This document shows, in pieces, positions 1 through 64,000 of a stretch of 64,000 nucleotides of DNA. This DNA is from Corallochytrium limacisporum Hawaii. Taxonomy: Eukaryota; Protista; Pluriformea. Location of the stretch: NCBI GenBank assembly GCA_002811645.1, contig PDIP01000126.1, forward strand, positions 62,833 to 126,832, read 5' to 3'. Position 1 is the first letter of the stretch. Every line of letters starts with the position of its first letter. Under the pieces are notes generated by a model. That model was not told the DNA's origin, ran no database searches, and saw nothing but the letters and a program-made list of their open reading frames with translations. Made by a program: the position numbers and the translations under genes.

Positions 1-3000
1 CCTCCCCTTCGCCCGCATTCCATTGTTTTCTTCATGTTTCCAGCACGCCAATAAACTCCTAATGATTTGTGGCCGGCAGATCCTTCGAAGAACACCAAAC
101 ATTCGCGTACTGTTGAACAGGCTCTGTCCATGCAGAAGACAAAATAAACGATTTTGTGAGAAACAACGGAAGTTTTCTCCGCTGATTGGGCTTCGCCACA
201 CTCCGAGCTGGACCCAATGGGTACCCCACGCGGTGCCAGTACGCACCCCGTACTCATCGACACCACAGAGAGCATCATCAAAACATGCGTAGACCTTCGG
301 TCAGCTAAACGGCTATTGCTCTTTCGAAAGGAAACAGATTCCAAAATTTGATCAACGCGCTTTGCAGGTTAGTGATCCTCTCACTTGTGGGTGGCATTTG
401 TCGTATTTACGGAGGAGATTGAGGACAGCGAGGAAAAAGAGGAGAGAGTTTTCTGTGAACAACAACACGCACGTCCGGACACGGCAACAATGCAGGGTCA
501 CAGGGTCCGCCGCAAGTGTTCACACAAGATCGCTGTTTCATACCCAACATACTTTAAATCAGCTGCAGAAGATCCGACATTTGCTCCTGTTCTGTCCACC
601 GGCTAGTTACTCGCCATCGCATCTGAATTGTACAAAGGCATCACCGCGTGTCGAGCTGGTTCTAACGCTCCTCCTCGCGCTCCAGCTATTCATCACTGAT
701 CCATAGAATAGTAACAGGGATGGTAGTAGTGAAAGAAGGCTTTAATGGCATCACTGCCATCGCAGATTTTTTCGTGTCGTTGCTTGAGCAGCAACGACGC
801 GCATCCAAATGCCAATGATAACAGTTTCAGAAATTCAGTCGGCAGAGAGCAAAAGGGTAAGGAATGTTTATTTTTGACCTCGGACCTCATTGCCTGAGTG
901 GGTGTTTGAACGACTGCAGCATATTTGGACCCCGTTGGCTTCTAGGAAAATTTCGTCAGCACCGGTTGGGACAAAGGGCGTGCTGAAATTGTGTTGGAAG
1001 ATAGTTCGTCTTGCCTGGGCCCGCAAGCGAGGCGCCGGGGTAAAAAGTAGGAGGGGGGGGGCGGGTAAGGAGCCAACAAACACATGGAAAAAAAAAGAAA
1101 ATGAATTTCTAAAGTGCGCAGCAGTTACTGCACACACCTACAAATAGATTTCAACAGAAACCTATTCTTTGTTGTTGATTTTCACCCGCGGGGGGGAGAG
1201 AGAGAGAAGAGAATGAACGGGAGGAGCGTAAGAGGACGTAGTACCGCAAGTTAAAAAGAAACAGGAAGCGTTTTTCTGCTTTAGCCGGTGAGCCACATCA
1301 CCACTCAGTCACATACAACATTTCTGTGGGGACATACACTCCCTAGGATCGCTTGTGTGCACACTCACGCAACGCATCAAAGGTTACCGATGTTGGCAGT
1401 GGTGTACCTATGGGAGTCCAATTTGACGCGGCCCGGCGACGTGTCCCTCCGCCCTTGTCAATTTACATTTTCTGTTGCCGTGTGCGGTGGGAAGCGCGAG
1501 TGTTTCGAAACAATTGGAAAAAAGTGCGTAGTCGGACAGCTGCCAAATACGTACTGGTCCTACTACGATTTTTCTCTCGCACATTAAATTTGTGCAAGAT
1601 GAGCACGATACCTGAAGGGACAGACTGACGACAATTTAGAAGGGAGCACGATAGTGCCGGACGGTGGTAGCCTCAATGGGTAAACTCGACACTGAACCAA
1701 AACCTCTCTATCCAGATCCGGCACAACATGCGTATCCAACATGCACAGATCAGCGCAGATGCAGTCGCAGAGCCACATGCGCACTGATCGCGCAGTTCCC
1801 CCCCCCCCTCCTCTTTCGCTGTGTTGATATTGTGCTATATAATCTAACTGTATGTGACCATACTTGATGACGCCCGTACCGCATCATCATCGACGATTCT
1901 TATCCATGTTGTCTTGAAAAGTGATTTTCTGTGGACCTTCAACACAGACCCGCCAGCCGATAGCCAACGCGGCACCTGACATAGTACACTCTGTGAACGA
2001 GAAAAACAATTGTGACGGTGGCGAATCTAGAACCGATAGCCGGCCCCGGTATTTCTAAGATGGACATGGAGGCGACCTTCTGGAAAGCTGGACATGTCGG
2101 CCCGCCCACCCGCTCACACCGGGCGCATACGCTGCACAACGTCTTGGGTGCGCGCATATGGTTCTTGTGCTCAGTTCATTTTACCCGCACATGTGCAACT
2201 CAAATGATCGTCGCCAACCCCGTGTTTTATTTTGCCAAAGCCTTCCTTCTGTAAGTGCACCGGCGGGTATGCCATGACAGCAAGAGACAAATGACGCAGA
2301 GTAGGTCCCCCCCCTCCGGTTTTGAGCACGCTCAATCCATGAGTACGGGAGCGCGGGGGAGGGGATCCGTGTATTTTTTTTTTTCAGATGTGCTACCAAT
2401 TTTATCTTTGGTCCCCTTCCAGAGACCCGCTGTAAATTTGGATACTTTATTAGACAACCCAGGCCCTCCTCCGCTCGCGTATGCTTACCTGCCCTTCCCC
2501 TTCCAAAATGTCCCCCCCCCCCAGCCAGCCAGCTACCCTGGCCGCCTCGTTCACTTGTCTTGCGCGCGGTCCCCCCCCCCTTCCAAGTTTTTCTCCGGTA
2601 CCGTATCTCTCCGTACCAAAATCAACAGGAAACTATAAGAAGGGAGGGAGAGAGGAGGGGGGGGGGACTGGGGACCGGAACAAAAAAAAACGAAAAAAAA
2701 AACTCTATCCTTTCTCTGTTGTGTGACCTTGTGCCTGCCCCAACCACCGGGTCTCATACAATCCCATTTCCCAGGCCTTTTGGACCCCTGCCCCGCTACT
2801 GCGAGCACTGGCAAGAGAAACAGTAAAGGAAACCCACAAGGGCCATGTGCGTAAAATACATAGTACATTAACTATAGCTCGTGTGGCGTTAGGATTAGTG
2901 GTAGGAATTTTAGGTGAGAAAAAATTTCCCCTCCATCGCATACCCGCATTCTCGACCACTCATTCTTTTTGTGATCCAACAGTACCTATTTTTTGTGAGG

Positions 3001-5326
3001 AGGGCGCTAGGGCTTGCTGCGTTTTCCATACATTTTTGTATGTTTTTCTATGACCGATGCAAACCGTGGTAGGCACGATCATATCCCCCGTCACCAGATG
3101 TGTGGAAGAGATTCAATGCTGTTGCACAGGAATTCTAAATCCCTAAATATTTCTTATGTTTTGGGCGTTTAGCGCTCCGGTTATGTAAACAAAGTTCGCC
3201 AGTGTTCTATAGTGAATGTATTGGATCTTGATTTCTCCTAGGTTTCCCAACTGCCATAGCTCTATTGTCAGTTAACAAACCTTCCGCCTTTGTTCCCATG
3301 TGCCACATGCACGCATCGCAGACTGTACTGTCACTATGAGTGTGTTGGTCAACATCGCAATTTAATGAATGTGAAGCACTTTGACTGACAACCAGCAGGT
3401 TTAGCGGTTGATGCTGTTGATGTGGGTGTGTGTAATTGCTCTATTTGTGTCGGTCGATACCCCGATTGCCTTGTGTGATGAATTGCACATGTGCCGTGTG
3501 TGGCCCTCGGTGTGGTCCGTTCTCTGTGGGCGAGAATAGAGAAGTTTGAGCGCCCATGCACTCGGGGTGCGGGTGCATCCGTCAGTAGGTGCCAACCGCG
3601 AACGCCGACAAAAACCCTCATCCACCCATGAACGACAGTGGGCCGACTGCGAGCGGCAGGAGAAATCGTCCGTTTAGTCGGTTTTGCGCATGCTAACCTG
3701 TGCCCATGGCATGCACACACACTCACAAGCGCAAAAGTCCCCCAATCCCAACGTAGTAGCCACCTCATTGGCCATTCCTCCATCCAGTGTGGACGCTGAT
3801 GGCGGCGTTTGGATGCTGGAGCGGACCATAAGTTGGTGGTACTGTCACCTTTGTGGAGGGTTGGTGTTGGGAAAATATCGATGGGTGATGCAGAACGATG
3901 ATGAAGGATGCTGATGCTGTGTGGTCGATGCACCAAGAGAGATCTATCGGGTGATCCAGTACTGACGGAAACATGAACCGTGTGAGAGAATTTGAGACCA
4001 GCGGAGATGAGGGATACGATGGTCACATACAGTGTCCAGCGCTGCGTAGTATGTGAGCGGGAGCAGTCCCCCTCCCCACCCCGGAATGTAAATGCCGCAC
4101 CTGCGTCCTCGGTCCGACCCAGAGCATATCATTTTCCTTATACTGAATTTATGACGTGATGCGAACGGCTTCGAGGCACTCTTCAGTTATGCCACAGCAG
4201 AACCTTTCGTGTAAGCGCGTACCGTTAGGTTGGTGGGGGGGGGAGGAAGACTGCATCGGTGTCCGCAAGGAGTCCTGTTGGGAATATTGTGACTTGCCAG
4301 GGGGAGGAGAGGTAGGTATTATAAGTATTGGATATACCGCCACTCCTCAGGATACTGCATAAATACGCAAATACCAATATCATTATCAGTGAGGTTTCGC
4401 TATCACGATACACCAGTTACAACATAACTGACGAGGCTGCGGTACCACAGCACGCCTCTCGGTGAATTACACCCCATACTGAATGTACCAGAGTATATCA
4501 AGGGGGTCACTGGACGAGTACTGAAACCGCTTTTTTTGAGTCGTTAAAATTTCGTTGTAGGTCCGGGGTGTCCAATCTCCCGTTCTGTTCGCTTATGTCA
4601 ATAGAGTTGATGGTTTTGGTACCGTGATCAGCGCTCGGTCTTATAATTTCTAAGAAATTGGTCCGCTGTGCACGCTGCAAAAACACACAGGCACACACCC
4701 ACCCCTTGGTCCTCCCCGCTTCCTGCCCGCACCGCGCACAGAGACACAGACACGCTCAGAAGCGCCCGAACATACAAAAAATAGAAACTGACCCATCACG
4801 ACCCACCGGACCATATCTGTACAGCTCCATACCCGAGAGATACACTCCAACTAAGGGTCCCAATCATCGTGTTCTTCTGGAAACATGCGAGAAGGGTGGG
4901 GAAACGCGGTCACAGTGACCATACTCTTGTCCGTGCCCGTTCATCACCATACCCATCATCCATCCATCCACCATCAGTCAAACTGAAACTCTTCCGAGAA
5001 AAAAAGCATTCATTGATTAGAGTAGATAGACAGACGAACGATCGTAGGGCGCAGCGGTGAGCACACGCAGGCTTAACGTAAATCAACTCCACGTACGCAG
5101 TCACGACGGGATCCGGGCTGTCCAATCCCTGCGCAGCGACGGCAGTATCAAGAGAGCCGCAGGCTAGCGGGATGGGGCATGAGAGCGACAGCGAGAGAAA
5201 TTGAGAAAGCGATAGTGCGCGATTAGACCGCCTCCAACAGGCAAGGGAGATATGCAACGCTCTGCTGGAGGAGAGCGGTTTGTGGTGAGCGGTGAACCAG
5301 AACAAGCACAGACACAGACAAATGAC

Positions 5327-5580
5327 AGGGAGAGAGGGAGAGAGAGAGAGAGAGTGTGTGTGTGTTTGTGCCAGAGAGCGAGAGCGAGAAAGAGAGAAAG
5401 AGAGACAGAGAGAAAGAGAGAAAGAGAGACAGAGAGAAAGAGAGAGAGAAAAGAAAGAGAGAGAGGGAGAGAAAAGAAAGAGAGAGAGGGAGAGAAAGAT
5501 TGAGAGAGTTAGCAAGAACAGCGCGGCTGTAAGAACTACGGCGAGGAAAGGAGAGAAGGGGAGCTCAAAAAAAGGAAGGG
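5327..5580. repeat. Polypurine (AG/AAAG-rich) low-complexity tract with a short (GT)n
   Basis: Almost pure A/G on the + strand, including a repeated AGAGAGAAAGAGAGACAGAGAGAA unit. It generates the spurious ER-rich and SL-rich ORFs. Confidence 0.9.
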
Positions 5581-6065
5581 TGGTGACCAAGCCAAGCTAA
5601 GAGATAGAGAAAAACGAGGAACAATTTTCGGGAAGTGAGGCGAAGGGCGCATTGATGTGCAGAGACTCCGTGAGGACAAGGGAGTAGACAATTTTTTGCT
5701 AAAAGGGACAGAACAGGAAATAAACTGGGCGTCAGCGACCTGGAACGAGGCAGACTTCTACAAAATGCGACTCCCGCCCCCTACCATACATCATAGTCAC
5801 TGATAGTGTGGAGAATTGGTTGGAGATAGAGAGATGGATATTGGTGATTGTACCGCTGCACAGTTTCAATTGGGAAGAAACACACCGTATTCGTATTATG
5901 TATGAAATGCTCAGTGAATTTTGTATATATATTGTATGCTGATGATGGATTTAGGATGATGAAATTATGACATATGATGACTGACTACTAGTTGCGGCAA
6001 CGCATATAGGGTTGAGAATCTCCAGGACCTCAAAGCGATGGTTTTTATACCTCAAACCGGTCCGC

Positions 6066-7448
6066 TTAGAAAGAAGGGAATTGCATGACGCTGGGCATGG
6101 CAAAGGCACCGTAGTCCAGGCCAATGGTACCAGCACCGCCGGACCAGCGAGTGGCACTCTGCTGGTCGAAGGCCTGCTGCTGGTTGTAGTAAGCGTTGGG
6201 CTCGTCCACCATGCTAGGCATCATGGGCCCGTCGTACAGACCAGCGACGGCAGAGTACATGGGATTGTAGCTGTCAGCTGTGGCGCCAGGGCTCACATCG
6301 TTGGCAGTCTGACGACCAGAGCTGCCGGGAGAGTCAGGCAGAGTGGTGATCTCCGAGTAGTTGCTGGCGGCACGGTTCAGGTTCTGCACCGGGCGAGAGG
6401 TGCTGGACCAAGATGCCTTGTTAGCGAGGGTGAAGGAGCCAGAGGAGGACATGGAAGCAGACAGGCTGGCCTGCTCGATGCTCACAAGGGAGTTGCTAGA
6501 CACAGAGCTGGCAGGATCCATGATGTACTCACTACCAGGTGCAGTCAGCTGGTCGTAAGCGCCAGGGGCAGCGGGGAACTCAAAGCTGTTGCGGCCGAGC
6601 ATGGTCACGGGGCGGTTGAACTGGTCAATCACCTTCTGTTGCTGCTGGTTCGCGTTGGCAGTGACAGCGGCAGCGGCGGCAGCGGCAACAGCGGGGGCAA
6701 CCTGCTGCTGAGGCTGCTGCTGCTGAGGCTGCTGCTGCTGAATCTGACGCTTCTGCTGGCCACGGCGACCAGGGGTGGTAGTCTGCTGAGCACCAGCGGG
6801 CAGAGGCTCGTCACGGTGCAGAGCACGCTCGTGAGAGACCTTGTGGATGCGCTGGGTGAAGGCACGGTCACAGTAAGAGCACTTGTAGGGCTTCTCACCG
6901 GTGTGGATGCGCTCGTGCTTACGGCGGGCGTCGGAGTGGACGAAGCCCTTGCCGCAGAACTGGCACACGAAGGGGCGCTCACCAGTGTGCTGGCGGACGT
7001 GGGTAGCCAAGGCAGAGCTCACAGCAAAGGCCTTGGGGCACTGCTTGCACTTGTAAGGCTTGGCACCAGTGTGGGTGCGAATGTGCTTCTGCAAGTCGCA
7101 CTTCTGAGCGAAGGCAGAGGGGCAGTATGAGCACTTGAAGGGGCGCTCGCCAGTGTGGACACGCTGGTGGCGGACCTTCTGGTTTTGGTAGGCAAAGCAC
7201 TTACCGCAGACCTCGCACTGGTGAGGCTTGTTGCCGTTGTGTTGACCTTCGTGGATCTTGAGCTCAGTGCGGCGAGTGAAGGTTTGGGGGCACTGCTTGC
7301 ACTTGTAGACCTGCACGGGCTTCTTGGTGATCATGCCCATGGGAGCAGGAGTAGGGTTTGTCAGGCCAACCTGGGCGACCAGGTTGGGCATGGCGGCGGC
7401 GACAGTAGTATCGACCGCAGTCTGGCCGAGTTGACTTCCAAGACTCAT
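6066..7448 (-). CDS. C2H2 zinc-finger transcription factor, 6 tandem Kruppel-type fingers followed by polyQ/polyA and a Ser/Pro-rich tail (about 460 aa)
   Basis: Six C-x2-C-x12-H-x3/4-H fingers with TGE(K/R)P-type linkers. Start placed at MSLGSQ (ATG at 7448, context cacagccatcATG). The upstream ATG at 7643 adds 65 aa that look non-coding. Confidence 0.93.
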   Translation of the reverse strand: MSLGSQLGQTAVDTTVAAAMPNLVAQVGLTNPTPAPMGMITKKPVQVYKCKQCPQTFTRRTELKIHEGQHNGNKPHQCEVCGKCFAYQNQKVRHQRVHTGERPFKCSYCPSAFAQKCDLQKHIRTHTGAKPYKCKQCPKAFAVSSALATHVRQHTGERPFVCQFCGKGFVHSDARRKHERIHTGEKPYKCSYCDRAFTQRIHKVSHERALHRDEPLPAGAQQTTTPGRRGQQKRQIQQQQPQQQQPQQQVAPAVAAAAAAAVTANANQQQQKVIDQFNRPVTMLGRNSFEFPAAPGAYDQLTAPGSEYIMDPASSVSSNSLVSIEQASLSASMSSSGSFTLANKASWSSTSRPVQNLNRAASNYSEITTLPDSPGSSGRQTANDVSPGATADSYNPMYSAVAGLYDGPMMPSMVDEPNAYYNQQQAFDQQSATRWSGGAGTIGLDYGAFAMPSVMQFPSF

Positions 7449-10400
7449 GATGGCTGTGATAGTGTTGTGTGTGAGTGGACTACTGTGGGCTATTGGAGTA
7501 TAGTAAGGCCATTGAATATCGATCCTTTCGGACCTTAAGGTTGTCTCTGAAGTGCTGCTCAATAAATACCCCAAGTGATCATGATCTTGACGGGTGATAA
7601 CTTGGTGATGACCTTTCTGTTCCGTACATTTAATGTCCTGCATCTGAATGGCCTTTCTCTGTCTCCGTCAAACAATCCACCCGCCGGCGGGAAATAAACC
7701 CCTCGACTCCACTATTGTCACTCTACCGCGAGCTCCCCCCCCTTCGAGCCTTCCCTCTGTTCTGGTTTTCTTTATTCTTGTCGTCACAAATCTATTTCAA
7801 GGCCATATACTTTCTCTATGCAGGACCTAGGCTTTACACTCTCCCAAAACCGCCTCTCCCTCTCCCAATCTCTCCAGTGCCACTATGAGTCTTCGGTGAG
7901 AAGCACCCCCCNNNNNNNNNNNNNNNNNNNNNNNNNNNNNNNNNNNNNNNNNNNNNNNNNNNNNNNNNNNNNNNNNNNNNNNNNNNNNNNNNNNNNNNNN
8001 NNNNNNNNNNNNNNNNNNNNNNNNNNNNNNNNNNNNNNNNNNNNNNNNNNNNNNNNNNNNNNNNNNNNNNNNNNNNNNNNNNNNNNNNNNNNNNNNNNNN
8101 NNNNNNNNNNNNNNNNNNNNNNNNNNNNNNNNNNNNNNNNNNNNNNNNNNNNNNNNCCTCCCCGGGGAAAGGGGGGGAGAGAGTTGTGGTGGTTGCGATC
8201 TCTGGGTGAAACCCTCCAGACCCCTTTCCCCCCTTTCCCCCCTTCCCCCCCTTCTGTCCTTTAACACACTCTCTCCTTGCCTTCCCAGTGCGCGCCGCTG
8301 TCCCTTCCTCCCTTCCCCCTTTTCCCAATCTCTCTCAGCTCGGCCTCTGTGCCTTGCCTTTCCCTGTGCCCGAGGCATCTGGAGGTGTCCACTGCTCCCC
8401 CAATGATCTGCGTACAATAGCGGCCGCCATCCTCCACTGTACAGTGGATCCTTTGAGAGACAATAGATCTCCGTCACTTCTGCTGCCCAGTATATGATGT
8501 TTCTGCAGGATGTTCATAGTCAATTCACTTGTCCAACAGAGAACCGGGGAAGCCCGGATTCCCTTTTCCCCCGTCTCCGCTCCTCGCAGGCAATTTTGGC
8601 TGGTTCCTTGGGGTTTCCCCCTTCCCCTCTCTCCTCCCCTGGCTTTCCCCCTTTTCCCGCTTGGAGAGCAAGTGTTCTCGGTGTGAGGAGTGGGGCATCG
8701 CATCCCGTCACGTATACATCCGACTTTTGGTCCAAGAGTAAGGGACTATAGGTCCGGCTAACTAGGTATAACACTCTCTCAAGACTCTCTATAGCGAAAT
8801 ATATGCACTCTGTGTGAAGAAGACGCACCACCAATACCAAGTTTTTTTTATGTTGATTTTGTGCGCAACGTACATAGACTATGCCATATCCACTCCCACC
8901 AGCCAGGCATGCCCACCCAAGCGGACAACCCTCACTACTACCAGCCACAGCAGAGCTGAGTTCGGGACCATAATACGCCCGCCCAAAAAACTCTCCAATG
9001 GGTTTTTTTTGGCAGGCGAATTGATTAATTCATGTCTGCCACTAAAAAACCATCGCACCCTGCACATAAGATTTTTTTCTTGTCCTATGCCACATTCTCT
9101 CCCGTATTTTTTTTTTTTCTTTTGGTGGCACGGATGGAAGGGGGGGTCTCGTCTGCGCTCCCTTCCGTCTCACTGCGCTGTGGTCGTCGTTCCTCGCCCA
9201 CTGTTTTGCCATTTGGGTTCCCTTGGCCGATGGGAGCCGGAGCCAATCAACGTAGGCGTTTGGTGGCGCCCTCAATTCACCTGCGCACCCACTATAGACC
9301 TCGCTTCAGTAGTACCATCGTCATTGGGAGACGAAGAGGAAAATGATTTTCCTGTTTGACTGGGATCTATGGGACCGTCGGCTTAGTTGACCTATTTCTC
9401 GGGAACTTATGATGATCGAATGTTGTATTATATCCACCAAGACTGCAGAAATTTGACGAACAGATGTATTTTGAGGGGTGGAGTGTGAGAGTTACAGTTT
9501 TTCAGTATTTCGGAACCGGCACATAAGCCAGCCTTTCCCCTTCCCCCCCCCCCCCCTTTAGCTCTCTCCACCCTTAATCCTCCTCTATGTACACTGGTTT
9601 ACTATAGGGAATCCCCCCCCATCGAAGGTTTTTCAATGTAATTGCAAACAAATGTTAGAAGTACGATATATAGAACATACCGACGGCGCAGGGGCTTCGG
9701 TGGCTTGTTCTTAGAGTTGAAAATATTTGACAGTTCGAAGATCAGAAAGTTACTGCATTAATGAAGTTGATATATGTCTGTCTGTTTTGCTTGTAGCCAT
9801 ATGGTAACTTTTAGCGTCACTTTTTAGGCACCGCTATGCAACCGTGTAACAGAAACATCATTGGCCAATACAAAAGGCAGGTCCTAGGGTCGAGGCGCAT
9901 GTTATGTGGTAAAGATACATCATGTGCAGTACAGCACATACATCGTTCGATAGTATCAATGCTCTGCTCAGATGTTCTATGTACTATGTAACTGGAATGC
10001 AAAATTGCGTGCTGGCGGCGAGTTGCGAGAACTGACGAGTGGGGAGAAGCTCAGCCCCTCCGGAAAAACTGAAAAAGGGCCGCACATGAGCATGCTCGCG
10101 GACCAAACTTCGGATACATATGATTAGCGCTTGGCGAGCTGAAGCCAGGGTGTGCCTGCAGTTGGATGTCTGAATGTATTGTGATGTTGATGTGACCATC
10201 ACAGGCTGCAATGCCACGAGTATTTGTCGATGGGTGGATGTGTCTGTAAATTCTGTGACACTTCCTGTGATCTGTGCGAGTATATCGAAAGGCCCAGATC
10301 CACTCGCCACGGGCTCTACGAGCTGTATTGCCCATATAAGAGAGAACACTTACCTGCAGTTTTAGACTGTGCCTTGCGACGGTGACGATGGGCAATGCAT

Positions 10401-13400
10401 GTCTATAACTGGATTGTCCATGTGGACGGTATAGTTAGACCGGGAACGGTATAATATTTCGATGGGTTACAGTGGGAAGCACAGACGTCACACTGGCACT
10501 TGAGGAAGCAGTCACATATACACGTACTAGGGTCAAGTATAGGGAGCCATTGCGGAGGACGGTTGAATCGCAAGACTCGGGTGAGGTCTCCAAGTCCCAA
10601 GGACTTGGCTCCTCTTGTCGATGACTGTGGTACTTTTACTATAGAGAAGTAACCGGAAAAATTTTCCTTTGACAATCTCGCGCACTATTACTATTGCATA
10701 AACTCCTTGTTTTTTTTTCCTTCCGTTTCTTCGTTATTCCACGTGCACCTGTGTCGATGGGTGGTTGAAACCCTAAGCTTTCGCCAGTACGTACCGAAGA
10801 TGAATCGACGCCCCATTTCCATACTTAATGTATAGAAAAGTGGGCCATTTGCTAAAAATTCTTTTGTGCTTGTACAACATACTCGCGGGTTGACGACGAT
10901 GACGGGAACTGGCCAAACCCTTAAAAAAAGGCTCGCAAAGTCCAAAAAAATGAGAACGAAAGGAAAAAAAAGCCCCCCCCCCCTCTCTTCTCTCCCCGCG
11001 TCTCGCCTTCCACCCCCGGGCTTTTTTGCCCGTCGTCCAAAACAATCCCCCTTTTGACTGTTCGCGTTCAGTATGTGACTTCATTTGACCGTTAAGCCTG
11101 CTTGCAGACCCCCAGTGGGGCTAGTGACCATGTGCCCCCCTCGATGCTTTCTATGGTAGAGCAACCTTGTGCATTCCTGTATGTCTGGAACTGAACTGGT
11201 ACTGAATGTATAGACCATCTATTCATTGGCCCAAACTCCATCACCCAAACATTGCGTAGAAGTAAATTTTTTCCTCAATTTCGATCGTGTTTTTCGTACG
11301 CACCTAGTCCAGTATTCTCGTTTAACCGTCGAGTGGGAGATCGAAATGAGGCCAAACGAAAACTAGCAGAGTGGTTTCAATGCTCTCAGCAATCAAATGC
11401 TCTTGACCCGGTCATTGATAGGGGATGAGTATCGGGTCCTAGTTTTCTCTTCTTTTTCTTTCTATTTGTATTAAAAACGAAGAACTTCATCTCTTCCGTA
11501 TTCTTCTCCGCATATCTTTCTCTCCATTCATCTTCCCCCCCCCCTGTTTCACTCTCCGGAAGGGGGGGGGGGAGCGGGACCTCTCCTCACGAGGCGAGCC
11601 TGAAAGGGCCCCACTTGCTTTCTCACACTTCTGTTGCCTCTTTATTGACCGTTAGTTCCTAAGCCCTCTCTCTGGCGGCTCGGTTTGAGAGCCTATCCTA
11701 AACCAACGGTCGCATCTTAGTGGCTGCTGCTATCTCTCTTGACTTGTGGGACACTTTATGCACTCGTGGATTAACTGCTAACCTATCAGCTCTCTCAGCA
11801 ACTGAGTAAATAGACGGGACGGTAACGCGCTCGCACAACTCAGGGCTACAAATCAGACAGCCGGTACCGTTGCACGATACCCGGCTATTCATTGTGGGTG
11901 ATCTCTGCAATTGGATGTGGTCTCGCAGACTTATGACTGACCTCGCGCGAGAGCCATCATCACGTTCAGGTTGCAGGTAGAGAGATTAGGTCTATAGTGC
12001 AATGTGAGCGCAGCATGCCGCCTAGATATCTCGTATTCTCAATAATGATATTTGTAATATTATATGAACACATTGCGTACGCCTCGCATAGTCGAAGCCT
12101 CACCAACAGCCGTTTATAATGGATTTCAGTTTGTTAGCATCTTAATACTGGATGAATGAGCCGTGATATGAATATACACAATATCACCACCGGTAGTGGT
12201 GCACAGAACTAGTTGTGTTGCTTGGCTTTCTGTCCCTTCGTGTCTTTGTCTGACTGTGCAGTATATGAGGGATCGGATCGATGGAAAGAAAGATCCAAGA
12301 CGACTTGCACGCACCACGTATAATCGTGTCGATTGCTTTAGATGAAAAGCAACTCTGATCGTGTAGAGATATACCATATGTATATATGTAGTTCTGTTCA
12401 TCTAGCCGTTCGTGTCTGCCCCTCAGGTTGGTTCACCATTGTTCTTCGACAGAGATATCTATGGAACAAAGCAGTAGCTCAGGCGTTAACTCTACTATAA
12501 AACTATAGGGACCCATAGTATAGTTTCGAAGCAATTACAGGAATAGGGGCTTATTGAATTTCCTACTCTTTCACGCCCTTCTCTGACATTCTAGCTCTTA
12601 TTTTGCGCTACTCACTCTTCTGCCGATCTCGCCATGGATTCGTTTATGACTGAATGTATTTGTTCTTCTTCAGTCACGGGGATCGTCATGTTAGGCGGTG
12701 GTGTGTTAAAACAATGGTATCTTCAATTTTGTCACTCCTCATCAGCCCTTCGACACGTACTCTCAAAGCAGGGGAGTCATGACCGACAAGCCACCCACAT
12801 CATAGTGTTTGCTTAGCAATGCTTCATTCGGGCCCGCAAGGTGGGGTGGTCCAACGCAGATTCGACCAGCCAATGCCCATAACAAACGAGGCACACGACT
12901 CCCTTTTCCTTCTCCTCCCCCGACTGTGAGGCAAGAAAGTCATCCCGGGAGAATCCTCTGTATTGGAACCGAGAATGTGCGAGAAAGAGCGACCGAAGTA
13001 CCAAATCTTCACGCCCTTTCGGGAATACACTCGGCGCATGATAGCGAACGAATACTTTAAGGAACAACTGCGAAAGCGGGATTCCCCTACATTATGTATA
13101 GCAAACTCAATAAAGTTTCCATACCGCTTGCGCTCTCACACCGGGTTCTGCTTGGTGTTCCTTTCCGGCGCCCCCACACAGAAGGATCACTTGGAAACTT
13201 TAAGACTCAGGAGTTGTTGAATTGCGTATGCAAGTAGCCCATATATACAATACCACTCGAGGGAGGGAAGAATCTAGTGCGGGCGGTCTGGGAGTTCGGA
13301 GTTTCGGCTGGCCCGCTGGTTTTGCGTCTGGGTGTCCTCAATGGGCAACTTCGACGGTCTCTTCTGCGGGATTGTCCACCACTTGGTTCTGAAGCCCGAA

Positions 13401-16400
13401 GAGCGCGCGGTTTCTGCTCACCGGCGGCAACCAAACCGTTACGTTTTTCCGAACGTTGGGGCGTTCACATACAACAGCGCACTGCTGTGATACCGCGAGC
13501 TTCGAACCTTGGTATAGAAACAGAAGTGAAATGGCACAGTATTTGATTTGCGTAGATCAGATTTGTAGTCCGTGTTTGCCTAGCGAAGCCATTGCTGTCT
13601 CTCCGCTCCCAGTTTATGGAAACAACCTAAGCGACCGAGGGGAGCGTGCACAAAGGTATGTGTTCTTAGACATTTCCCGCCTACGCCTCTTCTTCTTTGT
13701 TTCAGACGGAGCACCACGCACACGGAATGAAAACGAAGGAATGAATAGAAGTTGACGGGTTTGTTGAGAGATGGTTGTGGAATGGGACTTTCTCCCTGTA
13801 TATAAGAGAGTTAAGGGGACCGCGGACTGCTTCTTGTTCATGTCACTTGGGTGTAGGTGTTGTCGTGGACGGTAAGTTCGACGCGTGTGTTTACGCTTGC
13901 TTCAAAAAATAAGTGATGGGTGAGCAGGGTTCTCTCAAGCACACACACACGTTGTTACTCTTACTGGCAATGGTTGGATACACGGCGGCAACGAAACGGA
14001 GCATCACCTAATGTACCAGATCCTATTGTCCATAGCTGCCATAAGCAACATTCCGCTTCGGTCCGTATCTTGTGTTCATAGTTCCGCTTGCTTGAAAGGG
14101 CAACAAGAGAAGGAACAGTAGTGAAAAAAATTTCCCTGAACCTCTGCTTGCCGGAGGTGGGAGCTCCGACGAGTAACTTACACCTATTGTACCGTGAAGA
14201 TCTTGACGTGTGTCTCAAACCTTCCCCACAACCCAGCAAATGACTTTTACCAAGTGTTCCCTTCGCCATGTCAATGCTGCTCCTGCTATTTTTCAACCTG
14301 GGTCACTGTTGATATCCCGTCTAGTATAGAAAGGACCAAAACCCTCAAAAAGCGTAAGATGGCTGCTCCTTTGACGTAGGGTGTGGGTTCGGGTCAAGTC
14401 CACGGTTCCGCCTCTCGCCGAATGGGTTTTTACCCGGAGGAGAAGAGAGGGGTCCGAGGAGCCCACAGTTGCGTGTGTGAGTAGTCTTTTACGCACTTCT
14501 CTCGCTATATCCGCCCATCTGTAGGACTAGGATTCTTCAAATCTTATCGTCAAGAGACCGCAGAAGATAAAAAGAAAGAAGACCTGAGCATGTATGGACA
14601 GTTGAAGAATCAGAACGGTACCACACGGACTGTGTGGACTGGGGCGACGGATTGGTTCTCTCCGTGGTATTCGGAGACAGATATTCGAAGCTCTGTATAC
14701 TTGATGTATGCCACCGGTCCATGCACGCATTGTTTGGTTCTCTAGTTGATGCGGCTTGAGCACGCACTGGGTGGTGATCACAGAAACTCCTTGCTTTGGA
14801 ACTATACACCAAGGTGTTCACGGACCGGACCTCCTTTGTTTGGCTCGGTTACACGATGATGTCAATCGCCGGTGCAGCGTCCGCGGACTCCCATCGTCAG
14901 AGAATGTCAGGGCGACATGGTCAAAGCATCATAATGCGTGGGTATTGAACTGTCAAGCAATAAGCCATTGTCCAACAACACACAGTTCCGCTTCAAAATT
15001 CTGCAAACACAATTGATTCAGATCTGAACCACAAGGCCATGAGTTTCGATATTTTCTTGATGCTCTTGCATTTCTATTTCAACCATCCTTGCCGTTCGCT
15101 CTGCTTGAACAATCGATGGGCATGGCAAGAGCTCTTCATAACAATATCAGACTTCTCAATGTATAGTGAACACACAGCCTCCCAAGGAAGGAAAACGAAC
15201 CCATCTTCATCAGCAGATAACATCGTTAACACACCTACGTATACACAAACAGCAACACATTTCATTCGAGGAACATATTTTGGAGAAGAAAAAACTTCAC
15301 CAATGCACGCATGCGCACCTGCAGACATCTCACCAGATACCATCCCAAAACCATCAGCCCATTAATCAGCTGTTGAAATTGATGGAGACATTGATATATC
15401 CGGAGGCATCCTTAGCCCCTTACACATCCACAAGCATCCAGATTGCAAGCGTCTTCTGCCAGTTCCTGCATGTCTCTTTATTCTAATCTGGGGAGTTCCA
15501 CTTCTGACAGCTATAGGCTGCAGCTGTCCCCGCGAGAACTCCACCACTACGCTTGCAGGTACCTAAGCACCCTTTCATTTGTGAGTTGTGTTGGCGGCTA
15601 TCCGCCATTCCCGTTTTTGGTGCCCCGCGTAGAACTGCGTAAATTTGGCCACAAAGATCCCAGTGTTGGTATCTCTTCTGGGGCGCGCTGCTATGCTGAG
15701 CTTCGCAACGGACCCCCAGGGTTCTGGCTGCTGGGGTTTGAAGGAACATTTGGGCGGAGTGTTCAGGTGGGACTTGTCGGAGAAGTGGAGTAGCGCCGTT
15801 CGGCAACCCGGAGACAGGTGAAAGGGTTTATTCCTTGTAGGAGCCACGAAGAGGAGAAAAGTTGAAGACCTGACACAGTCTGAGCATCCTCTCACTCAGT
15901 AGTCAGCACCTGGGTGAAACCTAGACCAGAGCGGTGATTTTTTTTTTTGTGCAGACAGGTTGGTATTAGTCATTGTGCAAGGGGAGTCAGCAACGCGGCC
16001 ATACACAAGAGTTACAAAACCTACGCTTATGTACGTCAATCCACCTCAGTTCCTGGTTATGCACTCCGAGTTCTCATTGCCCTCAAAGTCCGATGGAACC
16101 CTGTCTGAAAGTGTGGGTACAGAATGGAGACGGACACTTCCAATGGGTGGCACAGGTCTCCCTCGAGTCGTATCTGCATTCCCCCAGTGTGTAGAATAAT
16201 TCCATCTTCGCCTTACTTTTCACGATCGTTCAAGCGTATTGATTCCCTTCTGTTCCATACATTATATAGTACTATGTAGGATAACAAATACTTCCATAAA
16301 CCAAGTGCAAGCCAAGCCTGCATCTACAGCTCCTTTCCAAAGGCCCCCCTCCCTTCGCGAGCCTCCAACCGGAATCTACTAGCATTCTAGCCATCTAAGG

Positions 16401-19400
16401 TGCTGGGTGCCATTGTCAATTCGAGGATCCTCGTACGTGTCACGCCGACCCTGCTACATCCAGAAACGAAGGAATAGCAATGGAATGTAAGGGGGCGGTA
16501 GGATTGTGGGTGTGGGCCAAAGTACCAGTTTCTTGGTTCGTGGAACACTGCGTTGCATAAACACGCAACAATAACATTACGCAGAGGTTTCCCTCAACAG
16601 TGTACCGTACGAGATGCTGAAGACGAATGACGCTTCGACGGCGCACCAAACCAAAGGCTTCAGGATCTGACTGATTCAATGATCCACCTTGTTTTAACCG
16701 GGTATCCAGAAAGGACAGCGGCCCAGAAACAGCGAAAAGTTGGCGACAAAAGCCCAGGTAGGACGTGGAAGGAAATCTATGGAGGAAAAAGGGGCTGGGT
16801 TTTAGAATTGCATATGTAACTCTTCTTCGTGTGTGTGTCCCAACAAATGTAGATAGTGAGCGCTAACTGATAACGGTCAGCGTCCACACAATATCTGGGC
16901 CATCATTCCGGCTAAACACCTTCCTCTTCGGTTCCACCGTGACGCTCTGTGTGTGTGTGCGAGAGCGTTGTGTTGTGTGTTGTGTGTGTGCGTGTGTGGA
17001 TGTCACCCAGACGTGTGTTGGCTCGTTGTTGTTTCTGTCTGCGATAGTCTTAGTGCTACTTGTTTGGCTTTCCGGCTACTTTTTGCTAGGGACCCCGTAC
17101 AAACTAAACCCTCCCGCCGCCCGCTTGTTTTTCTTCCAGTCAGCACTTGTTTCACTTCTGAATAGCTGTAAATCTGCAGATGCGAGCACTCCCAAGCAGC
17201 TCTGTGCCCTCTCTCGACCGGCAAATGTGGTATTGGTCAGTACATTTCCCCTGTACTTTTTTGGACAATGTTCTTTAAACAAGTCTTTCAGAGAACGACC
17301 AAAAGAAAACACACCAAAATATCTTGACGCAAGCGATAAAACCCACAGTCATCCCACCTTTTGGTCTTGAGGCCCAAGTGGGTGACAGTCCGCTTTGCAC
17401 ACCTACATGTGCCATTTTGGACATACATACCTCAATTTGAAAGATGCCTACGTTCGTCTTCGTCTTCTTTGGCACATTTCGCGATTCGCAATGCACAAGC
17501 ATGCAGTGACATCTGATACTCATCCCTTGCTGCTAAGTGATGGGAATTGGAGAGAGCGCACAGCTGAGAAGAGAATACGCAGTTTGGGGCCGTGCCAAAC
17601 ACATGGATCTAAAGAAAACATCGAGAAGACGTGAAGAAGGAGAAAGCCCGGGACAAAAAATTGCAACGGGCACAAACCTGCGAACGCACTTCCTCCGGTC
17701 CAGCTGTGCAGCAAGAGCAGTTCCTTTTTGATCGGTTCCTTGGTATGGCCAACGATGGGGAATCGCATACAAAATATCGCTTACCCATTTACGCAACAGT
17801 TTGCGAGCGGTTGCCAATTAGACGTAATGAACTGGCTGCAAAGAGAAAGGGCACCCCAAAGAAAATACAGCTCGAGACCATGCTTAGGTTTTCGTAATTT
17901 TCGGTAGTTTTCATCCACGGTGATCCTTCGATCTGGGAATTGCATTGCTCCAGGCAATGCGTGGAGACAAAAATGCCGAGTGGTTCAATTTTCTGTCTCG
18001 AGCATACGTTCCTACATACCACGCATACCATTGTATCTTCGTGCACCACTGTACATTCAGTATCACGGTTGTCCATGAGTTCCCAAACGGAGATGACATC
18101 GACCACTAAACAGCAGACTGACAGTCCACAGCGGTGCAGCGGGTAGCGCCGTACTGTATACTAATTGCCCCACTTCACCAAACCTTTCACGAGGGGCCTT
18201 ACCATCCCGATGGGCCACGCAACATCACGGCTGGACGTCGGTGCTAGTTGCGTTTCTGAGGGTATGGATGTTGGATAGGTGTGTGTGTCCTCCGATGATG
18301 CCCACTACCCACTTGTCCATCAGACGGGTTTCGAATATGAGATCTGCAGTTGGCGTTCTGGTCTGAGTTGTGCACGAAAGTAATACGGGGTGGGGTGTGG
18401 TGAGGAGCAGAGACACAGGGGAGAGCCGGCATGAAGAACTCTCGGGTGGAGGGGGCGAGAGCTTTGACTGGCATCTCCTTGTTTTTGTTTCACATCACAG
18501 AAAACCAGCTAGAAAAGAATTTAGAGCCCTTTCTGTCTTGTATTGACTTTGTTGTTGTTACTACTTGGACCCATATGACCCACTCAATTCAGACATCTAG
18601 CCGTACCGGTCCGCATACATGTACAGTCTAACCAAAACACCATGTGTCAAATCTACTACCTGATGATAGTTTTCCTTCACCTACACCCAGGCAGATCGAG
18701 CAGTGTCTGTGCACATCTTGTCAGACTTACAGGTGTTGCAGATCGACCAGATGGTGTTTGTGTTGAAGAAAAGTTAATTTCTTCTTCATTCTTTCACTAT
18801 TGCTACCATACACTGCACTTCTGCATTACGCCCATTACGCACAACTGTCATTCCGCCCATGTTTTTCCGATTGCTTAGCTATGGAGCGCATACGTCGGCC
18901 CGCCGGCAGTTCAGAATGCTGCGGCGATCCTTATATTGCGTGAACCACTTTCCAACTGTGGCAGGCGCTTAGGTTGCAGAAAACGTGCCCATCTGGGGCC
19001 CTTTGTAAATTCCTAACCGGCCTGCTTGCGTTGTTGGTCGTGATGGCACGAACCGGTTGCATAGTTGTCAGCTACGTACCAGCGACGGTGGAGGATCGCA
19101 AGGAGATGGTTCGGCACCCCCCCTTAAAAAAGGAAAGGGAGGACGGGAGAGGGGGCGAAAGAATTGCGTGAAGGGGAGAGGGAGGAGGCACGGAGAGAGA
19201 GGGTTTTTGTGGCTGCAGGGAGGACATCTGAGGGCGGTTGAATTAAAAAAAAACCAGGAACTTCTTTCTTGTGGTTTTGAGAGACACAGAACACATACAG
19301 AACTAAAGAGAAAGAAAAAGTACACGGAAGGAATTGGTGTTGCAAGGCGAAGATACGGGAAAAACAGCGTTGTTCCCCATTTTCTATTGGGTGTCTAGTT

Positions 19401-22289
19401 GACATTGCAGTACATTTAGTATTGAAATGGGCAGAGGAAACCCGTGTGTTCGACCCCGTGCCCCCGTGCGCTCGGTGAATTTGCTATATGGGCACTGGCC
19501 GCCACGAGTGACGGAGCGCGAGTAGTGAGATATGACGGCATTCGCCATTGCACTTGAGCGAAGCGAGGAGTAGCAGTTTCATTACGGCTCTCTCCCCTTC
19601 TTTACTTTCCTTTTTCTACAACCAGCACATTTTTCCTTTCCTTTTTTTGTGCCTCGGTCTTGCTCTATGAGGGATCCGGGTGGTGTCCATTGCGCGTCCG
19701 TCGTTTTGCACCCCCCTTGTTGTGTGTGCACGGAGTGGCCCCTCCTTTTTTTCCCGTTTCACCTGGTCGATCGTTGCTAGACAAAACGGCGGGTACACGG
19801 CCCGCGAGCCGAGGGGTGAGGAAGCCTGGTTAAACAGCGCGAAGTGGGGACGGGGAGGGTTGGGAGTAGAGGGGATCAAGAGTGGGGCCAGCCCCGAAAG
19901 CGCGGGGGGACGCGAGAGAGCGCGGTGCACAATGGCCTGACTGACGGCGTTGCGGACGGGCAGAGGGAGACAGAGAGAGATATAGCGAGACACACACACA
20001 CACACAGCGCCAGATTGTGAGTGTGTGAACGTGCGTGACGATAGCGAGACTGAGAGAAAAGGGAAGACCAAAGGGGGCAAAGAACAGTATGCGCACGCAT
20101 CGTCCCAGTTTTGCGTCTGTTTGACCTGCCTTTGCCCACATTCATTACTCTCTCATTAACTCTTGCTCTGTAGTGCGGCACTGAGGATCACCCCTGTTTG
20201 CGAGTCGTGTTCTCTCCACAATGCTTTGGCGAGGGTAAGGCACACCCCAACCAAGAAATTTCCTTTGCAGGGAATATCTGCCGGACCAAACAGGGCATAG
20301 ATATATGTACATAACCGTTTAGAAGTTCTCTGAAGAAAATGATGAGACGTCTATATTCCGGGCACTTAGACATAACTTTGTAGCCAAATATTCGCTTTTC
20401 ACCAGGTTTTTATGGATTCTAAGGAACATTCCGCACTTTCAGAAGGGAGAAGAATGGGTAACACGATTTCAATGCCATTCCGAAACGGACAAAATGTCTG
20501 GAGCCCTTCCTTATCCGAAAGATGCAACCTGGAGAAGTCAAATTCTCGCTCACGTTTGGGTCGTCACCCCCTTTTCTATTGTGAACAAGTCAGAGCAGGG
20601 TAGCCCTTTGTCGAACTCGACGCGGCGCAAGTCGGGAAGAAGGATGGAGAATCACACATATAAAATGCAAAATGGTTTGCGCCGTCGACCCGACACCGGG
20701 TTCACAGGAGCACGGCCAAGTCCGGTTTCCATAGTATAGGTATAGTCTCGTCCCCTTGGTCCCCAGGACGCAGGCTCTCCGAGCGCCTTGTACAAGCCAG
20801 ACAGACCCAAATGCTTAAATGCCTGCGCCGGCCTTCGTTTGTTCAGGGTTGGAAGGGGAGGGGGGTCGCTGGCTATTGCCTGCTTGAATAGCATGCCCCG
20901 TACGAATATGAAAGCACTACGAGATTTGCCTTTGCAGGAGGAAGGTAACAAGAAAACCTAGCGTTGAAAATAGGGTGCCAAGCTTGAATGTCGTCCCCAG
21001 CCCCTTCTCGGGCTTGCCCAGTCTGTCTGTCTTGTCTGTCGGTCTGTCTCACTCCCCGCCTCGTCCCCCCTTCATTTGTGGCTCTTTGTCTCTCACATTT
21101 CCTTTGGCCCCCCCTCATCCGTCCGCTCCCGGAGCCGCGTATCGGGGCCGAGTGGGCGTTGCGGAGGGTGGGGTTCTCCAACCTTGCGGCCTAGCCCTCA
21201 GTCCTTTCCTGTGGGGCTGTGAACACGACCTGCCCCACTTTCCCATCGCAAATCGGGACACCATCTCTGTTGTATGCAGTTGTTTCCTGAGGGAGGGCAT
21301 GGTATGGTTGTAGGTGTGCAGACCATCCTCTTATGATGTGAGACGTTTCCTGTGTAGTGCGTTTCCCATTTCAGGCTTATCCCAGGTACCCCATCAATCG
21401 TTACCGGTTCCCCCTGAAGCGAGATTTCGGCTTGGTTGCGATTGTCCTTGGACTCATCAAATATGCGAGGCATACAACACCGGTGCGACAAGGCAACATG
21501 CGCAATCATTGGAAATGAACCGCAATCGCCTACATGCGCAGGGGATCAGTAGGCACACTATAGCACATGTACAGACAATGTGTTGCTGTTTGTTTTGGGT
21601 CGCAATTTTAATGTCCCACTCGATCGATTGATTGTGATGATCACTGTGCGTGAACGGAGTGCCCAGCTATCTGCCTTTCGTTTATCTACCAGTAGGAGCG
21701 GCACAAGGCACATTCAAAGCGGCATGCCTGCGAGGGCGGGGGGAGAGATATTGACAAATGCACGGAATGGTGCCGTGCCCCTCCAGAATTTCAATTTTGA
21801 TATGGGACGCCAGAGTCAATTTCGGACGGGGCGACGGAGAAGTGCGTCTCCCTTGGGGGGAGAGGAGAGGAGTGAAAATTGAGACCCCGCTCCATGAAAC
21901 TTATGATTATAGATTCAATTAGATTATGAATATATTTAATCGATTCACAAGTTGTAACCTCCCGGGATGACCTCCGCGTCTTGGGGAGATCAGAGAGATG
22001 GGAGAGGGGAAGGACTAGGACACACCCCCCCCCCCCGGGGGGGGGGGGGACCCTCATTCAAAANNNNNNNNNNNNNNNNNNNNNNNNNNNNNNNNNNNNN
22101 NNNNNNNNNNNNNNNNNNGGAGAGGGGAAGGACTAGGACCCCCCCCCCCCCCCCGGGGGGGGGAGAGACTCTCATTCAAAAGGGGCTCAAGAGAGAGAAA
22201 GGAAATTCGCTTTTTGCCGAAATGCGTCCTGTGAAAGTGGGGGAGGGGGAGGAGCGGGGCGAAGGCCTCGGACACCGTGCCGTGTCGAT

Positions 22290-25200
22290 TCATAAGGAGG
22301 CCAGTGCCTCCATCACCGTCTGCCTTCTGCGCCGACTGTGCTGCACGTCGGAGGCATTTCGCTCCCGTTCGTAAAGGATCCAACAGTCCATATTCAAACA
22401 GGGCACAGGATCAACATCGAGACCGCTGCAATTTCGACAAACGGCCTCGAGTTGGTGCTGCTCCTCTTCGGCACCACGTTCGGCCTCGATAAGGCGAAGA
22501 GCAGAGCCCTGCACGTCGCGAAGGCACTCCTTGCAGAGCAGTTGCGACGCGACGTCCAAAGCTAGTCCACTCACATTCGATCCTCTTGATGAGGTAGAGC
22601 CCATATTGCGTTGATTACGCGCCACGATCAGGCCGTTGCAATCAGGCATGGCACAGAGAGAAGACCGATAGTAGTGTTCCAAGCGCTTATGCCGCCGGCG
22701 TGCGAGGTTCTGAGCTGCGTGAGCAAGACCTGGATGGTTGTCCACAGCTGCGGCTCCGGCACCAAAGTTTGGACCTTTATCCATCGGGGTTGCCACAGAT
22801 TCTCCGTCGTTATTTCGGTGGAGGGCTGCGAGGGTTTGGTTGTCCTCTTCTCCGAGGCTGCCACCGCCAGCGCCTCCGAACTGTAGCGCCGAATTGGCCA
22901 CGTTCCGCCGTCGGGGCAGTTCACGAAACCATTCCTTCACGTCCACACCGGCAAGCGCAAGATGCCGGTCCAGTGCGGGTAGCACTTGTTTCGTAATGTA
23001 GTATGTGGCATGGAGATTGTATCTGGTACCCATCACCATGATTTTGGTGCCAGCACTCTTGTTCTGGCCACTGGTCCGCTCTTCGCGGGGTCCAGCTTCA
23101 CTCTGATGTTCACCACCTTCATCCGCCATGATCATTTCGCGCACTCTGCGCTTCACCAACGACAAAAGATCCTCTGGCCGCTTCACACAGTCAATCAGAC
23201 GCGCTCCTGGTGGACCATAGACAACAACATACCGAATCCGCTCGCCGTGGCGTGGTGTCCGTCTGTGGTCCCGGGCGCTAGACTCAGCGGCAACAAGACA
23301 GACTGGCTGGTGCAATGGGTCTTTGTACGTTCCCGGACGAATTTCCTTGGCAAAGACAAAGTCTCGGAGATTCACTCGCCCTTCCAAAATGCGCAACATT
23401 TGTTTCTGTACGTAGCTCTTGACCGCGCTGAGGTCCGCAGTGGAGAACAGAAGTCGCAGACTCTTGCCGAGAATCTTTGCCGTGGCGGGGCAAGTGTCTC
23501 GGCGGATGGTTTCGATGCCCTTGGCGTCGAAAGTTGGCTCCCTTTGGCCAGGGTTCTCGTACGCGTTACCTACGTAGCGCTTCTTGGACATGAGAATGCA
23601 TGGATGGTAGACTTTCTCAAACTTCAATGTGACAGGTGGAGGGTTAGACTTGGTCACAGCCTCCTGAATCTCCTCTCCAATCTGAAATGCTTGTTCACGA
23701 GTTTTTCCGTCCAGAAGGATAAACAGCGAGTCCGTATCACCGTACACTACCCGCGCGCCCCATTTGGTGTTCCGTTCCACCAGACCGATCGCGCGCTCTA
23801 GCGTCTGGCGCCCGAGCATGACAATAGAATCGGCAATGTCCACGCTGGGCATGCGTCCACTGTAGTTTGCCGAAGTGTAGCCGTACGTCACATTCGATAT
23901 CATCTTCAGACCAAGCTGGCGGGCGTTCAGCATACGGTGTAGACCACGCGCAAGGATGTCATCGCCGGACTGGCCATACGTTGAGATGGCCTTGAGGTCG
24001 ATTCGTTTCATACTCGCCTTTACCATGATGCGCGTACGCAACAGCTCGTCGAGCATGCGTGGTAGAACTCCTATCCTGACACTCTGTTTCACAAACACAA
24101 TGCCGTTGGGAGTAACGGTCAGGTTGCGGTCTGCTTCGTCATCACGGTCGTAGTCCCGACCAGGACTTGGATGCCGAGACCGCGATAATGATGGTGGCAG
24201 AGCAAGTCCATCTGCATCATGACTAGGAGTAGACTGCTCATGGAGGGCCGCAATAGTCCCGATCGGCACACTGAGGGTGCCCGCGCCCATTTTCTTGGAT
24301 TCCGCTTCTGCTCCGTACCGATTCAATTCAGAGAGCTTGGCAGCAGCAGCTTTACCAGCGCCAGACCTTGTTTCAGGCCCAGGCACCGCGCGGTGCATTT
24401 GCACGATGGAGTCTGTGGTGCGCCCATGCAGGCGCCCTAGACATGTACTGTAGCAGAGATTGTACGCAATCATGACTGAAGGGTAGAGACTCTGGAAGTC
24501 CATTACCAATACTGGACTGGCGTAAAAGCGGGACTCCGGCTCCATTACCAGCGGGATAACCTCTGGTGCGTCCATGTTGCTAACCTGGACCTTGCTTGGA
24601 CTCATGGGAATGTAGTTCATGGGCTTGGCCAGGCGTAACATCATGCTCTCCACCCTAAATTGAGATCCACGGCTCAATACACTGAAGAAGTCAATGCCAA
24701 ACATGCGGGCAAGTTCCGACGTGCGTCCAACAATGTTGAGCTCCTCAAGCAGCTCCATATTACCACGATTGCGGAGAACGAAGTGCTCCACAACGCGATG
24801 CCGAGTTCGACGATTATCCCACCATCCACGAAGCTGAGCTGAGCTGTAGACAGGAGTACGTCGCTGCAGGACGTGGTGCACGACGTGTTCGAACGAATAT
24901 ATAGTCAGTGTGACCTCGGAGCGCATTAAACGCCATAGATTCAGTGTAATCCGCCCCGCGAGGTGGATACTGGATTGCTTGCGGAACCCCCATTCGTCCT
25001 TGGATGGCTCAAGACTGGAGCTCTGAAGATCCTGTGGCACCCTACTTAGCGCCTGGATCAGGTCCAGGCCGAGCACAGAGCTGCGCTCGAGGATGTAACC
25101 CCAGGACCAGTGCTGGACGTCGTATCCGGTGATAATATCCGGGTCCTGGACACGGATCAAAGACACCAGGCCACGCAGCATGTCCGTCTCGGATGAGTAG

Positions 25201-28200
25201 CAAGCAACATGCACTGGAGCGGTTTTAAAGGTCACGATCTGGGCCATACCAGTAGATGTCGACGTGCCCTGAGTTTCAGAGCGGGTTGCTGCATGCGGCT
25301 GTGGTCCAGCGTCTGGCGGCTTTGGCGTGGTGACAGCGGATGGAGAGAACTGGCGTTTGCTGACATTCCTCAGAAAATGCTCCGTGACCAGGTCCTGTCC
25401 TTCAGATGTCCCTTCCGTAGTTTCACCATTTTCGTTGTTGACCATGAGCACCCCCTGAACAATGCGACGGTGCTGAGCGTGATGTTTGAACCGAGGTCTG
25501 AATGCGGCACCGTTGTCAGTGTTCAGGTGTCGGCGTTCAACATGATCATCGCTTGGCTGTTCATTTTCGTCGTTATCGTTGTCCTCAAACGGTGGAATGT
25601 CTCGATAGATGGCATATGAGATCATGCACAACTCATCCTTTGCAGGATCGGACAAGAGGTCACCTCTAGTCTTCGCAAATATCTCTACAGCCATCCAAGC
25701 AATGCGTTGAAAGCCGTGGAGGGCACGGAGGTCGCGATAGTCGATCGTGTAGGGGTAGTCGTCAACGTCGTTACAGCCATCGTCCTTCTCATCTCCATCG
25801 TTCAGTAAATGATTTTCGTCAGATTCATCAACAATGGCGTCATCTGCATTCGCAAGTGCTTTCTTGGATCGCCTCTGCCTTCGTTGGCGCCGCAGCTCTC
25901 TCTGCAGATCATCCTGCATCCGCGTAAACGGGGCCGGTCTCGGTTTTCGCTTCGCTGAGTCTGGGCCTTCGATACCGATCGCGCCGCTGGCGTTGGCATC
26001 CTTCGACGCCAGAACAGAGGCCGCTTCGATGCCGCGCGCTGGGGTTATCTGCGCCAAAGATCGCAGGCGCTTTGCACTCGACGGCTGCTGCAGCAGCGGC
26101 CGGTGATACGCCTGCGGTTCAGGATCGGCTGTTGTAGCTGTGTCGTCGGCAGAGAGCACGTTTAGAGCCCCCGGACGATGCACAGGCGCGCTGTCCGCGG
26201 TTGACGGCAGTGTCGGGACTTCCTCCTCATCCACTTCAGCGTCGATTTCGGCTTCGTTCCTATTGCGTTTCAGCCGTGAACGATGTCGGCGGCCATGGTG
26301 GAGCGAGAGCAAACGTCGCGACACGCGCGGCGGTATCGCTTTGCTCGAAGTTTGCCGGCTTTCCTCATTCAAACGGGAAGGGTTTGGAGCCGCCAGTGAA
26401 GGTATCAAGATTGACTGAGTATTCTGAACAAGTCGCTCTTGACGACGCGTGTACGCAGCCGTCGCTTGTTCCGGTAGCCACAGAATGTCTAGTGCAGGTC
26501 CAACAGCACGGCCTTTGGCTAAGCGCGTCACTGACCTCTCTGAACGACGCAGAGCAGCCATAGTTGTCGATGGAAATTGCGGCAACGGTGCGAGCGTCGG
26601 GACACTATTGCCACCACGAGTGGCGCTGCTCTCTGCGATGTTGCGCAGCTCACCATTTGAATCAAAGGCTGACAGGTCGACTATGGCACGGCTCCGCAGA
26701 CGAATCGAGCGTCCAGCGTAGGTCACTGTTCGGCCGGGACAGTCCGCTGCCGCCGAGTAGTGCAGATCGTTCGGTTCGAGGTGCCGAAGGCCATAGACCT
26801 CGAGCGTAGCGCTGACGTCTCTCGGGCTTGGCGGTGGTCGAGAGGGCCGGAAGACGACTTGTCCTGGCATGAGTGGCGGTGAGAGGAAGGCCACACCCTG
26901 AGCTGGGGCGGAAACAGTGGCGGTGGGTGAGGATGGGAGACGCTGTTGGTCCTGGGTCAGTGCCGGCAGTCCCTCAGAAGCGGTAAGAGATGTAACCGCC
27001 GTATGATCGTGGCTCGGCGATGCTGCCGATATCATTGGTGGCTCCTGCTGATCCTCTGGCGGTTGTGTCGGTGATTGAGATTGTGGGTGCTCTGCCTGTT
27101 CTCGCTCTGGCGGCTTGGTATCACGATCAAGTCCATGCTCCTCCTCCTCATTAATCACGGCAGGAATCACTGTCTTGCGTTTGTCCAATTTTCTCATAGG
27201 GGTCACGCGCACAGTATGCGCATGGTGTTGCTGCAGTTGTGACTTTTCCTGACTTTCCCTGTCTGAATCTGGGTCGCTGTCCTCGATGATGAAAGACGTA
27301 TGCAAGCGGAGATTCTGGGCCTGCTGGTCAGTACCGCCCGCCATTTCCGGAGGAACATACTTGGAGATGCGAGGCAAGGGCCCAGGGGACCAGTCGTCCA
27401 GCCCACGCTCAGCAATAATAGGAGCAAACGACCTCTCGTCCTCTACTTGCACGAAATGCTGTGTGGGCGCCTTCGAAAATTGCTGTGTGTTGTCTTCGTC
27501 ATCTCCACTATCTCCAACCACCACCATACCTGTGTTCACAGGATCAATGCCACCTTTGCTGTGTCCCGGGCCATCATCGTCGTCATCAAAACCCTCCACA
27601 ATGTCATCTAAGTCGTCAGCAAACTGTTGCAAAGTCGGCCGCGGCCGGGTGGTCATGAGCGTCAGCGGTGCGCCTCCACCACTACTGTCGGATGACCTTC
27701 GCCTTTGGTTTTGCTTCTGTTTCGACGCATCACTTCTGAACCGGCCTTGACGTCGTGCTTTTGATGGTGACGAGGTTGTAGCCGCGGACCGATGTAGCTT
27801 GATCGCGTGAATAATCTGTCCCTGACGCAGATTGTGGTCAACAGCGCCCTCCTCATCATCGTCATCACTACTGTCTTCGATCATACCATCCACTTGGTCC
27901 GGCAGACGGGATCGGCTGCTGCTTTTCTCGTTCTCCAACGAAGACACGCGGTACCGGGAACCCTCGTTATCTTCCCGTTCCAATTCTTCCGGACTATCGT
28001 ACTGATCGATTAGGAAGAAGAGATCACCACCTTCAACGTCGTCTTTGCCTGTTTCCTGTTCTTCATTCTCGTACTCTCTCTGAGACAGCAGAACCGCGTC
28101 GCCTTCGGCATCTTCGTCATCGTCCATAATCGGGCCATGCTCAGGGATACGGGCATTCACTGCATCGTGAACACCATGTTGAGGTTGTGAAGATGCTTGC

Positions 28201-30338
28201 ATGATGCTCATGAACCTCTCTTCAATGTGCTCTGCAGTGCCAGCATGTTCTATGTTGTCCCGTACGCCCATGATATCATCATCATCGTCATTCTCGTCGT
28301 CGATTGCCTGACTCGCCAATGACTTTGATGATGACGCTTGAGTGGCAGCTCCAAGCAAGAGCGATAGCTTTCCATTCGCTTCTTCCTGCTCCGATGATAC
28401 CGTTGGTTGCGATCGTCGCTGCTGAGTTGGTGTCTGCGAAGATTTCTGTGTGAGATGCCTTGATGACGGACGGTTGCGAACAATCGTTTCGGCCCGTTCC
28501 GCGTCCCGTGCGACAAGGCGCTTGAGCTCACCGTAGAGCCGCTCTTCCACTGGCGTCTGCTCGCTGCGGCCGTAGCACCGCGGCTCTGCATCCTTTGCTG
28601 CGCGCAGGGCCTCGCCCAGTACGTCGACCTCAGCGGTGGTGTCGCCCCTTTCCCTGCGACGCAGGTTCTCGTCCTCCCAGAGCTGTGCTAGGGAGCGCAC
28701 AAGCGATGACCCCGCGCTTGCTGGTTGTCCAGGCACCGTACGCTGATTCTGTGACCGCAAAACGTCTGCCGGTGCGATTTCGAGTGGATTGAGGACATCT
28801 TCGACCGTGGCATCGAGTTCGAGGGCGGTGGTTGACGTGCGCTCTGCGAGAATGGAGCGCAGCACGGCGAGCGGGGAGAGAGAGGTGACGTCCCAATGGC
28901 CTGCGTGTGGCACCAATGAGAGGTAAGAGGTACCATTGCTGCTCGATGATTCATTTTGTTCATTATGTTCACTTTCCGAAGAAGGTGGCTGCGGCTGCTG
29001 TCCATCCGCGGACAAAGGTAGCCTCCGTGCTGCTCTAACGCCGGTCTTATCCGGCAGAATGGAGGCAACACGCTGTGCGTGAGGAGTCTGTTTGCGCCGC
29101 TCCGTCAGTTTCTCCCACTCTCGTTCTGTCACACGGAATCTGCCATCCCCGAGATGGACGAAATTCATACCGTAGAGATTGTAGTCGATCAGCAGAGCCA
29201 GATGGAAAGGAATGTGGCTCTCATGCGGCTGGAACTGATGGCCACTGCCGGGACCACCGTTCTGCTGCGCGGGCGGTCTAACCTCTTCCATGGATTGAAA
29301 GCCGTCAATCTCACCGTTCAGAAGCAGCACGCTCGTCCTGCCCAAGAGCGAAGGATTGTAGAGCGCAATCCGAAGCCAAAAGACACCCGAATCTCCAGCG
29401 TCATGGTAGCCGTAGAAGGGAGTGGCCCGGATCAGATTGACACCAAAGACATGTTCCTGGACCTGTTGAACATTACGAATAATTGATGGTGATGATTGTT
29501 TTCCCGGCTGCTGTTGCGGTTCGTCCGTTTGCTTTGCCTGCAGCTTTTGCCAGGGTGCCATCCTTTCCGTATCAGTTTTCGGATCGAGCTGGTCTTGGTT
29601 CTGCTCAGGCTGCAGTTCCGTCTGTGCGGGCACTGCATCCAGATCGGGCACGGCGTTAGATTTAAAGGAAGCTTGCAGACTACGATTGATGCCCTCGGCC
29701 AGCCGACGGGCATAGTCACGGACGCAAGGGGCCTCATTACCGGCCCGGTGAATACAACGGGCGTGACAACTGCCATGATCTTCTGCCTCACAACCCGTCG
29801 GTCCGTGGTAGAGAATGATTAAATACGGGAAAGAACCATGTAAATGTAGTAGACAGCTCTGACCCGCCGGAGTGCGGCCAAAGATTCGATGAATAGGCAC
29901 CTCAGGGACCGACCGCCGGGTATGGGAACTACCCCCGAGCTCCGGATCCGGGCTCACTACGCCACCGTAGCAAAAATTTTTGAAAGATCGCTGATCAGAC
30001 GCCCGATATACTTCCCATGGGTCAATTTCCTGTAGTTGGCGGTACCGGCGGTGTTTCCGTAGCGGAGTGTGGTCGTGGTCAAATCCGGGTCTCGGCGATG
30101 CCATGTAATAATCCAGCGCAACGATGCGGAGGCTGAAGAAAGCGTGCTGAAGCGAATCATAGGCCAGTTCTGTCCGGTCTATGGGCCCTGTTTTCTTAGA
30201 CCGGTCTCGTCGGCGTCGCTGGATTGTGTGGTCTTGGCTGGTGAGGCGGGTAGGGTCGTACTTTTCAGCTGTAAGGGACGGCCCATCAGACGATGCCCCC
30301 CCTGGATCATCATGGTCTGTGATGGCTACACTGGCCAT
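22290..30338 (-). CDS. REV3: DNA polymerase zeta catalytic subunit (B family), 2682 aa
   Basis: Motifs DFQSLYPS, LKMISNVTYGYTSANYSGRMP and YGDTDS; REV3-specific SRGSQFRVES; N-terminal RIFGRT..G...LHLHG.FPY and FQPHESHIPF...DYNLYGM; C-terminal CysA (CAMPDC..CKEC) and CysB (CRNC..CLNMDC). Confidence 0.97.
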   Translation of the reverse strand: MASVAITDHDDPGGASSDGPSLTAEKYDPTRLTSQDHTIQRRRRDRSKKTGPIDRTELAYDSLQHAFFSLRIVALDYYMASPRPGFDHDHTPLRKHRRYRQLQEIDPWEVYRASDQRSFKNFCYGGVVSPDPELGGSSHTRRSVPEVPIHRIFGRTPAGQSCLLHLHGSFPYLIILYHGPTGCEAEDHGSCHARCIHRAGNEAPCVRDYARRLAEGINRSLQASFKSNAVPDLDAVPAQTELQPEQNQDQLDPKTDTERMAPWQKLQAKQTDEPQQQPGKQSSPSIIRNVQQVQEHVFGVNLIRATPFYGYHDAGDSGVFWLRIALYNPSLLGRTSVLLLNGEIDGFQSMEEVRPPAQQNGGPGSGHQFQPHESHIPFHLALLIDYNLYGMNFVHLGDGRFRVTEREWEKLTERRKQTPHAQRVASILPDKTGVRAARRLPLSADGQQPQPPSSESEHNEQNESSSSNGTSYLSLVPHAGHWDVTSLSPLAVLRSILAERTSTTALELDATVEDVLNPLEIAPADVLRSQNQRTVPGQPASAGSSLVRSLAQLWEDENLRRRERGDTTAEVDVLGEALRAAKDAEPRCYGRSEQTPVEERLYGELKRLVARDAERAETIVRNRPSSRHLTQKSSQTPTQQRRSQPTVSSEQEEANGKLSLLLGAATQASSSKSLASQAIDDENDDDDDIMGVRDNIEHAGTAEHIEERFMSIMQASSQPQHGVHDAVNARIPEHGPIMDDDEDAEGDAVLLSQREYENEEQETGKDDVEGGDLFFLIDQYDSPEELEREDNEGSRYRVSSLENEKSSSRSRLPDQVDGMIEDSSDDDDEEGAVDHNLRQGQIIHAIKLHRSAATTSSPSKARRQGRFRSDASKQKQNQRRRSSDSSGGGAPLTLMTTRPRPTLQQFADDLDDIVEGFDDDDDGPGHSKGGIDPVNTGMVVVGDSGDDEDNTQQFSKAPTQHFVQVEDERSFAPIIAERGLDDWSPGPLPRISKYVPPEMAGGTDQQAQNLRLHTSFIIEDSDPDSDRESQEKSQLQQHHAHTVRVTPMRKLDKRKTVIPAVINEEEEHGLDRDTKPPEREQAEHPQSQSPTQPPEDQQEPPMISAASPSHDHTAVTSLTASEGLPALTQDQQRLPSSPTATVSAPAQGVAFLSPPLMPGQVVFRPSRPPPSPRDVSATLEVYGLRHLEPNDLHYSAAADCPGRTVTYAGRSIRLRSRAIVDLSAFDSNGELRNIAESSATRGGNSVPTLAPLPQFPSTTMAALRRSERSVTRLAKGRAVGPALDILWLPEQATAAYTRRQERLVQNTQSILIPSLAAPNPSRLNEESRQTSSKAIPPRVSRRLLSLHHGRRHRSRLKRNRNEAEIDAEVDEEEVPTLPSTADSAPVHRPGALNVLSADDTATTADPEPQAYHRPLLQQPSSAKRLRSLAQITPARGIEAASVLASKDANASGAIGIEGPDSAKRKPRPAPFTRMQDDLQRELRRQRRQRRSKKALANADDAIVDESDENHLLNDGDEKDDGCNDVDDYPYTIDYRDLRALHGFQRIAWMAVEIFAKTRGDLLSDPAKDELCMISYAIYRDIPPFEDNDNDENEQPSDDHVERRHLNTDNGAAFRPRFKHHAQHRRIVQGVLMVNNENGETTEGTSEGQDLVTEHFLRNVSKRQFSPSAVTTPKPPDAGPQPHAATRSETQGTSTSTGMAQIVTFKTAPVHVACYSSETDMLRGLVSLIRVQDPDIITGYDVQHWSWGYILERSSVLGLDLIQALSRVPQDLQSSSLEPSKDEWGFRKQSSIHLAGRITLNLWRLMRSEVTLTIYSFEHVVHHVLQRRTPVYSSAQLRGWWDNRRTRHRVVEHFVLRNRGNMELLEELNIVGRTSELARMFGIDFFSVLSRGSQFRVESMMLRLAKPMNYIPMSPSKVQVSNMDAPEVIPLVMEPESRFYASPVLVMDFQSLYPSVMIAYNLCYSTCLGRLHGRTTDSIVQMHRAVPGPETRSGAGKAAAAKLSELNRYGAEAESKKMGAGTLSVPIGTIAALHEQSTPSHDADGLALPPSLSRSRHPSPGRDYDRDDEADRNLTVTPNGIVFVKQSVRIGVLPRMLDELLRTRIMVKASMKRIDLKAISTYGQSGDDILARGLHRMLNARQLGLKMISNVTYGYTSANYSGRMPSVDIADSIVMLGRQTLERAIGLVERNTKWGARVVYGDTDSLFILLDGKTREQAFQIGEEIQEAVTKSNPPPVTLKFEKVYHPCILMSKKRYVGNAYENPGQREPTFDAKGIETIRRDTCPATAKILGKSLRLLFSTADLSAVKSYVQKQMLRILEGRVNLRDFVFAKEIRPGTYKDPLHQPVCLVAAESSARDHRRTPRHGERIRYVVVYGPPGARLIDCVKRPEDLLSLVKRRVREMIMADEGGEHQSEAGPREERTSGQNKSAGTKIMVMGTRYNLHATYYITKQVLPALDRHLALAGVDVKEWFRELPRRRNVANSALQFGGAGGGSLGEEDNQTLAALHRNNDGESVATPMDKGPNFGAGAAAVDNHPGLAHAAQNLARRRHKRLEHYYRSSLCAMPDCNGLIVARNQRNMGSTSSRGSNVSGLALDVASQLLCKECLRDVQGSALRLIEAERGAEEEQHQLEAVCRNCSGLDVDPVPCLNMDCWILYERERNASDVQHSRRRRQTVMEALASL

Positions 30339-31640
30339 GGCTGTGAACGTTGTTTATATCCCAGAGCCGCATCTGATATCATATATTTAAGAGCGGCGGA
30401 CTTGTGTCTCCCTGTGTCATGGCTTATATGTTGATGGTCTGCGCGGCGCAAAGTTTCAGCCCGTCCTCGACGGAACAGGCGCTGCGTCTTACGTTCGCAT
30501 TGTTCAGTGATCTTGCATTCTGTTCAACACTTGTCTAAACTAGATGTACAGCGGTCCACCTGTGGGGATGGTTTCTGGCCGCAAAGGCCACACTGAGACT
30601 TGTGTCGAACCGAATTCCTCCGACTGCACTGTGTGTTACCCGGCTTCGAAACTGAGCTCACCAAACGGGAGTCCCTTTACCACACATCCCCTCTTCGGTA
30701 AAATAAGGAATCAGTATAATTTATTTATATTTTATCAGGGATTTTAACAAATAGTATCCAAATGTGTATATATTTTAAAAGAATAAGTATATAATTCTTT
30801 TTTGGCGATACGTATCCATTATGATTGGCTGAAGATCGCGAATGAAAAGGGGGCCTAATTTAACCGCCCGAGAGGGTCCCGCACCACCTTCCCCAAGTCT
30901 CTGTCTTTGCGGTCTCCCCACCGACGACTTGACGAGATGTCTCCTGTTTCGTTTTGGCGCCAGAAGCCAGACCTCCGCCCTTGCGGCCCCCTGGGGGGGG
31001 GGCCTCTGTTTGAAAGAAAGGGGAAACTCTTGGCAACCCGCCTCGCCACATAAACCCCCCCCCCCCCCGCGCGGGGGGGACTTTGGCTCCTATTCCCCCG
31101 CCCTTTTTTTTTTTGGATTTTTTTTGGGTCCCGTGTATGCGGCCCCTTTTGCCCGGCCAGTCGCAGCACTACGGGACGGTCTCCTCCCATTCCCTTCTGC
31201 CACCCAACCCAACCCAACCCAACCCAACCCAACACACACACACACAGAACCCCCGGGGCAGTGGAAGGGAGCCACAAGAGCAAGAGAGACCGAACGCTCC
31301 CAGGTTCTCAAAAAAGCAATTCCGCCACTTGAGACGCCCCTTTACCGCTTCCGTTGCTGGTGCTCGGAGTCACAAACAAAGGACTTCAATGCTTGAGCAG
31401 ACAGTTTTCTTGTCTTGGCGGAGATTTCCTAACGTGTTTGCTAGCCGCGGAGTGATCACGTCGTCAGAGGTATTCGGACACAAGCGGCGAGTGATACACA
31501 AAGTACTATAGTCAGATCCAAACCAGTATGGACACAAGCCTGGAGCTTTCTCCATGATATGCGAAACGTTTCAAACTAAAGACTATAGACAGACAGAGCA
31601 TGAGACAATAGAGTGACTCACATCTGTCGGCACACCTAGC
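30339..31640. promoter_or_regulatory. Divergent (probably bidirectional) promoter region between REV3 and DRP1
   Basis: Head-to-head genes 1.3 kb apart. Contains an AT-rich patch (about 30710-30800), C5-T-G10 (30987-31002), C14-GCGC-G7 (31055-31079), T-runs, (CCCAA)6 and (CA)n. Confidence 0.6.
31203..31232. repeat. (CCCAA)6 pentanucleotide microsatellite, i.e. (TTGGG)6 on the - strand, G-quadruplex-capable
   Basis: Six perfect copies read directly, followed by (CA)n. Confidence 0.9.
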
Positions 31641-34580
31641 ATGTCCCAGCAACGCACACCTCTACGAGAGTTAGTCGGAAGTGCAGCATCGCGCTCATCA
31701 TCATACTCACACCGGGACCCATCCTCGCCTGATCGCTACTACGACGTCAGTGACGGAGGCGCACCAGAAAAACATCAGACTCCAAGCAGGCCACCCCCTC
31801 CGAACCCCCGATCAGCAACGAAGCACAGCCCCATGCCGACCAGTACCACCTCATCCTACTCACGTAGGGACGTGAACAGCAGCAGTGACAAAGGTTCAAG
31901 TCGTGCCATTAAGCTGGCTTCCACGGGCACCCTACGGCACATGGAAGGTCTGATTCCTCTGCTGAACAAACTGCAAGATGTGTTCAACCTTACGATGGCG
32001 GGAACGGGATCCTCTGCTGCCACTGATTCCAGCACAGTCAGCGAAGTGATCCAACTTCCACAGATTGTCGTGGTCGGCGCCCAATCCTCAGGCAAGTCCA
32101 GTGTGCTGGAGAACATTGTCGGGCGTGATTTCTTGCCACGTGGCACTGGAATTGTTACTCGCCGCCCGCTGAACCTCCAACTGATCCAAAAGACAGACCG
32201 TCTAGCGGGGGAGCATGCTGAGTTCCTCCACAAACCGGGCAAAAAGTATTATAATTTCGAGGAGGTCAGACAAGAGATTCAAGCTGAAACGGAGAGAGTA
32301 TGCGGCTCTGGGTCGCTGACTAAAGGCACTGCCAACGGTGACGGCGATGAGAAGGGATCTTCCACAGTCAAGGCCGGAGTAAGCAGCCAACCGATCAACC
32401 TGCGGATCTACAGCCCTCGGGTGCTGAACCTGTCGCTGGTAGATCTGCCTGGTCTGACCCGGGTAGCAACCAACGGCCAAGGCGAGGACATCTCCAAGGA
32501 AATCCACGACATGGTCCTGAGCTACATCCGCAATCCGAATGCGATTATCTTGGCTATCAGTCCCGCCAACTACGACATTGCCAACAGCGAGGCTCTTCGT
32601 ATCGCCAAAACCGTCGACCCAGACGGCATGCGGACCATCGGTGTCCTCACCAAGGTTGACATCATGGACCATGGAACGGACTGTGTCGATATCCTCACGG
32701 GTCAGACCTACCCGCTCTCTCTCGGCTTTGTTGCAGTCGTGAACCGCAGCCAGCGAGACATTATGGAGTTCAAAGACATTGACTCCGCCCTACGGGACGA
32801 GGAAGACTTCTTTCGCACTCACCTGGCATACTCAAAGATTCATCGTCGGTATTGCGGTACCGCGCATCTGGCACACAAATTGCAGAAATTACTTATGGCT
32901 CATGTCCGGGACGCATTGCCGGCCCTGAAGAGCCGCGTGAAGACGCTGCTGACCCGTACCCGTGCTCAACTGCGAGAGTGTGGTGAGCCGTTGAAGGATC
33001 GAGCGGATAAGAGCGCATTCCTGCTGCAGGTGCTAAATCGATTCTCTGGGATATTCACCGGCGCAATCGATGGCGGTGGCGTGGGGCTCGGCAGTGGTGG
33101 AAACGCTAGCGGCTTGCTGGGATCCAATGGCAACGTGACGCTCAACACCACCGAATTGAGTGGAGGCGCTAGGATCTGTTACATCTTCCACGAGATTTTT
33201 GGGCACACGTTGGAGAACGTGGATCCCTTGGATGGTCTGGAGGACCGGGACATTCTCACGGCAATCCTCAATGCGACTGGACCGCGTCCGTCGCTGTTTC
33301 TGCCCGAGGCGAGCTTTGAGCAGCTTGTGAAACGGCAAATCCGACGATTGGAGGAGCCCTCCCTGCGCTGTTGCGAATTGATCTATGATGAACTAATCAA
33401 GATCCTCGGGCAATGCGAAGAGACACCCGAGTTGCTGCGTTTCAGCCGTCTCCGGGAACGGATCCGGGAGGTCGTGGTTGACATGATCCGCCGCCGCTTG
33501 CCGTCCACCAACCGCATGATTGAAAGCCTGGTGGCCATCGAATTGAGCTACATCAACACGAACCACCCTGATTTTCTCAGTTCCGGTGACGTCCTATCCC
33601 GCGTGCGTAGGACGTTGCGAAAGGACCACCATGCGCATCGGGATACGGGAGTGAAGTTGTCCGCTGCTGCAACTCCTGGTGACCACGAGTCGGATGGATC
33701 AAGCGCCGACCTGGCGACTGCAGCTGCGGGCGCGAGCGGCGGTCCCTCTGGTACGACAGCCAACGGTACCCACAAATCCCGCAGAGGCAAACACCGCCAC
33801 TCCGTGAACGTGGACAGCTCCGAGGAGCTGAAGAAGCAGTTCAATGGTGGAGAAGTGAGCGGCACTGGCTCGGCGTCAGGAGAGCAGGCCATGTTGAGCG
33901 ATGACAATGTCGCTTTCGCGGGAGACAACAGTCAGCACCACCACGTACACTCGCAGAGTCTGGACGGCAACAACAAAGGCGGAGGCATCGCCGCATGGGT
34001 ACCTTTCTTTGGCGGTGGTACCAAGAACACTGCAAGTGCACCATCCGCATCGGAGGCTAAGGCAGGCGGCAATGGATCGTCGTCCGATGTTCAGGCTGGG
34101 GCTGGCCATGCTGGACACCTGCATCAGTCCTACAGCCAGCAGTATGGACGCCGCCTGTACGACGAAGACGACGCCATCGCCCGGGAATCCCGGGGTGTGG
34201 CCAGCCTGGACGATTCCATCTCCATCCACCAAATGTTCAACCCGGACCGAAAGCATCTACTGCTCGGACGCCTGGAGATGGAGACTGAACTCATCAAGTC
34301 ATTGATCTGCGCGTACTTTGACATTGTGCGTAAAAACATCCAGGATGCCATTCCTAAGGCTATTATGCACTTCTTGGTCAACGAAGTTCGCGACAATTTG
34401 CAAGCCACGCTCGTCGGCCAGCTCTATAACCAGGACATGGTCGACACTCTGTTGGTCGAGAGCGCGGACACTGCCATCAAACGTGCGCAGACGCAGGAGT
34501 TCTTGCAGGCCCTGGAACGCGCCTGGGCTGTGCTTGGCGAGGTGCGTGACATGAACTACGCCGGGAACAGCCAGCGCTGA
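31641..34580 (+). CDS. DNM1L: Dynamin-related GTPase of the DRP1/Dnm1 mitochondrial and peroxisomal fission type, 979 aa
   Basis: MEGLIPLLNKLQDVF, G1 GAQSSGKSS, G3 DLPG, G4 TKVD. Middle domain ELSGGARICYIFHE..NATGPRP..LVKRQIRRLEEPSLRC is close to DRP1. Has a Gly/Ser-rich variable insert and a C-terminal GED (IQDAIPKAIMHFLVN); no PH or proline-rich domain. Confidence 0.93.
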   Translation: MSQQRTPLRELVGSAASRSSSYSHRDPSSPDRYYDVSDGGAPEKHQTPSRPPPPNPRSATKHSPMPTSTTSSYSRRDVNSSSDKGSSRAIKLASTGTLRHMEGLIPLLNKLQDVFNLTMAGTGSSAATDSSTVSEVIQLPQIVVVGAQSSGKSSVLENIVGRDFLPRGTGIVTRRPLNLQLIQKTDRLAGEHAEFLHKPGKKYYNFEEVRQEIQAETERVCGSGSLTKGTANGDGDEKGSSTVKAGVSSQPINLRIYSPRVLNLSLVDLPGLTRVATNGQGEDISKEIHDMVLSYIRNPNAIILAISPANYDIANSEALRIAKTVDPDGMRTIGVLTKVDIMDHGTDCVDILTGQTYPLSLGFVAVVNRSQRDIMEFKDIDSALRDEEDFFRTHLAYSKIHRRYCGTAHLAHKLQKLLMAHVRDALPALKSRVKTLLTRTRAQLRECGEPLKDRADKSAFLLQVLNRFSGIFTGAIDGGGVGLGSGGNASGLLGSNGNVTLNTTELSGGARICYIFHEIFGHTLENVDPLDGLEDRDILTAILNATGPRPSLFLPEASFEQLVKRQIRRLEEPSLRCCELIYDELIKILGQCEETPELLRFSRLRERIREVVVDMIRRRLPSTNRMIESLVAIELSYINTNHPDFLSSGDVLSRVRRTLRKDHHAHRDTGVKLSAAATPGDHESDGSSADLATAAAGASGGPSGTTANGTHKSRRGKHRHSVNVDSSEELKKQFNGGEVSGTGSASGEQAMLSDDNVAFAGDNSQHHHVHSQSLDGNNKGGGIAAWVPFFGGGTKNTASAPSASEAKAGGNGSSSDVQAGAGHAGHLHQSYSQQYGRRLYDEDDAIARESRGVASLDDSISIHQMFNPDRKHLLLGRLEMETELIKSLICAYFDIVRKNIQDAIPKAIMHFLVNEVRDNLQATLVGQLYNQDMVDTLLVESADTAIKRAQTQEFLQALERAWAVLGEVRDMNYAGNSQR

Positions 34581-37277
34581 AAAGCTGTTTATGCATTGAT
34601 GTTTCACATGACACCAACAGGCAGAACCAATATGTTTTAACAGAATATTACCATCATACTACCCATACCAACTAAACCACACCATAAACCACCCACTCGT
34701 CCCCAAGCCAAAAGTGTTGTGCACGACATGCCTTACGAAAACTACCGTCCCACACTGCACACGGCCGCCGACAGCCCATCTCCTTCCATTCACCCCTGGC
34801 CTGCGGCACCGGCACAGCCACCACGACGGCACCAGGCCCGTCCCCCCCTCCCCTGCGCTGATCCCTCCATCTCCGCCCCGGGCGACCCCCGGGGGGGGGG
34901 GCCTGTGTGTCGCGAAGTCCTTTTTTTTCTTTACTTTTCTTTTCTGTTTTATGGCGCCATTTTTTCTTCCCGCTCTCGTACGCGGTGGGACTGCTTGGTT
35001 TCAGTACTCAAACAGTGGCCCGGGATGCGCTTAGCAATTCGGGAAACGACACAGAGCGACAGCGAAAGAGCGAGAGAGCGCGAGAGAGAGGGCGGGGACC
35101 CGGTGTTTTTTTTTATATTTTCTATTTTTTGGTTATACTCGTCCTCTGCGACGCGACGCCCTCGCCTTAACAAGCACCCGGCGCAGCACAACTTGCGCCG
35201 CCCGAGGCTCCTTCGCCACTTTTTGTTTTCGGGGTTCTCTTTTCCCCGGACGGGGGGGACGGGACGGCCCAGCTCGACCGCCCGGCCAGTCTCCGGTCGC
35301 CTTGCCGCCGCCCAGGTTTTTTTTTTTCTCTTTTTGGGGACTCCCTCCGCTTTTCTTTGTTTTTTGGTGGTGGCACGTGAATAAAGGGAAAAAAAAAGAG
35401 GAAAACGGAAAAGAAAGCAAAGGTTAGGTTAAAGCGTATACACCGGGCCACTCGCAACCGCCTCAGAAAAGAGGTTGAAAGAAAAGAAAAGGAAGGGAGA
35501 GAGAGTAATAAAAAGAAAAGAAGAAATTGTTGTTTTCTGTATGGTTTGATTTTGTTTGGTGTGTGTGGTGGTTGGGGTGTGTGAGAGAGCGAGAGGGAGG
35601 GGAAGGGTAGGAAAAGGGGGGGGGAAGGTTGGGNNNNNNNNNNNNNNNNNNNNNNNNNNNNNNNNNNNNNNNNNNNNNNNNNNNNNNNNNNNNNNNNNNN
35701 NNNNNNNNNNNNNNNNNNNNNNNNNNNNNNNNNNNNNNNNNNNNNNNNNNNNNNNNNNNNNNNNNNNNNNNNNNNNNNNNNNNNNNNNNNNNNNNNNNNN
35801 NNNNNNNNNNNNNNNNNNNNAAGGAGTTGGGGGGTGGGGGGGGGGATATTATCGCCGGTTGGTGGTGGTGAACCGGTATAATTTCGCCCCCCCCCTCTCC
35901 CTCCCCAAGAAAAAAAGGGCGGGTAAAAAACCCCTCCTGCCCCCTCCGGGGGGTAAGGGGGGAAGGGGTGTGGGTGTGGGTACTCAACGGCCCCATTTTT
36001 CTTGGCTCTGTTTCTTCTTCTTCTTCTTTTTCTTTCTTTTTTCTTTTTTTGTGTGTGTGTTTGCTTTGCTTTTCTCTAGTTCTGTGGTGGGTGTGCCGGG
36101 TCCTTAGCTCCCCTTCTCCCGGCCCCCCCCCCTTTCCCCTCCCTTACGGCCGGCCCGTTGGGACAGGACGGACGGTCCGGACGGGTGAAGATAGAGAGAG
36201 AGAGAGAGAGAGAGCCCCGGGACTCTCAGAAAAGGAGTAAGGCCCGCTGCCATGGAGGAGGACGCCAAAACGCTTGGACTTTTTAACCGCTGCTGCTGCT
36301 GCTGCTGTTGTTGCTGGAAGCACACCAGGACTGCAGCAGGAATGTGTGTTAACACTACACCTGTCCGCAAAAAAACACAAACGGTATGTTTTGCAAGAAC
36401 GGATGCCACCAGCCAATGGCAACAACGATCTGTTGTTGTCCAAAAGATCTATCCGGGGTGTGCTTCTTGAGTGTGTCCTTCCGGGACCGCTGGGGCCATA
36501 GCAGCGAACGTAATACCGTACAGTGTGTGTGTGTGTGTGTGGTCGCCAGCGGCCGGCGATCGGACGTACGTAGTACCCGCAAAAACCAGTAGCACGCACA
36601 GCAAGAGCACAAACAGCTTAAATCACGATCCCTTTTTTTTTTTACCTCAAGTGGAAAGTGAGCAGAAAAGAGTGGTTCTGTTGTGCCAGCATTACATGAT
36701 AAGAGAGCCATCGTATAATGTCTTGTGAGGAGTGCACATCTCTGAGTTTTCTGCGCGAGTTGGTACTGTCCTGTTCTCACAGAGCCAAGGGTTAAGTGCT
36801 TTGCTGGCGACATTGGCCAACCCCAAATTATAGGATCATCGTGAGGGCCACAGAACAAAGCTACAAAGTCCGTGGATTGCAAGCTGACCGTTGCTTGGCG
36901 GGTAACCTTGCAAGAGAGTCTGGTTCAAACCGTGAAACACGCACAAGACATCTAGACGACCACTGCCTATGTCCTACCCGGGAATTCTGGTTCCTTCGAG
37001 GAAGATTTGAATTCATCCAGAGTACTTTTTGTGTGCGCGAGCCCAGCGAGAAGGTAAGGGACGCCTGAGACCCGAATTAGAGATAGGTCCACCGTTCCTC
37101 TGGGTGAGGAAGGTAATACGTAAATTCGTCCATTTTGCACAACCACACAAGATTGCACACGACTCAGGGCCTGGGATCAGATTCCAGTTCACCGCCCCAC
37201 CTTGTCCCTTAGCAAACCACAGGTTTATCCAGTGACCACGAGAACAAAGAAAATCTTCTCGAGGGAGCTCAATTACC

Positions 37278-37856
37278 ATGAGCGTCACCACCGAGAGGAA
37301 ACTACAGATTCCCCCCATACGGAGTCCCAACCGCAGCGCTGGCGGGCCGGTAGCTGTCTCCACTGCCCCTGGCTTGGATGCCGGACACGGCAGTAAGCTG
37401 TGTGCCCACCGCAACCGTGTCGCCTTTGTCTGCGGATCAAATTCTTGCCGCTCTCAGATGGCAGAAGTGTTGTGCAGGAAGCTACGCCCCGAAATCGACT
37501 GCGTGAGCGGCGGGTTACAGACCAAACCCGGCAAGGTGATCAACCCGTTTGCGATCCGTGTCCTAGAAGAGATCGGGCTGGGTGTCGATGAACTCTGCAT
37601 CAAGGATCTGGGCAGCATTAAGCCGTACGCTTACGATTTGATTGTCGTACTATGTGAGTGCGACAGCCATATGAATGTGCCAAGTCATGTCCAGGGCAAG
37701 GTTGTGCTTCGGTCAATAGACGCGCCCTCCAATATTGTCAAAGCAATGGGCACTGAGGTGCCCGACGAGGAGAAGATTGCAGTCTATCGAAGGGTTAGGG
37801 ACCAGATCAGTGAATTGATTCGGACCCTAAAAGTAGCAGAGGATGTCAAGGACTGA
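37278..37856 (+). CDS. arsC: Arsenate reductase, LMW-PTP fold, with a distal CxC pair (cyanobacterial hybrid type), 192 aa
   Basis: P-loop FVCGSNSCRSQMAE (C52-x5-R), INPFAIRVLEEIG, YDLIVVLCEC (C126/C128) and C-terminal YRRVRDQI. Good start context (taccATGA) and AATAAA at about 37883. Confidence 0.82.
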   Translation: MSVTTERKLQIPPIRSPNRSAGGPVAVSTAPGLDAGHGSKLCAHRNRVAFVCGSNSCRSQMAEVLCRKLRPEIDCVSGGLQTKPGKVINPFAIRVLEEIGLGVDELCIKDLGSIKPYAYDLIVVLCECDSHMNVPSHVQGKVVLRSIDAPSNIVKAMGTEVPDEEKIAVYRRVRDQISELIRTLKVAEDVKD

Positions 37857-38533
37857 CAAAGAGCCAATTGTTGGACCCAATGAATAAAGTAACACGGAAA
37901 TCCCAGTATGTACCACTGTTATAGGAGGTGCCATTTATTGAGTGAGCGTTGGTCAGGATGCGACCATGCTTTACCACTCTTGTGCTATAGGGCAAAGTAA
38001 AACTTGTGGTGCGCAATGGTTAACGGGGGTATCAAGGGCCCACCTCCCATCATCCTCTGTAAACAAGCGAATACGACCACTACAAACAAATAAACCCTTC
38101 TTTCATGGGAAGAGCAAAACTCACTCTCGTTGAATCTATTCCTGCAGTTTGTTACGATTTCTTTGGTTTGTGTAGATCCAAATAGTGCGTTTCAAGTGTT
38201 ATCATTGCTGTTGGGGGGAATCTGACGGAGATCAAGGACCCGTTGTGCCGATGGCATTTCCACCAGAGTTGCCGTTATTCCCGGAAACCCCCCCAACCCC
38301 CGCGCGGACAGTTTAGAAACTTTCTTCAAAGTGATCTTGAAAGTTAACATGTTGCAGAATTGGGAGTTGTAAGAATGGGGACTTCGCACTGCTGCTTGAT
38401 ACCAGTCGACTGATTGACTTACTGCCAAACACATAGTAAATTGTGCTGCAGGGGAATACTCCATGGACCGATCTGCGCAGCTCTAATCCAAACTAAGTTG
38501 ACATCGGTACAATACCAGTGGACCCCTCTCCAT

Positions 38534-39151
38534 CTAGCAGCATCCCTTCTTCTGCTGCTGTTGTGCATTCTTGTTGACCGCAATCTTATTGGCGTTGGGG
38601 TTGGGCTTGGGCTGCACAGCCTTAAGGTCCATCTTCTTCTTAATGTCCCGTGCAATGGTCATGAAGGCCTCCTCAACGTTAATGTTGTTCTTTGCCGAGG
38701 TCTCCAGGAACTTGGCACCGTACTCGCCCGCAATCTTTTCACCACGCTCCTTAGGAACTTCACGCTTGTCTTCCATATCGCACTTGTTACCGAGGATCAT
38801 TTTCTCGACCTCCTCGCTGGCATGTGCCTCAATATTGCGCACCCAATTCTTGATGTTCTCAAAGGACTGGGCGTTGGTAATGTCGTAGACGAGGAGGATA
38901 CCCATGGCACCGCGGTAGTAGGCGGTAGTAATGGTGCGGAAACGCTCTTGTCCGGCAGTGTCCCAAATCTGTAGCTTGATCTTCTTACCGTCGAGCTCAA
39001 TGGTACGGATCTTAAAGTCGATACCAATCGTGGAGATGAACGTGGAGTTGAACGCGTCGTCGGAGAAGCGGAACAACACACAGGTTTTTCCCACACCGGA
39101 ATCTCCGATAAGGAGGAGCTTGAAAAGGTAGTCATAGGCCTTGGTGGTCAT
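38534..39151 (-). CDS. RAB8: Rab8 small GTPase, 205 aa
   Basis: [78 protein letters not shown] and a C-terminal GCC prenylation signal. ATG at 39151 (caccATG); the track's start at 39172 is a TTG. Confidence 0.97.
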
Positions 39152-42089
39152 GGTGGATTGATTTGTGTTCAATTGAAAGGTCTACGCCCGAAAAATGAAT
39201 GAATATTGGCTACTGGCACGAAATGATGCACACAATGTTATTACTTTCCCGGAATTGTTTTTTATGGACAACCTCGTTTCGCTTGAAAGCTAAGCAAAAT
39301 ATACTCAGAGATGGCCCTTAAGCAACAAAAGATGTAGAATAAATCACACAAACAAAAATTCAGAATTGCGTTTGTTTTTGCTTCCGTCCCGCGGGCTTCA
39401 TAACACGAACCATTGCCCATTCGTGCACGCTTCAAGACGCTCACCATGAAGAACCTTTTCCCAGTGATGACTTAAACTTGCGCACTGTTGTTTGCTGCCA
39501 AAAAAGGAAGCCAAAACCCTTCAGAAACTCCAAGACTCTGTGTTGGTCACAAACGCAAGGAAAAGAAAACCTATCAGCACCCCCCCACACACACACACAC
39601 ATCACACCGGGATCCGTTTCCCGTGCACAGCTTCCCGTGAATTTGGCAGTATGTACAGCATAAGCCAATAATACATGTATGTAGATATATATTTCTTCCT
39701 TTTAGCCCTACTACAGCTCAAAACTGTCACTCTCGCTCTCTCTCTCTCTCACACCCACTCCCGCGAATGCCCCCAAAGGCCGCCCTCGCTCTTCACGCCC
39801 CGTCCCCCCCTCCTCACTCTCTCTCTCTCTCTCTCTGTGTCTTTGTCGCTGTGTCCCATTCGTCTTTTTTCCGTCCGTGTGTGTTTTGGGTCACCGCCAA
39901 TCCTGCCCTCCCCTCATCTCCCCGGCCCGGAGGGGGGGGGGAGGGGGAGGCTGTTTTGGTACTGCGCCACCAACTCCCCCCCCCCAACCTCGTCTCCCTC
40001 TTTCTATTTTTTTTTCCCTTTTTTTTTCTCTTGCTTTCCCTCTCCCTGTTTTTTTTTTGGCCGTTACCACCACCCCAACCCTCCCCTGCCCGGGCGGTGG
40101 TGCTTGGTGCATGCACCAATCAAAGCACACCGGAGGCAGGCAGGACGGGAGGATGACGGGTGGCGCGGCAAGGGTCACACACCAGGGGTCAAAGGTCCCA
40201 AAGGGCAAAGGTCCCAAAGGGCGAGAGCGAGAGCGCGAGAGCGAGAGAGAGAAAAAAAACCGAAAGAATAGAAAGAAAGGGGGAAAAAAAAGAAGGAGAG
40301 GAAGGCCCCCCCGGGGGGGGGGGAGGGGGGCTGAGATGGCAGCAGAGAGACACTGAGAGAGAAAGAAGCTTTTTTTTTTGGTTCCTAGACCCGTACCGAC
40401 GACGCTGGCCCAGTCTCCCTTCCATTCGTGGCGGACGACGGTTCACGGGTTGCACCGTTGCACGGCACGCAACAGCGAGGCCGAGGCGGTGGGAGGCTGC
40501 TAACTACTCACTCTTCTGCTCCCACTCCTCCTGAAAAGCGCAGTCAGCGCCTTCTCCTAACACCGGCCTTCCTGGCATAATTTTTATTCCTTCTTCTTCA
40601 GGAACTTCTTTCTTTCGGTGTTTTTTTTTCCCCTCCCTCGGCGCCCGGGGATTGTTCTTATGTCATCCATCGCCAGCGGGGGAACCCTTAGTTTTTCCTT
40701 TTACCCTGCGGGGTTGGGAGAGAAGAGGGAGAGGTCCGTTATAGACTCTTGGCAAGGGAGGGGCCTCACATCAACCACCAGCCACCTCCCTTCCGTCCGA
40801 CCAGTGGAACAAGAAGGGAGGTAGTGAAGGTACTGCTGAAATCACGTTGTTGGGGTGAAAGGGGGGACGCTTCGGAACGGTTATTACCAATTTTTTCTTC
40901 CCCTTCTCTCGGTCCCTTCCTTCTTTTCTCTTTCTTTTATTTGTTGTCGTGACGAAGTTTCCGCTTCGTCTCCTTCTTCTCTTTCCTTATTTTTTTTTCT
41001 CGTTTCATTATAATCGGTCATCTGTTTCCTTTGCGTTATATTTCGTTCTTTTTCTTTTTTCTCCTTTCTTTCTTTCATATTTTTTTCTTCTTCTGTGTTT
41101 CCTTTGGTCTCTACCCTGATAATATCGATCCAGCTGGCTCGTGTCATTTTTTCCCCTCTTCGCTTCCCCCTTTTTATCTTCTTCCTTCCTTCATTTCCCT
41201 CCACGCGCGACATATACTCACAGAACCGGGAAAATATAGAGTTTGTTCCCCAAAAATGATAGACAAGAGATCCTGGAAAACGAAATACGGGAGAGCCAAG
41301 ATCGGGCGGTCCCGTCCAGTGCGGAGAGAAATAACAATATCAGGTAATCACGCAAATGAAGAATAAATTCAGAGCTTTGTATAATATAATTAGTATGAAA
41401 TTAACACAATTGATAAAGGAACTATGCGTAACGGACCTATAGCATTGGAGCCGGTTGGAATTCGCGGGGAGGAGACCCCTCCCCCTCCCTCCCGGGCCCT
41501 ACGGTACTGCGCCAGAGCACTGCAGCAGTCACGACCCCAAGGAAACCGGGGGAAGCACGCCCCGTTCCCTTCCTTCCCTGTCCTCTACCGTACTTTCAGT
41601 ATAGCAACTGCTTCCTTGCGAGCGATAACAATGAAGAAAACACACACACACACCCCCACCCCACCAAGACTTTGGGGGTCCCAGCCCGTTCGGACTCAAG
41701 GCACACCGTAGGGTTTTTGCTGGCATCGTCTCACCCGGTGACAGCATCACGGGTGAACCCGGTACATTCACAACTGATTCGCAGCAGGCAAAGTCACCAC
41801 CGCGTCCCGGGGAGGGGGGATCTTCTTTGCCCCTCGTCTTCTCGGTCCCTCTTTTCTTTCTTTTTCTTCATTTCCTTTGCTCCCATTTTTTTTCTCTTTC
41901 CTGTGCGCCGTGCGATTGTCCAGTGCTGCCATAGGCAGCCAATGACTGTGCCGCTGAGGCATACGAGCAAACCAGAGCCCAAATGACGACGCACGCCACC
42001 CTTAAAAGCGGAGAGGGCACCCAGCTTCTCGCTGACTATGCCCCGGTGTGGCCCTTGGAGGCCCCCGGAGGGGGGTGGGGGAGGGGTGC

Positions 42090-42092
<3 letters not shown>

Positions 42093-42141
<49 letters not shown>
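42093..42141. repeat. (CT)n microsatellite, about 24 units
   Basis: Read directly. Confidence 0.95.
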
Positions 42142-42145
<4 letters not shown>

Positions 42146-45100
42146 AACTTTTTTCTACCGCTAAAATCCAAAAGCCTTAACTTCCTAACCGGCCCCTCCT
42201 TACCTCCCCTTCCCTGCCCTCTTTATTTCCCTTTCCCTTTTTTTTTCCTAGTATTTCTTGGTGCCAACTCACCCATTGGTTTTCTTGTTTTTCTCCAAAC
42301 TTTCTGAACGCGGGCCAGTCACCAAGTCAGCCAAAGGGGAAGGAGGGGAACCCCCGGGGGAGTGGGGGGGGGCCGCAACAAATGAGTCACTACCTTTTAA
42401 TCGCTCGATAGTACTACACCCGCGGGAAGGGGAAGGGAGGGGAGGTGGTGGTGTGAGAAGGGAGACAACCAGGTCATTGGGCACACCAAAGGATAGAGAG
42501 AGAGAGAGAGGTCGGGAAACTTGGGGACAATGTGCCTGTGGGGCCAGTCCCCTTCCACCTTCGTTTTATAATGGACTCCCGGCTTGCTCCCCCCCCTCTC
42601 TCTCTCTCTCTCTCCCGCGCACGCAATTGCACGGGTAGGGCTGCTTATCATGAGGGTGTGTGCCGTAGGCGGTGTGTGTTTTGGATTTTCCCGTAATTAT
42701 ATATATAAGTATATTGATATATTATATAATAGCAAGACTAAGGTATAGTATCGGCAGTATATACTATAGCTGCCCTGATATTTCGGATCAATATTGCAGA
42801 GGGACGCCCTCCTTTGCAGCTCCACTTTCCTTGCCAGGGCTGTGAAGGAAGGTGAGAAGAAAAAGAAAAAGGGGGGGGGGTTCGGCTGGGGGTAGGCGAT
42901 TCACTTGTGTGCCAATCAATGTATTTGAACGCATTGGCTATAGCGCGGATACGGATTGGTGTCAAAAATCGTAAAATCAGCTCAACCACCCTGCACCGCC
43001 ACGGGTAACGGGAAGAAAAGAAGAAAGGGTGAGTGTGTGTGTGTGTGTTGGTGGTGGTACTACGGAAGCCGGGTAGCGGCGCGCATACCCAAAACAAAAA
43101 TATGTTATTGCCGAAGCGGCAGACACCGTGGTCGTTACTTTAGTCAATACGTTCTCATACTGAACATACGTACATATGAATCAATTGGATTTTTTTTAAC
43201 AATTTGTCCCCCTCCCTCCCTCTCTGAATTAGCTCAGAAAAAAAACCCAAAAAAAGAAGGAAAAAAAACACAAAAAACCCGGGCTCTCGAGACGACAGGG
43301 TGCTGCCATAAACCAAGCCAGGCCACCACAAAAAAAGTAAAGAGGGAAGAGAAAAAAATTGCTGCCCCCTCCCTACCCCACCCACACAGACACTGCTCCA
43401 AGACCCCTTTCGAGGCGACGGGAGTGGATAACGGCCAAGGATTTCCGATTTTAATTTTAAGTACTGAAAATATGGATGTAATATGAAACGAAGTTAAAAA
43501 AGGGTCGGAGAAGGAGCGGCGGGCCGTATCCTTTTTTGTCTTCGCCTCGGTTGTGTGCGAGGGTGTGTGAATTTTCCTTTTTTATCTCGAATTTATCAAT
43601 ATAAAAACGATAAAATCTTCGCCAAAGTCGTCAGAGATAGGAGTCTTCCCGGAACGAGAGAAGAACAAAGGAAGCAAGAAACAAAGAAGAAAAAGATAAG
43701 GTAGAGACAAGAGAGAGAGAGAGAGCAAAGAGAGGGAGCGAGCAAGTATATAAAAATGAAGGAGTTAAAAAAATTGAGAGAAAGAGAAAAGACCGGGGGA
43801 GTAGAAGGAACGAATCTTGTGATGACCACCGGTCAGCAAAACACAAGAAGAGCAGCAAAACTAAGGATTCCCTGGGAGTTTTTGGTAACAAAACCACCGT
43901 CTCAAATATTTTCCTTCCTTTTTTTTTTCCTTTTTAACAGTTCCTCTTTGGACCCTCGCCAAAGGAGGGGTGGGGGAAAAATGAACACTTACGTGGCGTT
44001 CTCCCCACTCCCCCCATCTTCACCAAGTCTTTAGGTATAGCAAAGGTACTGAAATATATTTCTTCACCCGGTGATTGAAAGGGGAGTTAGTGGTGGTTGG
44101 TGGGTATGGGAAGTAAGCAATTCTGCGCAAGAAAATCGCGAGCACCGGCGTGTGGCAGCACCCGTTAACGGGCACATCACACGGACTATATTAAGAGAGT
44201 TGTAGTTGTGATTTTTTGATAATAACTGTATAAGAAAATATTGTGATATTTGGTAATATGCCACGACTGCCCAGTGAAGAGTATGGTTCCGACGGCACCC
44301 CAACCGCGGCTCGGCAACAACGTCGGTTTGCAGAGAATTAGCTCTGTACCCGTACAGGTCTGCTTTATCCAGTACAAAATGTATAGATTCTTAAACCAAT
44401 CGTGGATCGAAATGGCATGGAATCCGCGCCCCGCTTTCCCTCCCTCTCGGCAGGCCCTTTTTTTTTCCCTTCTCTGCCGCGACCGGCCCTTCTCACCCAG
44501 GACCGACCCCGGTGGCTATTGTCTCCATAGCCACCGTACGGCGCTTTTGGGGTCTTAGCGCAGCGATGTGTTTCTCTTTTTTTTTCTTTTTTCTTTTTTT
44601 TTTCCTTCTCTGCTGCCTTGGGTCCCCTCCCCTCCGGGGATTGTTTGCTCCTGGTGATCACCGGCGGTTGCCGCTCCCTGGCTCTCGCTCCATTCTATTC
44701 CCCGCAACGCCCGCTCAAGACTGTTCCCTACCAACTCTGACTTCTCTTCCACAGTACTTAATGAATCAAATTTTTAGTTCTTTCTTTTGCTTCCTTCGAA
44801 GTCGTGCAGGAATTCCTCACACCGCCAGCGCTCTCGCTCTCTCGCTCTCTCTCAACCAAGGTCGATCACGTAATATTTCGAACCCTCGTCTCTCCCCCCC
44901 CCGCGGGGGGGACCTCCCCTCTCTAGCCTTTGGCCGGTGTGTCTTGGGAGGGGCAAAAGAAAAGAGAGAGTGAAGAGTGCCGGTGGATATAAATTTCTTT
45001 TCTGTATTTTTTTTTTAATTTTTTGGTGGAAGCCCCGCCGGTGGAGGGGGGGGGACCCGGGTCCTTCTCGGCCCCGCTCTTACCTTGCCTCCCCCTCCCT

Positions 45101-45165
45101 TCCCTTCCTTCCTTCCCTCCGGGGACGACCTTCCTCGACCCACCCCCGCGACAGAGACCCGGAGC

Positions 45166-45168
<3 letters not shown>

Positions 45169-45213
<45 letters not shown>

Positions 45214-45242
45214 GGAGAGGGAGAGAGAGAGAGAGAGAGAGA
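45169..45242. repeat. (AG)n microsatellite running into an assembly gap
   Basis: Read directly; the N-gap at 45243-45593 follows. Confidence 0.95.
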
Positions 45243-46304
45243 NNNNNNNNNNNNNNNNNNNNNNNNNNNNNNNNNNNNNNNNNNNNNNNNNNNNNNNNNN
45301 NNNNNNNNNNNNNNNNNNNNNNNNNNNNNNNNNNNNNNNNNNNNNNNNNNNNNNNNNNNNNNNNNNNNNNNNNNNNNNNNNNNNNNNNNNNNNNNNNNNN
45401 NNNNNNNNNNNNNNNNNNNNNNNNNNNNNNNNNNNNNNNNNNNNNNNNNNNNNNNNNNNNNNNNNNNNNNNNNNNNNNNNNNNNNNNNNNNNNNNNNNNN
45501 NNNNNNNNNNNNNNNNNNNNNNNNNNNNNNNNNNNNNNNNNNNNNNNNNNNNNNNNNNNNNNNNNNNNNNNNNNNNNNNNNNNNNNNNNNNNNGGTTTTT
45601 TGCTGGGCTCCCTGCGACCGGAAGGGCGCAAAACCCACCCGCGGGTGCTCTGCGGGTAGAGGGGGGAGAGGCAGCCGAGGCGAGGTGCGCCGGACACACG
45701 GCCTGGGGTCCCCGTCGCCACCGTTTCGCTTACAAAACGCACGGAGAACAAAGAGCGAACTCGAACCCGTCGGCTCCGCTCTTTGCGCTGGCTTTGCAGG
45801 GTGAGTGCCTGGGGGTGGCGGGTGTGTGTGTGGAGCGAGTAAGGCTGCAAGTGTCCCGTCACCGCGCGTGCCCTTTGTCCCGGGAGCGCATCCGGTTTTG
45901 TGGGCTGTGCGTTCGTGAACGCCTGTTTGTTTGGTTCCTGTGTGCGAGGTGCAAGGGAGACATTCATACACGGAAAACGAGGCGGAAGCAGTATCATTGG
46001 AAAGGTATGTCAGATCGAGGTAAACTATGTCTGTGGGCTGACTTCGCCCGCCAAATGAACATGACATGGCAGTGACCAACAGCTCGCGAATGGGGAGCCA
46101 AGAACGAAAGGAGAGCTCCAGCACTACATAGAACACATTTGGGTTTTTGATTGAGGACCATGGCGTAGGAGTCATGTTGTAACCAACGAGAAAATGTTGC
46201 AGTTAGTCGTACAGGAATAGACACACTTACAAAGATGACCTGAACCACTGCAACCGATTGTACTGAATATTTACGTATACAATCTACACGACATTCAAAA
46301 CAGG

Positions 46305-48953
46305 ATGGGACGTAGGGTAGTGGAAGGACCGACGTCATCGTCAGCGGGAGTTACCGCCCGCGACGACAGCGACACGGGCTCTATGGAGTCCCTGAAGGAG
46401 ATCAAGCGCCGAGAGAGCAGAAACATAGAAAATGCCACAGTCTGTGATAGCAAGGACATTAGTTTACGCAAGGGACACTTGCAGGAATACGGATCAACAG
46501 AGAATGACGGACCGGTGGCAGCAAGTAGTAGCAGCAGCGGCAGCGGCAGCTATGGCAGCGGATCAGCCATGCCGCGGCTCCGCTTGCCCGCAGCTGCGCA
46601 GCACGTCGACCTCAAAGATGTACAGCTGAGTCCAGTCACGTACGATGCACGGCAGACACTCCAAAATATAGTTGAGACCACCGGGATACCCGTGCAGGAC
46701 GCGGCTCTGGTAATGACGGTTCAAAGTATTCTGGAGGAAAGATGCAGCATCGGGCTCTGGGGTTCAGCGGAATCGTGCCAAGCGCCGACCAAGGTCAATG
46801 AGGAGCATAGTCTGTCTGTACCTGCAATTACACCGCAGCGTAAAATGGGCCTGAAACTACACGAGCAGCTGACCAGCCACTGTCTAGAACTATGGCACAA
46901 TGGTCTCCCGCTGGTGCTGGACATCACGATCGAAGACCAGGGCAACGGATCGAAGTGTGCTAATCACCTTGTATTAGAGCAGTGGATCCTGCAAAACAAG
47001 GACCCCAGTGGCACGACCGCTCATGGCAGTCCCGTAGCGTCGACGTCTCTGTCGCCATCGAAGCCGACACCGCACCGCGCGCCAAAGGCCCCCAAGGACT
47101 TCCCGACCTTCAATGCAGCCCTCCGCAGCTACCTGAAACTGAGCAAACTCAAGCTCTTGGGCAGTGTCAGTGTTACCAGCGGCAGGAAGAGTGCAAGTGC
47201 TGACGATAGGGAGCAGGAACTGCGTTGGAAACTGCACAGTGTCGAAGACCTCACCCGACACGACCTGGACGCGGGCAATGCCACCCACTCCTCGCTCAAA
47301 CTCGAACACGCGACTGAGGAGCGCATCTTTCTTTCCGAGATGGGTCAGGACTCCAACGGATCGCCATGCGTACTCTGCGTCAAGGCGGTCAGTCGATCGT
47401 TCCTGGTGCCCCCGGCTCACCTCCTGCGATACCAGCAACGTCAGCGCACCCAACCACCGTCGCAGGGCATGCTGAGCAAGGGTAAGAGCAGAAAGAGCTA
47501 TACGACATGGCCTTTGCGCGAGGAGCAAGCTCAGCAGCAGCAGCATGGTCAAAGGAAGCATATCTCCAGGGAGCAGCCATTGCACTTGAAACATGATTCT
47601 CCGAGCAATTCCATGCAGCTCAACAACCAACAGAAATCTCTTCGTGATGCCCAGGAAAGTGCCGTGCACACACGCCGTATCCTGCGCATGAAACAACCGC
47701 AACAACGACAGTCGCATCAGCTGCCGCGTATGCATGTGCAGGACACCCAACTCCCCCGCACGTCCCAGAGCGGCGCAATGCTCGCGAGCTCGCCGCCGTC
47801 AGACAGCGTCGCGGCTCTGTCACTGTCGCGCGAGGAGCCGCAGAGCCAGAACCCAACTGTGGTGCCTGCGGTCACAGTCAAGAGGCCTGGCCACCATTTG
47901 CTGCCGACCGCGGCACTGACTCATGAGCCGCCCCGCACCAATGCACGTGGCTGCCGTATCCACTCGCCTCAGATGCCCAAAAAGCCGTCCCCGCTGGCGT
48001 CCACGAGTTGCTCCCGATCCTTGTCGCCGAGCTTTTCGGATACCGTGTCTTGGTCACAATTGGACGATGGCGAGGATGATTATCAGGAGAACCAGTGCGG
48101 ATCGTTTGCCTCACTGACGCCGATTGGTGGTCAAACGGTTGTCTGTACCTCCGCAGGGACGGCTGCTGGTATGGTACGGGTCATGGACGCTAATGGTGAT
48201 TTCCAGACGTCAAACATGGACATCCTAGATGGCCAGGAGCAGCTGTCACAGGCCGTGTCGAAAGCGACCACACCAAAGCGCACACTACGCAACCGCAGCC
48301 CTCCCCCGCCTGCAGCGACTCGTCCTCAGCGCCGGGGCAGATTCCTAGGAGGCTTCGAATCAAGTCTCTGGCATGGTAACGGCTTTGGCGGCGGCAAGGT
48401 GTCCACGGTGCCTGGCTATACCCTCGAGGTGGTCATAGTCGGTAACGGGCGGCGTACGCCACCGCTGCGCCTGCCTTTCGCCGCACACTTCGAGGCGAAG
48501 GGAGGCAACAACCTGGACACTTTGCCGTGCTCAGACCAAAGCTCAAGCGTTTCTGTGCCGTATACCGCCCTAGTTGCTCTTCGGGACCGTCTCAGGGATG
48601 GGGACAATGAATTAGCCCCGAACCGCAGCACCGTGAGGTCGAAAACGGACAGTTACCAAGCCTGTCCCTCTCGTGGATTGGTCCAGCTGAGCCTGTTCAA
48701 TCCTCAGGGCACAGTGCTCAAGATTTACATAGTCAAATACGATCTGACGGATCTCCAACCGGGCGACCGCACCATGGTCCGGCAGCGGCATTTTCAGGAG
48801 AGCGATGGATGCCTCAAGTACGGCTGTCAGCTGCATTTTATGAGCTCCAAGCGCAAGGGCAAGCTGTACCTGTATGGCCGCATCAGATTGGTATTCCCTG
48901 CACGGTCCCCGGACGATGACCAGGTGTTGAAGACGGAGACTCTCTGGGCTTAA
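46305..48953 (+). CDS. Atos/FAM214 family protein (DUF4210 plus Chromosome_seg C-terminal domains), 882 aa
   Basis: RFLGGFESSLWHG resembles the DUF4210 LxGxFEESLLxGR motif. PSRGLVQLSLFNPQGTVLKIYIVKYDLTDLQPGDRTMVRQR and LKY..QLHFMSSKRKGKLYLYGRIRLVF match the FAM214 C-terminus. Alternative start at 46383. Confidence 0.88.
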   Translation: MGRRVVEGPTSSSAGVTARDDSDTGSMESLKEIKRRESRNIENATVCDSKDISLRKGHLQEYGSTENDGPVAASSSSSGSGSYGSGSAMPRLRLPAAAQHVDLKDVQLSPVTYDARQTLQNIVETTGIPVQDAALVMTVQSILEERCSIGLWGSAESCQAPTKVNEEHSLSVPAITPQRKMGLKLHEQLTSHCLELWHNGLPLVLDITIEDQGNGSKCANHLVLEQWILQNKDPSGTTAHGSPVASTSLSPSKPTPHRAPKAPKDFPTFNAALRSYLKLSKLKLLGSVSVTSGRKSASADDREQELRWKLHSVEDLTRHDLDAGNATHSSLKLEHATEERIFLSEMGQDSNGSPCVLCVKAVSRSFLVPPAHLLRYQQRQRTQPPSQGMLSKGKSRKSYTTWPLREEQAQQQQHGQRKHISREQPLHLKHDSPSNSMQLNNQQKSLRDAQESAVHTRRILRMKQPQQRQSHQLPRMHVQDTQLPRTSQSGAMLASSPPSDSVAALSLSREEPQSQNPTVVPAVTVKRPGHHLLPTAALTHEPPRTNARGCRIHSPQMPKKPSPLASTSCSRSLSPSFSDTVSWSQLDDGEDDYQENQCGSFASLTPIGGQTVVCTSAGTAAGMVRVMDANGDFQTSNMDILDGQEQLSQAVSKATTPKRTLRNRSPPPPAATRPQRRGRFLGGFESSLWHGNGFGGGKVSTVPGYTLEVVIVGNGRRTPPLRLPFAAHFEAKGGNNLDTLPCSDQSSSVSVPYTALVALRDRLRDGDNELAPNRSTVRSKTDSYQACPSRGLVQLSLFNPQGTVLKIYIVKYDLTDLQPGDRTMVRQRHFQESDGCLKYGCQLHFMSSKRKGKLYLYGRIRLVFPARSPDDDQVLKTETLWA

Positions 48954-49208
48954 AGTTTAGAAATACATGATCAAAGCATCGGACATTCATTACAATACCC
49001 ATGTTTGGAAACTGGTACTCAAGGGGGTCTAAGGATCATTATGGCATGTCTATTTACAGTTCTTTAAATTTGTGTGAAGAAACCAAGTTTTGCAAAGGGA
49101 GAGGGACCAGCCCCCCGCCCTTCCCCCCCCTTCGGCTCACTATAAAATTCCTTAAGTTTTCATTCTCTCTCAGCGGGGCGCTTTAGGCGAGAACGGGGAC
49201 GTATGTAA

Positions 49209-52200
49209 TCAAGCCGCATACGCCCGGTCCCACCGATGTTGTGAACTGCCCCGACCACCATTGTCCTCAGTCGTGTCTTGGGACACGTTGCGGCTGTTCC
49301 ACAATGGCTCTTGCGCTGCGGCCGTCTTCGTGTTAGCGTCCTCGGCAACTGACGCCATCGTCGCTGGCGTCTGTTTTGGCATTTCCGGGAACCAGTGGCC
49401 CAGTGGTCCTTCATGGTGACACTCTAGGCAGATTTGATCACCAGCGACGGGTTCATTGATGGCAATGCCAACGATTCCGGGAATGTGCTTGCGGATGACC
49501 CACAGGCAGTCCTGTTCAGCATGGGTGGCACCACTGAAAGTCCAATAGTACGCTTCGGTGGGATGCATGTGCCGCTTTGCGCGGCCCCTGACAATGGGCG
49601 ACTCTTTGACAGTGTTCATCAGGCGTTGCATGCTCTCACCCAGATCTGGCATTGTGCCTGGAAGGGGCCAGCGCATGGCGAAACTCAGAGCAAAGATGTG
49701 CAAGTGTAGTGTGTGTGTGTCCAACGCAAGTCTGCGTTCTTTGCGCAACGGTTCTACAAAATGCGCCTGCACGAAGGGGTCAAAACCATGAATGGCGGCG
49801 CGGCGGCAGATGGCAAAGCACATCAGATAGCGCCGCAGAGTACTGATCACGACCTTGTACTCATGTGCAGGGAAGTAGGACGTAATGTTGGGTTCGGCCA
49901 TCGCGGAAGGCAACAGTGTGGTCATGACGTCCAATTCACGCGAGACTGCCCGTTCCTTTTCACGCAGGGTGGCACTGAAGTCCATGTCCTTGTAGATGGG
50001 GTTGGCAAGGCCATGGTATGTGAATATACCGTCCGGGCCGTGCAATGGACAGTCATCGACGTCATCATCTCCGGCAATGTCTCTGGGATCACAGTCACTG
50101 TCTTCGTCACTGTTCTCACCACCGGCACCATCACCATCGTCACCGCCATCCTTGGGGAGCGGATCAGAACGACGCGGAGCTCTTTGTTCACCGTCCACAT
50201 CATTATCCTCATCATCGGCGGCGTTCTCAACCACGGCGGTCTCTGGATTGGCGGCCACCGAGGATTCATCAATGGTCACGGCAGTGTAAACGCTGATGTC
50301 GGTTTCGACAGTGGTTCGGGGTGAATACGATTGCACCTGTTCACCATTATCTGCCTCACTGCAAGTACTCTTACTGACTGCAGAAGCATTTGTGTCATCA
50401 ATGTCATGGCCAGTCTCTCTTGCGGATGATCCCACTGTCATGTTCTTGTCATTAGGTGAGGGCTGTGGTGATGCCAGCCCTTCCTGCAATTCTTCCTGTT
50501 GTGTCCTTTTCCGTCGCGCCTTACGCTCCTTTCGCATCCGCCGAATGTTTGCCTTGGCCTCATCATAGTCAACTGGCTCGTTCAGCCCCTTTCGCAACAA
50601 ATACTCTAGCTCGGTGAGGCGGAAGAAAGCCTCACTGGCGCGGAAGGCAATTTGATCATAGGCTCGAACGGGCCAGAGGGAGCGATTCAGGATCAGGCTA
50701 GCCACAACACCAAACAGAGTGGCAGCCACGCGCTGTAAGGCAATGTCATGGGGTTCGATGCTATCGTCGCCGTTATCAAAATCTCGGTACCATGACAGCA
50801 GCACAACCGGCATGGTAACCAACATCACGGTAAACGCATAAGGATACTTCGTGAAGGTGAGCAAGCCGTACACAACCGTAAAGCCGTAGATAGTGATCAG
50901 CATCACGATAATCCACTCTGTTGCATGGGCGATGTAGTAGACAGCAATGGCGGCCACGCCGCCAGCAATGGTGCCAATAATTCGTAGCACCGCTGCCATA
51001 GAGGTCGCTCCGATGACCAGTTTGTTCACCACCAGCACAGTGATGAAAGACCACTGCCAGGGGAAAGTGAAGTGCGCGACAAAAACAGGGAAGTAAAAGA
51101 GTGTGATCGCAGTCGCAGTTTTCAACGCGAAAAGGGCGTACATGGACGTGCAGAATTGATAGAAGGCACTCATCGAAGCACGCCAGTTCCCTTTCTTCTT
51201 CACAAAGTCTGGCTTCTCGATCCATTGCCGTCTGAGGTCCTGCAGGTCCAAGTATGGTCGTGTCGGTGTAAAAATAAGGCGCCAGCGATCCCTTCGGATG
51301 AAGGCCCATTGCTGCGTCCGCTCTTCGTGCTCCATGATGCCCTTAGACAGAACCTGTTCGCGCAGCCGACTCAAATCTTCGGCTAGTTCCCGCAGGCGGA
51401 ACACCACCATATGACTGTGCGCCAGACTAAAAGGTCGCCAGTGGGTGTAGCGCAGTTCACCACTTCCTTGCTCGCGCTGAAAATCAAGGCCGACGGTTCC
51501 ACCCAGTTGGTCCAACGAGAAGAGTAAGAAGTCGTTGGCCTTGGCGTCGAAAGAAGCACGGGTAATTCTGGGATCAAGCACGCGATCATGCAGCAGATGG
51601 TGGAAAGCTTCTTGCTGAGGAATCACGACCTTCTTAGCGGGCAGTCCATGGGTTTTTGTGACCGAAGGGGAACCGGACGATGACTCGTTGCTATCCTTGC
51701 GGGACATGTCGTTATCATCTCTTCCTTCCTTGTCTTCCTTGCCTGTCTTATACATGGACACTGTCAAAAGCGGAGCGCTTCTACGAGTGGGCCCCATTTC
51801 TGTGTTGTGATTTAAATCGTCCGGCCGCAGCGACGCCGGGTCCATGTCTATCACCACCGCATCACCTACAACGGTCCCTGTTGCAGGTGGGGCAGTCTCG
51901 GCTGATGCGAGAGGTTGGCTGTGGCTGCGTACGAACGGATTCGAGCTCAGCATCCCGCTGTGACTTGTTTTCTTGCGGGAATAATGATAGAGTGGATGAC
52001 TGGGCTCATGACCGTGACTGCTGTCGTGCAGGTGCGGTGTCATGGCTCGCCGGGCTGCCTCACCACGTATGGACGCAGTGCGGACTTCGGCCTCACGCAC
52101 AGCGTCACTAAGGTGCTCGTCGATATGCTCTCGGTCCAGGCCCATCACCCGGCTCCAGTACGGGCGCATATGAGCAATGGCGGACAACACGGACGCCAAC

Positions 52201-53477
52201 CGCTCACATATCTCGGCAAGCTGCAAGGCGAACGGTCGGATGGCCTGTTGATTGTACTCTCTGTGCACGAGCGCTTCCGTAACCGTGTGACGGGCGATCG
52301 AACTCACGTGATAGCTTACCGCCTGGACCCACTTCAGCACCTCATCCGTCCGCAAAAAGATACCAGACAAATTGAGCTCGAGCAAGGCACCCTGGCACCT
52401 CACTTTGAGCTTCTCGGTGTCGCTGTTGATCTCCGCGATCAGCGCGTGAAGGTGGTCATGGAAGCCTGCATCATCGTCGTAGGTACCTTCAGAATTAACT
52501 TCATCGTGGCATTCATGTTCCATTGCCATGCGATAATTGCGTTCATCTTGGTCCGTGCCATTGCCTTGGCTATCCGGCGATGTGGCTGTTGATGTACTAG
52601 AGCGTCTCTTTGACGCGAGCAGGCGACGCCGGGGAGACGGCTGTGGCGGAGCCGCGGCGAGGTCCTGATGACCATTGCTGTCGCGTCGACTGCTACCGCT
52701 GTCCCGGTCCAGCACACCGCCACTGATGCTCGATGCTGCGAGCGAGTCGTGGACCCGCGACAGCCGTGCGTGCTGCGCCGCGCGGTACTGCTTGGTTTCC
52801 TCCACAGATGCTTTCTGACTAACGCCCATCCGCGCGAACCGTTCGGCCGCCGCCTGCAGGGCCTTGGCACAGTTCGAACATATTTTTGAAGCCAAAAGAT
52901 AGAACTCCACAGAGTCTGGCTCGGGGAAGATCAAAGAGTTGACCACGAAAGTTAGGCCTGCATTGATTTGCAAGTTTATGGCTGGCACCTGATAGTCAAA
53001 GATTTCGTAGGTATGGTCGGTGTCTGTTGCACCGATGTAGAGATTGACACTAAAAATAATAGCACATATCATAAAGAAGAGTCGTGCCCGTTCTAGAACC
53101 GCAGTCATGTACGCAAAGGTAATATTGCCCACAAAAAACCATGGAATGGCCACCGCGGGGTTGGTCCGGGCGTCTGTAGCAGCGACAGGTATGGCAAGGA
53201 GCATGCCAAGTTGCGGTCCGATGATTCCTAACACGCAATTCGCAAAAACAACCCCCATGCTCGACCACGGTTGCAAAAAAGCAACACCAACCGGAATAAG
53301 GAAACCCGCCAATTGCAACCGCGGTGGGTTGACGAAGAAAATGATCATGCTAAACATTAGTACAATTGCAGCTCTGAACGCCTTTTTCGTTTTACGTTGG
53401 CACAGCCAGCCCTTGAGCTTTGCCCAGAAGCGGTCCCGCTTCCGGAGTTCTACTGTTTCTGTTCTTGATTCCGTCAT
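49209..53477 (-). CDS. FUSC/aromatic-acid-exporter (ArAE/ALMT-like) polytopic membrane protein, fungal Bre4/YGL140C-like architecture, 1422 aa
   Basis: Two hydrophobic blocks of about 5-6 helices separated by a long cytosolic loop. The second block has FALKT..WQWSFITVLVV..IGAT..LRIIGTIAG..QRVAATLFGVVASLILNRSLWP, typical of FUSC_2. C-terminal AEP..FP..Y and PLP.MP helical domain. Confidence 0.85.
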   Translation of the reverse strand: MTESRTETVELRKRDRFWAKLKGWLCQRKTKKAFRAAIVLMFSMIIFFVNPPRLQLAGFLIPVGVAFLQPWSSMGVVFANCVLGIIGPQLGMLLAIPVAATDARTNPAVAIPWFFVGNITFAYMTAVLERARLFFMICAIIFSVNLYIGATDTDHTYEIFDYQVPAINLQINAGLTFVVNSLIFPEPDSVEFYLLASKICSNCAKALQAAAERFARMGVSQKASVEETKQYRAAQHARLSRVHDSLAASSISGGVLDRDSGSSRRDSNGHQDLAAAPPQPSPRRRLLASKRRSSTSTATSPDSQGNGTDQDERNYRMAMEHECHDEVNSEGTYDDDAGFHDHLHALIAEINSDTEKLKVRCQGALLELNLSGIFLRTDEVLKWVQAVSYHVSSIARHTVTEALVHREYNQQAIRPFALQLAEICERLASVLSAIAHMRPYWSRVMGLDREHIDEHLSDAVREAEVRTASIRGEAARRAMTPHLHDSSHGHEPSHPLYHYSRKKTSHSGMLSSNPFVRSHSQPLASAETAPPATGTVVGDAVVIDMDPASLRPDDLNHNTEMGPTRRSAPLLTVSMYKTGKEDKEGRDDNDMSRKDSNESSSGSPSVTKTHGLPAKKVVIPQQEAFHHLLHDRVLDPRITRASFDAKANDFLLFSLDQLGGTVGLDFQREQGSGELRYTHWRPFSLAHSHMVVFRLRELAEDLSRLREQVLSKGIMEHEERTQQWAFIRRDRWRLIFTPTRPYLDLQDLRRQWIEKPDFVKKKGNWRASMSAFYQFCTSMYALFALKTATAITLFYFPVFVAHFTFPWQWSFITVLVVNKLVIGATSMAAVLRIIGTIAGGVAAIAVYYIAHATEWIIVMLITIYGFTVVYGLLTFTKYPYAFTVMLVTMPVVLLSWYRDFDNGDDSIEPHDIALQRVAATLFGVVASLILNRSLWPVRAYDQIAFRASEAFFRLTELEYLLRKGLNEPVDYDEAKANIRRMRKERKARRKRTQQEELQEGLASPQPSPNDKNMTVGSSARETGHDIDDTNASAVSKSTCSEADNGEQVQSYSPRTTVETDISVYTAVTIDESSVAANPETAVVENAADDEDNDVDGEQRAPRRSDPLPKDGGDDGDGAGGENSDEDSDCDPRDIAGDDDVDDCPLHGPDGIFTYHGLANPIYKDMDFSATLREKERAVSRELDVMTTLLPSAMAEPNITSYFPAHEYKVVISTLRRYLMCFAICRRAAIHGFDPFVQAHFVEPLRKERRLALDTHTLHLHIFALSFAMRWPLPGTMPDLGESMQRLMNTVKESPIVRGRAKRHMHPTEAYYWTFSGATHAEQDCLWVIRKHIPGIVGIAINEPVAGDQICLECHHEGPLGHWFPEMPKQTPATMASVAEDANTKTAAAQEPLWNSRNVSQDTTEDNGGRGSSQHRWDRAYAA

Positions 53478-56449
53478 GGTATCGATGTTTGTGTGTATTC
53501 TATGGTTCGTCCGACCCGCCGTTTCCGGGCCAGACGGCTTGTTTGGTCTCAGTTCATTGTACCCTAACTCGGACGACTGGTGCCTATGATCAGAATAGTA
53601 TCACTTTCACTTATCACAGAAAATATATTGGTTGAACTAAAGTAACTTGTTCCAAATGCTAAAGAGCATGCTTGGATAGTGTTAGTGTTGGAAGCCAAGT
53701 ACCTATTCTCAGCGATGTTACATAGGGCCAATATACCATAGCTGTGTGAGTCTATTCCATTCGCTCTTGCAAAGAGTCATCCCCATTCCAACATGACTTT
53801 CAAAACCAGCGCGCGGATTTGTGTGTGGGTGTGTGTGTACGTGTTGCTTTGAGCGTGCCAGACCCAAACGCAATTCACTCCGAAACCGTCCTCCCCACGA
53901 CAACCGTCAAGACCCACCCCCTGGGTCTCCTTGCTGCCCTACCGTTTAGGTCCAACCGGGGACCCCAACCCTTCCCTGCGGGGAGGCCCGGGGGGGGGGC
54001 ACCGCGTATACATCGCCCAGCTTGTCCCTCCCCCCCCCTCCCCACCCCACCAACTCTCCCCTCTTCCTCTCCCCCCTTACTCTTCTCCCGGTTGGGGCCC
54101 CCTGAACTCAAGTACTGCGCCGGTGTTCAGGAAAGATACAAAGAAAGGGGAGGCCTTTCAGGTGGTTTTTTTTTTTCCTTTTGGGCCCAGCCGGAAAACC
54201 CGCCAGACGGGTGCCCCCCGTGTCCCTTTGTGCGTCCGCTGCCTTCTCCACTCTTGCCGCCATTAGAAAAATCTTTTCTCTCTCTCTGTCTCTACCTCTC
54301 TCTTCTTCCCCCCCTTCCCCCCCCTCCTCTCTTCGGCCGCATCTCTTGGCTGGCGGGGTGGGCCCTGCATGCCTCGATCGAGAGTGAGATTGTGGGAAAA
54401 ATGTGATGAAATTAGTATAGAAATCGCACGCGAAGGGGCACACTTCAGCGTCAAGAGCAGCCATCACGACAACCCCCCCCCCGGGGAAGAGAGACCCAAG
54501 CAAAGAGAGATCTGAGGAACGCGAGACCTGCGGTGTTGGGCCTTGAGCACTGGAAGGATGTTTCAACGGAAGAGAAAGTTCTGGAGGGGTGCCCCGCTAT
54601 GGCCAAAGAATTGGGTTTTTTTCTTCCTTTTCCTTGGATAGGGTCAGGTGACATTGACGCAGAATCGGGACCTTCGCCGAAAGGGGGCGGTGGCGACAAG
54701 CAAGAATGGGACGGACACAGAGGAACCGTAAAATGCATCTACCTCTGAGCTTCAGAGCTTCAGAGATAGACACGCGAACAATGAGCCAACACCGGGACGA
54801 TCAGAAGGGGAAGAGAGGCGATCGGACATCAAAGAAGGCATCATCGCCATGATACAGCACCCTCGTTACCTCCAGCCCAGCACAGGTTTCAAACAGGAAG
54901 CCCGCAGCTGCTCTTGATGCTCACCCAAGCATTTCCCGTCCCAGCAGAACCGCGCGACGGGGAATCTCGCCAAAACCAAAGAAAAAACAGAAGAATACCT
55001 CTTCTCCCGTCTTCCCCCTTTCCAACGTACCTTCCACTTTGCTGTGCCACCACCACGGTGGTGAGAACTATTTGCTGACGATAACAACGACGGGGAGGGA
55101 GGAAGGGAGGAGGTAGGCGCAGCGTGGTTCACTTTCCCGCCGGGCCAGATCTCTCTCCGGGGCTTTGCGAGTCCCGCGGGTTTGGGGGTAAGGGGGAGGA
55201 GGAGGAGGAAGATAATTTAACCATCGGCAATAGTAGGTGAATTGACTTTTTCACTGGGTTTACGTGTATCTTTTAATTAGATAGGGACCACCATTTCAGT
55301 TGTAGGAATATTATGAATGGACAAACGAAGTTTTTTCCTTGGGTTTCTGGTTTACTGCTTTGATTGTGGTTCTTGGACAGTTCTGAGGTGTGGGTATGAG
55401 TCACTAAGCTTTAATATTTTTTTCTGCTTTTTTTTTTCTTTTCATATTTTCTCCTCGGTCATTCCCGTGCGCCCACTCGCACGCCTGGGCACCGATTGAT
55501 ACACACAGAGGGAGAGTCCATACGAGCCCGCATCGGCTTGTGGGTCAGACCTTCCCATACATTGGGACCCAAAACGGCATTGAGGGAGGATGCTATCCAA
55601 AGGAGACCTTATACGGCCCCTGTGTGGCTTCCCGGGGCCTGCCTGGTTCCCATGCGGACCCGCTCCTCACAATACACTCGCTACCACCATTACCCCATTG
55701 CGTGAGTGTGTGTGGTAATAATGGGGGCAAGAAAACTTGGGCCAAAAGAGCAACGAGCGGGGGGGGGAGGGGTGGGGGGGCGCTTAAGAGAGAGAGAGGG
55801 AGAGCGAGAGGGAAGGAATTAAAAAAATACGGTAACATCTTGGTAGTGGAGGAGAAACTGGACTCCGGGTCAGCTTGCAGAATCTAAAACCAAGAACGAA
55901 CGACGTTGTGGTGCCCAAACTGCCCGGTTTCGCAACATTACCCGTCCAGGGCCTTAGGCCTTCCTCCCAGTTTTTGGTGGCGGGTCTCTGTACTTCTTCG
56001 CCTCGGTCCAACCCCACCCCCCAAGGTCCAGGGGGGGGGGTTCGGACTCTGTTGGGTGGCCTTTAGGGTTTGTTGACCTCTGACAAATATTTTTTTAACG
56101 CGATCTCTCGCTAAAGCCCTTTAAAATGGCCTGAAACTTTTTTCTCCATCTCTTCCCTTTCCTCTTCGCAAGTGTCACTGTACGGCAGAACGAGGGACCG
56201 CGAAGACGCCCCCCCCCCCCCGGGGGCCCTTATACTCTCTTGTGCTCTGTCGACAGAATGGAATTCCTATAGCTACTGCTTCCCCCGTCTCCNNNNNNNN
56301 NNNNNNNNNNNNNNNNNNNNNNNNNNNNNNNNNNNNNNNNNNNNNNNNNNNNNNNNNNNNNNNNNNNNNTGTGCTCTGTCGACAGAATGGAATTCCTATA
56401 GCTACTGCTCCCCCCGTCCCCCCCCCCCCCCGCTGGGTTCCTTTGTAAT

Positions 56450-57313
56450 GTGATTGCAGAGGCCCTTAGTCGCAGGTGGAGGCCAATTCGACGTCGTTCA
56501 CACCCGGGGCGCTCAAGTCTCGGGAGCAGGACACGACAATTTCCAGTATAAAAAGTATGGAGAGGGCAGATGGGTCTTTGGATTGCTGTATCCGAAGCCA
56601 GCAGGCACGCGAGCAGTAATCCCTGGCTGTAAGGGCAGCTGCCAACACAAAGCACAGAGTGATGAAAGGGGCACAATTCTCCTCTCTTTAATCTTTGTCG
56701 GTAAGACCTCACGGTGACGGACGGATATGACGACGATTTGATGATGACCAGGAAGGACTGTCGGTGATGTGCGATGGGATGGATCATGATCTGGCCATGA
56801 TCATTGGCTCCATACCTGCCTGCAGCAAATTGAACTTCGTAGAGTCAACGACCGTTAATGCCGGACACTGCAAATCCGGCACCGGCTCTTGGCAGATTCC
56901 GGCACGTGACCTTGAAGTGCAATGAAGCTGTCCTGGACGTGGACCAGGCTGTGGTGCAAGCCTAGGCTTTGTAGGAACGATGAACAGATTGATCTCACAG
57001 GTCCTTTGGGGACTATAACCCGGATCAATTCCCGTGGGTGCCAGTCCTGAATCTGATTCGTCTTCGAGAAAGAGCAATGGAAAGCGTTTGCATTTGAGTC
57101 TTCCTTTAGGAGACAACGCATACAGATCTGGTTATGATCATGAACATGACGCTGGCATTGTGGCCCTGTACGCTCCAGAACATGATGTTGGTATGACAGC
57201 CTCCACAAAGGCATAGTAGACCACTCCTTCACCAAGGAACCCGCATCATGTACCCCGTCGACTCGCCACATCTGCGGAACCCTTGCCATTGTTTTGAGGG
57301 CATACACGAGCAT
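56450..57313 (-). pseudogene. Possible decayed gene or 144-152 aa hypothetical protein
   Basis: Strong start context caaaacaATGG at 57289. Overlapping ORFs in three frames show host-like codons and hydrophobic segments, but no recognisable domain. Confidence 0.2.
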
Positions 57314-58283
57314 CGATCAGTGTGCATGCTCACGTACCAACAAATAAGGAAAACTCATGAAGACGTCTGGTAGTGTGGACAAAGTCAATGAGCACGATTG
57401 TGCACTAGTCACCATCATAGTTAGAGAGAACCCGGTGCGCCCAACCTGCGAGAGCATTACATCACTGCTGCTGCCGGGGTTCTATAGTGAATATATGAGC
57501 AAATAAAAACCTTCCATTCATGGCAGCGGAGACCGGGCAGTATCCGTGCTGATCGTCAGCCCGACAGGGTAACCAAGCCCATCAGCGGGGAAATCCATAT
57601 TTAATGTATAGAGAAATGCGCTGTAGAAAAGAAATTGTGATGTCAGAAATATCCCGGGAGCCGGCGTGGAAGAGGGAGTAAGTGCACGGTCGCGCAGCTG
57701 GGGGTTGGAGGGGGTTCTGCTCACTCGGTCATTTTACAGTACTGAATGGCCCGAAACGAGAGAGACAGAACGGGGCAAAAAAAAGATTTCTTCAAACCTG
57801 CCCCTCTTGTCGGTGTGGCCACCGGCAGACAGGTGTGTACAGGGTCAGCAGGGAACCGCTGTGACTGACCCCCAGAGTATACTGCTGCGCATAGTCTCCT
57901 GGGCGCCAAAACACAACGGGAAAAAAAAAATTACCACCGAGAGAGGAGAGAGCAAGCCGGCTTCCTGACTTTCGAGTCCCCGGGGGGGGGGGAGGCGGCT
58001 GTGACACGAGCGGGACGTTAGGGAAAAGCGGGAACTTTATCTTCAATGGTGGGCGTGGTACGCATCACAGGAGATGATACGGGGCACGGATAATACTTGT
58101 ATATATGCATGTTGGTGCCTACGTGTAAAATTTTTCATGCGATTTGGGCATCAACATCTGCAGAAATGATACCGTCCACGTATTTAAGGACCACCGAATC
58201 TCACAGATGCCGGATCAAGATCGGTAGGTAGCAACAACCAAGATACGGTAACAAGTCTTCTGTAATACACAACACAAATCAAC

Positions 58284-58427
58284 ATGTTTATGGCATTTTC
58301 TGCGATCCGTCGTCTGCGCAAGAAGAAGGGAGACAAAGATCAGAACAGCACCGAGCAACACAATGAGGCTGAAGCGGCACCAGTTCAGGCCCGTGATCCG
58401 TCACCGGAGTCCTATGAACTCAAGTGA
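58284..58427 (+). CDS. Microprotein 1 (47 aa): MFMAFSAIRRLRKKKGDKDQNSTEQHNEAEAAPVQARDPSPESYELK
   Basis: Translated by hand; absent from the ORF track. Leader cacaacacaaatcaacATG, in-frame TAA 7 codons upstream, host-like codon use, AATAAA at about 58672, and clear paralogy to the ORF at 59027. Confidence 0.7.
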   Translation: MFMAFSAIRRLRKKKGDKDQNSTEQHNEAEAAPVQARDPSPESYELK

Positions 58428-59026
58428 TTGAACCCAGACCACCTCAAGAGACCTAGTACTGTCTCTGATTTGATATGATATGTGCATGCAATGACTAGTC
58501 TATGCACGGCACATCGGATCTTCGGGCAGCACTTTAGAGAGATGATCAGTGCCCTTGTCAGTTCCCGTCAAATTCACCTGTCGAGCGAACTACGGTAATA
58601 CATGTCCACTCGGACTTGTTTGTCATTATCCGTAGTGAATATAGGGAACGAAAAGTAACCATTGTAAGAAAATAAAGAAAATCCATGTTTCAATCATACG
58701 CTGTTGCCTGTGGACACCGTATTTTCAGGCCTACTGAGGGTAGCCAGCGAGAGCCGGCCCGCCGCCCCCAGGGCCCCCCGGGGGGGGGGGCTTTTGGAAT
58801 CTTTGGTCCTAGGCAGGCCCAAGTGCGCGACGCACAGGAAACGGCCAATGCCTGTAAGGGTTGTGCCAAATGTGTACATTTGACTGTACAATAAATTACT
58901 AATACCAGTGGAAATCACATTGTACATGTATTTCATGGTCAGGATATTTGACAGAAATAGTCTCAGATCCATTTGCCAAGCCACAAGGTGAGAATCGGTA
59001 TTTCGCAACCCACGACACCAATCAAC

Positions 59027-59212
59027 ATGTACGTAGCTCTTGTCCGTCGACTGCGCAAGAAGAAGGCGGCAAAGGAGGAGGACAGCTCTCATCACGACAC
59101 TGGCACCGGATCGACACCAGTCGGGCCCTTGGGTCGTCTACGGAAGCGACGGGGTCTGGATTCAAACGATCACAAAACCACAGTGACTGAAGAGGTCGAT
59201 GTCAGTTCCTAA
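59027..59212 (+). CDS. Microprotein 2 (61 aa): MYVALVRRLRKKKAAKEEDSSHHDTGTGSTPVGPLGRLRKRRGLDSNDHKTTVTEEVDVSS
   Basis: First ATG of track ORF 58973..59212. Leader cacgacaccaatcaacATGT is 18/20 identical to that of microprotein 1. The RRLRKKK core is 23/24 nt identical with one synonymous change. AATAAA at about 59503. Confidence 0.7.
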   Translation: MYVALVRRLRKKKAAKEEDSSHHDTGTGSTPVGPLGRLRKRRGLDSNDHKTTVTEEVDVSS

Positions 59213-61394
59213 CACAATATATCCATGCTGCGACCGGTCAAGTCACGGACGGGAGCAATTAAAGGAACGTCCAGCACTCATGTCAGAATAGTTGTAATTC
59301 TCCAGCCCGCGACGAAGCACCCACGGAATGCCCCATGGTAGTCACCCCAATTCTTAATGTAGGGGGCCTCCTCAAGACCCACAATCGGATGTCAACGAAA
59401 TCGACGGAACAATCCCCGGTGAGCCCCCCTGTCGCCCGCGGGAGGTGGAGGGGAGTTGTTGGGTTGGCTGGCCGTTGGAGCTCTTTTCTTCAAAAAACCA
59501 ATAATAAATGTATTAAATTGACGGACAGCAATCTTCCACGATGAGTCACGATCTCTTCAAGCTTCCTCGCTTCTCTCATCGATTTCGGGCCATCCAGCGC
59601 TTCCAGTGTGGGAGCAAAATGCTCTACGGATGGTACCCGTGGCCTTTGAGGGCTGTAGTCAAGGCACTGATGTAACCGGCCGAAAGTACCCACACACATG
59701 TCTCTCAGCAGCGCTGCTAGCTTCCCTCTGGTCCGAAACGAATGCACAGGTTGATCAAATACAGATAGTCATGTTTGAGACGTTATCGCGCGCTGGAATC
59801 CCTAAGACTTGGACGCAGTCGAGTAAGATAAAATAAACAAGCCACCAACTTGCCAACTTAACAAGCATAGTACGGTATGGCCAAACGCAAAACGGGCGCT
59901 GAAATATGACCTATCGGGAGCATGATGGCTGGACGCACTGCTCGCCTCAATACCCTCGGTTGTGTGTGGCCCCCACGTCCCACCGGTGGTGGTGAATGTA
60001 CCGGACACCTTGCTTTCCATATATGTACACTGCAGGAAGGGGGACGGGTCGGCCTGCCTTGCCGTGCTTAAGCGGCCCCCAAGCAGCGGCTCCCGTCGGA
60101 GAGGGAGAATCCAGCCAATGTAAAAATATTTCAGTAGTGAATGTACTGGGGAGGGCGGCACGTGCCCCATTCCCTGGAAAAAAAAAACCTGTGCGCCCCA
60201 CCTCGAGACACCTGTTTCTCGTATAGAAAATGAATGGAAGTGTTTTGGCCCTTGATAGCCTTTTTTTTTTGTTCGTGCAGGAAAAGGAAAGGAGGAAAGA
60301 GGAAGAAAAAATTTCTAACACTCCCGCCAGTTTTGCTCTGAATATTAGTAATTGCATCCCACTAGGCGGTAAACATTTTCCATACAAAATAAACGGAGAG
60401 ACTTTGGGAAACCTCAAGTCGCCGCGGAGAGGGCAAGCTGTTCCCCCCTTCCACGATTTCCGGAGGCCGGGGCGGGGCCCGCGCGTGGCTGAAGAAAAAG
60501 TTACCGGAGCGCTTACGATCGGGCCACCGGGAGATGGCTGTGCACAGGGTCAGGCGGAGGGCACGGGAGTTCACACTCACGCACACGCAGGTGCCACTGG
60601 GTACGGGTGTGTACCTGCCAATACTTCTTGTGTTTGCGCACGGAGTGCTGGACTGGTACCTCTCGATTCGTTTGTTTTTGAACCGGTATGAATATAATGT
60701 GCACACCACGCCATCCATGTCCAGACTGCTGGTTGTCCGAATGCGTTCTAGAATGGCCTTTATGAACAGGGAATTCATCATGGTGGCGCGCACCGGTCGT
60801 GTGTGCACGGAGAGCGGCTTCCAATGCGACCGACACCCCACCCACACCGAAGAGGTGCAACTATGGGATCCCTACCAGCAAATGCACGACCTCGCCAAGC
60901 GAGAACATGTGCCCGTCTGCTGAGAGGGAGCAAGACAAAAAAAAAGTTTTCTTCGTTCTTCGTTGAGCCACTAGTATATTCGCTATAGAAACTGTAAAGC
61001 ATGCGTACAGGGCGATCTAACGGAACCTGCGTATTTGTTCAAGACAGTCCCGATAGAGTACCTCGCATACTGCAGGTCAGTGTGGATTATTCAGGTACCG
61101 CGACAGGCTTGGTGGCAGGCCCAGTGATTTTTATGGACGCGTATTCTAAGACGGACAATCATATTAGTGTGTTCTTCTGAGACCGTGCATTTGCAGTTTC
61201 GCTACCAGCGTGCGTATTGCTATCAGCGAATTTACAAAGCAGCAGGTATTTAAGTTCGTGGACGATGCACTACTTGACGGATTGTGATCAGACTTCAACA
61301 AGAAATTCAAAGACAAGCCACATACCACAGCGTACAACATCTACAACGACACATTACTTTGGAGTAAGAGTAAGCCTTATATCATCAGAACAGA

Positions 61395-61538
61395 ATGTTT
61401 TTCGCTATTTCTCTCGGAGTCCGTCGCATCGTCAAGCGCGCCAAGAAGATGAAGTCTGAGCACAATCAGGAGTCACCAGCGAACGAGGCGAACGAGTCCG
61501 GCATGGCTCCCCCGGCATACATGTACCACTACGCTTAA
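61395..61538 (+). CDS. Microprotein 3 (47 aa): MFFAISLGVRRIVKRAKKMKSEHNQESPANEANESGMAPPAYMYHYA
   Basis: Translated by hand; absent from the ORF track. Same hydrophobic, VRR, basic, polar layout and same length as microprotein 1. C/A-rich leader, in-frame TAA 8 codons upstream, AATAAA at about 61652. Confidence 0.62.
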   Translation: MFFAISLGVRRIVKRAKKMKSEHNQESPANEANESGMAPPAYMYHYA

Positions 61539-63299
61539 GCATCCTGAATAGCGCACATTTTCGCAACGGCATGGGATCAATATGAAGTTCCCCCTGTACA
61601 CACATAGCTTTGCATATCATCGACCATAGTCTTTTCAATACGACATTCTCAAATAAAGAATCCTATACTGGAATATAAGAATCAGGCAGGCTTACCAGGC
61701 TCGTCGAACCATTGTCTCCTGGACTATTGTCAACAGTTCTTGATGCTCTGGTTCAGGTCCGTACGAGGGCCTCTGCCGGAAACCACATGTGGTATGTGCG
61801 TCTTCACAGCCCGTGAGCAATCCACAGATACTTGGCCAAGTGCTAGAAACACTGTTGCCATATCCGCTGAAGCCCACAAAAGGGAGATAATTCAGGGAGT
61901 CACTTGCCTGGTACGTCAGATAGTCCTTGGCACGACGATCATGTCGAGCAATTCCTGGCTGTGGCCGGCGAGAAGCTGTCATATCCTTTACTGACTGAAG
62001 ATGATAGGCAACGTAAGACCTGACTCACCCAACGCTATTCGATCTATGCTACAGCGAGATTAGCGAGAGTGTTGCACAATTGTGCGGCCATAATGCCCCT
62101 CAACCAATTATGCAACCAGGCAGTTCCAGAAAATTCCACTGCGACCAGAACAGCTGCAGTTCCAACCAATACAGCGATGGCAATACTCTATGATCGTGGT
62201 TGTGTATCCTCCTGCGCAATGCTCTCACATTAGGTGTACCGTCACGGTTCTAAAAGTTTGGGTACGAACTATACCATGGTATTTCTAATGCTTCTGCGTA
62301 TGTGGAATGGAAACTTATCCCTGGTGTTCCTTGGACGGCTTCTGGCTGCCGCCTTAGCAAGTTTCAGTCGAGCACGTAGAAGTAGACATCCTTGACTGTA
62401 TCCATCCCTAAGAAATCAAACGAAAGAGGAAAGGCATTCATCTGTACCTCGTACCTGAAACCCTGTTGTATGCAATTCATTTACGGTGGGGCTCCGAGCG
62501 TTCTTGTTCTATTGTTCGTAGTCCAAATACGAGATCTCTCGCCCACAGCGATGGAACACTCTTCGTTACACGACAATCTTGCACTACTTGGGACCGTTCC
62601 ATTGTACGATTGACCAACTGCAGCAGACATGGAGGAATACCTTCCTTATTCGGAGGGGGTTAGCGGTTGTTGACCATGTCGATGGGAAGCTATACATGTT
62701 TGTTTCACCTAGGGGACACAGTAGAGGACTCCTTACAGGGCTTGTCCATGTCTCGCCTTGACTAACTACGCGACATGGTACTCCCAAATATATCTAGATT
62801 AGAAGGAGAATAGAACCGACAGACCCCACCTTGTCTTTAATATCCCCGTACTGTGGAATTTGTGGGAGGCAACACTGCCAACACATACGCGCCAGGGAGG
62901 TTCGTTGTCTACCGTCCCTGCTCTTTCGGTAGTAAAACTAATGCGAGGTTTATCTTCTTGGATCCAAGAAAGAAAATTTCTTTGGGAATGTGACCACCGT
63001 GAATGCAACCCATAGAACAGGTCCCCTTTGGACTGATCCATTGTGCTATGGGACAGTTGCACCAAGAAGTTGAGGAAGACTTTCCGAATATAGCAACTAT
63101 TCAGTCCCGTAAAGGCGAAATCCCGTACCAGCTAGGGACAACCATTCCGCGAAACGTCAGTTCGTCCACGGGGGTCCACCTCATGGGCATGGAAGCGAAT
63201 CCTGAAGACGATTTCAGGGTTCTCCGTCTCCGAAACACACCCTGAATCCGTCCCAAACCGGCATGCAGTGAAGTGTTTGCTGCCGAGAGAAAGGATATG

Positions 63300-63556
63300 G
63301 AGAAACACGGAGAGAGACGAGACAGAAAGAGAGCCAAAGTGACACACACAGTCCAAAACACAGGAACAGAGAGCCAGAATGACAGAGAGACAGAGAGACT
63401 GAGATACACACGGAAAGACGGAGACACACACGGAGAGACACACACAGAGACAAAGAGACACACACAGAGACAAAGAGACACACAGAGTGACACAGAGACA
63501 CACGGAGAGACGGAGAGTCACACAGAGAGACAAAGAGACAGAGAAACAGAGACAAA
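63300..63556. repeat. Degenerate (GA)/(CA) compound microsatellite (ACACAGAGAC-like units)
   Basis: Nearly T-free A/C/G repeat that explains the stacked CV/SL-rich ORFs. Confidence 0.9.
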
Positions 63557-64000
63557 ATAGAGATGTGTCTGCAGACGACCGTAGACTGAAGTTGAGGCCC
63601 CTACCACCCTTTGGGAAGGGGGGGGCATAAACCTACTGGCATACAAAGGGTATATGGGAGTCTTGCGGTAATTCTCAATACGTAGTATACTTCCTTATCC
63701 TTTGAGAGCAGGGGTGTCGGAAGAAGAGGTTGTCTTAAGATCAGGCCAACTTGCCACGAACCGCCCAAATCTTCCTGTGAAGAGTGTTTTTTTTTCTTTT
63801 TCTAAAAAAAAAAGAAGGAGCTATTCCCTCAATTAAATATCTATTTGAGATGCGCACCATCGCCACCACCGTATTACACACTTTGCTTCACCGACTATAA
63901 TCTCTGTCACCGCGGGATCGGGGATGTACATCAGTTGTGCGCTCCTGGTTCGTGGCGCGGCAGGGGAGGACGAGGGAGGGGGTTCAGTCGCAGGGGGGGG

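Follow-up and report, generated by a model that had tools for sequence, protein, structure and literature searches.

Three neighbouring mini-genes for candidate microproteins of 47 to 61 residues in gene-poor DNA of Corallochytrium limacisporum

Gene-poor DNA of Corallochytrium limacisporum contains three neighbouring mini-genes that would encode proteins of 47 to 61 residues. Sequence comparisons support their assignment to a small, unannotated tandem family of paralogues. The reading that we mildly favour is that they form an orphan family of stand-alone, intronless, lineage-specific microprotein genes, whose products would combine a cationic amphipathic N-terminal helix with a disordered tail and use the head as a peripheral membrane anchor. 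Positions refer to the whole 64,000-nucleotide stretch analysed here (the window). The three ORFs start with ATG on the + strand within 3.2 kb: ORF 1 at 58284-58427 (47 aa, with head MFMAFSAIRRLRKKK and a polar acidic tail), ORF 2 at 59027-59212 (61 aa; head MYVALVRRLRKKK) and ORF 3 at 61395-61538 (47 aa, with head MFFAISLGVRRIVKRAKK and a polar tail); an earlier note on this DNA had given the same coordinates and N-termini. About 14 kb around the cluster is otherwise without genes, and the neighbourhood includes satellites, gaps and a nearby contig end, where a telomere repeat was sought and none was found. Except for a satellite (63.3-63.55 kb) and a single 1-kb local duplicate, the DNA of the 53.6-64 kb interval is unique. 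The public protein set contains the neighbouring 882-aa protein but none of the three ORFs, and look-ups of their exact products in public assemblies returned no record. ORFs this short are routinely dropped by gene callers.

The three products resemble each other most clearly in their heads, in which 5-6 clustered Arg/Lys come immediately after 6-9 hydrophobic residues. Both an aromatic second residue and the hydrophobic run ahead of the basic cluster are conserved, and the common consensus is M-[F/Y]-x-A-hydrophobic...RR-[L/I]-x-K. Net charge is +5 to +6 over the first 18 residues and negative over the tail. Similarity among the three ORFs exceeds chance: full-length Smith-Waterman scores are 60 for copies 1 and 2 and 47 for copies 1 and 3, against about 21-23 +/- 4-5 for shuffles (0/5000), and the head alone gives p = 0.011 for copies 1 and 3. 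The tails by themselves show no more protein similarity than composition-preserving shuffles do (p 0.39-0.49). A genome-wide search for the head pattern, which had been proposed as a check, finds only the local sites: a degenerate pattern has three matches in the 24.1 Mb genome, all at this locus and on one strand; neither the opposite strand nor the control gives any. Looser head patterns add no family-like ORFs in the genome; their other in-frame matches lie inside long ORFs or are unrelated. A head-like MFGVLRRICR at 73-102 of the window (- strand) lies in no ORF of at least 80 aa and was dismissed as chance.

Database searches support the view, also taken in the earlier note, that these ORFs belong to no known family. 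Pfam contains no family for them even at E up to 10, PDB searches give no match to the microproteins, the ESM Atlas gives no usable match and Rfam has no family match at the locus. A word-based protein search with copies 1 and 3 found no candidates among proteins of 0.55-1.75 times the query length. The single phmmer match of copy 2 among 1.84 billion representatives (P0002) is a tandem-repeat artefact in which a low-complexity stretch matches ten times. Of the 600 pattern matches returned by a metagenome scan with the alignment of copies 1 and 2, none was confirmed, and a coarse protein search of the organism's own genome with copy 1, too coarse for 47 aa, recovered copy 1 only. Protein, metagenome and structure databases thus yield no homologue outside the locus, so no cross-species conservation was found.

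Each gene seemingly has its own TATA-like box, A/C-rich leader (with A at -3), ORF of 47 or 61 codons and AATAAA, all on the + strand. In unit 1, a C/G homopolymer palindrome (CCCCG11-like) at 57978-57995, about 300 nt 5' of the ATG, may mark the upstream edge; its C/G-rich counterpart between units 1 and 2 lies at 58757-58792, where positions 58776-58790 are identical to 57978-57992. The TATA-like box GTATTTAAGG of unit 1 (58180-58189) is 96 nt 5' of the ATG, and the leader (58190-58283) ends in AATCAACATGT, as it does in unit 2. The TATA-like boxes of units 2 and 3 are GTATTTCATG at 58928-58937 and GTATTTAAG at 61246-61254, 90 and 141 nt 5' of their ATGs, respectively. The sequence GTATTTAAG has exactly two sites in the window (0.22 expected), ahead of units 1 and 3. 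A C/A-rich leader and a downstream AATAAA had been ascribed to each copy, and both are found: the leaders have 60-66% A+C, and the candidate poly(A) signals at 58671-58676, 59503-59508 and 61652-61657 lie 243, 290 and 113 nt past the stops of copies 1, 2 and 3. In 57.5-61.7 kb, AATAAA occurs seven times, always on the + strand. An in-frame TAA (58263-58265) lies seven codons 5' of the ATG of copy 1, and there is no AG between that TAA and the basic motif, which bears out the earlier statement that this copy is not a terminal exon. None of the ORFs contains a GT[AG]AGT donor, and nothing coding-like occurs downstream. At 47, 61 and 47 codons they are ATG ORFs of fewer than 100 codons that are not exons of a longer gene, as is usual for smORFs.

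Units 1 and 2 align as DNA over 58163-58408 and 58911-59144 (62% identity, E 4e-16), a span that takes in the TATA-like box, the A/C-rich leader, the start context and the first 34 codons; judged by this alignment, they are duplicates of one whole small unit. No DNA similarity was found between unit 3 and units 1 and 2. Unit 3 resembles them at the peptide level only, and also shares its 47-aa length, strand, GTATTTAAG box and downstream AATAAA. Local tandem duplication would explain this pattern, with units 1 and 2 recent enough for their DNA to align and unit 3 split off earlier. The near-identical 24-mer with one synonymous change described in the earlier note, TCCGTCG[T/A]CTGCGCAAGAAGAAGG, has exactly two sites in the window (58306 and 59043; 0 expected), and the sole difference is CGT in copy 1 and CGA in copy 2, both Arg. 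Copy 3 has CGT CGC at its Arg-Arg position and hence the third Arg codon that had been noted. That this 24-mer could be part of a dispersed non-coding repeat was ruled out: a 21-mer with at most two mismatches lacks many genome copies, matching only the two local copies and two unrelated 2-mismatch sites, and the DNA of 53.6-64 kb is mostly unique.

Coding statistics give moderately good support to the view that the three ORFs are truly coding. Among the window's 233 ATG ORFs of 40-90 aa, copies 3, 1 and 2 rank 1, 2 and 4 for codon usage, and the three rank 3, 9 and 11 on synonymous choice alone. Their codon-usage log-odds are 0.32, 0.20 and 0.32, compared with 0.25 +/- 0.13 for chunks of real genes and -0.09 +/- 0.14 for other local ORFs; their scores therefore lie inside the real-gene range. 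The signal is frame-specific, and the three ORFs are the strongest coding peaks in 53.6-64 kb. Between copies 1 and 2, identity at codon positions 1, 2 and 3 is 21, 25 and 17 of 32, so that position 2 is most conserved and position 3 least. Overall, dN is 0.39 and dS 0.79 (32 codons, not significant alone), with 0.21 versus 0.80 in the head and 0.53 versus 0.78 in the linker (small counts, not significant alone). Codon ranks and paralogue-level dN below dS are the kind of coding-type statistics or conservation by which smORFs are recognized.

The same data bear on a somewhat unlikely alternative, in which the ORFs are untranslated chance frames in duplicated non-coding units (such as promoter-proximal DNA or short lncRNAs), and DNA/RNA-level constraints or gene conversion preserve the 24-mer and start context. 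It would fit the near-identity of the 24-mer in nucleotides beside flanks that are about 62% identical, the frame-shifted tails of copies 1 and 2, the lack of any homologue found and the 14 kb without other genes; moreover, about 20% of local ATGs have at least 47 open codons by chance. However, frame-specific scores in the real-gene range for all three ORFs, even on synonymous choice alone, argue against chance frames, as do the ordering of conservation by codon position and the fact that indels between copies 1 and 2 total a multiple of three across their first 34 codons. Unit 3 keeps the peptide pattern with different codons and no DNA similarity, and there is no Rfam match that would indicate an RNA family.

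Translated microprotein genes remain our preferred reading, and their constraint appears to be uneven. The in-frame alignment of copies 1 and 2 extends to a shared Pro-Val (aa 33-34 in copy 1 and 31-32 in copy 2), with K, S, P and V identical; past it, the DNA aligns weakly with a 1-nt offset. Divergence in the last third is probably due in part to a frameshift after this Pro-Val, and because of that probable frameshift the last third would not be constrained as protein. In copies 1 and 2, only head and linker look constrained. The earlier interpretation therefore needs one amendment: a tandem family with coding-type codon usage, a conserved N-terminal head and no known relatives stands, whereas tails described as fully diverged do diverge past Pro-Val but align in frame up to it and weakly as DNA beyond. 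The frameshift could also be taken as a sign of decay, the three ORFs being duplicated 5' fragments of a once longer gene, now pseudogenes whose heads are leftover N-termini, e.g., of an organelle presequence. A gene-poor region with satellites, gaps, a nearby contig end and a local 1-kb duplication is a setting in which such relics might be expected. This reading is nevertheless improbable: no other gene in the genome begins with this head, the sequence after the ORFs shows neither a Pfam signal nor a GT[AG]AGT donor nor anything resembling a coding continuation, copies 1 and 3 are both 47 aa with an AATAAA downstream of each, and codon usage is undecayed.

If the ORFs are translated, each product would consist of a short N-terminal helix, with a Met-Phe or Met-Tyr start, joined to a disordered, net-acidic polar tail. 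AlphaFold2 single-sequence models, which have low confidence, predict a helical head and a coil tail: the helix spans residues 5-11 in ORF 1 (low confidence) and 3-22 in ORF 3 (pLDDT ~72), where the hydrophobic moment of the head, taken over 18 residues, is 0.57. A transmembrane microprotein or signal-anchor protein was rejected because a hydrophobic segment of about 18-20 residues is absent; the runs are 6-9 residues, and Kyte-Doolittle means over 19 residues reach at best -0.84, -0.63 and 0.41. The head would instead act peripherally, with its hydrophobic tip in the bilayer and its basic patch on acidic lipids, and would hold the variable tail at the membrane surface, in the manner of polybasic-plus-hydrophobic anchors and Arf-like N-terminal helices. 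Any statement on the localization and role of these proteins is a guess. The basic cluster of a real microprotein might instead serve in nuclear or nucleolar import or in binding nucleic acids, or the head might be mitochondrial presequence-like, although we regard this as unlikely. RKKK, KRAKK and a second basic motif in ORF 2, RLRKRR (aa 37-42, 59135-59152, within the segment frame-shifted relative to ORF 1), resemble monopartite import signals, VRRIV of copy 3 matches the hydrophobic-x-x-hydrophobic-hydrophobic pattern of presequence receptors, and the lack of a transmembrane-length stretch is compatible with either. However, an import signal needs neither the conserved aromatic residue at position 2 nor the hydrophobic run, and acidic tails and Lys runs are unusual in presequences. 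A bolder version of the anchor proposal, which we consider doubtful, is that a portable module of 13-18 residues (Met-aromatic, hydrophobic tip and polybasic patch) is the only selected part, that duplication and frameshifts swap tails freely and that the family was born in this holozoan lineage.

Annotation of C. limacisporum comprises 7,535 genes (PMC5560861). If translated, the ORFs would enlarge the gene set of a key unicellular relative of animals, from which annotation omits such short ORFs, by one orphan microprotein family. They would also provide a compact case of young genes evolving through tandem duplication, the targeting head being conserved and the tail free. Selection on the head only, if true, would make this a naturally occurring "anchor plus variable cargo" arrangement, traceable from birth to function. 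If untranslated, the locus would illustrate how far codon statistics can mislead for short ORFs. The organism is stably transfectable (bioRxiv 10.1101/2020.11.12.379420); therefore, localization and knock-out tests are feasible.

Several known systems offer comparisons. N-terminal anchor helices of Arf-like GTPases and Grh1 are amphipathic, have Met-Phe or Met-Tyr starts and can bind membranes. The heads share with them a Met-aromatic start and a predicted short amphipathic helix right at the N-terminus, but the microproteins have no GTPase or other folded domain, their basic cluster is much denser and no sequence homology was found; an Arf/Arl/Sar small GTPase was rejected because Pfam gives no GTPase domain and the ORFs end at 47-61 aa. 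Polybasic-plus-hydrophobic anchors of the K-Ras tail and MARCKS type are lipid-modified or set within larger proteins. By analogy only, the heads resemble the K-Ras tail and MARCKS effector domain in having 5-6 Lys/Arg beside a hydrophobic element (+5 to +6 in 18 residues), whereas here the anchor would be the unmodified N-terminus of a 47-aa protein. Sarcolipin, phospholamban and Pmp3/Sna-type single-pass microproteins are of similar size, but no membrane-spanning stretch occurs here (best 19-residue Kyte-Doolittle mean 0.41 or less). Yeast Sna3 carries a motif like the PPAY in the tail of ORF 3 (aa 39-42, 61509-61520), which might serve as a PPxY-type motif at the membrane surface; PPxY adaptors of Nedd4/Rsp5-type ligases were rejected for the family because PPAY occurs in copy 3 only and copies 1 and 2 have no PPxY. 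Most lineage-specific smORF microproteins of eukaryotes have been described from animals, yeast or plants with ribosome-profiling or peptide support, whereas the present case comes from sequence statistics in a unicellular holozoan. The likenesses to these microproteins are nevertheless several: fewer than 100 codons, omission from annotation, restriction to one lineage, local duplication and a simple helix with a disordered region.

Three ATG-initiated open reading frames (ORFs) occur on the + strand at 58284-58427 (copy 1, 47 aa), 59027-59212 (copy 2, 61 aa) and 61395-61538 (copy 3, 47 aa), as an earlier note had claimed from the sequence, and its observation is confirmed. Copies 1 and 2 have in common a 24-mer within their basic, hydrophobic-tipped N-termini (heads) with a single, synonymous difference (CGT/CGA), and copy 3 uses a third Arg codon at the equivalent Arg-Arg position (CGT CGC). 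The leaders are C/A-rich (A/C content 60-66%, with A at -3), AATAAA follows 243, 290 and 113 nt past the stops of copies 1, 2 and 3, and in copy 1 an in-frame TAA precedes the ATG by seven codons, with no AG from that stop to the basic motif. The best-supported reading of these sequence features is an unannotated tandem microprotein gene family with a conserved N-terminal module, and on balance we consider the ORFs to be probably real, translated genes.

Open frames alone are weak evidence because about 20% of ATGs here have at least 47 open codons. In-frame codon scores (bits per codon), trained on the codon frequencies of five long window genes, are 0.32, 0.20 and 0.32 for ORFs 1, 2 and 3, and the remaining two frames give values about or under zero; 47-codon stretches drawn at random from real genes reach 0.25 ± 0.13, against -0.09 ± 0.14 for the other 40-90 aa ATG ORFs in 53.6-64 kb. 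The three ORFs are the top coding peaks of 53.6-64 kb and rank 1, 2 and 4 among the 233 ATG ORFs of 40-90 aa in the whole window, or 1-3 among the 174 that lie outside the reference genes. With a score for synonymous choice only, which ignores amino-acid composition, they rank 3, 9 and 11 among the 233 (values 0.17, 0.08 and 0.08; real genes 0.12 ± 0.10, remaining ORFs -0.09 ± 0.10). Moderate coding-like scores of about 0.25 also occur on both strands at 60771-60911 (+) and 60695-60832 (-), inside 129- and 161-aa ORFs that have no Pfam match. Among the 32 leading codons that can be aligned between copies 1 and 2, indels total six bases, identity at codon positions 1, 2 and 3 is 21/32, 25/32 and 17/32, and dN is 0.39 and dS 0.79 (head 0.21/0.80; linker 0.53/0.78). 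The excess of dS over dN points toward coding with a constrained head, with counts too few for significance alone.

The main rival, which we judge unlikely, is that the ORFs are untranslated and sit in duplicated non-coding units. At the DNA level, units 1 and 2 are duplicates of each other (58163-58408 versus 58911-59144; 62% identity, E 4e-16) with conserved blocks comprising a TATA-like GTATTT[A/C]A[G/T]G located 96 nt (unit 1) and 90 nt (unit 2) 5' of the ATG, the start context AATCAACATGT, the 24-mer and a block surrounding a common Pro-Val. A C/G homopolymer palindrome lies ~250-300 nt 5' of the ATG in both units, and this matching distance gives a repeat period of ~740-800 nt, which is one entire small transcription unit. 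C-run/G-run palindromes of CCCC G10-11 type, two of which match exactly over 15 nt, lie between the small units at 57978-57995, 58757-58792, 59416-59455 and 60440-60490, and may delimit the units or serve as promoter elements. Unit 3 does not significantly resemble units 1 and 2 at the DNA level; it has in common the peptide head, strand and AATAAA, with exactly the 47-aa length of copy 1. The 9-mer GTATTTAAG, 141 nt 5' of the unit 3 ATG, occurs twice in 64 kb, before units 1 and 3 only (0.22 expected). A 32-nt direct repeat (84% identity, E 1.6e-4) at 57817-57848, 5' of unit 1, and 60522-60553, 5' of unit 3, may be a trace of an older duplication that gave rise to unit 3. The seven AATAAA hexamers that fall in 57.5-61.7 kb all have + orientation; they span 57502-61657 (4.2 kb), and the whole window has 31, counting both strands. 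Four of the seven, at 57502, 58890, 59832 and 60388, have no connection with the microprotein ORFs and might belong to additional short + strand transcripts.

Past the common Pro-Val (copy 1 aa 33-34, copy 2 aa 31-32), DNA of copies 1 and 2 is alignable only by adding a 1-nt gap (local score 11 versus 7.7 ± 1.3 for shuffles, attained by 101 of 3000). These segments are most likely homologous DNA read in different frames, which would explain why copy 2 is longer by 14 residues and has a second basic motif, RLRKRR (aa 37-42, 59135-59152, +), so that this head-like patch seems to be a frameshift product. On this reading, the final third is without apparent constraint as protein, and the tail peptides compared by themselves do not exceed shuffles in similarity, whichever pair is taken. 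A lesser rival, to which we give little credence, is that the ORFs are relics of a once longer gene.

The earlier note had proposed a genome-wide pattern search, and we ran a degenerate DNA pattern encoding M-[F/Y]-x-A-hydrophobic-x(1-5)-R-R-[L/I/M]-x-K, composed after the three copies were known, against 24,109,830 bases in 286 contigs. It has three matches genome-wide, all at the cluster, on the same strand and in frame, where ~0.15 are expected from base frequencies; the reverse strand and a reversed-pattern control gave none across the genome. A third match within 3 kb of a duplicate pair is very unlikely by chance. Loosened patterns gave 17 and 7 genome matches, and the additional ones were rejected as family members (they lie out of frame or inside long ORFs, or are unrelated). 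The possibility that the 24-mer is a dispersed non-coding repeat, raised in the same note, is rejected because its searched 21-mer form has no dispersal in the genome and the DNA of 53.6-64 kb is genome-unique, the exceptions being the satellite of 63.3-63.55 kb and a local duplicate 1 kb in length.

The window (C29:62833-126832) carries eukaryotic, mostly uninterrupted genes, including those for a REV3-type polymerase, a dynamin, an Atos-like protein, a FUSC-type transporter and a C2H2 zinc-finger protein. The cluster sits within the final 14 kb of contig C29. This contig breaks off at base 130385 in satellite sequence and gaps, and its end lacks a telomere repeat. From window 53.6 kb to the contig end (about 14 kb) there are no long ORFs and no Pfam signal, which is unusual where the published gene count gives roughly one gene per 3 kb (PMC5560861). 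An assembly gap occupies 56293-56369, and the final 3.5 kb of the contig contains 2119 N. The direct local duplication of ~1 kb (window 62527-63500 versus C29:129366-130381; 78% identity, ~3.8 kb apart) contains no microprotein unit and terminates in satellite. This satellite, (ACAGAGAG)n / (AGAGACACAG)n, lies at 63366-63556 and at the end of the contig remainder beyond the window, C29:126833-130385, is found again on >25 other contigs, frequently at their ends, and likely causes assembly breaks.

Net charge is +5 to +6 over the first 18 residues of the predicted products and negative over the remainder; no 19-residue window reaches membrane-spanning hydrophobicity. The copy 3 head is strongly amphipathic (hydrophobic moment 0.57 over 18 residues), and single-sequence AlphaFold2 predicts helix 3-22 in copy 3 (pLDDT about 72), a shorter, low-confidence helix 5-11 in copy 1, and coil for the tails; PPAY occurs in copy 3 only (aa 39-42). 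From this composition and predicted helix we infer that the head would act as a peripheral membrane anchor, built from a hydrophobic tip and polybasic cluster, carrying a variable disordered tail. The same charged head may instead be a nuclear import or presequence-like signal.

No Pfam family matches the products even up to E 10, PDB has no match and ESM Atlas no usable one, and Rfam has none in the cluster region. Word-based protein searches with copies 1 and 3 gave no candidates among proteins of similar length, the lone phmmer match of copy 2 among 1.84 billion representatives was rejected as a repetitive artefact, and pattern matches in a metagenome scan were not confirmed. The exact products are missing from a 15-billion-protein collection in which the neighbouring 882-aa window protein is present, under EukProt, so in that public set, at least, the ORFs have no annotation. 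The microprotein family itself is new and an orphan, and it is a type of thing already known, not a novel kind of system.
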